NCBI GenBank assembly: GCA_030264375.1
Contig: JASCQW010000032.1
Location: forward strand, 31,910,986 to 31,970,679
Source: Carcharhinus longimanus
Taxonomy: Eukaryota
DNA: 59,694 bases
Direction: 5' to 3'
A model generated the notes under the pieces. That model saw nothing but the letters and a program-made list of their open reading frames with translations, did not search any database and was not told the origin of the DNA. This document shows, piece after piece, positions 1-59,694 of the stretch (the first letter of the stretch is position 1; every line of letters begins with the position of its first letter). A program made the translations under genes and the position numbers.

Positions 1-1908
1 GATCAGATACTTATCCAGAGTGGGCAGGTACCTAATGAGTACATGTTGCAATTCATTTGGGGCTGGCTGCTCAGGCATTCCAAGTGGGAAGTTCATTGGG
101 TGCCAATTAGTGCAGGTCCTGGCAAGTGTGGGCCTGCCACCTATGACTCCAAAGGCGAAAAGGAGATACATTCTGTGCCTATATGCCCCTCTGCCATTGC
201 CAAGTGCAAAGGGAGGGCTCCCCCAAGGGACCGGTGAGTTGGATGGGCTTGGGCTGGGAGTGAAGTGGTTGACCTTGGATTCTCCCATGGGATGGGGGGG
301 TCTCACGGCTGGACTACCCCTTATTGCTCTGGGGAAAGTGGAGATCACTCATGGGATGATGATTTCAAGCAACTTTCGTTGCTTGAACCCGTATTCTTGT
401 TTGTGTTCTGTAAAATCTTTGACATGGCCCGGTTACATTAATATCCATGCCCCAAGTACTGAGGAAACTTCAAAGTCACAACAGCTCTTCATTCCACAAA
501 AGGGATTGCCTATGCTTCCTTTCAAGAGGTCCAAGGTGTGAGCAGATGCTTTCGACCTACTCTGATTGAAGGAGTTTCACGAGGGGGATTCCTTTGATTT
601 CTCTCATAAGCACCAGGTGTGAACAGTCCTTTTTAAAATACTCTAATTGACAAAAGATGTCAGTTTCACAAAGGGTATTCCTCTTTGTAGTCTGAATGAG
701 TTGCTGCCTGACCACTTTGAATTGTTTTGATTGGCAGCTCTAGAGCAGACCAAACAATTCATTGTTGATACAATTGGTTCACACTCCAGTAAGCCTCAAG
801 CACTTCCTCTTTTCGTCACAGCTATTTCTTAAACACTTCAGTTTCTTTTTATATCTCTGGCCACGCTGAGAAATGTAAATGCTTTGTTTACATACAATTT
901 CCCACTCCAGTATCTTTAACTACCCTCCTGATTGACAGGTTCAGACTATTTCACAGCAGGCAATAGTTCTGTTAGTTTCCCTTCGTAGTTGATTAAATCT
1001 GATGTGCTTAAACAGGCTCTCTCTTTGATCCCTAGTACCTACTGGTGTCAGCAGCTGTTGGTTCTTATGCAGTATTTTTTAAACAGGCTTGTTCTTTGTT
1101 CCAAAGATCTTGGCTGACTCCGATTTTCCGTTGGTGGCAGTACTTAGTTTTTATTTGGGAGAATCGCGGCCTGTATCTTCTACATATAGAGAAGACATAC
1201 AGTGTGGTATTGGCACTGCTGGTAGGATATCCATTCATCCCATTTTACACAGGACAGCCTGGTTTTCAGTTGTCTGGTACCAAATTGATTTACGTCCAGT
1301 ATTTTTACTTTGAAACACCCAGCATCTAACAACCACTATTGATTGTTAGATGTTTTATTGCTCATCATTGGTTAATATCAATTATTTAAAATCACAATTA
1401 TGTTGGCCCTGTGAATGCCGACAAAGATCCTATTGGATCTATCTACATGTGCGTCCGTTGCTTGCATCATTAATAACACAGAATTTTTGGCTTCTTTGCC
1501 ATGATTTTGGGATGGATTTTGGGAAAAATACTGTTAAAGAGACAGAAGGGCAATTTCTTAACTAATAACAAGCATTTTGAATCCTAGGGAAAGGTCATTC
1601 TATCGTGTCTGATAAAGCTCAAGTGACCATCAAAATCAGCTAAGTTAAATACATGCACAATGGTAGTAACAAAATCAGGATATTTCCTTTTTTTTGAAAA
1701 AAAAGTGCCATTCGTGTTTTATGCTGATTCATTTTCTTGTTTCTTTTAAAATACGAGCAAGAATCTATATTTTTGGAATTTTGTCTGTGGTTTTTTGTAA
1801 GTTAGCTCCGGAGTCACTTGACTGCAGTGATAGGTCTTTTCTGGGATCCTAGAATCTGAGAACCTGCAGAAGTCCTGCCCACCAACATCTGCTGGGCAGG
1901 GGTTGGCA

Positions 1909-1984
1909 GAACATAAGAAATAGGAGCAGGAGTAGGCCATCTAGCCCCTCAAGCCTGCCCCACCATTCAATAAGATCATGGCTG
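1909..1984 (-). mobile_element. CR1/HER1-type LINE 3' end running into an N gap
   Basis: agaacataagaaataggagcaggagtaggccat...ccattcaataagatcatggctg is the reverse complement of the CR1 3' UTR/tail seen at about 59090-59171. Confidence 0.8.
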
Positions 1985-2306
1985 NNNNNNNNNNNNNNNN
2001 NNNNNNNNNNNNNNNNNNNNNNNNNNNNNNNNNNNNNNNNNNNNNNNNNNNNNNNNNNNNNNNNNNNNNNNNNNNNNNNNNNNNNNNNNNNNNNNNNNNN
2101 NNNNNNNNNNNNNNNNNNNNNNNNNNNNNNNNNNNNNNNNNNNNNNNNNNNNNNNNNNNNNNNNNNNNNNNNNNNNNNNNNNNNNNNNNNNNNNNNNNNN
2201 NNNNNNNNNNNNNNNNNNNNNNNNNNNNNNNNNNNNNNNNNNNNNNNNNNNNNNNNNNNNNNNNNNNNNNNNNNNNNNNNNNNNNNNNNNNNNNNNNNNN
2301 NNNNNN

Positions 2307-2552
2307 CTGTGAAACTCCCCTAGTCACCACACTCCGGGGCCTTTTTGGGTACACTAACGGAGTATTTAACATGGCCAATGCACCTAACCAGCAGGTCTTT
2401 GGACTGTGGGGGAAACCGGATCATCCAGAGGAAACCCACGCAGACATGGGGAGAATGTGCAAACTCCACACAGTGACCCAAGCTGTGAATTGAATCCTGG
2501 TCCCTGGTACTGTGAGGCAGCAGTGCCAACCACTGTGCCACCACCCAGCCCC
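2307..2552 (-). mobile_element. tRNA-derived SINE (HE1/V-SINE-like), non-CR1 tail type
   Basis: The minus strand begins GGTGGCACAGTGGTTGGCACTGCTGCCTCACAG with A/B-box-like motifs, followed by the core TGTGGAGTTTGCACATTCTCCCC. The tail CTAGGGGAGTTTCACAG is shared with the copy at 28128. Confidence 0.88.
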
Positions 2553-3824
2553 ACAGCTTCTCAGTCACATTGATGTAAATCATTCTATTTTGTCCCAATT
2601 AATCAAAACTAGATGGGTTCACCGCTTCCCAAGTGTCAGAAGTATTAAAAGGAAAAGGACAGCATTTCATGCCAAAATCATTGCAATTAATTTTTTTGTT
2701 GGTAAGCGAATTTGCAGACTCACCGATGGCTGTATTTTTATAAACGTGTGAAAACTGGACACCTTTAAAGAAAGCAATAGTCCTGAACCAGGCCAGAAAG
2801 CAGTGCGAGTTTCCAATGCAAAGTACTTTGAAACCAGCATTTGAAGTATTGGCCTAGCGAAGCCAAACCAGGTAAATTCACAGCATGAATTGGCCCGTAA
2901 TGCCTGATCAGGATATCTGGCTCAAATTATTTTAGTCCAATGTAAGCAGCAGCCCCTCTCTGAGATTAATTCAGTCGTAATGTGCAAGGATTTCAAAGAT
3001 GGTTGGAGTAAAAAGAAATGATATGCCAACAAATGCTATCTCTGTCAAACACTTCTGGTTAAACATTCAGGGATTTAAATCCCTTCCTGTTACAAATCAT
3101 ATCCAATATTGAAGGGGAAAACATAATGCAAAGCTTGTGGAGTCAAACATACCTTGTACTTGGGGAAATTTATGCATTTTCTGCTTCTGATCAACAGCCT
3201 TCATTTGGAAAGCAAAGTACTGCCATCTCCTCGTACAAAGGCATCTATCATTTTGCTGTATGACAGTGTCACATATTGTATTCTGCAATGAGCCTATGGT
3301 ACAGGATTTGAATGACACCATAACTTCCACAGCCATGGGCGGAACTATACATGTTCTCCTGCTGTCAACAGGCGATGTAGGTCAGTGACTGCATGCCTGC
3401 TCACATGTATCCTCTTCACACACGACTTCTCAGTCATGTTGATGCAAAACATCCTATTTTAGAAAATCCAAATGCTGAAAGCCCTACTTGTGCATCGTGT
3501 CCTTTGTCTCCTTTGAGCTGCCATGCTTCCTCTTATAGCTTCTGCTGTTGGCAACCTCAGCCTCCCAGCAACAGTCCCATCTTTTATGGTTTCCTGTCCA
3601 AGTCAAGCAGTGCAGCTGCTGCTAAGAGCCTGAATCCAGCAAGCTGCATCTGGAGACTGTTACGGAAGCTAGAACTTGCTGGATTAATACAGACATTTTG
3701 CAAAAAAATGCAAACACACAAAAAAACGGACAGTTGTTCAATCACACTGATGAATCAAACTACCTGCACGGATTCTAATGAAGGAACTTTGCCCCTCTAA
3801 CAGCTCATCGTGTTGCATACTTAC

Positions 3825-3962
3825 ACACTTTTCACTGTCAAACACATAACACATGTGTTTATTCGACTCAGCATCCTTGCAAATAAAAGTAAATATCTTC
3901 TTGTCAGTTTTGTCATCAGCACAGAAAGATATCCGGTGTAATTGGCAATTATGCAGAACTTC
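3825..3962 (-). CDS. GULP1: GULP1 internal coding exon, 138 bp, phase 0/0 ([46 protein letters not shown])
   Basis: Lies within ORF 3738..3986(-), with boundaries cag|GAAGTT...AAGTGT|gtaagt. Contains the PTB-domain signature [16 protein letters not shown]. Confidence 0.97.
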
Positions 3963-5636
3963 CTGCAATGTGAACAAAAATTGCATCTTTTAATCATGTG
4001 GAATTATAAATAATAGAATAGAAATCAAGTCACAAAAAATGAAGTCAGGGTAACATTTCTGAGCTAGCCATGTCTTACAGATTCTGAATGAAGCCAGCAT
4101 TTATAACTAGGCTCATTTGTTCCAATTAACATGCCTCATTTGCTCTAATTAACATGTCTCATTTTGATCCGCCTGAACTCTAATCAACTCAAACCACACC
4201 ATCTTGCTGCATAATTCTCCACCTATCTCTATCATGCAGATTCTCCATTCCTCACAAAGAGTGCAAGACGAGCAGTAACAAGCGAAACCCAGAACAACAT
4301 TACAAATAGCAATCTATCTTCTGTTGCAGTACATTATTCTTCCTGAGGCAATGGTTTATTTATTGGATTGCAAGCAACCGTCAACTGCTGGGCTACAAAG
4401 GCATTGTGGAAGATTGTCCTCAATTTTGAAAGTCATCTGGCATCAGAAAAAAAATTTAGAGTAATTATTCTTCCTCTTCTGCCTTCAACCAAGGTTTTTC
4501 TTTTCCTTTGATCTTATTGAAGAAACCTCTGAAAATGTCACTTTCAGAGACTACAGTTCCATGTTCAAATCTCTCCTTCCCTTAACCTTTGTCCATCGAA
4601 ACTCTACATCCAGGTCTCTTGCAATGTCTTCTCCCCCATGTATCTGTGGGATCCCCACAACTGTAAATACTGTCTAAGACAAGGGAACCAGACAGATGAG
4701 ATGGAGAGAAACTAAAGGGAAGATTTAAATAGATTGGAAAGTCTTCTAGCATAGCTGGCTGCTTTTGATGTCTATGACCCCAAATTAAATAAATATTTAT
4801 CTACATTATAAAGGGGACATAATTTTGTCACATTCTTGCCATTAATTGAATTAAATCCTCCCAGATTGCAAATACATATAATAATTGATAGGTGCCCAGT
4901 GAAGCACAGAGGATATTAAGACTTACAGTAGAGTGGTTCACAGTGTTCATATTTATCACCAGCAACCCAAAGTGTGATTACAGCCTTGAAAGCACTCGAG
5001 CACATTTTCCCAATATGCATAGCAAAATTGATGGTGGTTACTTTCATTTTCAATTTGGGTTTTAATTTGAACAATGGTCACTATAATCAAACACACTGTT
5101 CATCTGTGTCAACAATGTATCAGTGAATGAGTTAATAACTGTGATATATTAACATTTTTACATTATATAGGGTAATAACATGTACTTTGGGAATGAGGAA
5201 AACAAACTAAACATGAGAAACAGATCTGAGGCATATCATTTCACGTATGTTTTACATGTGTGGTTTCCTGACAATGACACACTAACCTATCATTCCTCAG
5301 TTGATGCTGCAATAAATTATTCCAGAGCCCTGGTGTCTTAACTCTATTTATTTTATGTTTGCCAAAAGAGAAGATTTAAAAAAATATATAAACTATACAA
5401 GAAAAAAATTAAATCAAAGAAAAATGCAACTCAGTGGCATAAAAACAAAAGACAGCAAACAACTACTTATGTCCCAAATTCCATGAGAGTGAAACTTGGT
5501 TTTTGAAGTTGTGGGGGAGGGAGATAGAAAACAAAGTTTAATAATGTACTTGTCAAAAACAGATGAAATACCTTCTTACAGTATTCTCCCCTCCCTCCTC
5601 GTTTCTTTTTAAATATCCCATTTTTTAACCCTGTCT

Positions 5637-5972
5637 GAATCATAGAACCCTACAGTGCAGAAAGAGGCCCTTTGGCCCATCGAGTCTGCACCAACCACAA
5701 TCCCACCCAGGCCNNNNNNNNNNNNNNNNNNNNNNNNNNNNNNNNNNNNNNNNNNNNNNNNNNNNNNNNNNNNNNNNNNNNNNCGCATGGCCAATCAACC
5801 TAACCTACACATCTTTGGACTGTGGGGGGAAACAAGAGCACCTGGAGGAAACCCACGCAGACACGAGGAGAATGTGCAAACTCCACACAGAAAGTGACCC
5901 AAACTGGGAATCGAATCCAGGTCCCTGGAGCTGTGAAGCAGCAGTGCTAACCACTGTGCTACCGTGTCGCCC
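5637..5972 (-). mobile_element. HE1-like tRNA SINE with CR1-like tail
   Basis: Head GGGCGACACGGTAGCACAGTGGTTAGCAC, B box GGATTCGATTCC, tail TGCACTGTAGGGTTCTATGATTC. An imperfect flanking duplication is present (aaccctgtct/aaccccatct). Confidence 0.9.
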
Positions 5973-6446
5973 AAACCCCATCTGGGTTTAGGAATGTTAC
6001 ATACTTCAAAATGTCAAAAGTATTAAAAGAAAAGGAAGATAGTTTTTCTTACCAGATGTACTGCAGATTTTTTTTTAGTAAGGAAATTTGAAGACTCATC
6101 AGGGATGTATTTTTGTTAATACCTAGCAATTGCCAACCTTTCCAAAAAACAACAACCAGGTCAGCTTTGCAGCTGGTGATAGTTTCCCATGCAAAGTTTC
6201 TTTAAACCAAAAGAGAACTTAATTTATGCTTGATGTAACTTGCAGTTAAAATTTTTCAATCTATTATGCTGGTTTGTCCAATTCTGGGTGGATTATGATT
6301 ATGAAGACTGTTCTGTAAACTGAGGCCAATGAACTACAAGATTGACTAATTACATTAAAACAGTGCCTATGTTTATTTGTCAGTTCCTAATGAGCTAAAA
6401 TATTGATTCACAAATTTAGTTTAATTAAATAAATTTAGTTTAGTTT

Positions 6447-7236
6447 ATAGGCAAGGAGAATCGGCCAAAATTTGGCAGATGGAGTTTAATGCGGATAAGT
6501 GAGAGTTTTGGCACAAAAAATAGAAAAGCAAATTATTACCAAAATGAAAAACAGATTCAAAATGCGTCTGGGCAGAGGGATCTGGATGTCTATGTTTGTG
6601 AATTGCAGAAAGTCAGTATGCATGTAATAAAAAAGGCAAAACTGGATGTTAGCATTTATTGCAAAGGAAATATAAAAGTAAAGAAGTGCTGTTGGTGAGA
6701 CAACATCTGGAATACTGTGTTCCAGATTTCCAGTTTTCAGGAAGGATGTGGTGTCATTGGAGGCAATTCAGAGGAGGTTCACTAAATTGATTCTGGGGAT
6801 GAAAGGGTTGATGTGTGCGGAGCGTTTAAACAGTCTGGCCTTATACTTGCAGGAGTTTAGAAGGACAAAAGGGGATCTGATTGAGGTATGTAAAATTTTA
6901 AAAGTGATGGAGAAAGTAAGCGTAGACCAAATGTTTTCTCTTATGGGGCAATCTGGGCATTAGTTGAGAGGCAGTAGATCTAAAACTGAGATGAAGTGGG
7001 TAATAAATTTGTGGAACTTATTGCCCCAAAGCACGGTAGAGTCTGAATCGTTGAATGGTTTCAAGGAGGAGATGGACATATTTCTAATTTTAAAAAATAG
7101 ATAAAAGGGATTTGGGGAACAGGTGGGGAAGTAGATTTGAGATCAGGGAGAGATCAGTCATGTTCGGATTGAATGGCGGAGTAGCTCTTAGGCTAAATTT
7201 GCTTACTTCTGCTCCTAATTTTCATGTTGCTATGAT
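6447..7236 (+). mobile_element. CR1 LINE 3' fragment (RT C-terminus and 3' UTR)
   Basis: ORF remnant LEAIQRRFTKLILGMKGL...LALY..EFRRTKGDLIEV.KIL, followed by a CR1-type 3' UTR. Confidence 0.9.
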
Positions 7237-7479
7237 TTTTTCTCTCATTTATACATCAACACACACAATATAATTTGACAAAGATAATAGGGTCCCAGGT
7301 TTTCTTTTGGTCATGCACACATCCCCACCACAAATGTTGGGGTGGGGGTGACTAGGCAGCACTTGGGGACGGATATGGGAAAGAAATGAAAGAATTCTTT
7401 ACCTCCACCCCAGTGTCTCTCAGTTCCTGGATACCCTTTACAATTGCATCACTGTGCCTCATTCTTGCTTCCAAAGTTA

Positions 7480-8140
7480 ATCATTTTCTAATTTTTCCAG
7501 TAAATGTGTTCCACAACATATCTACTCATTTCACCAAAGTCCCTGACTACCCTTCTAACCGTTTACAGAAATTCTGGTTTTGTGCTGACCGCAGATCAGA
7601 AATTATATTCTCGAGTCCAGGTCAGTTATATCAAAAGGAGCTCTGGTCTCTATATTGACTTTGGGGGAATGCCGCAACACACAAACCTCCAGTCTGAAAA
7701 TAATTGTTCACCACTAGACTCTGCATTCTTTAACTTAGCCATTTCGGGATCCAGGAAAGCACTGTCCCTTTTAATCCCATGAGCTTCAATTTTGCTATTA
7801 AGTTCATTAGATGGCAATTTATCAAATGCCTTTTGAAAGTCCACACCCACATAAAACTCATCAACAAAATCCATTACTTCATCAAAAATCAAATCAAGTT
7901 TGTCAAATACAAATTACCTTAAAAAAAAATCCATGCCAACTTTCAATTATTAACTCATATTAATCTATAGGGTCAATCAATAGTTTCCTAGATTAATGTC
8001 TCTAAAAGGTTTCTCCATCACTGATGTTTAGCTGATTGCAGTATGACTGTTGAGTGGATAACGTCCTCCTTTATTGAATGGGTTGTAGCATTTATAATGC
8101 ATCATTCCTCTGAGACTGCCCCCATATCTGAGATTGGAGG
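7480..8140 (-). mobile_element. Old CR1 reverse transcriptase fragment
   Basis: ORF 7650..7892 contains VDFQKAFDKLP..L.SKIEAHGI and the downstream CGIPP (GVPQG-like). Confidence 0.75.
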
Positions 8141-8249
8141 AAGACAATCACGTAGAATGATTCTATTCAATCTCGCCTCCATTCAATTGGATTTGATCGT
8201 TGATGTGAAGCCCCAAAACCTCTCTTGGAATTGTCTCCTCACACCTTGA

Positions 8250-8780
8250 CCATTTCCTTGGAAACGCAACTGGTATCATTCCAATCTACAAGGAAGGATT
8301 TCCCATACACATTATTGACATCACCCCCTTACTTCTTGATCCTCATCCTTCATTCAAACGTACTATGGTGAAGTGTTTTGTCAGCTGGCAGCGGCAAGCA
8401 TCCCCAATCCAAAGTCCTTGACTTTTTCCCTACTTCACTGGGAGTATTGTATGTATTGGTGGCTAAAGCGTCCTTGATAGATACCCAGGACAGGTTTCCA
8501 TTCTTGGGGTAGAGGGAAATGTTTTCTACACTTCTTTGTAGTAAAAGCAGTTATAAGTCCTTTTTCATTGTTCTAAGGGATCATTCCTCTTTTTCTGTGT
8601 TGCTTTAGCCCCTGACCTTAGCTCACTTGGCCCATAAGGGGCTGGTTGAACAGAAGGAGCTCCTCTTAGATCTGCTCCCAGCTGTAGCCAAAACTGCCAT
8701 TCATCGATGCAGGTCGCATAGGTTCTACGATGAGAGTGAATCAACAGTTTGTTTTACTCCCATGATCTTGCACAACATTT
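8250..8780 (+). mobile_element. Possible degenerate Tx1-like LINE 3' fragment
   Basis: A stretch near 8650-8715 translates EQKELLLDLLPAVAKTAIHRCR, resembling the Tx1 ORF2 C-terminal LL.LLL..AK.AI motif. Heavily decayed. Confidence 0.35.
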
Positions 8781-8852
8781 GGGTAATGATTTAGCAGCAT
8801 GCTGGAGGCTATTAGCGACAACTCTATTACAAGACTGCCAGCAAATACAGTT

Positions 8853-9905
8853 AATAAGAACATAAGAACTAAGAGTAGGAGAAGGCCATCTGGCCCCTCG
8901 AGCCTGCTCTGCCATTCAATAAGATCACGGTGGATCTTTTCGTGGACTCAGCTCCACTTACCCGCCGTTACCATAGCCCTTAATTCCTTTACTTTCAAAA
9001 ATTTATGTATCCTTGCCTTAAAAGCATTTAACAATACTGTCTCAACTGCTTTACTGGCCAGAGAATTCCACAGATTCACAACCCTTTGGATGAAGAAGTT
9101 CCTCCTAACTCAGTCCTAAATCTGCTCCCCCTTATTTTGAGGCTGTGTCCCTAAGTGCTAGTTTCATCCGCCAATGAAAACAACCTCCCTGTTCTATCTT
9201 ATCTGTTCCTTTCATAATTTTATATGATTCTACATGATTCCCCCTCATTCTTCTAAATTCCAAAGAGTAGTGACCTCGTCTACTCAGTCGTTCTTCATAA
9301 GCCAACCCTCTCAACTCCGGAATCAACCTAGTTATATCCACTCTGTACCCTCTCCAGTGCCAGTATATCATTTCTCAAGTAAGGAGACAAAAACTGTACA
9401 CAGTATTCCAGATGTGGCCTCACCAGCACCTTCTACAGCTGCAACATAATCTCCGTGTTTTTAAACTCCATCCCTCTAGCAATGAAGGACAACATTCCCT
9501 TTGCCTTCTTAATTACCTTTTGTTGAACAGGCAGGTCCCTCTGCACAGCAGCATGCTGTAATTTTTTACTTTTTAAATTATAATCCATTTTGCTGTTATT
9601 CCTGCCAAAATGGATGACATCACATCTATCAACATTGTAATCCATCTGGCACACCCTTGCCCATTCACTTAAACTATCTATATCTCTCTGCAAACTTTCA
9701 GTGTCCTCTACACACTTTGCTCTACCATTCATCTTCATGTCATCTGCAAACTTTGATATACTACACTTGGTCCCCAACTCCAAATCATCTATATAAATTG
9801 TAAACAATTGCGGTCCCAACACTGTTTCCTGAGGCACACCACTTGTCACTGATAGTCAACCAGAAAAACACCCAGTTCTCCCCACTTTTTGCTTTCTGTT
9901 AGTTA
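8853..9905 (-). mobile_element. CR1 LINE, 5'-truncated, about 1 kb
   Basis: ORF 9433..9849 has [21 protein letters not shown]...SKFADD (RT catalytic motif). ORF 9132..9371 has YSLEFRRMRG. A (TCTTATGT)-type tail lies at 8853-8870. Confidence 0.95.
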
Positions 9906-12395
9906 ACCAAAGTTGCAGAGATAGGGAAGTATTGCAATTGTGGATACTGGAGACTTTGGGATAGCAGTTGTGTGTGCTCCAAAGTAGCAAGGGTGTATCT
10001 TTGGTGTCCCAAACATTAACCTGGCACTTCTCTTTGGCAGGACTTTACAGGTACACCACCCACAAAACTGGTCAAAATGTGGCATGCTGGTTCCAACCTA
10101 AAATGGCAACTTACATCCAATTTACTTTATAGGACCCCAATTTCCATAGTAAAAGATGCCCATCACATGAAACAGGTGGCTGCTTTTGACACTTTGCATT
10201 GGCCCCTTGTTTTGAAAATGGCCCCGATGCAGGATGGATATTGATGGAATGTTCAGATCCATCAACCCCTTTTTGAGTCTATTGCTGCCCCGTTATCATC
10301 CCATCAGAAGCAGGGGAAGGCAGTGGCAATGATTCGTTGGAACAGAAGTCACTCAACACACCAATGAAGTGAATATTTCCAGCAAGTTCTGTTTATGTTT
10401 GAGATTTACAGCATTGCAGTACTTTTTTTTATTGATAATTTCAATTCACAAAGGAACCCTGGAATAAAACTCAGGCACATTTAAAGTAAATGTAACAGGA
10501 TTTAGTCAAGCTTCGCTCATATTCATCCTTTTGCTAGGATGTAGCTTCTTATTAAACTAAAACTATTTAAAATACATCATGTAAGAAAAACAGCGGTGAA
10601 TCATTTTATAGTGCTCATCACTTGGAACAAGATATATCGCTCAATTTTGGGAAAAAAAACACATTTGGTTCAATGCTGTTGTACATTTTCAGCTCAATAG
10701 GAAAAACAATTCCAGGGTACTTATTGTCTGGGCTTGAAAAAGGAACTTCTAGAGAAAAATTACAGCAGTCACTCAGTCAGGAAAATTGCATTTTTGATTG
10801 CAATCTGGCTTGATTAATGCACATGCTGTCCCTACAGGCGGCAGTTCTTTAAAAGCAGAAAGAATAAGCAATGAAAGTAAATGAGTCGATTCCAATCATT
10901 ATTCTCTTCAGAAAATACATGTTGCCTCAGACTCACTGTGAGGGTCAAGTTGTGATTGTACAGAGGATTGTTAGAAATAGTATTTATCAGGACCAACTTA
11001 TTGCTGTTATATTATGTGCAGAAAATACATTACGTGCAGAAAGTATATTGCGCTTGACTCGCTTTTTTTGCATTTAACATCTGTGTACAAATCTTAGCAT
11101 TCTCTTTGGGAATTTGAGCTATTGTTAATGGCACCTACCTTTGTTGAGTAAGTGTGGAGGATGGGAGCTGGAGACAGAGACAGAGAGGTAGACAGACTGG
11201 GGCCAACACTTCATGCATTAAGTCACGGGTGGGGCACGTGATCCCTATTTTCTCCAGGGTCGTTCGCAGTCGTGCTTGGGAGATTAATCTTTCATGCTTG
11301 GAGACTCTAGGACAACATGGATGGGTTATCAATCCTGTCACACACAAAGACACTGGGAACTTGAACAGGATTTCACACTCCACTTCAGAGGAAAACGTCA
11401 GGGAGAGAGCTAATTGAGAGAGAAGTCCAACAGTGGCTTCCAACCAGTTTATACCTTAGTACAAGTTAGCTCCTTCAGAGGTGGACTACAGAATTAGAAA
11501 AAGATTCTCTGAAAGTTGAGGTGGAGCTGAAGACACAGGAGGTAAAGGAAGTAAATAGTAAAATGGAACTAAATGGGACAAAAAGGTTATATGATGCATT
11601 TACACAACACAGCTACTGCAGGAGTCACAGCAGTATAAGCCTACTTTATTCTGCCCACATAGACTCAAGCATAGCCTAACCTACTAATAGAAACTCCTCT
11701 ACAATGTTTCTGTTATCTGTCATTAGAACACTTGCATTAGTACCATTTCTATTTTACTACCATTCCTATTTTCTCCTGGGGGTTGCCCACATCAGTGCCA
11801 GAGGGTTAATCAGTGGGCCACTAATGGACAAACCCAGGCTATTCAATATATGATATACAGTTAACCATCTATGATGGAAGACAGACCTTGGAATTATGTT
11901 CCCAGGGGCTGGATTTTCATCTCCACACGGAGATAGAAATTAGCCTACAAAATGCAAAACACAGTTTCCCTTGCAGAGAAAATTAATTTGTGTGCCTCTC
12001 CAACCTCATACCATTAATGTGTGACCTTTCCATGGATTCGAAAGAGCTTGGGTGCAAAACACACACCTCTCCTGAGGTTGCGGTCCCTATTTTCTAATGT
12101 ACACTAGTTTCTTTCCTCCGAATAACCCTCCTTGGAGAGTTAGTGATCATTGAGGGAAACCTGTTAAGAAGACCAAAACATTCTGACAGATAAATGCAAA
12201 ATGTTTTGACATTTTAAAATGTTACTATTAGGTAATCTTTGTTGAAAGGTAAAAATATCTAAGCAACTGCTGTCCTCCATTAATTGACAGGCATTTTGCT
12301 TTGAAATGGAAATACATGTTCTTTCAATTTCAATGAAACTGTTGCTATTATGGATGCTTGGCTGAGTTCCAAAAGCTATGGTGTATTTAACTTAG

Positions 12396-12438
12396 AACAT
12401 AAGAACATAAGAAATAGGAGCAGGAGTAGGCCATCTGG
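12396..12438 (-). mobile_element. 43-bp CR1 3'-tip insertion with 7-bp TSD
   Basis: aacataagaacataagaaataggagcaggagtaggccatctgg is flanked by AACTTAG at 12389-12395 and 12439-12445. Confidence 0.8.
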
Positions 12439-14724
12439 AACTTAGCAGATGTTTCTTGACACAACTGCTCAGGGGAATGATTGATTGTTTAAAGTGGTTG
12501 CAGTGACGTAATCTGCCTGTAATATGGTTTCTGACTACATGATTGTTTGTTTAGGCAATTTAATGGCCACTTAAGGAATTAAACATTTTTCCACGGGGTA
12601 TAGTATTTTTGCAGTATCAATGATAAGTTTTAATGAATTTTATTACATGGATTCAAATGCAATTCATTTACACTTGCATTTAAAAGAATTCCTATTAGTA
12701 CTGCATAGACTATCCACACTGGATGAGTGGTTATGGAGGATATATGGCAAGAGTGAAACAGTGTATGGAAACCTGAAGTGACATAGAAGGAGTATGTGGA
12801 ATTTGAGGGGCATCAAATGGGCACTGGGAATTTGAGAGGCATAGCAAGGGCAGGGGAATTGAGTGGGCATGGAGAGGCCATACTGTGCATATGAGGTTTG
12901 ACAGATGAGGCCTAGGGGGCATATAGATGGTATTGGAAGCTGGACTGCAATCACCAAGAAGTGAGACAGATTATCTAGCCAGCCTGCCTTCATATCCACA
13001 TTCCTCCCATACTCCATCATGGCTTGTAAACTACACAGCAAACCCATTATAAGACAAAAATCCTTGCTGAAGTCAGTCATGAGATAGGTGCATGGTTTCC
13101 ATTGCAACACAAAACTCCAACCACAGAAATTTTATTTCAGTAAATTCAGAGTAGCTGGTGATGCACGGAGAATTTGTAGTTGCCAAAAGGAGAAGATTTC
13201 ATTCCCATTTTAGAATAGCAACAATTGGAAAGCAAAAATAAGTACAGACCCTACATTTTGACTTCTGAGCCAGTGACTTTTCTTTCTGTTGAGGGCCACA
13301 TGTTGTGGTAACAGTAGCAAGGGACACCAGCAGCATTACATGACTTACAGTGCCATGAAGAAACAGCTGCAGGACAACTAAAGATGAATGAGCTGCAGAT
13401 TTCAGCTGAATGGCATACAATAAACACACAACGTGTTTCGAGTTCCATGCTGCTGGCATCAGATGGGCATCAATGCTACTGGTACACTTATAAACAACAG
13501 CCAGTGAAGGACGATTTTATATTCCAAAAAGTTCAAAGCAGAAACAGCTGCAATGTAATTAATACTGATAGGCAGTACAGAATATGGCAAGAGATGAGAG
13601 GGTAAGTGAAGAAAGTGTGATGCAGCTAGCAAAGCAAATAAAAGTACAAGTGAAAGACTGAAAAGACACAAGTTAATTTTGGCAAGAAGTCAGTACTGTG
13701 GACAATGTTACTGCAAAGCGCTATTTTTGACAATCTGGCGAACCTTGGTCATGTTGTTTGGACAGAGAACAGGGCATGTTGAACTTTGTGAGTTAAGCCC
13801 CTTACTCTTGTTTGAATAGGGAACAGGCATATAACATACCTTTCCAAAGAGTTATGATTGGGAAGCTTAAAATCAGTGTGGCAGCATCTTTTAGAGGGCT
13901 GAAGTTTGCCATTTAAAGGAGGATAAGTTGTGTTGCTGGATACATTAGTCATCATCGCACATGTGATCTGCACATTCAATTGGAGATAACTAGGTAGTGA
14001 TGGAGTTAAGTCACTTTCGAAATGATGCACTCAGTTACATAGGCTCTGAATCAAATTAAGCCTCAGTCACAGAATGTCTAAGCCAGGCTGGTCAACAGAA
14101 CTCCACATCAGATCACTGAGCAGCCAGTCTGGTTCACTATAGACCTTGTGGAGACAGAATGGTCACTGAAGGCAGGGTTTCTTCCCATTCAAGATGCAGA
14201 TAATCCTTTAGTTCAAAGATCTGAGAATTTGATCCGTCCCAGCTGCTACTCTCTTTGTAAGTGTTCGCAATTTTAGCAGCTTAACATTCACCAGTACCAG
14301 TCTCTCTAAGCTTTAACACTGTCTTCCTGCACTTAAGTGGAGTCTGTCTTCAGGGAAACTGAGGGAAGCATTTTAATCACAGAAAGTGTGCGGGTTTGAG
14401 TCTGGTGGTGATGGGGGTGGGGAGGTGGAGGGGGGAGGAGGGGAGCAGGTGAAGAACATTAAAGCCTGAAACATCTGAATTCTGACATAATCCCAACTTC
14501 CAATCCTACTACTTTGGGCTTTAACTGAGGCAAGAAGTTGCGTGGGCAGCCATCCCACTCTAGGGAGGTGGGCTGGCCCCTTAACTATTATAATGATACT
14601 CCAAGCCTCACTGTTTTGTAATTTGTAAAATCTAGTTAGGTAAATGCTATAATTAAGAAAGCCCACCAATGCCTCTACTTTCTCAGAAGATTAACTAAAA
14701 TTGGTGTGTCTGTTATGACTCTAA

Positions 14725-15497
14725 TCAATTTTCATAGATGCATCACAGCTTGGTATGGCTCCTGCTCCAACCAAGAATGCAAAAAAACTACAAAGGGATG
14801 TGAACGAAGCCCAGTTCAACACACAAACCAGCCTCTGTCTACACTTCCTGCTGCCTCAGAAAAGTAGCATAATCAAGGGTCCCATGCATCCCAGACACAC
14901 ACAACATAAGAAATAGGAGCAGGAATAGGCCATCTAGTGCCCTTCGAGCCTGCCCTACCATTCAATAAGATCATGGCTGATCTGAAGTGGATCAGTTCCA
15001 CTTTCCCGCTTTCTCNNNNNNNNNNNNNNNNNNNNNNNNNNNNNNNNNNNNNNNNNNNNNNNNNNNNNNNNNNNNNNNNNNNNNNNNNNNNNNNNNNNNN
15101 NNNNNNNNNNNNNNNTCACCAACTGCCAACCAGAATAGCACCCATTGATACCAACTCTCTGCTTCCTATTAGACAGCCAATCCTCTATCCACACTAACAC
15201 ACACTTTCACTTTCTTCCATTCAAAAAAGAATCAAAACTCCGAGATCACAAACCAACTCAAGAATAGCTTCTTCCCTGCTGCCAACAGAATTTTGAATGG
15301 ATCTACCATATATTAAGTTGATCTTTCGCTACACCTTAGCTGTGACTGTAATACTACATTCTGCACCCTCTCCTTTCCTCCTCCCTTATATACTCTATGA
15401 TATGTTTTGTCTGTATAGCGGATAAGAAGCAATACTTTTCACTGTATGTCAATACATATGACAATAATAAGTTAAATCAGATTAAATCAAAATCAAA
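14725..15497 (+). mobile_element. Rex1/Babar-type LINE 3' end, interrupted by a CR1
   Basis: Degenerate translation CITAWYGSCS.QECKKLQR.VNEAQ ... TNQLKNSFFPAA.R.LN, then a 3' UTR ending in (AAATC)n. Confidence 0.75.
14903..15200 (-). mobile_element. CR1 LINE (contains gap) nested in the Rex1-like element
   Basis: CR1 tail at 14903-14990. After the gap, WIEDWLSNRKQRVGING.YSGWQLV. Confidence 0.85.
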
Positions 15498-15880
15498 TCC
15501 TCTACCCCGGAGCTTCGAATCACCCCCAGACTTTCAACCTTCTCTTCTGCCTTCCCGCTCCCCTACCCCGAACCTCAAAGTCCTCCAATCACCTCCCCCT
15601 CTTTCAAGGCCCCAAACAGGCCTCAACCATCTCACATCCCACCCCACCAGCCGCCACATAGTGTAGATCAAACAGTTTAAAGTTTGCTCGCTATATATTT
15701 CTTATAAATTGGGATTAGGCATAAACACACCACACATTGCTGTATGCTTATGACAAATATGAGTTTATTTTAGTTCTGACTTGTCGCAAGTTTACTTTGA
15801 TTAAAATTTGTTATACATTGTAAATACAGTCATCTAAATTTGTATCATTAATAACTGCCTCAAATCACAGAATTACTTAC

Positions 15881-15979
15881 TTTTGTTTTGGAGTCTAAGA
15901 TTTTGACACCATAGATGGAGATTTGCAGTTCAACCTTGGGAGTCTTCTGACCCTCTGATTTCTTTATGTGCCTTGCAAA
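15881..15979 (-). CDS. GULP1: GULP1 internal coding exon, 99 bp, phase 0/0 ([33 protein letters not shown])
   Basis: T-tract plus tag|TTTGCA...ACAAAA|gtaagt. Near-identical to human [33 protein letters not shown] and in frame with both neighbouring exons. Confidence 0.97.
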
Positions 15980-16879
15980 CTATATTAAAAAAAAGTAAAG
16001 TAGTGTCAAAATTGTATCTCTGCCAATATTCCTCCAGTTTTTGTTTGCTCAAACAGCAATTTAGAGAATAATTTATATGCATATGAGAAAAANNNNNNNN
16101 NNNNNNNNNNNNNNNNNNNNNNNNNNNNNNNNNNNNNNNNNNNNNNNNNNNNNNNNNNNNNNNNNNNNNNNNNNNNNNNNNNNNNNNNNNNNCTCCTTAC
16201 ATTATAATCTGGAAAACAGGAACTGTATTAAAATTATTCAACACTTTGGAAAATCCTCAAATAAATACACAAGTACTGAACTTGTATTTTTGAAAAGCTC
16301 AATTGGTGTCGAAACCAATCAACAGCTCTGACTTTGTACATTTCACTTCGATGAAGTCTGTCAGCTTTACTAGGTTCAAATGATCAAACTGGCTTAATCA
16401 GAGCAATTTGTTCAATTATTTTTGACCTAGTCCTGCCAGTTTTCATTATCAGTCCCTCCTGATCATTATTAAGATGTGTTTCAATGATAATGACAATCTT
16501 CAGTTGACTCATTAATGGCATGTTCATTTCACTACCCTGCCACTGAGAGCAACTGTCAATGAAATCAAATTAATAAGATCTGAAGTTCAATTAATGAGGC
16601 AGTTCCTTGATAGCCTTGGAAGCAACATAAATTGAGCTGGTATTGTTGCAGGGCAGCCATGTATTCTATTCAATACCCAATGAGCTGTTCAAACTATTCA
16701 TGGGGGCAAACAACATTGTTTAACATTTATTAGGAATAATATGGCAGTTGGAATCAAAATTATGAAAATAATTAATACAAAATTACATTTTTCATTTGCT
16801 ATTCTGCTTACACAATGGGTCCAAAGTTTTCCACGAAAATGTACTTCATACTTAATTTATATTGTAGCATAATTCCATT

Positions 16880-19112
16880 AGGACATCACTATTCAAAAAG
16901 GGAGAGAAGCAACAAGTAGTCAACTATAGGCCAGTTAGTTTGATCCCTATGGTGGGGAAGCTGCTGGAATCAAATTAAGGAGGAAGTGAATGAACATTTG
17001 GAAAGGCAAAGCTCAATCCACAATTGTCAGCATGGATTTATGAAAGGTAAGTCATGCTTGACAAACTTGCTCGAGTTCTTTGAGGATATGACCAGCAAGG
17101 TGGATAGTGGGGAATTTGTGAATGTGGTATATCTGAACTTCCAGATGGTGTTTGACAAGGTGCCATGTAAGACTGATCCAGAAGGTAGATCACAGGGGAT
17201 TGAGGGTAGAGTACTGGAGTGGATTGAGGATTAGCTAACTGACAGAAAGCAGAGGGTCGGGATAAATGAGTCCATATGATGGACTCTAATTCTAACGGAT
17301 TTCTCAAACATGACCTCCCCTTGTCAAAGCCATGCTGACTCAGTCCTATTTTATCATGAACTTCCAAGTACTCCGTGATCTCATCTTTAATAATGGACTC
17401 TTAAAATCTTGCCAATGACTGAAGTCAGGCTAACCAGCCTAATTTCCCGTCTGCTGCCTCCTTCCCTTCTTAAACAGCAGCATTATATTAGCTGCATTCC
17501 AGTCCTCTGGGACCCTCCCTGCTTCCAGTGATTCCTGAAAGATCACCACCAATCCCCCACAGATTCCTCAGCTATCTGTTTTAGAACCCTGGGGTGTAAT
17601 CCATCACGCTCAGGTGATTTATCCATCTTCAGACCTTTCAGTTTCCCAAGAACCTTCTCCTTAGTGATGCCACTACACTTACCTGTGCTCCAGATTCTCC
17701 TGGAGCTCTGGCATCCCATTGGCATCTTCCACCGCGAAGATGGATGCAAAGTAACTATTCAGTTCCTCTACCATTTCTTTGTTTCCAACTATTACTTCTC
17801 CAGCTTTACTTTCCAGTGGTCCAATGTCTATTTTTGCTCTTTCTTACCTTCTATATATTGAAAAAAGCTTTTTCTCTCTTCTTTTATATTACTAGCTAGC
17901 TTACACTCATATTTCACCTTCTCCCCCTTATTGTTTTTTTATCAGCTGTCTTTTTCAGGTGGATCTATGGAACTCTTTGCTGCAGAAGACTGTGGAAGCC
18001 AGGTCATTGAGTGTCTTTAAGACAGAGGTAGATAGGTTCTTGATTAATAAGGGGATCAGGAGTTATGGGGAAAAGGTAGAATAGGGGTGAGAAAAATATC
18101 AGCCACGATTGAATGGTGGAGCAGACGTGATGGGCCAAGTGACCTAATTCTGCTCCTATGTCTTATGGTCTTATAATCTGCATGCAGAGACAGAGAATAA
18201 CATAGCAGAATTTGTGGATGATACTAAAATAGGTGGGAAAGCAAGCAGTGAAGAGATATAGGCTTGGAGAATGGGCCAAAGTAGGCAGATGGAGTTTAAT
18301 GTGGATAAGTGTGAGGTTGTCCATTTTGGCAGACAAAAAAAGAAAGGCAAATTATAACCTAAATGAAAAGCAAATTCAAAATACAGGCAGAGAGATCTGG
18401 TGTCTATGTTCATGAATCGCAGAATGTTGGTAAACAGGTGCAGCATGAATTAAAAAAAAGGCAAATGGGATGTTGGCATTTATTACAAAGGGACTGGAGT
18501 ATAAAAGTAGAGAAATGTTGTTGCAATTGTATAGGATATTGGTGAGCCCACATCTGAAATAGCGTGTCCAGTTTTGGTCTTCTTATTTGAGGAAGGATAT
18601 GGTAGCACTGGAGGCAGTTCAGAGGGGGTTTACCTGATTGATTCCAGGTATGAAAGGGTTGATGCTTGAGGAGATTAAATGGATTGGTCTTATACTCACT
18701 GGAGTTTACAAAGATGAGAGGGGATCTGATCGAGGTATATAAAATTTTAAAAGGGATCGACAAAGTAAATATAAATCAAGTGTTTCCTCTTATGGGGCAA
18801 CTTTGAACAAGAGGTCACAGGTATAGGTTGAGAAGCTGTAGATTTAAAACTGAAATGAGGAGGAACTACTTCTTGCAAAGGGTGGTGAATTTGGGAACTC
18901 GCTGTCCCACAGCATAATAGAATCTAAATCGTTGAATGGTTTCAAGGAGGAGATACATATATTTCTCATTTTAAAAAAAGGGATAAGGGGATATGGGGAA
19001 CAGGTGGGGAGGTGGAGAACCAGGAGAGATCAGTCATAATCTGACTGAACGGTGAAGCAGGCTTTAAGGGCTGAATTTGCCTACTTCTGCTCCCAACTCC
19101 AATGCTCCTATG
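16880..19112 (+). mobile_element. CR1 LINE (RT through 3' UTR), interrupted at about 17288-18173
   Basis: NYRPVSL, QHGFMKGKSCLTNLLEFFE, VVYLNFQMVFDKVP, WIED. It resumes at about 18180 with FVDDTKIGG and runs to a CR1 3' UTR near 19110. Confidence 0.88.
17288..18173. mobile_element. Second CR1 insertion: inverted segment (17288-~17945, minus) joined to a forward 3' end (~17955-18173)
   Basis: Minus-strand ITKEKVLGKLKGLK.DKSP..DGLHPRVLK and QHGFDKGRSCL are colinear with 57290-57935. A plus-strand 3' UTR ends cctatgtcttatggtctta. Confidence 0.8.
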
Positions 19113-19939
19113 AAGTTGTTCTATATTGTAATATGGTTCAGAATGTGATGATTTATGCTGCAAGATTACATGAACTCCATTTTCCATTTTGACTTCAGAT
19201 CAGTGTTATGGGAATGCAGGGAGAAATAATCTTTTACTTTCGCCAACCCTCACAATTTGCCTCCAGAAACATAACTACAGGCTATAACTACAGGTCCACT
19301 TCTACTACACAATGAAGAGTAGAACAATGTTTTGTTTTAGAAGTAGGAATAGAACAATAGAGAGAGAAAAAGACTGTAGAATGGAATTTTTTGAAACCAA
19401 AATTCTACCTCTTGCCAGTTGTTAAGTAATCCAATAACACAATGCTTAAAATACTTCATCTAAAAAGTGAAGGTCCTTTATCCATAATTTCTAAAATGAA
19501 GTAGAGACATTCTTGTTCCTCCAAATATTCAAATGCGTCATTTTACATACCCTAACTACAATAGGAATATATTTGCGGTATGAATAAGGGGTTTCCATAG
19601 CATCAAGTCTTTTCAACAATACAGAAGAAGTCATCATCTACCATTAAGTTGCAAGTAGCAACCATCATGAAATTCACAAAGACCATGGAATGAGACATTC
19701 ATTGCTCAATCTCCTACTGCATTCAATTTTGGTGTTATTCTGCAGAATGAAACTGGCTCTTCGTCTTAAGGTTACTTTTTTGAAGCAACTTCATAGTGAG
19801 AATGCCCTTTGAAAGAAGGACCTAGAAACAATTGAATAATTAACAGTGCAAAATGTAACTGAAAAGTGATATGGGCATCAATGTTCATCTAAATATTTGT
19901 TTGTATTGTACCTAATAAAACTATTCATTAGTGGTAGGA

Positions 19940-21090
19940 GAACATAGGAATAGAAGTAGGCCATTTAGTCCCTCCAGTCTTCCACCATTCAATTAGATCA
20001 TGGCTGATTTTAAGCTCATTTGTATACATAAATATCTTTGATTAATAAAAATCTGTCTCATATTTAAGTTTTACAATTGATCTAGCATCAACTGACATTT
20101 GCAGAATAGCTGCAAATGTTTATTATCCTTTGTGTAGAAATGGGTCCCACTTTCATCTCTGAAAGCTCTGGCACTAACTTATTGTTATTGTCCTGGATTC
20201 TCCCAACTAGTGGGCATAGCTCCTTTCTACCTACTCTATGCGTCCCACTTAATATTTTGAAAACCTAAAATCATGCCATAACCTTTGAAATGCCAATACA
20301 TCCCAAGTCTCTGTGATTNNNNNNNNNNNNNNNNNNNNNNNNNNNNNNNNNNNNNNNNNNNNNNNNNNNNNNNNNNNNNNNNNNNNNNNNNNNNNNNNNN
20401 NNNNNNNNNNNNNNNNNNATTTCCCCTCATGATTTAACCTTTCAACTCAGGATATCATTCTGGTAAATCTTTACTACTCCCCACCAAAAGCCATTATAAC
20501 CTTCCTGGGGGTGTGATTCTCAGAACTGCTCCGAGTTCTTCAGCTGTGGTCTAAACAAGGCTTTAATTATTTAAAGCATGACTTCTATCTCCTTCTATTC
20601 TCATCCTCTTTTTAAAAAGGGCAGCATTCTATTAGCCCTTTTTGGTTAGTTTCTGGAGCTTATGATGTTGCTTTAATGATCTGTGCACCTGGACCCCCGG
20701 TCCCTTTGGAACTCCACTGTTTCTGGCGCTTCACTATTTAGGAAGCATCCTGTTTGATCTTTTGTAGGACCAAAGTGGATGAACTCACATTTGCCTACAT
20801 TGAAATCCATCTGTCGCTTTCACTCTCAGCTGTCACTGCTCTTTCATTTAATCTATCAATTGCTTTTTCTAATGCTTTACTTCCATCTATACTATTTACA
20901 ATGCCACTTATCCTTGTTTGTGGTATTGTTTGATACCTAGCCTTTAATTTTATCATCTCTGAAGTTAATCAATAGTGAATAGTTGAGATTCCAACAAACA
21001 TCCTTGCTGGATACCATTAGTCACATCCTGCCATTTAGAGCATCTGTCCATCATTGCTACCCTCTGCTGTTTGCCATCGAGCCAATTCTT
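19940..21090 (-). mobile_element. Old CR1 LINE 3' part
   Basis: Tail-type gaacataggaatagaagtaggccattt...ccattcaattagatcatggctga. Reverse-complement remnants of the W.M.FNV.KC..IHFG region lie near 20770-20815. Confidence 0.75.
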
Positions 21091-23357
21091 GGTTTTGATA
21101 TTAAAAAAAATTATTTTAATTGCTTCCAGATGTCAGAGTTAAAATTAGATGTTACCAAGAAAAGAACAAATCAAAATATATTCCAAATAAAACGTGCTTA
21201 ATGAGGACAGTATTAAAATGTCACATCTTTCAAAAACAAATTTCCTTTCATTCTGACATGAAGTATTCTAAGAAAACAAAATACATTCTAAAACTGTCCC
21301 TATTTTGGAAACGATTCTGAAACAATTCAGAATGCTGCCTGTCCTATAATGAGATAAATATACTGTTCTGAGTCTGGTAGAGATCAGTTAAATTTGTATT
21401 TAAGAATCTGAAAACCCAAGTATTTACCAAAAGAATGAAGCCTTCAGGTTCACAGTTTTATCAAAAGCACTACATAAAAAGAAAATAACTTAAATGCTAA
21501 TAAATATCTTAAATAGTCAATTATGTTAAAGATATTCAAAAGTACAATGAACTCAGTTATTATAACCTACACTTATTTGACATGCATGCCCAATAAACAC
21601 AAGTCAGATACTTAACAAAAACCAGAAGATTAACCACTTGGAATGAGGACTGCTTCAAGGTTCAAGATCTCTTAGATCTTTCATCTACTTTTAGCAAGGA
21701 TGGCCCTATAAATCTGCTCCAACTACTCTATGGTTACAGATTCCCAGTTTAACATAGAGGTCTCTAGTTCCATAAACATAGCCATCTCAGGCCAGAACTC
21801 GCCTAGTTTTAATAGTCTTTAGCCCTAGAGTCTTGTATTTCAAACTCTCCCTCTTCTCAGCTTGGCCAAACCAGATGTCCAGCTCAGTGTTAGTTCAATT
21901 CACGAGAGTTTGCAATCTTTTAGCCAACGAACAAAATTTCAACTGAACTCAGAGTTTTCCCTACTGCAGCCAGCTTGGTTGAACTTCAAAACTAAACTGC
22001 TTGAATACAACACTACAACCTCAATCAACTCATCCCTATAATCAACTTGTTCTCTATTTTTCTATTGTTTAATCTCCCAGCAATTTGGTCACAAATTGAC
22101 TATGGTTATCAGGTAATTTACCAGAAATTTATTTTCAGAAAATCCAAGTTCTTAAAGGAGCCATCACCTGATACTAAATGTGGGACTGCTTTCTACCATA
22201 AAGAAAATGAGCCATCACAATATAGACTTTTTTAAAAAACTTAAAACATTTTCTGAAATATGACCCAATAATTCATCATGAGGATTGTATCTCAGTTTAT
22301 AAGATCATTAAAAAATTAGGGGAGTAGGCCATTTGGCTCTTCAAGCCTACTCTGCCATTCAATAAGATTATGGCTGATCTGATTATTGCTTTAACTCCAC
22401 TTTTCTGCCTTCTCCCTGTAACCGTGACTACTCAGGGACCAAGAATTCTGTCATTTATTTCCATCTTATTGCTCTCCTCTTTCATAAATGGAATGAAATT
22501 GTGTAGACCATAGCTTTACTTTTATGCTGGAAAACACTTCTCTGGAAGAGGGCAGCTTCATTTTCTTCTGATAACCGTACTCCAGGATAACCCAATCGGT
22601 AATTAAGTGCTGTATTCAGCTCAGAACATGATGAATCTCACCACAGAGTACCGATGACCTACTTAGATATAGCTTGTATGAAAGTTTACTTTCCTGCTGC
22701 TGCAGTTCTTTGTTTTATTGAACACATTTTTAAATTAATTGGGTGGGATAGTGGTCAGAAATATAGAGGAATCACAAGCCAAGGCCCACTGATGTGTATC
22801 CAATTTGTCCTCCCCCACCTAAATAAGGACAGGAAACAAGTTTGGCAAAATGCCTGATCCCCATGACTTCCACCTGTGCCAGTGCAAACCCCAGGCGCTA
22901 CGAGGAGAGGCATGGCAGCAGACCTTAGGCAGCAACAGATAGTTCGCAGGCAGGGAGGAGGCCCAGTTCAGGTAATGAAATCTTTGTAAATTCCCAAAGG
23001 ATAATCTACCTGCAGGGAGAGTGATAGATATTCATTTCTAGCCCTTTATTAGCTGATTAAATGAATTTCTGACAAATGGAAGGGAAGGATACATTATTTA
23101 TGGATAATAACTAATGGGGCTTGCTTCTGCTTCAGTTGTGTTTCATCACAGACCAACATCTGTATTCTGCCGACATTTATATAGGTAGGTCTAGACCAGG
23201 TATGACCTGATGATAATAAAGACTTTAAATGGAAATTATCTAAAGTTGAGTCTTGAAGATTTCCAGCATTGGAGCAGTGACTATATCCTTAGGCAGCTTG
23301 TTCCATTGTGGACTTTTTCTTGGGAAGAAAGACTGTTGATTTCATCTTAGAAATACA

Positions 23358-24305
23358 GGGCACGATTTTACCATTAACTTTACCTGTTTTCGGGTGTGAT
23401 AACTTAGTAAAGTCAGGCGTGAGGTGAGTAGCGCGATCTGCACCTGCCTCTTCACTGGTCCCCCTTTTCCAAGGTGCAAAAAATGGCCATGATCGGGACA
23501 GCATCTAAAACATTTTCATGCATTTAAACTGACTTAATGGACTGCATGCCCAACCTTACCAGCACATCCCCCTTTACCACTGCATTTGCCCATCCAGAAT
23601 CGGCGCAAAACAGATATGCTCCACGAAAGTCTGATTCAGGCGTTCCTGTTAGTAAGGAGGTAAGTGCCGAGCGTCCAACGGCTCTGCGTGAGCGCGATGG
23701 GGCCGGGGTGGGGCGGCGGTGGTGGGGGTGGGGGCATTCTGCCTGAGATCAGTGAGGGGGGCAGGGGCNNNNNNNNNNNNNNNNNNNNNNNNNNNNNNNN
23801 NNNNNNNNNNNNNNNNNNNNNNNNNNNNNNNNNNNNNNNNNNNNNNNNNNNNNNNNNNNNNNNNNNNNGGGTGGGGCGGCGGTGGTGGTGGTGGTGGCAT
23901 TCTGCCTGAGATCAGTGAGGGGGGAAGGGGAGGGGGGAGAGAGCCTGTGCTTGGTTTGGGTGGTAGAGGGGCTGGGAGAATGAGGAAGTCACTCATGTTG
24001 AGGGGGTGGGGCAATGTCTGGGCGGGGTCGGGGGAGGCATTATCTAGCCCGGGGGCAATGCAGCATGGGAGCAGCATTCTATCTTTTTCTCTGCGCATGC
24101 ACAGTTGAATGCTCTGATTGGAGCAACAGGGTTTCGGGCGTGTTAAGCCCTGCCCACAGGCTTGTGCAGTGTGATTCGGAATTGCTGTTTTTTTTTCAAG
24201 CAGATTGTGTATGGGGCCCTAGAGAATAGGTCTAAAAGTCAGATCTGAAATACTCCCAATTTCAAGTCCACCCAACACTTAGAATCAAATGGTAAAATAG
24301 GGTCC
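23358..24305. mobile_element. Non-autonomous Harbinger-type DNA transposon (MITE-like), G-rich centre with gap
   Basis: Left end GGGCACGATTTTACCATT versus right-end reverse complement GGACCCTATTTTACCATT (15/18 match). No coding capacity. The flanking trinucleotides ACA/AAA match only partly. Confidence 0.65.
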
Positions 24306-24414
24306 AAATGGTCTTTATAGTTTGTATGGATGGCTAGTTCATGTATTTTTCATTGTTCGAGGGCACCGGGCATTTGCTTTTGTCAATTCTTGCCAATCCA
24401 TTCCATATTCTATA

Positions 24415-24748
24415 AAATCATAGAATCCCCATAGTGCAAAAGAGGCCATTTGGCTCATCGCATCTGCACTGACTCTCTGACAGAGTATCTTACTCAGGCC
24501 TTCTTCCCCACACATTTACCATGGCTAATCCACAATCTACTCCTTGGAGCACATTGAGGAGCAATTTAGCATGACCAATCCACCTAACCCGCACATCTTT
24601 GGAATTTGGGAAGAAACCAGAACACCTAGAGGAAACCCACACAGAGACAGGGAGAATGTGCAAACTCCATATAGACAGTTACCTGAGGCTGGAATTGAAC
24701 CCAGGTCCCTGGAACTGAGAGGCAGCAGTGTTAACCACTGTGCCACAC
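24415..24748 (-). mobile_element. HE1-like tRNA SINE with CR1-like tail
   Basis: TGTGGCACAGTGGTTAACACTGCTGCC, GGGTTCAATTCC, the GGAGTTTGCACATTCTCCC core, and tail TGCACTATGGGGATTCTATGA. Confidence 0.9.
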
Positions 24749-25519
24749 ATGGTCAGTCTATTTTCTTCCACTTGTTATAATGATTTCCATTCTAAATTTT
24801 TAATCAAGGATGTGACACCAGTGTATTTCTTACAGAATCATGCTGTACATCTTCAGATCACAGATTTGGCTTAATTTGTTTAAGTGCATCCATTTGAAAC
24901 TTTATTTGGTCTTACAGAAACTTACAAGTTGACATGCCCTGAATGGGAACCTATGGGATGTTGCACAGTTGTTTCAGGGAAAAATTACTCTGAGACTTCC
25001 CAGATCTTGATTGATTAGAATTGACAGATTATGAAAATAATTTTTGCCAAAATTGGCTTCAAGGTATAGTGTTTTCACTCTTCTGAAAAAATGGGAAAAA
25101 TGACACTTGAATACATTGACAAATTCAGCTAAGAGTCCTGAAGGCTTTACAGTGCTAAATACATAATAAGCACAAGAGCTTATTCCAAACAAAACTCAAT
25201 CTTATGCCTGATCTGAACCAATGGATGGAATTTTCCATATATGAGACTAAATGCGGTGAGGAGCAGTTGAGGGCAGCCACCCCGCTGCTCAGAATGGGAG
25301 GAACTCATGCCTGATTCTGTGCTTGGGAGCTCATTAACAATGCATAGGTGAGATCAGACCAAATCACCTGGCAGCCTGGGAGCAGATTCATTCACCCACT
25401 GACCAGCAGCCATATTTAACCACCAGCTGAACACATATCTGATTCTCTTCATGCCACCTGTCTCCAGGAAGTCGGCAAAGATGTTTTCAATCCTCAAAAA
25501 GGCTACACGCCTCAAAGTG

Positions 25520-26150
25520 GTGGCAGTGCCCCGCTTCACCCTCCAGACCCTCGAGGTGTTGGTCAGGACAGTGCGAACAGGAATGACCTTTATCCCAGGA
25601 ATGGCTCAGGAAGTACACCAGCCTCACCTCTGCAGCCTGGGAAGTCAGCATGGCTAGTAAGCACATCTGAAATACCATTCAGACAGGAAGAGGATGAACG
25701 ATCCCATCCACTTCTTCAAGGTAACTCATCCTTCAACTCCCTCCAACATTAAAACTCTTGTCATGGCACCAGACATGCAAATAACTACTTTCTTCACAAA
25801 TGTCACACAACCATTAGTAAGGGACACATAATAATTTTCATTCTCTCAAAACTTTCATATCACCTCCACCCCATCGATTACGTTGTACAGCCTCCATCCT
25901 CTGACCCTTCTGGGGAGGGCTCACCACGCAGAGGGAACATGCATCTCATCTAATCTCTGCTCCATCTCTTATCATATGGCTTCTTTCTGTCTTCAAATAG
26001 GGCAAGCTGGCACACAAATAATGGGAAACAGTGCAGGCTGGAGAGGGGTTGCCGACATCATTGTGCTCAGAGTTAAAGGTGGTGGCAGCTGAGCTGTCTG
26101 AGGAGGAGAGGATTCACTCCTGTGGGGAAGGGGAGATCAGTTTGATCCAC
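25520..26150 (+). pseudogene. Harbinger Myb/SANT-like (trihelix) DNA-binding protein remnant, intron-containing
   Basis: PRFTLQTLEVLVRTVRT ... RKRMNDPIHFFK|gtaact (donor at about 25721). Then polypyrimidine-ag|GKLAHK*WETVQAGEG...DIIVL at about 26001, like the PRF...LE.L / RKR.NDL / KLAHN.RE...TGGG pattern of Harbinger ORF2 proteins. Frameshifted, and may extend to about 27260. Confidence 0.6.
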
Positions 26151-26366
26151 CAATTTAATATGGATCACAGCTTCTTCACATCCTGGCAATCACAATCGCA
26201 TGCAATCTTATAGCGTTTACGCTCTTCGACTGAAACAGTATTCTTTATTTCCAATGCAGCAGCAGGTCCACAACCCAGAAGGAAAGAACAGGATTCTTAT
26301 TTCTCTCTTTTACTGTTTATTCCTTCTGGGAAAGCAGTCCAGCATCAGTTCACACCCCAAGATCAC

Positions 26367-26493
26367 AGGAAGGATTTTCCAGGCCCGCCTGCCTGCCAAC
26401 CATTGGGATCATCCATTCCCACCAGAAGTCAATGGATTTAGGTAAGGATGCCGAATCCCCCATGGCAGATCCTGTCAGGGGAAAATCCTGGCT
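26367..26493. mobile_element. Short MITE nested in the Harbinger element
   Basis: Perfect 10-bp inverted repeat AGGATTTTCC (26371-26380) / GGAAAATCCT (26480-26489). The ends resemble the MITE at 45558-45709. Confidence 0.55.
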
Positions 26494-28069
26494 GAAGTCT
26501 GAAGTGGAAGCTCTGGAAGAACCATCATTGTGTTTGCCTGCATCCTCCACCAAGACTCCACAATTTGGAGACCACCTCACCGACACGACCCTGCACTCCA
26601 AGAACAGTCAGTCCCAGTCAGAAGGTGAGCCTCTGGAAGCAGCTGGAAGCTCACTGCTGGAGATGACAATGATAGGTAGTGGAACGTCAGGCAAAAAGGT
26701 ATGAAAGTTACTTAGCAATTTAGATTGAATGACGGAGGAGTCTACCCATGGCTGATGTCATGGCTTCAGCATGTGGGCACTTTGAGGTCACCAAAGAATG
26801 TTTGGTAACCATCATGGAAACCTTGGTCTTGCTGTACTAACACTCAGCCATATTCTGCATGGTCACACAATCAAGATGCAAGAGACATGAGGATGAGGGA
26901 CCTTAACTTCTCTCCAGGTGCACCATCTCAAGCAGACATGATGGGATCCTCAGGCTCTCATAAGGGAGGATGAGGGTCAACTGGACATCCTGCGTCCTCC
27001 ACTCAGAGTGCTCCTGGAGTTTACTGCCGCTCACAGTCCCCTTAATCTGGGACCCCCATCACTCCAGCTGCTCAGACTGCTGTGGACACATCTGCCCAAT
27101 CAGGTGACCTTAATCAGGCCAGGGTTCACCAGGCCTCAAACCACCAGAGGATGTCCACTAAGGTCATCAAGCAGTCAGCAGGTTGTTCCCCACCCCCTCT
27201 TTTGCTGCAGAATTGGGGCTGCACACAGGTGTAGCAGTGGAGTTAGGCAAGTTAAGCAATTCTGATGTAACTTTTTGTTCACAAGTGTCTATGACTGTGA
27301 AGAAATTACACTTTGGTGAATATATTTAATGGTTATGAGTCTGTTTTGATCAACTGAAAGTGTTGTGATTTTATATACTGGAATCCTCTTATGTTAAGAT
27401 TTAGCCAGCTTCCCACTCAGTGATTGTGTCCACTGTGCAATTAACATTCATGTGATGTCAATCTGTGTTGAACTAATCTCCGTATGCTTGTGCGATGTCA
27501 GGGAGATGTGTTTAGATCTTTATTTGAAGTGTCTAATGCAAGTGTTTCCAACGATTCTTCCACAGGGAACAACACTCTGAGTGAGGGCAGCTTATCAGCA
27601 TTGATATTCTAGCTGCACGTGTCTCCTAAGTACTAGCAGCAGAAGACAAGACACGCATCATTAACTGGCAGTGAAAGCTTCAAGTCTTCTCTCACATTGC
27701 ACTTGCTTCTCTGTGAACTCTCAATTCCCAAGTGAGCGCACTCACAAAGCACTACGGACCAAAGCAGAGAACATGGCTTAGCAATTCATGAGTCCGGAAT
27801 GTGTAAGTGTGAATGTTGGATTCATTCTCGCTGTGAGTGATTGCACATCCTCTAATATGAAAGGGAATGGCACTGAGTGATTGAAGAGATGTGGTTATGT
27901 GCCCTCACTTAACTTTACCCTTCCTGGAACTTGTCAATAATCAAAATAGCACAGGCACATCTCCAATGTCTTACCTCCTTCATAGCACCACCACATTTGT
28001 ATTGATCTTCAGTAACCTCCTTAGGTGCCTGGGGCTCTGGATCTTTATTTTCTCAGAATTCACCCTCTT

Positions 28070-29150
28070 TGTATAGTCAGATTGTGAAGGTCATGATACA
28101 CTGCAATGGTGTGTGAAAGTTTATCCACCGGCGTGGCATGGTAGCACAGCGGTTAGCTTCACAGTGCCTGGGTTTGATTCCTAGCTTGGGTCACTGTATG
28201 TGTGGAGTTTGCACGTTCTTCCCGTGTCTGCATGGGTTTCCTCTGGTGGTCTGGTTTCCTCCCACAGTCTGAGAGACATGATGGTTGGGTGCATTGATCC
28301 AAACAGGTGCCGGACTGTGTTGACTAGGGGAATTTCACAGTAATTTCATTGCAAATACTTACTTGTGACTAATAAATAAACTTTAATGTATTGAGGTAGG
28401 CCGCCTGAGCAGTCCAAGCACCTGAAGTCCATCTTCAGAAGTCCTATGGTCTGCTCTATAAGGGAGTGTGTGGAGTGGTGAGCAGTGCAGTACCTCTCCT
28501 GGGAACGACTCAGAGGACGACGCACCAAAATCATCAGCCAGTGGTTCAGTGGGTACCCCTGATCCCCAAGCAGCCATCCTGTAGACATAGCAATCTCTGG
28601 AAATTGTCAGGCAACTTGGAGTGACTGAGGGTGTGGGAATCATGGCAACTCCCAGAGTACTGCGCACAAATGTGCAATATATGATTCCAGTTATCAGACA
28701 CAAGTTGTACATTGATGGAATGGTAGCCCTAGTGGTTTATAAGCATTGAGAGCTTCTACCATGGAGCCCAGTTTATTGCATCCTGAATTCCTGGGAAGTC
28801 TGAGATGGTGGCGAAGCTGGTGAATCTTGCAGTCTGGCTATCTTCATTCCTAGCAAACCTCTCATATAAATATTGGGCCTTCCTGTAAAGGGCATCTGTG
28901 ATCTCCATTATGTTTTCGTGGGTTGTGGAATGTTGAGATGCTGCACAGATCTCCTGTTGATCTCTGGAAATACCCGTGGCAAAGAAATTTAGCACTGTGG
29001 TTACCTTCAAAACCACTGGCAGGAGAAAGCCTCCAACCCCATCTGCAACAGGTCTTCATGAAGATTGTGGCATACGTGATATACTAGATCTTAAGATAAG
29101 CACAGAACTCCCCGGCACTGCCTCTTATGTATTTGTAAATAGGACCCTTT
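28070..29150 (-). pseudogene. Harbinger (HARBI1-like, DDE_Tnp_4) transposase pseudogene, interrupted by a SINE
   Basis: KVTTVLNFFATG.FQRSTGDLCSIS, ITDALY, FPGIQDAIN, INH*GYHSINVQLVSD, YSGSCHDS, WLLGDQGYPL, HHSTHSLIEQTIGLLKMDFRCLD. Beyond the SINE, IAVYHDLHNL. Contains stops and frameshifts. Confidence 0.9.
28128..28384 (+). mobile_element. tRNA SINE (non-CR1 tail type) inserted in the transposase
   Basis: ggtagcacagcggttagc, gggtttgattcc, tgtggagtttgcacgttct core, and tail ctaggggaatttcacagtaatttcattgc...ttgtgactaataaataaacttt. Confidence 0.88.
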
Positions 29151-30208
29151 TCTATGGGATACCCTAGATCTGGTGATTCACCTCTGTTGTCTAGGTCTGT
29201 CCTCCTGCTCATGTTCTCAATCCCCTTTTCCATGCCTGTTAGGCCAAGAGCTGCGCTCAGTATTGCCTCACCCTCCTTCACCTCCTCCATTGCTTTACGA
29301 CCCTGACACAGGCAGCACTGAGCCCTGGATCCATTTGTGCTTTTGCCTTCATCCTGATATGAAATACTGAATGCATTAAAAGGTCAAGGAAATGAAGCTC
29401 AGAACATGAACCATATGGCAATTAAGGGTATATAAAAAATATGGGCATGCATGGGCATGGAAAATATGCACATTTTGTCCTACCCTATTTACATAGTAAT
29501 CAGCGCAGCCTTGTTTCTGAGACGGTGCACACACACTGAGGTGACCAGGATATATATCAGGAGCTCTCTATGGGATAATAAGGTGCAAATGAGATAAATG
29601 ACCAAACCTGGTACTTCAATCTCTGATGTGGCATTGTAATGGCCAATCAGTTGCTCATGGTCCGCGGGTAGATGTCCTTTGGCCTGTTATGATGCCAAAC
29701 TTGCTGAGCGTGTGATTAGCTTTCATTGACAGAATGTCACATGTGAGGTAGCTGTGCCTCTTTTACTGTTATCTGTATTCTCAAATTCTACATTCCTGTG
29801 TCTTACTCTTGAAATGCAGTGACTGTGATGTGAAGCCACTGAGCTCCGAGTACCTCTTTTAACAGCACAAACGAAGGCATTGGCATTGTGATTTTTCTGC
29901 CTAAGCAGATCTTCTACCTTTCTCACCAAGCTGACTCCTGTTCATTCTGCAGCACCAACAAGTTAGAAGGCACCACCATAAATGGCCTCTCAGCCCTACC
30001 GTGCACACCACCACACTGCCTCAAGACCTCTTCCGATCAAATTCACTGGTACTTTTGATTTGAGCCAATGCCATTACTGCGGTAATTAGACACTCACTCT
30101 CTTACTGTGTGTCAGATATATATCTCGATTCTCAGACCTTTCACCAGTTGTTCTCCAGCTTCTCCTGATAATACTGGATTTGATAGTTGGTGTCGTAGAC
30201 ATCCCTAC

Positions 30209-30468
30209 TGTTATGTTGCGTGGCACTTCTGGCATCGTCAAGAGATTTCAGGCTTTGTTTGAAACAAAAAGGGATTTATTGATAGGAGAGACTAGGTGCC
30301 GGAGTTACAGTTTCAGGCTGCCCTGGAATCATGTTCCAGTCCTCATGGCTGCGAGATGATTTTGCCTGAGACAGGACAGCATCCTGTGGGATGATCACTC
30401 ACTCTCAGTTCCCATTGGTTCCTCAAATCAGGTAACCCACTTGTGCTGTACTGACCCACCATTGCAAA
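30209..30468 (-). mobile_element. Candidate solo LTR, 260 bp
   Basis: Starts TGTTA and ends ...GCAAA (CA degraded). Internal TTTATT gives AATAAA on minus. Flanked by CTAC at 30205-30208 and 30469-30472. Confidence 0.45.
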
Positions 30469-33006
30469 CTACTTTTATGCTGACAGGTTTCTCACTTCTT
30501 ACCTGATGCTGTGATCTCCAGTCCTACCCACAGGAAGGAAGACAAAATTCCACCCAATGTTTTGGTGTTCTTTCTTGCCAGCATTGAGGCATAAATGCTA
30601 TCCTATTTACTTTATAACCTCTGATTTCTCAGAGACAGCTCTGAGGTTCATGATCAATCTTTTGCTGAAGTTTTCTACTGTAAAAATATAGCTTAAAGTA
30701 AAGGAATAGTTGAGTTGTACTGTTATTTTATTAAATCATCATTAAAGCATACAGTCAAATCTGGAAGGGCTCTGCCAAAATAAAAATACCCATCTTTTTA
30801 AACTGACTATAGCTTTTTAATGCAAATTTTGTGTTGCTTATGGTCAATATTTATGATACATGTGAATAACAGTGTTTCTCCTTTGCTAAATGGCACAACA
30901 ATGGCAGTGTTTCCAAGGTGTCATCATTAGTTGGTGGTCAGATTTTGCCTTCCTGTCAATTTGAACAGAGACAGGATTAGCTGATTCAGAGATTCAGTAG
31001 GGCACTTCATTTTCTTTTCAAGTTACTTCTGGAGGATAAGGTAGGATATATCTTCCTTTCATTAAAATAATTACTCTCTGGACTCCCTATTCCTAATTCA
31101 CTTGGGTGAAGGATTGTAGATTTCTGCTCATATAAATTAGGGCATTAATCTTCCCATTCAAATTTAAGCAGCAGCAAACTAAAATGCTGCTGGTGTTGGT
31201 TTGCTGCTGAGTGAAGTACAATTTGACTAATCTTGAATTTAGGTCTCGCTCCAGAACAATAATTATTTTGCATTTCTTGATTGGATAAACAGCCATTTAG
31301 CTGGTCAACTAACAGCCAAGTCTATTCATTTCAAAATGAAATATAGCAATGATTTTGTAAAGTTCTTTTTCACTTTCCAGTTCATTCACAGTCTACATGA
31401 GCCACAATATCACCTCCACAAAATTAGCTTTTTGTCTCTGACCATTTGGCCAAGCTTACTGTGCCAATGCTGGCAGCTCCACATTTGGTCAAAATGGCAT
31501 TGAATAATTGCACTTGAAAACATGGTATGAAACAGAATGGATGCGATCTTACCAGCTTGCCACGCTGGTTGATCAGCATGGTGAGCCAGGAAGATACCAT
31601 AAAGGAAAAAAAAACAATTTATGTTGTTTCATATGCTCCCAGCCAGCGAGAATGGCTTTGCATCCAGAAACTAATGAGAGTTAAAAGGACTTACCTGGTC
31701 CGGCACAGCTGCTTTCCCCCCCTCACCGAAGAGGCACACGGCAGCGAGAAATACTACTGCTCTACAGTAGCAGAGACCAGGTGCCATGCGCCCCCCCTTC
31801 CCTCTCCCCATCACACCCATCATTACGCCCCTGCCTCCCTAAATAAATGTTACATCCCCATCTCCCCATGGGAACTGCTTGCCTTAGAATGCACAAATTG
31901 GTGAAAAAGCATCTGCAAAGGCACCAATCTTGAGTGTCATTGGGTGGAGCTCATGGAGGCCAAAGTGTAAACAACGGCAGGAGTGCAAAAATACAGAGCG
32001 TCCCACCCACCCACCTCATCAACCACCTTCTTAACCTGCAGCAGAATCTGCAGCTCCAGGATTGGATTATTCAGTTACCATAGAACCCACCTTCCTGGAG
32101 TGGAAACAAGTCATGCTTAACCTTGAGGGACAGCCAAAGAAGGCGGCGACACAGTATTGCATTGATGTGTCAGCAAGATTTTGTGCTCAAGGCTTTGGAG
32201 TGTGGCTTGATCTCACAAAATTAGGACCCGAGGACAGAAGTAGTGCTATTAGGCCATATAATTCAGGTTATAATTATTTTATTATCATTGGTAATGTGTC
32301 TTTTTAGAGGAAGTAGTTTGAAATAACTGGCAAAAACTCCAGCAACCATCATCTCTGAATCTCTGTTACGGTCGGATAGTTTTGCGTTTCCTAGGGTAAT
32401 GGAATTCTGGGCAGTCCACCTTAATTGCAAATAGAATGCTCCAGCACTCCATGTTTTCTCTTCATCTTTTTCTTCTAACATATCCAAGAAAAGAGGAGCA
32501 ATGGAAGTAATATACTGTAAATGTGATGTAAATTTTTGACATAGTTAAAAATGAGCTCAGACCTACGTACTCATCTCCAAGGATAGCAGTTGTTCTAAGC
32601 CAACCAATTCAATAGATCACTAAGTCATATAGGTGACTGACCTGTGATGTATTTATGCTGAATATTAATTTGAAACCACTCCCTGATTAATTTTTAAAGG
32701 ATGGTTTGACACAGCAGTCAAGTTGCATCCAAATTGTCACGATTCTTCCTCCGTCAGGGAGTCTTTTACTGCTAATGTGTAGAGTCAGGTTGCAATCTGA
32801 GTATGGATTTAATCTGCATTATAGCATCATTGCCCAAATTAGCATAGCAACTCAACCTCACAAGAGTTTGACTATTGCAATTCAGTTAATTTCTACTCAG
32901 GGCCATTTCAATCATTCATACAGCATGTGGGCAGAATGTTCGCTCCTCAAATCTTTATGAATGACTGTATCTGTTTCCAATGCACTCTTTTTGTGAATTC
33001 CTACTT

Positions 33007-33230
33007 CATAGAATGTCTATCGTGCAGAAGGAGTTTGCATCGATTCTCTGACAGAGTATCTTACCCAGGCTCTCTCCCCCTGCCTTATCTCCATAACACC
33101 ACATGTTCTAGGGTAATGGAATTCTGGGCAGACATGGGGAGAACATGCAAACTCCACACAGTCATCCAAGGCCAGAATTGAATCTGGGTCCCAGGAGCTG
33201 AGAGGTAGTGGTACTAACCACTATGCCTTT
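33007..33230 (-). mobile_element. HE1-like SINE, internally deleted
   Basis: Head ...CATAGTGGTTAGTACCACTACC...GATTCAATTC, core TGTGTGGAGTTTGCATGTTCTCCCC, tail TTCTGCACGATAGACATTCTATG. Confidence 0.8.
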
Positions 33231-34670
33231 ATTGCCATGGCTGCCCTTCAGTGAAACAGTGCACAGTGGCCATTTGTCTGAAGATCATTCTTAATGTGGG
33301 AAAGTTATCAAGACTGAAACCAATGATGAACCACTTTGCAAGTGTTGTACCAGCTCCAGTTCCCTACAGGTTTTAACTTTTGGCTCTCTCTATGTTGTTA
33401 AGCATTGGAGTGATCAGTCTGATTTAACTCTTTGTCTTAATGACATTGATGACAAGGCAATTTATGATATTTACGAAAATAAATGGCAAGCTGCTGCTGA
33501 TGGGAGAGAAGAATAGTATCAATGGTAAAGCAAAGCAGAGAACTCTAGCAGAGGACTTTTGTTCAATCTGCTGTCCCCATTTTCTGATCAAGAGACCGAA
33601 TTTTTAAATGAGAGATCCTGTACAACTGGAATAATTTGCACTATCTAGAAGACTGACACAGGTGTTACAAAAGGACAGGAGTTGCATCACAAATTCCTAA
33701 TTTTGAAATTCTTTGCAAGGAGCCTGCAGTAAATATTTACAGACATCACATGGGTACTTCCACAATTATGGTACACAATAATCAGACAAAGGGGATCAAA
33801 TGCAAAATCACTAAAACAAACAGACAAGAACTTTATTTGATTCTTCACTCTTATTAAAAGGAAACAGGATAAAGATATTTTTTCAATGGCAACTTTAGAA
33901 AAGTAAAGTGGGAATATAGAACTTGGGAACAGGAGTACGCTCCATCATTCAATAAAGTTAAGGCTGATCTGGTTGTGGTATCAAATCCAGTAAGTTCATA
34001 TGTCATCCATGACCTTTGACTTCCTTGTCTATCAAAAAATTGTTTAATTTTGCCTTGAATAAATTCAATGATTTGGCTGCCACTGCAGTCTGGGGAAGAC
34101 AATTCCACATTAACTGTTGGAATGGTATGGGTTACAGAACAGTGTGTTTTCAAGAAGTCTTTGTAGAATTCCGTCAGTTAATTAACTCTTTATTGACATC
34201 CGAACTATTGACACTCGTACAGTAAAGAATGCTGGTAAAGAGCAATCTCCATGCTTTCATCTTCACTATCTCTGCCAAACACTGAACTCTGGGGTCTGGG
34301 TCATGTGCCTTTGTACATCAGTCTGTGGGTGGTACTCAGAATGTGCCAGACACTTAGATTACATTAACAACAGTCTGAGAGAAAAGAAACTCATCTCATC
34401 TGTCTTAAACAGTAGACCTCTTATCCTTTAACTGTGTCCCCTAGTTTTAGTCTTTCCCACCAATGGAATCATCCTCCTGATATCTACCCTATCAAATCCC
34501 GTCAATATTCTGTATTTTTTTATTCATTCAAGGGATATGGTTTCACTGACTCGGCCAGTATGTGTTGCCCATCCCTAACCGCCTTGAGGAAGTGATGGTG
34601 AGTTGCCTTCTTAAGCTACAGTAAGAGGTCTCACAGCACCAAGATAAAGTCCAACAAGTTTATTTGGTAG

Positions 34671-34705
34671 CACGAGCTTTCAGAGTGCTGCTCCTTCATC
34701 AGGTG
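34671..34705 (-). ncRNA. Minimal type I hammerhead ribozyme motif, core intact
   Basis: CAC CUGAUGA A GGAG-cagca-CUCU GAAA GC UC GUG. Stem I is CAC/GUG, stem II is 4 bp, stem III is palindromic AGCU, and the triplet is CUC. Confidence 0.7.
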
Positions 34706-35409
34706 AGTGTAAGGTTGGATTCACAGAGCATATATAGACACAACCTCAAACAGACCACTGTTCGCAGCAAGCTGCCCAGCCTTCAGGAGAACAGCAACCA
34801 CGATACCACATAACCCTGCCACAGCAACCTCTGCAAGACATGCCAGGTCATCGACATGGATGCCATCATCTCACGTGAGAACACCATCCACCAGGTACAC
34901 GGTACCTGCTCTTGCGACTCGGCCAACGTTGCCTACCTGATGCACTGCAGGAAAGGATGCAGAAATACGGCAGTGGATGAATGGACACCGCTCAACAATC
35001 AGCAGGCAGGAGTATTCCCTTCTTATTGGGGAATACTTCAGCAGTCTAGGGTATTCAGCCTCTGATCTTCAGGTAAGCGTTTTCCAAGACACACCTTCAA
35101 GATACACAACAACGCAGTATTGCCGAGCAGAAACTGATAGCTAAGTTCTGCACACATGAAGACAGCCTCAACTGGGATCTTGGGTTCATATCACACTGTT
35201 ACCATTTGGCCTGGGCTTGAAATATCTTATTAACTATCCTAGCTTGAGACAATTCACACCTCTAATCTGTGCTTAACCCTCTCTCCATTCACATTGACTG
35301 CACCTGTAAAGACTTGATTACCTGTTAAGACTCACATTCCAACCATTATTTTGTAACGGAGTCTGTGTCTATGCATGCCCTTTTTGTGAACCCAACTCTC
35401 CTGATGACT

Positions 35410-35444
35410 CACCAGATGAAGGTGTAGTATTCTGAAAGCTTGTG
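35410..35444 (+). ncRNA. Degenerate hammerhead motif (core CAGAUGA)
   Basis: CAC CAGAUGA AGGUGUAGUAUUCU GAAA GC UU GUG, with U4 mutated. Confidence 0.5.
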
Positions 35445-38400
35445 CTAACAAATAAACCTGCTGGACTTTAACCTGTTGCAGTGAGACTTCTTACTCTGCC
35501 TACCCCACTCCAATGCTGGCATCTCCACATCATCCTTAAACTGCTGCAGTTTGTGTGTTGTAGATGTACCCACAGTGCTGTCAGAGATGGAGTTCTAGGA
35601 ACAGAGAAGGAATGGTGAGATATTTACAAATCAGGATGGTAAGTGGTATGGAGGGAAACTTACAGGTGGTGATGTTCTCATGTATCTGCTACCCTTTTCC
35701 TTCTAGGTGGTAGTGGCTATGGGTTTGGAAGGTACTATCTAAGGAGCCTTGGTGAGTTTCTGCAATGTATCTTGTACATGGTTCACATTGCAATTACTCT
35801 GAGTTGGTGGTGAAGGGAGTGAATGTTTGTGGATGGGGTATTAATCAAGCATGCTGTTTTGTCCTGGATGGTGTCAAACTTCTTGAGTGTTGTTGGAGCT
35901 GCATTTGTCCAGGCAAGTGGATGAATCTTGTAGATGATGGACAGGCTTTGAGGTATCAGGAGGTGAGTTACTCATTGCAGGATTCCTAGCTTCTGACTTG
36001 CTCTTATAGCCACATTATTTATTGCCTCTACTTATTGCTCAAACTGAGCACCAGTGAGCAGGTTTTTGCTAAGGAACTGTCACTAGGTAGTAGTGTTAAT
36101 AGCCTCTTCCTTCACTTTACTGACGACCGACAATAGACTGCTGGGTGGTAACTGCTCTGTTGGATTTGTTATGCTTTTAGTGGACAGAACATTCTTTTGC
36201 AATTTTCTACATTGTAAGATAGATACCAGTATTGCAGCTGTACTGGAACAGCTTGACTCGGGGCATGGCAAGTTCAGAAGTGTAAGTCTTCAGAACTATT
36301 GCTGGAATATTGTCATGGCCCATAGATTTTCAGTATTCAGTATCTTTAGTAATTTCTTCATATTGCGTGAAGTGAATTAAATCGGCTGAAGACTGGGATG
36401 CTGGGGAGCTCCAGAGAAGCCTGAGATGAATCAGCCACTCGGCACTTCTGACTGAAAATTGTTGTGAATGCTTCAGCTTTACCTTTTGCACTGATGTGCT
36501 GGGCTCCTCCATCACTGAGGACAGGAATATTTGTGGAGCCTCGTTCCTCAGTGAGTTGTTTAATTATCCACCACTATTCATGCCTGGATGTGGCAGGGCT
36601 GCAGAGTTTAGATCTGTTCCATTGATTGTCTATCACTTGCTCCATATGTTGGTTAGCACACAAGTAGTCCGATGTTTTAGCTTCGCCAGATTGTCACCTT
36701 ATTTTTAGGTACACCTGGTGTTGCCCCTGGCATATCCTCTTGCACACTTCATTGAACAGGAGATATTTCAACAAGATGACCTCTCATGCTTTTAAACTCT
36801 TATGGGTATAAGCCCAACCTGTCTAACCTCTCTTCATAAGATAGGCTCATCATCCCAGGAGTGAATCAAGTGATTCTTCTCTGAACTTCCTCTCTCAGAA
36901 TTAAATATTCTTTCAAATAAGGAGACCAAAATTGTACTCAATACTCCATATGTGGTTTCACCATAGCCCTGAACAGCTGTGGTGAAACTTCCCTACTTTC
37001 GTATTCTGTACTACTCCAATAAACACCAACATTTAATTTACCTTCCAAATCATTTGCTGTACTTGCATAATAGGTTTTCTGTGATTCATGTACCAGGATA
37101 CCCGGATCCCTCTGTACAACCATGCTCTGTAATCTTTTTCCATTTAAATAGTATACTGCTTTTCTATTCTTCTTGCCAAAGTGGACAAGTTCACATTTTC
37201 CCTTATTATACTCCATTTGCCAGATTTTTTGCCCACTCACCTAACCTTTCCTGGTTCTCTACCTTTGCATTGTAGCTCACATGCTGTATTATATGTAACA
37301 TTCCAAAATCATCTAGTTGTAAAAGTTCTGAAAAGGACAAGAAAACACTACCTCAAAAGGGAAATAAACATCAACCAGGTGAAAGTTCACTTCTTGATGA
37401 CAGTCACTACGTTCTGGAACACTACTTGTGATGACTGTTGCAATAGTCTTCCTAATCGTGTATCCCATGCCAGTTTTGTAACACATCAGGGTTGTTGGCT
37501 ACACTCTGATCACGTTGTTTTTCTAGAAGATTGTTTTTAGTTTCTCGTTTTTAGTGCATTATCTAAATTGCAAAGAAGTTATTTTAAAAGTTACATACTG
37601 GTGTCCATCTCTGATGAAAGCTACAGTGTAATTCAATCATAAAGAGAATATAAGTTTGATATGTGCAATATTCTCTGTTATGTCATTCTAAAAGAGCACT
37701 AATGTCCCTTACTCCAAGTCAATTTTAAACCAAAGCACAAAAATCTCACTAATATTAAAGAACCACTCTCACAATAAAGAACTACAGAAGAGAAAACACA
37801 TCCACAATTCCTTTTTATGCTTATGATGCATCATGTATATAGTAAGTAATACGCTAAATATATTTAAATTTGATATATAAATTGTGCACTGGTTTCATTT
37901 ATATTAGTTTCAATCTTCCTCCCCCATAACTTCTCCTAAAAGTCATCTGTTTTCAATTAGATTGTCATTTTCACAAAATACTTAAAAGACCTTCACAGAA
38001 ACAATGTCAGCACCATTATCAGAAATATGTGCCTGCTGCAAGAGTTAAGCACTCCATCCTTCACTTCAGGATTCCTCAGTCCAGTCAATTTTGTTTTAAC
38101 AATATTGAAAAATTTCTTTGGAATGCTAATAAGCACAGAACATATTTTTATATTGAGGATATTTCTATATAGGATATATGATAGAGGGATAAAGACTTGG
38201 GAAGAGATGTAAAGGGTTAATGTCAGAAATATACATGATGCCGATATAATAACGTCAGATTACATGACTAAAAAGTGAGAAAGAGACCTAGATGGAGGAG
38301 ACACTTCCTAACTTCATGTAAAGGTCCAAATGTGTAAATACTCACTTAAATAAAGAATAATTGTTTTCAGAAATTACTGACGCAACTGACATACTTTGGG

Positions 38401-40102
38401 AGAATCAACAATCCCCAAAACCTCTGCCCGGATGTCTCTCGCACAACAAAACAGAAGCCAGCATCAAAAACAGATAGATAGTAAAAATTTTCAGGGACTG
38501 TGCTGCATTATCCTTCCCCATCCTTCAACTTTTGACATGTTTGGCTATACCAACCTCTTTCCAACATCTCTCATTCCTTGTCCATTTTTGGTGAAACTGC
38601 TTTTACTTGAGTCCACCATTAACTAATTGCACATAGCTAGAGTCTTTCCAGTAAAGGTTTCTCTTCTTTGCACTATATTTCAAAAATGTAGAGCTTACAC
38701 ACACAAGTAAAAAGTTCATAATCATGTCACGAATCTACTAACAAAGAATAAAGTTGTCTTATTTTTAATAACATAGGCACTATAATTCAACAAAACTTAT
38801 GAATAAATTACTTGAACAACCAAGGTCTTATTTTTCGCAACAACATGACAAGTGCATCACATGCCTGAGATGACACAGTGCAGTGTCTTGGCAGGCTGGT
38901 TTTACAACTCGGAAAGAGCGCAGAGCAGCTGTGAGGCCCTCCAATACCTTTTATAGCAATCGTAAACACAGATTTGTTCATTTCACTGTGATTAAGTTAA
39001 TGGTCTTAGATTGATCATTCACAGCAAGATTATATTAAAAAAAATGCAAGATCAAATCCAATAAAACTCTTGAGAATATGCCTTTTATTTATTGACATGA
39101 GCAGTTCATTTTATGCATAATAATTTTAGTAATAAGCCAAGTCAAATGAGAACTAACAACTCATTTTAAGACTAGTGGTTAGGTATAATAACAATGCTGT
39201 CTCAAACTAATGCAGTATATGCCATGATATTTTTATACTTGTGCAGTAGATATGGCCTAAACTGCCACAGAAAATTAAGATTTATTCATTTCAGTCTAAG
39301 CACCTTTTTAAACAGTGTGAGAAGTCTCAATTACTATCTGATACTGATAATTAGCTTTTATAAGTTTGGAATATTATTCCTTCAGCTTTCATTGTTGTTG
39401 GAGATCTAAACAAATAAATGTTTAAAAACTTTTCCTTTGTCTCAATCCAATCTTTCTTTTCCTTTTCAGTTCACTTCTGGTACAGAAATTGACATTGAAT
39501 TCAATATGCTAGCTTAACCTTTCCTGATTCAAACTTTGTACTGTTCATTAATTATATCTCAATTGATTCATAGTTATTTGCTCTGTTCATACTGGGCCCA
39601 GTTGCGTTGCAGAGGATCCCGTGTCATTTGGTCCTCCAACATACTGCAATCCTCAGTGACAAAGGTCTAGAAATTGCAACAGCATGCCATTTACTGTTTG
39701 GTGACACTAAATGCTGGTCTATCCCATAATACTATATACACAGACAAATATAGTAATTCAGCTCCAACCCTACTTTTGGCCTGTTCCAATACTCTTGAGC
39801 TAAACATTAAACAAATAAATGGCCCACTCCTATGTCTGAGCCGTGATTTGTCCCCAATTAATGATACACAATTACCATTCACCAATCCCACTTCAATCAC
39901 CTACCAACAATCAACATCTACAATAAAGTGAATCTTACAGGTTTCAAGTAAGCAGTACAGTGAAGGTTCCTGGGAGCTTGTCCTATGATGAGAAGTTGAG
40001 TCAATTGGGCGCATGTTTTCTGGAGTTTAGAAGAGTGAGAAGTGATACCATTAGCAATTCAAGATTCTGAAGGGGATTGACAAGATAGATACTGAGAACC
40101 TG

Positions 40103-40434
40103 GGACAGCTAGAACGGTATAATGGTTAGCACTGCTGCCTCACAACGCCAAGGACCTGGGTTCAATTCCGATCTCGGGTCACTGTCTGTGTGGAGTTTGT
40201 ATGTTCTTCCCGTGTCTGCATGGATTTCCTCCCAGTGCTCTGGTTTCTTCCCACAGTCCAAAGATATGCAGATTAGGTGGACTGGCCATATTAAATTGCC
40301 CCATAGCGTCAGGGAGATTAGCAGCGTAAATATGTGGGGTTACGAGGTTAGGGCCTGGATGGGATTGTGATCGGTGCAGGCCCGAAGGGCCAAATGTCCT
40401 CTTTCTGCACTGTAGAGGTTCTATGATTCTATGA
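40103..40434 (+). mobile_element. Full-length HE1-like SINE with TSD, inserted in a CR1 fragment (~39955-40475)
   Basis: aatggttagcactgctgcctcaca, B box gggttcaattcc, tail ttctatgattctatga. GAACCTGGG is repeated at 40096-40104 and 40433-40441. Confidence 0.92.
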
Positions 40435-40779
40435 ACCTGGGCACTGTCTCAGGATAAAGGGTCGATTATTTGGGACCTTGCCTCATGCCATCCCTGCTTA
40501 TATGTATTCTGCCTTAAGACATCCAAGAATTGTCACCTGGCCAAATACTGGTGAGGGAGGCTGAAGTTCTAGAGGGAGAACAGATGAGTAGGAAGAAGCA
40601 CATTGTCCTTCACTAACTCAGATATAGGCACTGCATAAACCTTAGAAAGTAGCGTGGGAATAGGATCTGCACATGGTTATGAGACAGGTTAAGAAGCAGA
40701 TGATGTGTCTGGATGTGGCATGAATGGCTGAATAGCAGCCAGATAAGTGCAAAGTGAAGGAATAAAGAAAAAAAATGAG

Positions 40780-41385
40780 ATGAGATTAAAAAAAAGCAAA
40801 GGGAAGCAAACAATATAAAGCAAAGTGGAGGCAGTGATCATAATCTTAAATTGCTGGACTCAGTATTGATTCCAGGAAGTTTAGAATGTTGAGTCAAATG
40901 ATGAGGTGCTGTTCCTCCAACTTGCTTTGAGTTTCATTGGAGGATCCTGTAAACCACACTGGATGAGGTATGGGAATGGAGGTTGGAGGGAATTACGGAT
41001 TCCATTTTCTTCTCATTTTATTCTTTGTTCCTTCAATTTTCATTAAGATTATTGCTATTTTACCATTCACACCTCTTCATCACACATATTTTGTTACTTT
41101 ACATGTCCCATTACAACTCTCTTTGGCTTTTGTACCATAGAATCTTGTGTCATTTAATTTCTCCCATCTTCCACCCTATCACAGACCACCTCTTTCATTC
41201 ATCCTTCTCCCTCCGCCCATTCACTTGCCCAAAGCCCATCACATTTCTACCTTTCCTCAGTTAAGAAAGATTATCAATCTGAAATGTTAACTATTTCTCT
41301 CTCCACAGATGCTACCTGACTGTTGAGTATTTCTAGCATTTTCTGCTTTAATTTCAGATTTGCAGCATCTGCAGTATTTTCCTTC
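40780..41385. mobile_element. Penelope-like element, second family: inverted endonuclease C-terminus (minus) plus 3' terminal repeat (plus)
   Basis: The minus strand at about 40845-40942 gives SNETQSKLEEQHLII*L (KLEEQHLIF.L motif). Plus 41257-41385 carries a decayed hammerhead and ctctccacagatgct...gagtatttctagcattttctg. Confidence 0.65.
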
Positions 41386-41535
41386 TGTAATGCCACCCCA
41401 CAAGAGGATGCGCAAGAATGATAGGTTGTGTGTAGTATGGATTGTTGGTCATTCAGATGGATAAAGTTGTATGCGTGTTTTTTTTTTCCTACTGAATTTG
41501 TTTTTGGGATTGTGGCCAACAAGGTGCAGTGATAA

Positions 41536-41738
41536 AGCTGAAATCTGAAACAAAAACAGAAAATACTGGAAAATCTCAGCAGATCTGACAGCATCTGTGG
41601 AGAGAGAATAGAGCTAATGTTTCGCGTCTGGGTCGCCCTTAATTAGAGCTGATGAAGGGTCACCCAAACTCAAAGTGTTGGCTTTATTCTCTCTCTGTAG
41701 AAGCTGTCAGACCTGCTGAGATTTTCCAGCATTTTCTG
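41536..41738. mobile_element. Palindromic non-autonomous element made of two inverted PLE terminal repeats
   Basis: cagaaaatactggaaaatctcagcagatctgacagcatctg...gaatagagctaatgtttcg pairs with gttggctttattc...gctgtcagacctgctgagattttccagcattttctg. The centre has overlapping decayed hammerhead cores (CTGATGA at 41649-41655). Confidence 0.75.
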
Positions 41739-42713
41739 AGGATGCTGCGATAGTCGGTCACAGAGGAACCATAAGGTGTGGAACCATTGAACAACAGAGA
41801 TCTGGAGTATCAGAACCTCACGATGTACATATTGACAGCTCACTTTGAACATGGATATGCTGGCTGCCTGCTTTCCCCTAAGGTGCCTGCCAAATCTTTG
41901 GACTGTAGCTTATGTAGCACTGAATCAATTAGGTTTCTCCTTGCACTGCTGAATGTCTAATCTTCAGGCTTTGAGCAGATAGATGATCATTCACTGTGAT
42001 CTAGGCCAGTGGTTTATTGACTGCTTGACATCAAACACAATGTGCAGAGTCCCCTAGTCGACTGCAGTTGTCAATTTTGGGAAAAACGGCATCCAATTTG
42101 AAAAGTATATCGTCCCCTTCTGGTTCCCACTCAAAATCATTTGCGTATCACCAAAAACAAAATCTGCCATGCATCAATGCAGTCAGGCTTTGAAAAATAT
42201 TCCTTGCTGCATTCATGTGTGCTAACTTTGGAAAGTTAGATTACTAAACCTGGAAAGGAGTTCATCACAAAAAAAAATTACCTGCGAGTGATCCAAATTT
42301 AAACGGCTGAGGATGACTTCAAAAAATATATACAAAACCAACTGCTAGTTAGAGTGGGGTACAACGGTCAGGTCCTTTATAAGTTAGATAGATTAAAATA
42401 AAACATGAAAAGCTGACTTAGTCGTGTCATTGTGCTGAACAGTTTTAGTTGCATTTTTGGAGTCTCTTTGGAGACCTGCAAACAAGTGCATTAGAGACTC
42501 CCAATTGTAATTAAATCATCCTTGAGGCACAGCCCATTCTGTGGATGGGTCCTGCTTTGTGCGATTTTGGACATGATTTGGGCTGAATGTAATTTGCACT
42601 TACATCGGTTATATTGATATTGGTAGAATTGTGTTGAAACAGTCAATACAGTGGAGCAAAGGTTCTGACATTATCAGCCCTGGCCCCACTGTTGCCCTCA
42701 GCTACACAAAAAC

Positions 42714-42940
42714 TGTCACATCTTGGAAACAGTGGCAACCACCAAGTGGAGTCACTGAAGAACTAATGATTACTAGGAATAACTAGTGCGTGAAAGACGT
42801 TACCAATTACTTTGACTCCAGTCTCCAGACTACCTGGGACAGCTCGCATTCAGCCTAGGATTCATGTGCTTTGGCCTGATTAGCCAAACAGGTCATATAA
42901 TCCTCTGAAACCACTTCCCTTAAAGGAAGTCGCAATTACA
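42714..42940 (-). repeat. Gypsy 3' LTR (227 bp, TG...CA)
   Basis: Aligns to 45712-45938 through shared atcttgga, accaccaagtg, attactttgactc.agtctccagac and gcctgatt.gccaaa.aggtca. Adjacent to the PPT. Confidence 0.85.
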
Positions 42941-43730
42941 TCACTCCCCCTTCAAGTCCCTTATTAACACCTCCCAAAAAAAGTTTAACTATTCACAATA
43001 TAATGCAATAAATTAATTCTTTAACACAGTTCATTATATGGCCAATCAGAGGATTTCCTTTCCCTCTGGAAGCAACGCAATTCAACAGGAGGTGCTTCAA
43101 CAGTTGGTCCAGATTTGGTTTGAATTTCTGAAATTAGACTTCCAGTTTGTCAAGGTGCATCAGTGCAGATCACTTCTCCAGTTCCCACTAGAACATAACT
43201 CCATCTTCCCTCAGGCTGACTTGTTCCATACTGCTTTCAACTGCAACAACATTACTGGTGTGCATACTCAGATCAGGCTGTCCCACTGGTTCTCTATGCA
43301 ACTCCCTTCTTCTCAAGTGCTCGAGATGCTTCTTCATAACTTTATCTTGAACTTCTACTTCATATGTTACCAGGCCCATCTTGGTCATGCCAACACCTGG
43401 GACCAACTCTGATCAGTCCTAAAGTTTTAGTATATTCTAGATCATCCACTTTGAATATTTCCTCAGGCTTTGTAGAATCATGATGTTTCTTTTGCACACT
43501 CTGCTTTGCCTTCACCCTCCATGTCAAATTTGGAAACACCAGGTCCAACCTGGTTCGAGTACGCCTACCCATCAGCAACTCAACAGAAGTTACTCCAGTG
43601 GTCATATTTGACGTCCTTCTCTAGATAATAAAGATGCTGTTGGTTGTTTTCTCATGGCTGTTTTGAAAGTTTGCACAGTCCTCTCAGCCAATCCATTCGA
43701 GGAAAGGTGTGGTATGCATATCCACATTAT

Positions 43731-44117
43731 AGAAACATAAGATTATGAAGGGAATAGATAAGATAGAAACAGGGAAGTTGTTTCCACTAGTGGGTGAAAC
43801 TAGAACAATGGGGCATAGCCTCAAAATAAAGGGAAGCAGATTTAGGACCGAGTTGAGGANNNNNNNNNNNNNNNNNNNNNNNNNNNNNNNNNNNNNNNNN
43901 NNNNNNNNNNNNNNNNNNNNNNNNNNNNNNGGCTATCTCATTGAATGTTTTTAAGGCAAGGATAGATAAATTTTTGAACAGGAAAGGAATTAAGGGTTAG
44001 GATGGGTAGGCAGATAAGTGGAGCTGAGTCCACAGGAAATCAGCCATGATCTTATTGAATGGCAGAGCAGGCTCAAGGGACCAGATGGCCTACTCCTGCT
44101 CCTAGTTCTTATGGTCT
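43731..44117 (+). mobile_element. CR1 3' fragment inserted in the Gypsy integrase
   Basis: ETYKIMKGIDKIE..KLFPLVGETRT.GHSLKI, and a 3' UTR ending cctactcctgctcctagttcttatg. Confidence 0.9.
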
Positions 44118-45551
44118 ATACGCTTAATGCCATTTGACTATATGAAATACTGTAATTCCTTGCTGGTAACTGCTGTCCCATTGGCTGAAACCAACACTGC
44201 TAACAAACCATAGATGGTGAAGGTTTGTCTTACCACTGTTGCAAAATAAGTTGTGGACTTCATTTCGTAGATGTCTAGCCATTTTAGGAGTACATCCACT
44301 ACACTTAGTAACATTATGCCAAAGAATAGGCCTACCAAATCACCCATGGCTGACTTGGCCACTCTCAAGGGTGGCTGATGGTAATTTTTGTTGTACCTGG
44401 CACTGGTTGCACTGTTTAACCATGCTATATCTGCTTCTAACATCATAGCTGCATCATCTTGGACATCCTTCAGTGGATACCATGTAGCTCCTTCAATAAT
44501 AACCTCCTGCCAGGTGTGGGGGCGACCACTCTCACTGCCCACAGAAGGACGTCATCTTCACAACTCGATTCATCCTTCCTGATTTGAAAATGTTTTAGTT
44601 GTTGAGACATTTTATTGTAACGCTAACCATGAAGAACCATATGCTGGACAATATTGTTTCCTTCTGAGTCCACTATTTGATCTGTTGCGATGACACAGAT
44701 AGTGATTTGAGGAAATTCAAGGCAAGGATAATTTTTTTGTAGCACTGGCGGAGAAGGAATTCTTTCTGAAATTGATATTTGCGTTCCCAGTCTGTATTGG
44801 ATGGTATATTCATAGGCAGCCATTAATAAAGCCCAATGCTGTATTCGTGCAGAAGCCATTGGAAGGATGGCTTTATCTTCTCTAAATAAGCCTAGCAGGG
44901 GCTAATGATCAGTAATTACGGTGAACTGTTGTCTATAAACATATTGATGGAATTTTTTTATCCTGAAAGATGATGATCAACCCACCTTTCTCAATCTGTG
45001 AATAAGCCTTTTCTGCATCAGTTAGGGTCCTTGAAACATAGTTGGTCTTTCTAACCCATCCTTCATTTCATGTGATAAAACAGCTTCATTTCCAAAAGGA
45101 GGTGTATCGTAAATAAGAATGATAAGGTCAAAATGGACTAAAAGGCAGGGCGACTGCAGGGCTTGTTTCACTTGAATGAAGGCTTTCTTTTTGCTGTGCC
45201 TTCCAGTACTATCTCTGGTGTTTTATAATAATGCATGTTGAAGTGCCAACATTGTAGACAAATTTTGGAATAAGCCTTCCATAATAATTTACTATTGCAA
45301 GAAAGGATTTTAACTCTCACACCCACTGCTTCTCCTCTCCATCTATCTGCTTTGAAGTAGTATTGCAATAATTCAGTAGTATTGAATCCAATCTTCTGAA
45401 TTAGGGTCAAATAACTCAAGCTTTCCTATTAGAGGCATTATGATAACTCACTAACTGCTGAATAGGTGTGCTTCCAATGATGCGTACACAAGGTGTGCTC
45501 TGCTGCTTCCCGTGGAGAATGGAAAGCACTTCATTAATTTTCCTTGCCAAA

Positions 45552-45938
45552 TTTAATACCCGGAATTTTCCTATCCCACCCACAACAGGAATCATGGCGG
45601 GTGGGGAGGGAATGGGAGGGGTGATGGAGGGCGCGGACCATGCAAAGTTCTGTTGACCTCAGGTGGCATTTTCTGGCTTTGGGGCAAGCACGGCCGGAAA
45701 ATGCCACTCAATATCTTGGAGAAAGTGGTGACCACCAAGTGACTAATGAAAGAATTATTTAATAGGATTAACTATATACACAGAATGAGAAAGATGCTAC
45801 CGATTACTTTGACTCAAGTCTCCAGACAGCCTGAGAGCGCTCATGCTCAGCCCCAGGATTTGTGCGCTTCAGCCTGATTGGCCAAATAGGTCACATGACC
45901 CTCTGAATCCTCATCTCTTAAAGGGCCTTGCTACTATA
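45552..45938 (-). repeat. Gypsy 5' LTR, interrupted by a MITE
   Basis: Homologous to 42714-42940 once 45558-45709 is removed. Adjacent to the PBS-like motif. Confidence 0.8.
45558..45709. mobile_element. 152-bp Harbinger-type MITE with AAT TSD
   Basis: Ends cggaattttcc / ggaaaatgcc. AAT at 45555-45557 and 45710-45712. Removing it restores the LTR end. Confidence 0.7.
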
Positions 45939-46194
45939 AGAGCCATCATCATTAATATTATTCATAAAATAATGTATCTGTGCTTTTTTATTTGTTCCCA
46001 GTCGCAGCTCCCAGTTCTGATTTTCACAGTGCAATCTCAGTAATAGAATTCCACAGCATCATAATGAAAACTAGTCCACTCATAATGGAGCTCTCAAACA
46101 CACAGTTTGTTCACAGAGTGATTGGAAACTCCTTGCCTGTTCAGTTGTAATGCACTATGGGTAAACATGATTCATTCTGTGTAATCATTCATTG

Positions 46195-46970
46195 AGTGTA
46201 ATCTCCACTCAAACTCTGTTCCCTCACTACTGACTCCATTCCTCTTCCTGGCAACTGTCTGAGATGAAGCCAGTCTGTTCACAATCTTGGTGTCACATTG
46301 GGTCCTGATGAGCTTCTGACTTCATATTCAGGCTGTCACTAATGTTATCTATTTCCATTTCCGTAACATCACCCGATTCATACTTCGATTCAGCTCATTT
46401 GTTGCTGAAACCCTTTCTCACATCTTTGTTACCTCTATACTTGCCTATTCCAATTCATTCTTGGCTAGTATTCTGCATTCTAACCCCTGTGAACTTCAGC
46501 TCATCCAAAACCGTGCAGACTGTGTCAGAATTTGCACTAAGTGCTCTTTCCCCATCACCCCTGTGCTGACCTACACTGTCTCCCATTCAGGAAACATTTT
46601 GATTTTAAAAATGATCATCCTTATTTTCTAACCCCTCCCTGGCCTCACCCTTCTATATTTTTGTAAGCCCCTCCAGCCCCACGGGCCTCACAGATATCTG
46701 GCGTTTCAACATCCCTAATGCTAATTGCTCCATTATTGATAGCCATGCTGCCAGTTGCCTAGGTCGAGAACTCTGAAATTCACCCCTACACAATTCTTCC
46801 TCTATTTCATTTTTCTCTTAGACCTCTTAAAAGTTATCTCTCTGATCAAGCATTTAGTCATCTAACATCTAGTCATCTTTATGTAGCTTGGTTTCATATT
46901 TTCTTTTTCAATGTTCCTGTGAGAAGCTCTGGATTATTATTACATTAAAGGCGTTAAAACATTGTTGTTG
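46195..46970 (+). mobile_element. L2 LINE 3' end
   Basis: Remnants VHNLGV, YFHFRNI, FVTSIL.YSNSFLA, LQLIQN, PITPVL.DLH, FDFK. Tail ttcctgtg...tacattaaaggcgt...gttgttg. Confidence 0.8.
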
Positions 46971-47539
46971 ATTACTGCAATGATCTTACTGAAGATGATT
47001 GCATCAGCATAATGTCCTTAGTTGTGGCATAATGATATCCTACACCTAACTGAAGCCTTCCTGTGTGTCTTTATCTTTGACCACTTGACATGCCTGGACT
47101 GTTGCAATAGTGGCCTGGCTCTTATAATCAAACCTCAGGTTGATCTGTCCCATTACTATTCTGGTACTCCTATCTTGAGCATCTCACTTTGTTCCATCCC
47201 TCTCATCTCTCCTCCTTTTTCTCTCACTAAATATCAAGCCTATTTTCTCCTTTAACATCTGTGCTAAGTGACTGCTTAGTGGGATGGGCACAGTAAGAAG
47301 TCCAACTGGTTCATTTGGAATCACGAGCTTTCAGAGCACCGCTCCTTCATCGGGTGAGCGGAGGTTAGTTCACAAATACATATATAAGCAAAGACACAAT
47401 TGCAAGATAATTACAGATTGGAATGTGAAGATCAGTTGGAATGGGAGTCTTTATAGGTAACCAAGTCTTTACAGGTATGAACAGTATGCCTGGAGAGAGG
47501 GATAAACCTGCTAGACTTTAGCCTGGTGTTCTTACTGTG

Positions 47540-47844
47540 ATGTGGGAATGCCGGCGTTGGACTGGCATAAACACAGTAAAAAGTCTGACACCACCAGGTT
47601 TTAGTCCAACCGATTTATTTGATAATACTCACAAGCTTTCGAGGGGACTGCCTCTTCGTCAGGTGAATNNNNNNNNNNNNNNNNNNNNNNNNNNNNNNNN
47701 NNNNNNNNNNNNNNNNNNNNNNNNNNNNNNNNNNNNNNNNNNNNNNNNNNNNNNNNNNNNNNNNNNNNGTCCCCTCGAAAGCTTGTGAGTATTATCAAAT
47801 AAATCGGTTGGACTAAAACCTGGTGTTGTCAGACTTTTTACTGT
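47540..47844. mobile_element. Young Penelope-like insertion with near-identical inverted terminal repeats around an N gap
   Basis: 47573-47648 and 47769-47844 are reverse complements with one mismatch seen. Flanked by TGTTCTTACTGTG at 47527-47539 and 47842-47854. Confidence 0.8.
47627..47668 (-). ncRNA. Minimal type I hammerhead ribozyme, intact core
   Basis: AUUCAC CUGACGA A GAGG-cagucc-CCUC GAAA GC UU GUGAGU. Stem I is 6 bp (one GU), stem II is 4 bp with G10.1-C11.1, stem III is palindromic AAGCUU, and the triplet is CUU. Confidence 0.8.
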
Positions 47845-47859
47845 TCTTACTGTGCCCAC

Positions 47860-48105
47860 TAACCTACAGACCACCCAATTTCTCATCGGTTCCCATACTA
47901 GCTAACATTGTTAATGGTCCTTTTTCAAGATTTGTCCTCTCATTCAAATCTGCCATCATTTTCCTATCATTCCTGGAACTCCATGTTTCAATCCTTCCAA
48001 TAAGGTTTCAGTCCCTGCCACAGCACCAAAACGGCTCTTATCAAAGTCACAAATAACATCCAATATCACTGTGACAAATGCAAACCATCGCTTTTGCTCT
48101 TTTTG
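47860..48105 (+). mobile_element. L2-type RT fragment
   Basis: YRP.NFSSVPILANIV and FQ*GFSP.HSTKTALIKVTNNI (HSTETAL motif). Confidence 0.6.
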
Positions 48106-48109
48106 ATTT

Positions 48110-48238
48110 AAGCTCTGACAAAAAATCATCCAGATTCAAAATGTTAGCTCTATTCTTTCTCTACTGATTCTATCAGAACTGCTGAGATTTTCCAGCATTT
48201 TCTGTTTCAGATTCCAGCATCCACAGTAATTTGCTTTT
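48110..48238 (+). mobile_element. Solo PLE terminal repeat (second family) with CpG-decayed hammerhead
   Basis: agct ctgacaa...atc atcca gatt caaaatgtt agct, then ctgctgagattttccagcattttctgtttcagattccagcatc. Homologous to 41536-41738. Confidence 0.7.
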
Positions 48239-49385
48239 AGATTGACAATAAACTTCATTCGAACTTTTGAAGCTTGTTTTCTGGCTTTTGTACAAATAAT
48301 TTTACAAATATGTAGAAACAACAATACAATGGAAAACACTCCATCAGTGCAGCTGACAATGAATATGCAAACAATGATGGGCAGGAAAAAGCTTTCTCAT
48401 CCATTCAGCCTGATATACAATCATAGAATCTTACATCACAATATACATGCCCACAACCCCTTCCCTCTCCACCTGAAAGCCATGTAATTTCCTATAAGTG
48501 GTAAAGAGTTAGATAAAAATCCAAAACCATTCTGTGGAAACAAGTCTGGAAAATGTGACCATTGATGCAGTCACAGAAATTATGCAACTTGCAGGTCCTA
48601 AGACTGCTCAATCCAAATTCAGGTCACAGATCTGGCCCTTATTAAGAGCTTCTGAGAGAAGTCAAACATAATCCTTAACAAAGGCATTAAAACACAATCC
48701 AATGCATTCCTGTAATTGTGATACCATGAAAGTAGTTAAGGTTTTAAGTTTTAATGAGATGATTTTTTGAATGTTAAAAATTTCAGTTGTTGAGGAAACA
48801 AAGGCTTATTTCAGAATGCCTTATTTTATTACCAGTGTAAAGTATCGAGTGAAGTATAGACTGTTGGTATTGAGTTCACATATGCATACGTCTGTGAAGT
48901 TTCTGACTTGTTCCTTTGCAAGTTGTCAGAGGAATACTAATTCTAGTAAAACTATAATTAATGAAAATAAAACCAATGCACTTAATTTTGTTCATTTTTT
49001 GAACAGTTGGGTTGATTTGAGTCATGAGGAATCAGTCTTTGGAGCATAGAATAAAAAAACAAATAATAAAACTAAACATCTATAGCTAAATTGTTTCACA
49101 GATTTATTGTCCAGTAGAAGGAATCTAACTCTAAATTATTTATTCGAGGATTGCACGCATTGAGCAGCTTAGACATTTTTGCACTGACTTGTAAGGAACC
49201 AATTTGCCCGACTGATATTAATGCAATTTTGCCTTCATGTACCGACCACTAGCAAATTAGGAGCATCTGAAGCTCAGGAAGNNNNNNNNNNTCAGGAAGA
49301 TGTTCCTTTTAACCTCTCCATTGAGAAATGAACTCAAACAAATCCAAAGGGCAATAAAACCAAGTTAAACTTTAAAAACTTGTAC

Positions 49386-49457
49386 CTTGAGTTTACGAAC
49401 CGCATCCTTCACAATTTCAGTACCCTTCGGTTGTTCAACTTCAGCATTGCCAAGAAA
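49386..49457 (-). CDS. GULP1: GULP1 internal coding exon, 72 bp, phase 0/0 ([24 protein letters not shown])
   Basis: The minus strand reads cag|TTTCTTGGC...CTCAAG|gtacaag. The translation matches the GULP1 PTB N-terminal segment [24 protein letters not shown] recalled from human. Confidence 0.96.
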
Positions 49458-49844
49458 CTGAAAGATATAATTGCAAATGTTGAATAAATGTGTGCACAAC
49501 ATTCAGCTTTACATCATCTGGCTACAATGCCAACTGTATAGGGTAATTTAAGATCAAACTGGAATGACACAGGTAGTAAAAGCAACATTGAAAAACAATT
49601 CAGTATTCAGAATAGGGGGCCCAATTGTGAACAGTTAACTTATTTATAAAGTATTAATTAAATATCCAGAACAAAACACCTCAACATAAATATTGCAGTT
49701 AGTTCATCTGTCTACGTACTTAACTTTCCTGAAACAAAGGTGTTTTCTCCAATGACAAGATTTGATAGAAACCAACCTGTCATTCATGTGAATTTCCTCT
49801 TAGCCTTTTGCCCCCTGCCAAATTGCAACACCAAATGTAAAATG

Positions 49845-50410
49845 TGACTGCGCGTTGCTGGCTAGGCCAGTATTTCTTGACCACCCCTAATTGCCCTCAA
49901 GAAGGTGGCGATGAACTGCCTTCTTGAACCACTGCAGTCCATCTGGTGGAGGTATACACATTGTGCTGCTAGGGAGGAAATGCCAAGACTTTGACCCAAT
50001 ACCAGTGAAGGAACACCAATATATTTCCAAGTCAGGATGATGAGTGGCCTGGAGAACAACGTGCAGGTGGTGATGTTTCCATGCATTTGCTATCTGCCCT
50101 TCTGGATGGTGGAGGTCATGGGTTTGGAAGGTGCTGTCTAAACAGCTTTGGTGAGTTCCTGCAGTGCATCTTGTAGAGGGTACACCCTGCTGCCACTGTG
50201 CGTCAATGGTGGAGTGAATGCTTGTGGATGGGGTGCAAATCAAGTGGGCTTCTTGAGGGTTGTTAGAGCTGCACCCATCCAGGCAAGTGGGGAGTATTCC
50301 ATCACATGTCTGACTTGTGTTCTGTAAATGGTGGACAGGCTTTGGGGATTCAGGATATGAGTTACTCACTGCAGAAGTCTTTGCCTCAGACCTGCCCTCA
50401 TAGCCAGAGT
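49845..50410 (-). mobile_element. Second-family LINE 3' end
   Basis: Colinear with 34520-34615 plus 35535-36010. ORF 49887..50369 ends GLQWFKKAVHRHLLEGN. Confidence 0.75.
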
Positions 50411-51384
50411 ACTGCCTCTATTTATTGCCTGTACACTTACCTTGTAAAAAAAATTGGCACTTCTTAAGAATCAGAATATGTTCTGTCAAGTAGAAAGCAG
50501 CATGTTCTGTTCACATTACTGACAAATTTATTTAATTATAACTCCATGAATACAGTGCATACTTTTACCTATGGAAAAATTCCAGGGGTAATTTTGCTTT
50601 TTTACAAAACAAGCAAAGTATACACTGGAAAGAATGAGTGAAACAATAGCACAACATTCCCGAGGCATTATGCTGCTTCTCCCCATCCAGAGAATATTCT
50701 GTGCCTTTGGAATCACAGTACACGTAACCTTATAAATAGCAAATACACAGTGTAGATGGTCGAGCAAACCTGAAAACAAATGTGTCATGTATGTAACTAC
50801 CCTACACACAAATGCCTTGACTAACAATATCTACACTTGAATGCATCTTCGTTCTTGTAAGGGCTCCGTACCCAGGCTTGGGTATATGTGTGCATATTAG
50901 CAGCAATTACATTGTTTAAAAGTAGGCGTTTAAAAAAAAGCCCAAACTTTTAAATGTGGCAGGAAAGAATTACTTTTCCCATGTTGTATTGTGACTATTT
51001 TCAGCAATTCATTCCTTACATTTATCGTCACTGAAGCCTGCAGTATGTTGTTTGGCATCGACACATCACACTAAATTTAAAAAAAACTTCCTTTGATTGT
51101 AGTTTCGTTAACATTCCCTGCCTAACGTACTTACATTTTAAAATTCATTTACTGGATGTGGATTACCAGATAGCCCAGCACTTATTGCCCATCCCCTAGT
51201 TGACCTTGAGAGGGTGGTGTAGAGCTGTCTGCTTGACCTCTGCAGTATCTGAGGTGCAGGCACACCCATATCATGCTATCAGAGAGCGTGTTCCAGGGTT
51301 TTGATTCTTTTCTGGCCACAGGAGAGGTGCTGGATAATTATTTAGACTTGAATGCAAGAGGGTTAGGCCACAGTTAGAGTATTG

Positions 51385-51873
51385 CGTGCAGTGCTGGAAT
51401 CCACATCATGGGAGGTAATTGATAGCATTGGAAAGGAGATTTACTAGGATGTTGCCTAGGCTGGAGAGTTTTATATATGAGCAGGAATTGGATAGACTGG
51501 GATTGTTCTCCTTGGAGCACAGATGACTGAGGGGGGACAAGATTGAGATATATAAAATTATGAGGAGCAACAGTAGAGTAGACAGGAAGAAACCTTTCCC
51601 CTTGGCGGAGGGATCAATAACAAGGGGCATAGATTTAAGGTATGTTACAGAAGATTTAGAGGGGGTGTAAGAAAAAATCTTTTCATCCAAAGGGTGATTG
51701 AAGCCTGGAACTCACTGCATTTAAGAATTATTTAGATGTACACTTGCAATGCCAAGGCTATGGGCCAAGTGCTGGGAAATAGGATTAGAATAATTAGGTG
51801 GTTTGTCTTTGACTGGTGTATGCGATGGACTGAAGGACATTTTTCTGTGCTGTATACCTCTATGACTCTATGA
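51385..51873 (+). mobile_element. CR1 3' end (TCTATGAC-type tail), preceded by a second-family LINE tip at ~51140-51310 (-)
   Basis: gcattggaaaggagatttactaggatgttgcc, ggattgttctccttggag, and tail tgctgtatacctctatgactctatga. Confidence 0.85.
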
Positions 51874-52619
51874 GCAGCCCACTGGCAACAGGTCCACTGC
51901 ACTAGCATTCTACTCAATAGGCCTTCAAGGCAGGTCCATGGATTGGGATGAGGAACAGTTGGCCAGACTGTTCTTGTGAGGTCTGTAACAGTGTTCATGC
52001 TCCTCAAAAGACTGACAAAAAGGAGGAATTTTGGCTTTTTTTTTTCGTGAGACTACTAGCTGACCCTTACAACAGTAGGCACACAGTCTTCTCAGTTCAA
52101 TCCAAAAATTGTAAGTCAAGTCCGATGCACGTCTGACTGATTCAGGGTGCTGCTCAGGCTAACCTGTATTAGGATAATGGAACCATTACCCTCAATTTCT
52201 GTGTTACAATGGGAGCAGGGGTCCTGAAAACTCATTCGTAGAGAATTTATTTTTTATTGATCTGATTTTATTTACTTATTTTTCAGTTTTACAGCACATT
52301 AGAGAAATAAATACACATTTTATACAGAGAATGTAAAGAATGTTCAGCACACCAGGAAAATAAAGACCAATATTTAACTTATACACTTTTGTCTGTGGGT
52401 ACCATTGAGTTTATTTTTTTCAACTGTTTTTGTTGAAAATATGATAGTGATGATGAATGAAACAGAGAAATCATCAAAATCATCCCCTATAAGGAAATAC
52501 CTTAATGATAAGGTATTACATTTTGATCAGAAAAATCAGGAAGTCATATATTGGGAAGTAAGAATCTAAATGGGGTAGAGAAGCAAAGGAAACTGGGAAT
52601 ACAAATGCTCAAACAAATG

Positions 52620-53947
52620 ATCAACTGAGTCATGTTTGCCATGGAGTTGGTGATTCACCCTAAGCAGACCTGCTCAGTACCTGACTGGAGAATATTTGAT
52701 AACCTTGTTCTACTCAGGAATACAACTTTGTGTGGGACAGAGGGCAGACACTTGCCACATCTGCTTGGATCAGAAGGGCATTTGTAGAGCATCACACGTA
52801 ATGGATGTTTACAAAATGTCACTTGTGTATTGTTCAAACCTTGTGCCAAATTTAGGAAGAAGGATGCAGACATAAGAGAAGTGCCAATCCAGGCAGCAGA
52901 GGCACTCAGATCAAAGCCCCGGTATACGGGTAGCATCACTGCCTTTCACTCAGATCAGATGCCCACACACGGACTGATTAGCACTTGTGACCAGACTGAA
53001 TCGGTCTCCAGAGGCAAATTATGGTAGGAATAAGGTTGTGTTCTTTGGGAACTGAGCTAACCAATCATTTGTCCCCTTCACTATCGGGTTAGACAATCTG
53101 AGAATGCTTTGAATATGGTTCAGGCCATCAGTACACAATTACCAATTGTCACCATGTGCTAAGGTTCTATCTGTTCCCAATATTGCAAAGGATGGGTCTG
53201 GTTACACTGATATAGAACACTCCAGTCACTGTGCCTTTGCACCTGTCCCTCATGAAAAGATATCTGCAGAAAAACATCTCTGACCACAACTCCATCAAGC
53301 AGTAGTCCATATGGGGAACATCCTCAAAGCCTGCAGGAAAAGGTGATGACAGATCCTGTAGAATGCTTCTGACAGCAAACGGTCAAAATCTTTTTGGCAG
53401 AATGTTTCATTGCCAGAACTTTCAAACAAACACCAAGACATAGCTTGGCTGATGATGAGAAAGTCCTCCCAGTCAGATATTCCCACATGCTTGGAGTCTC
53501 ACTCTGCTCTGTACGCTAAGGGCTTTTCCCAGGGACACACAAACACAAAAACCATAAAAATCAACTGCTACCAGAGAACTATCAACTCACTGAAAGGTGC
53601 TCTTTGATCTGCCTCAAACTTGCTGGTCTTCAAGTGGAACGAGTTGCTCATGTTTCATGTAACACATTCTAAGATCTAGAGCTACATGCTGAAGCCTGAG
53701 GCAGTAGCTACAACGGGGAAGGAGATTATCTAAGGTCCACTTGCCTTCACATACCAAGGGACTGGAGGCTGGTCCTTGTCATGGAATGTATATTATAAAT
53801 TTCATATTATACTGCAGCACCTGAGAATGTCACATGCTGTATGGAAAGAAATGGAAGTGTGTTGCACATTAGCCATTTCCAATTTAAACTGTGATAGAAT
53901 GTAATTTTTTAATTTTTTTATCAATAAAGTATATTTTTGAGGAATAA
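52620..53947 (+). mobile_element. Tx1-like (L1 group) LINE 3' end
   Basis: PELSNKHQDIAWL and TKTIKINCYQRTINSLKGAL*SASNLLVF. The 3' UTR ends aataaagtatatttttgaggaataaa. Confidence 0.7.
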
Positions 53948-53949
53948 AT

Positions 53950-54400
53950 GAACAAGCTGGGGCTTTTCTCTTGAAAAGGCAGCTAAGGAGGTAATCTAAT
54001 AATGGTCTTTAAACTTACAAAATGTTTTGATTGAGTAGATGGAGAAAGAAAATTTCCGCTCGTGAGGAATAGCAAAACCAGAGGCCATCAATACAAAATA
54101 GTCACCAAGACATCAAGGAGGCAATTGTGAAGAAATATCCTTAGCCAGAAAGTGGTGAGAATGTGTAGCTTGTTACCATATGGAATGGTTGCCTTAAATA
54201 GTATAGATGGATTTTAGGAGACGTTAGAGGAAGGAGCAGGAATCATGGATTGGACTGGTAGAGTGAGATGAAAAGAAGGATGGGCAGATTACGTTGATAG
54301 ATAAGGAAGGAAGCTTTAATGCAGCATTAATGATGGAATGAACTTGCTGAGCTGAGTGATCTGCTTCCAAATCACATATTCCAATTAATTCTATGTAAAT
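53950..54400 (+). mobile_element. Old CR1 3' fragment
   Basis: ggggcttttctcttgaaaag..., aaaaccagaggccatcaatacaaa (TRGH.YK), gtggtgagaatgtg. Confidence 0.6.
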
Positions 54401-56715
54401 ATAATACTTGTATGCTGCTGCAAGACAAGCTCAAAATTACAGTAAATCGGTGTAGATCTACTGGTAGAATTACTGACAAATGTGTGCATCATATTGATTA
54501 TACAAAATAGAATCTTCACAAAGCTATTTTTCTGAATAGTAAATGCCTAAAGTAATATTTCTGCAAATGTCCAGCTACTGAGCTGTGGCACCGCAAAAAG
54601 CAATCATTCGCTTTCCATCAATTTTACTACAAAGTGGCATAAGCATTGACCTCCTTCTGGACTGTAACCATTCTGTTACTCCATGACCTCACTCCATCTC
54701 TGTTTTCTCTTTATGTAAAAATCCTTATTTGGTTTAATTTCCCACGGTTTTCCAAGCACCAACATCAAACACAAGAAGCTAGACCATTGAGCAGAGTGAC
54801 AGAATTATTCTAGAGCTTTCAGCTGTGAGAAAACAAAAGGTTTGGATTTGTTTATTAAAGCAAAAGAAATGAAGGTGTGAGGCAGGCAGAAAAAAGGGAC
54901 AGAGCACTTCATGCTCCAGAATCTTACAGCACTTCGTATTTAGGGAAAACTTTTGAAGTGAAGTATCTATTGTTGTGCGTGCTGTTCCAGAGCACTTCCT
55001 ACTTAGAAACTTATCAAAAAAAATCAATGAGATGAATTGTCCATTAACATGTTTTTCGTACTTTAGTTGAGGAGTGAATGTTGAGCAGAACATTGTGAGA
55101 AGATGGTGCTCTTTTACTAATAGCGGTTCAGGTAGGCTGCATTAGGCAGGCTTATCTCAAGGAAACCATCCAGATTTTCAAAATGCTGAGAGGGATAGGT
55201 AATGTGGATGCAAACTGCGTATTTAACTTGGATTTGAAGTGTAAAAGGGATGAAGCATAGACTTTTCAATCTTCTACCTGACAAAGATATAGATGGAGTT
55301 ACATCCTCCCACCAGATATGTATAATAAGCATTGCAATAAAACAGTTAATAATGCATCCATTTTTCTTTAAAAAATGGTATGAATTGGGTTCAGATTGTA
55401 AAGATAATTCAGTCAGAGATGAATTATTGCTCTATGGAATATATTTGTTCCAGAGCAGCTTAAATTATGTCAACGATATGAAAAATATGTTCATATTTTG
55501 AGGAAGTATGCTACTAATGTAACCATCAGTCAAGCTAGTATTTGAATTGCAAAAATTGCAAAATTCTTTGTCAACCTTAATGATGATTATCAAAGAAATG
55601 GTTAATTTTGCAAGTGCCCAAGGTAATTATTACCCGACCATTTGATAAATGTTAAGTACTATATGCTTGTGCACGACAGCAATGTGCTTTTTAGGTATGT
55701 CTACTAGACCTGAGTAGAATGAGAAAATGTCATTTACTTAATCAAGTTGGTTATTTTCACAGATAAAGTGTATTTACCCCATCAGGGATTCTAATCTATT
55801 TATTTTAGTCTTCAGGAAAACTTCTTCATTTTTCTGCCAAAACTGTCAGAAGTAATCAAACAAAAGCCCAGAATATCTAAGCAGTTGTCAGCTTTCTACA
55901 TCAGCTTCCTCACTTATAGGAACTGTTGTATTCTATGGAACATTTCATTATCCACGTCTGCACTCATCCAGCCTTTGTTGGAACAAATTCATTGACCCTT
56001 CATTACTGACATTTGCTGGGATTCCATTCCAGATATTGTTGGTTACCACCGTAACTAGTGAAGGCATCAGAAGACTCCACATGCTATTTATATTTCTGAC
56101 CAATTGTGAAGTCCCTCCTCTCAAACTTAGCCTGAAATAAACACCAGGGTATTGGGCTTCAGAAGTTATTGCCTTTGGAGAAGACTGATCGGGCTGCTTC
56201 TAATGCTGCCGTAACCATCAAGGAAATGAAAGGCAGTTGTTGAGGGGAAGGCAATTAATGGTTGTGGCTTGGGGGTCAGGGCAGGCAGCAGTAACTTACG
56301 AGTTGGGAATCTGGGGTGGTGTCCTGAGTTGCGTCCTGCGGTTGGTGGGGAAGGAGACCAGGAATCTATGATTCGAAGTTGGGAGATCCAGAGTCAGGGC
56401 GGTTACGGTGATTGAGAAACTTAAGGCGAGCAGTGTTTGATAGGACACCATGGTTTCAAGGTGGAATCCTTTTAATGACTGCATACACAGCCCACTTAAA
56501 GATAAAGCCACATGTTGATGTGGCATTCCCGAATGCACCAGCCCTACAGCGGCTGCATTCACCACAGCTCAGTTTTTCTGCAGGATTCTCAAACAGGTGC
56601 ACAGTCCCTTATTTGCATACAAGAAGGGCCTAACACCTGTTTAAAGCCAGGTCTACCATATTTATTTTTAGTGTACAAATAATCTGGCAGATGGCACATA
56701 TCCAGCTCCTACCGA

Positions 56716-59171
56716 TGGGGGCCTTCAATATGCAGATGGACTGGAAAAATCAGGCACGTAGTGGATCCCAAGAAAAGGAATTTGTGGAACGTCTAAGAGA
56801 TTTTTTGGAGCAGCTCGTGATACGGCCTACGAGGGAACAGGCGATTCTGGAATTGGTGATGTGTAATGAGGCAGACTTGATTAGGGAACTTAAGGTGAAG
56901 GAATCCTTAGGGAGCAGAGACCACAATATGGTAGAATTTATCCTGCAATTTGAGAGGGAGAAGCTGGAATCAACAGTATTACAATTAAATAAAAAGTAAC
57001 TATAAAGACATGAGGGTTAAGCTAGCCAGAGCTGATTGGAAAGATAGTCTAGTAGGGAAGACAGTGGAACAGCAATGGCAGGAGTTTTTGGGGGTTATTC
57101 AGGAGGCACAACAACAATTTATTCCAAGGAGGAGGAAACATGCTAAGGGGAGGATGAAGCATCCTTGGCTGATGAGGGAAGTTAAGAACAGCATAAAAAC
57201 AAAAGAAAAAGCAAACAAAGTGACGAGGATTAGTGGGAAGCCAGAAGATTGGGAAGCCTTTAAAAACGAGCAGAGGGCAATTAAAAAAGCATTAAGGAGG
57301 AGAAGATGAAATTTGAGTGTAAGCTAGCTAGTAATATAAAAGAGGATAGGAAGAGAATTTTTCAATAAATTAAAGGTAAGAGAAAGGCAAAAATAGCCAT
57401 TGGACCATTAGGAAAATGAGGCTGGAGAAGTAATAATAGGAAACAAAGAAATGGCAGAAGCACAGAATAGTTGCTTTGCATCAGTCTTCACGGTGGAAAT
57501 CACTAGTGGGATGCCAGAGCTCCAGGAGAATCAGGGGGCACAGCTGAACGTAGTGGCCATCACTAAGGAGAAGGTTCTGGGGAAACTGAAAGGTCTGAAA
57601 GATCTAAATCACCTGGATCGGATGGACTACATCCCAGGGTTCTAAAATAGATAGCTGAGGAAATTGTGGAGGCATTGGCAGTGATCTTTCAGTAATCACT
57701 GGAAGCAGGGAGGGTCCCAGAGGACTGGAAAGTAGCAAATGTAACACTGCTGTTTAAGGAGGGAGGGAGGCAGCAGTCAGGAAATTATAGGCCAGTTAGC
57801 CTGACTTCAGTCATCGGCAAGATTTTTGAGTCCATTATTAAAGATGGAGGAGTACTTCGAAGTGCATGATAAAGTAGGACTGAATCAGCATGGCTTTGTC
57901 AAGGGGAGATCATGTCTGACAAATTTGTTAGAGTTCTTTGAGGAGGCAACAAGGAAGTTAGACAAAGGAGAACCAGTGTACATGATTTATTTAGATTTCC
58001 AAACAGCCTTTGACAAGGTGTCGTATAGGAGGCTGTTAAATAAGAGCCCATGGTGTTAAAGGCAAAATCCCAACATGGATAGAGGATTGGCTGACTGGCA
58101 GAAGGCAGGGAATGGGGATAAAGGGATCTTTTTTTCAGGATGGCAGCCGATGACTAGTTGTGTGCCTCAGAGGTCGGTGCTGAGACCACAACTTTTCACA
58201 ATATACATTAACAATTTGGAGGAAGGAACTGAAGGCACTGTTGCTAAGTTTGCAGATGATACAAAGATATATTGAGGATCAGGTAGTATTGAGGAAGCAG
58301 GGAGGCTACAGAAGGACTTGGAAAGGCTAGGAGAGTGGGCAAAAAAGTGGCAGATGGAATATATTGCGGAAAAATATGAGGCTATGCACTTTGGAAGGAG
58401 AAATGGAGGCATAGACTATTTTTTAAATGCGGAAATGCTTAGGAAATCAGAAACACACAGGGAGTTGGGAATCCTTATTCAAGATTCTCTTAAGGTTAAT
58501 GTGCAGGTTCAAATCAGCAGTTAGGAAGGCAAATACAATGTTAACATTCATGTTGAGAGTGATAGAGTACAAGAGCAGCAATGTACTTCTGAGGCTGTAT
58601 AAGGCTCTGGTCAGCCTTATTTGGAGTATTGAGTGGTTTTGGGCTCTGTACCTAAGGAAGGATGTACTGGCCTTGGAAAGTATCCAGAGGAGATTCACAA
58701 GAATGATCCCTGGAAATGAACAGCCTGTTGTATGAGGAATGGTTGAGGACTCTGGGCCTGTACTCGTTGAAGTTTAGAAGAATGAGGGAGGATTTATTTG
58801 AAACTCACAGGATACTGCGAGGCCTGGACAGAGTGGATGTGGAGGGGATGCTTCCCCTAGTAGGAAAAACTAGAACCAGAGGGCACAACTTCAGACTAAA
58901 AGGGGCAATCCTATAAAACAGAGATGAGGAGGAATTTATTCAACCAGAGAATGGTGAACCTGTGGAACTCTTTGCTGCAAAAAGCTGAGGAGGCCAAGTT
59001 ATTGACTGTCTTTAAAACGGAGATAGAGAGGTTCTTGATTGATAAGGGGATCAGGGTCATTAGGGAAAGGTAGGAGAACAGGGATGAGAAAAATATCAGT
59101 CATGATTGAATGGCTGAGCAGACTCAATGCGCCGAGTGACTTAATTCTGCTCCTTAGTCTTATGGTCTTAT
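56716..59171 (+). mobile_element. Longest CR1 LINE copy, about 2.45 kb, ORF2 pseudogene (APE C-terminus, RT, 3' UTR)
   Basis: [108 protein letters not shown]. Tail tcttatggtcttat. Many stops and frameshifts. Confidence 0.96.
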
Positions 59172-59379
59172 TCAGCAATCATTTCCTGTTGCCATAACCA
59201 CAGGAACTGTTCAACCTTAGCTGCAAGTTTTGACATAATTTGCATTCAACAGTATTCATTTACACAGTTGCACTCAAAATTAATAATTCTGCTATCATTT
59301 GACACCCATTGCTCTCAAAAATGATCATTTACCCATTCTTTGACAATCATGCTCAAGAAAAAAATTTGGTTCTAATTTA

Positions 59380-59694
59380 AGATTGCAAATAATGTAACTG
59401 ATAATGTAATGGATTTGCATCCATACTTACTGAGGAAACGGGCATGGAGTCTATGGAAATAAGGCAAACAGGTAGGGAGGTCATAGAACCCTTACAAATT
59501 AAAGAGGTGGTGGTGCTGGCTGTCTTGAGGCAAATCAGAGTAGATAAATCCCCAGGACCGGACAGGGTATTCCCACGGACCTTGAGGGAGGTTAGTGTTG
59601 AACTTGCAGGGGCCCTGGCAGACATATTTAAAATGTCAGTATTCACGGGGGAGGTGCCGGATGATTGGAGGGTGGCTCATGTTGTTCCGTTGTT
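59380..59694 (+). mobile_element. CR1 fragment, different subfamily, truncated by the window edge
   Basis: VVLAVLRQIRVDKSPGPDRVFPRTLREV.VELAGALADIF and GEVPDDWRVAHVVPL. Confidence 0.9.

Follow-up and report, generated by a model that had tools for sequence, protein, structure and literature searches.

The locus analysed here raises the question of whether an apparently intact hammerhead ribozyme, lying in the sense orientation within an intron of GULP1 in Carcharhinus longimanus, could cut the pre-mRNA of its host gene. The original prediction, made from the sequence alone, placed a minimal hammerhead on the minus strand at 47627-47668 of the window (the whole 59,694-nt stretch of DNA that was analysed), assigned it to a young Penelope-like repeat, and proposed that it may still be catalytically competent. 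Inspection of the minus strand confirmed the sequence and every hammerhead element listed for it. Stem I comprises 6 bp (47668-47663 paired with 47632-47627, including one U-G pair), and is followed by the core stretch CUGACGA at 47662-47656, an extra A after A9 at 47655, a stem II of 4 bp with a 6-nt loop (47654-47641), and then GAAA, GC and UU, which comprise the palindrome AGCU and U17. The core bases C3, U4, G5, A6, N7, G8, A9, G12, A13, A14, A15.1, U16.1 and H17 are all present in the type I order, the predicted cut falls between 47633 and 47632, and the identity as a minimal type I hammerhead is supported; the motif is without a closed stem III. The palindrome had been given as AAGCUU, and its conserved part was found to be the 4-nt AGCU, since among 58 family copies position 17 is U 38 times, A 19 times and G once. 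When the 42-mer was folded alone, stem I and stem II formed with probabilities of 0.99 and 0.97, and its folding energy was ordinary (z -1.38; 19 of 200 shuffles were as stable). When the window was scanned on both strands for hammerheads under relaxed criteria, two sites emerged, namely 47627-47668 and a decayed relative at 47321-47357, and an Rfam scan of 45000-50000 gave seven matches up to E 10, none of which was a hammerhead model.

Genome-wide searches showed that the exact 42-mer occurs in 167 copies in the 2.68-Gb genome and that its reversed control occurs in none, and therefore the motif at 47627-47668 is not a chance occurrence. A core-only pattern with a free stem II recovered 12,546 motifs, again against 0 for the reversed control, and a query of 99 bases around the hammerhead gave 1958 genome candidates; the 40 that were scored showed 97-100% identity. 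The proposed youth of the repeat was supported by these near-identical copies, by the 167 exact 42-mers, and by an empty site in relatives. A family sample of 59 copies (loci L032-L156) was gathered by upstream and downstream anchors only, leaving out 30 loci picked by ribozyme similarity and 13 duplicates or extensions; 58 of these copies were parsed, with at most three mismatches allowed per anchor. The extra A between positions 9 and 10.1 was present in 57 of the 58 parsed copies, the 10.1-11.1 pair was G-C in 46 and G-U in 7, and a palindromic 15.2-16.2 (GC) without loop 3 was found in 52.

The hammerhead belongs to a young, 5′-truncated pLTR end of a putative Neptune-type Penelope-like element (47540-47668, minus strand), which consists of the ribozyme, a downstream segment and a long tail stopping just before the ORF start codon. 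Its predicted membership of a Penelope-like terminal repeat was supported by an upstream walk and by relatives carrying RT and GIY-YIG domains. The walk, through copies in the shark's own genome (three further searches), passed about 200 nt of untranslated 3′ UTR and then reached the end of a GIY-YIG domain. At locus L121, the RT, thumb, linker and endonuclease were found in order, frameshifted and with 50-59% identity to the shark protein P0002. The top protein matches came from sharks (Heptranchias, Scyliorhinus), and the best protein relatives carry RVT_1 and PF26215, many of them also GIY-YIG PF01541. A Pfam scan of five broken ORF pieces gave nothing relevant, and the identification rests on the protein relatives and L121. 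The ORF start codon lies directly downstream of the element tail (113 pattern matches), the N-termini of the ORFs downstream of the tail align with the start of a full-length relative, and the ribozyme is located about 95 nt upstream of the element start codon. The exact 42-mer is linked to the RT and GIY-YIG element via overlapping copies; no single locus holding both the exact 42-mer and a full ORF was seen in the assembly, which contains only pieces and broken copies. The linker of the element also contains a CX4CxxC motif, a hallmark of Neptune and Nematis elements (PMC8557442), and the defining feature of the Neptune clade, as set out in PMC8557442, was found in L122, L114, L121 and P0002. 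Neptune and Poseidon are the only types reported in the vertebrates sampled, according to bioRxiv 10.64898/2026.07.22.740005. The linker motif, which is common to Nematis, and the domains together suggest an assignment of the element to the Neptune type.

An older, gap-free copy of the same superfamily, with an inverted terminal piece and a 3′ UTR, was observed at 34618-35532 of the window. Its plus-strand GIY-YIG end at 34742-35196 is 71-78% identical to P0002, and decayed hammerheads lie at about 34667-34707 (minus strand) and about 35408-35448 (plus strand). Elsewhere in the genome, locus L132 (G000:C1:141251599-141254626) holds two same-strand hammerhead units at about 1552 and 1726, 174 nt apart and gap-free, each with a tail and an ORF start; this retrozyme-like tandem is a natural dimer candidate in which both units are decayed.

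As to the host gene, three GULP1 coding exons were located on the minus strand, each flanked by AG and GT. The exon upstream of the host intron (49386-49457) corresponds to residues 31-54 of 6itu_A, a GULP1 PTB structure (E 4.6e-8), and within a further exon at 3825-3962 the stretch 3828-3962 matches residues 88-132 (E 5.6e-25); these two exon matches fix the sense orientation. The exon immediately downstream of the host intron (15881-15979) was placed by position, its 33 codons fitting the gap between residues 54 and 88. A motif search of the next 20 kb gave no further upstream GULP1 exons. The hammerhead is thus intronic and in the sense orientation, as proposed, since the flanking minus-strand exons match the GULP1 PTB structure, and its position is about 1.7 kb past the 5′ splice site, in an intron of 33 kb that separates two successive PTB-domain exons. 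It follows from this gene model that the host intron would be transcribed with the hammerhead included.

The hammerhead further proved to form one of the two arms of a small insertion arranged as a head-to-head inverted pair, the gap and partner arm of which are absent from the original prediction. The middle of the inverted unit is an assembly gap of 100 N (47669-47768), which adjoins the hammerhead arm; beyond it lies the inverted arm with a short tail-less end (47769-47844, plus strand), of which 75 of 76 bases are identical to 47573-47648 in the opposite orientation. Both arms are enclosed by a 13-bp direct repeat, the target-site duplication, with its left copy at 47527-47539 and its right copy at 47842-47854 (both given on the plus strand; the first three bases of the right copy also match the element end). 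The young copy was inserted into the tail of an older Penelope-like fragment (47285-47539), composed of a minus-strand pLTR piece and a short plus-strand tail, which picks up again at about 47855. This fragment carries a decayed hammerhead (47318-47359, minus strand) situated 309 nt downstream on the same strand, in which U4 is changed to C, AGCU is kept and position 17 is C.

In two of four runs (X6 and X7, from related organisms B and C), contigs joined 47526 to 47842, with 71 bases on one side of the joint and more than 200 on the other, and hence represent the empty site. Junction contigs in X1 and X2 reached only 21-23 bases into the arms past the duplication, below the 31-base bridging rule. 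No contig spans the whole inverted stretch and the arms meet only across the N gap, as would be expected if the inverted arm were a scaffolding artefact and the motif a lone truncated copy, still inert as a monomer. We regard such an artefact as very improbable: the target duplication encloses both arms, the empty site joins exactly across them, gap-free inverted units of the same family occur elsewhere (L008, L009, L016, L037, L052 and window 34618-35532), and the inverted arrangement is typical of the class (PMC8557442, PMC3846280). The empty site also bears on the proposal that this copy has been domesticated to regulate the processing of GULP1. Amniotes do have conserved hammerheads within introns (PMC6155905), and the present copy is in the sense orientation 1.7 kb from the 5′ splice site, but the same site is empty in the two related organisms (X6, X7), so that the orthologous intron position is not conserved, which largely refutes domestication; the copy is also identical to 166 others and has no closed stem III. 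Domestication is accordingly an extremely improbable reading.

The inverted form itself is common in the family. In a survey of loci L001-L090 less three duplicates, the 3′ ends fell into two clusters separated by about 38 nt, one long and one short end were combined in 21 of 24 inverted units (p 0.0003 versus an even split), and many inverted units carried 10-14-bp target duplications. Described features of the class include inverted arms, a tail on one side and duplications of 8-10 bp (PMC3846280; PMC8557442), and in a lizard element reverse transcription was shown to start at the two end sites (PMC11167929). We infer that one event may have made the GULP1 insertion, in which reverse transcription begun at the two family-typical 3′ sites would have produced two head-to-head arms, one tailed and one tail-less. 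The occurrence of one long and one short 3′ end per inverted unit would fit priming from both nicks at two start sites.

This anatomy bears directly on whether the copy can cut. In a GULP1-sense transcript, the arm at 47769-47844 is antisense to the 3′ half of the ribozyme and is transcribed first; it is complementary to the 3′ side of stem II, the GAAA, the palindrome, the cut site and the 3′ strand of stem I. The predicted arm duplex has an energy of -136 kcal/mol versus -10 for the ribozyme fold, and the predicted probability of stem I is about 1e-23 with the arm versus 0.23-0.24 without it, in an equilibrium model in which N is treated as unpaired linker and in which editing or proteins could open the duplex. 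The ribozyme is thus predicted to be unable to form in the pre-mRNA. The catalytic competence in GULP1 pre-mRNA that had been proposed was not upheld, as no intact tandem partner was found and the inverted arm is predicted to hold the 3′ half and the cut site in a 76-bp duplex. Since pairing of the cut site with the other, inverted arm of this insertion is predicted, we consider this intact motif, at the truncated end of a recent Penelope-like insertion in the GULP1 intron, likely to be inert, with a probability of roughly 85%. In the pre-mRNA, the antisense arm, being made first, would give a long double-stranded hairpin, keeping the duplexed ribozyme from folding, and splicing would remove the intron as usual. 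In an active element, the motif would instead cut a tandem transcript as a dimer via the AGCU palindrome, or with the help of the element's protein. A single minimal motif is described as giving no detectable cleavage, with dimers and trimers cleaved weakly (PMC4209133), and the Anolis motif was cleaved only with the element's protein, ribozyme cleavage being dispensable for insertion in vitro (PMC11167929).

It is unlikely, given these predictions, that the copy cuts GULP1 pre-mRNA at a low rate, whether through a cis dimer with the older motif, a trans dimer, or help from an element protein. All core bases are intact, the approximately 12,500 core-intact motifs are potential partners, protein-assisted cleavage is reported for the lizard element (PMC11167929), and the older copy keeps AGCU, so that a two-core dimer with all helices can be drawn (-17.6 kcal/mol). 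The older motif 309 nt away is the only same-strand dimer partner seen in the assembled sequence, and the predicted probability of the cis dimer helix is 0.12 without the arm but falls to about 0 with it. Moreover, the drawn dimers are less stable than two monomers (-17.7 versus -20.2 and -17.6 versus -19.0), the core acting on the young copy's site would be the older one, in which U4 is changed, and the Anolis study found no RNA-seq ends at the cut site (PMC11167929). The gap may hide a second sense copy, or a long spacer delaying the pairing of the arm. Among the 30 closest copies, an inverted arm was found in 12, of which 8 cover the cut site, and gaps may hide more. A more specific proposal is that the nested insertion constitutes a two-part ribozyme, in which the young core and the older motif pair via AGCU and cut the intron when the hairpin opens. 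This we consider improbable; if it were true, the empty allele in relatives would be a natural control for the two-part ribozyme, and the inverted arms of the family would act as an inbuilt silencer, allowing host introns to harbour thousands of ribozymes. We thus retain the reading that the 47627-47668 copy is probably an inert passenger in the GULP1 intron.

Copies of the family were compared for signs of selection on the fold. Across pairs 2-4 of stem II, 138 of 171 cells were paired, whereas 10,000 shuffles that ignored relatedness averaged 117 and never exceeded 129. Among the seven haplotypes seen at least twice, 18 of 21 stem II cells were Watson-Crick versus 13.0 expected from shuffling (84 of 10,000 shuffles, relatedness ignored), and a hand-picked alignment of 24 sequences contained two-sided changes in three of the four stem II pairs (20 cells versus 8.0, relatedness likewise ignored). 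Stem I showed no two-sided change in the same 24 sequences. The stem covariation by which the original prediction was to be judged was therefore observed between copies for stem II and not for stem I, and the excess conservation of core bases was not found in young copies: in 36 of them, differences per site amounted to 0.074 in the core, 0.084 in the tail and 0.293 in stem-loop II. In this group (L032-L089), stem-loop II (0.29) and the linker after stem I (0.26) stand out as hypervariable spots versus 0.08 in the tail. Fully intact hammerheads were found in 21 of 58 copies, and the commonest core losses affected G8 (10 copies) and G12 (12 copies), both of which are CpG positions in most subfamilies. 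A core no better conserved than the tail, with losses mostly at CpG positions, is as expected for unselected inserted copies. The comparison suggests that the ribozyme fold is selected in active master elements and decays neutrally after insertion; selection on master copies would explain how stem II can change without losing its pairing, although insertion proceeded without cleavage in the one in-vitro study (PMC11167929). In the cycle of the transposon, the family motif probably has a function.

Several other features of the window were noted. On the minus strand at 47561-47632, a 5′ splice-site-like hexamer follows the cut site; about 71 nt downstream, a pyrimidine-AG immediately precedes the ORF start. 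A 71-nt element intron that uses the cut site as its 5′ splice site as well was unsupported: the acceptor-like pyrimidine-AG is well kept, but no more than 24 of 58 copies have the donor-like hexamer in exact form, the genomic search returned 0 spliced forms, and no splice joint was found in four runs presumed, by guess, to be RNA. At 41557-41738, a 90-bp inverted repeat with 2 nt between its arms, which are 80% complementary, is related to the repeat at 48111-48214. Open frames at 28386-29383 (minus strand) resemble what we take to be a decayed Harbinger-type transposase.

The individual copy carries limited weight, adding one case, out of thousands in this genome, to a class whose description dates from 2014. 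Of use to specialists are the divergence of stem-loop II, about 3.5 times that of the tail within the 36-copy young group, with pairing kept across subfamilies, and the filled and empty alleles, together with copies with or without a masking arm, which offer a ready test of host-RNA cutting by intronic ribozymes.

Comparison with known systems places the motif closest to the min-HHRs of metazoan Penelope-like pLTRs described by Cervera and De la Pena (2014, PMC4209133), which it resembles in its type I topology without loop 3, the extra base between 9 and 10.1, the G10.1-C11.1 pair, the palindromic 15.2-16.2, and the occurrence of thousands of mostly single copies in variable families with compensatory changes. 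It differs in its helices, with 4 bp in helix II and 6 bp in helix I versus 7-8 and 4-5 bp in the Schistosoma min-HHR families described there, and in its host, a cartilaginous fish; the terms 'shark' and 'Callorhinchus' do not occur in two supplementary files of that paper. By title or abstract, no shark report of a minimal Penelope-like hammerhead was found, and preprint supplements may list shark families; one chondrichthyan genome with hammerhead tandem repeats is listed in bioRxiv 10.64898/2026.07.22.740005. A non-LTR retrozyme, as defined in the same preprint, was rejected, the unit being inverted rather than tandem with complete hammerheads. The amniote intronic hammerheads of RECK, CTCL and DTNB (PMC6155905) likewise have a type I motif within a host intron, but they are conserved across species, whereas the shark copy is a young multicopy insertion absent in close relatives. 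With regard to the element, Neptune (Craig et al. 2021, PMC8557442) is alike in its RT and C-terminal GIY-YIG, CX4CxxC linker, 5′ truncation, inverted adjacent copy, 30-40-bp tail confined to one end, and assembly gaps where the inverted copies meet. Anolis Poseidon (Frangieh et al. 2024, PMC11167929) is alike in the two neighbouring 3′ end sites that define the tail and in having its hammerhead where the pLTR meets the ORF. In Anolis the start of the ORF falls within the ribozyme and the ends are inside the ORF, whereas the present ribozyme precedes the start codon by about 95 nt and most ends stop short of that codon. Judged by its sequence, the motif at 47627-47668 has every feature of the minimal Penelope-like hammerheads, and represents a further member of that class in a shark genome, probably inert at this locus.
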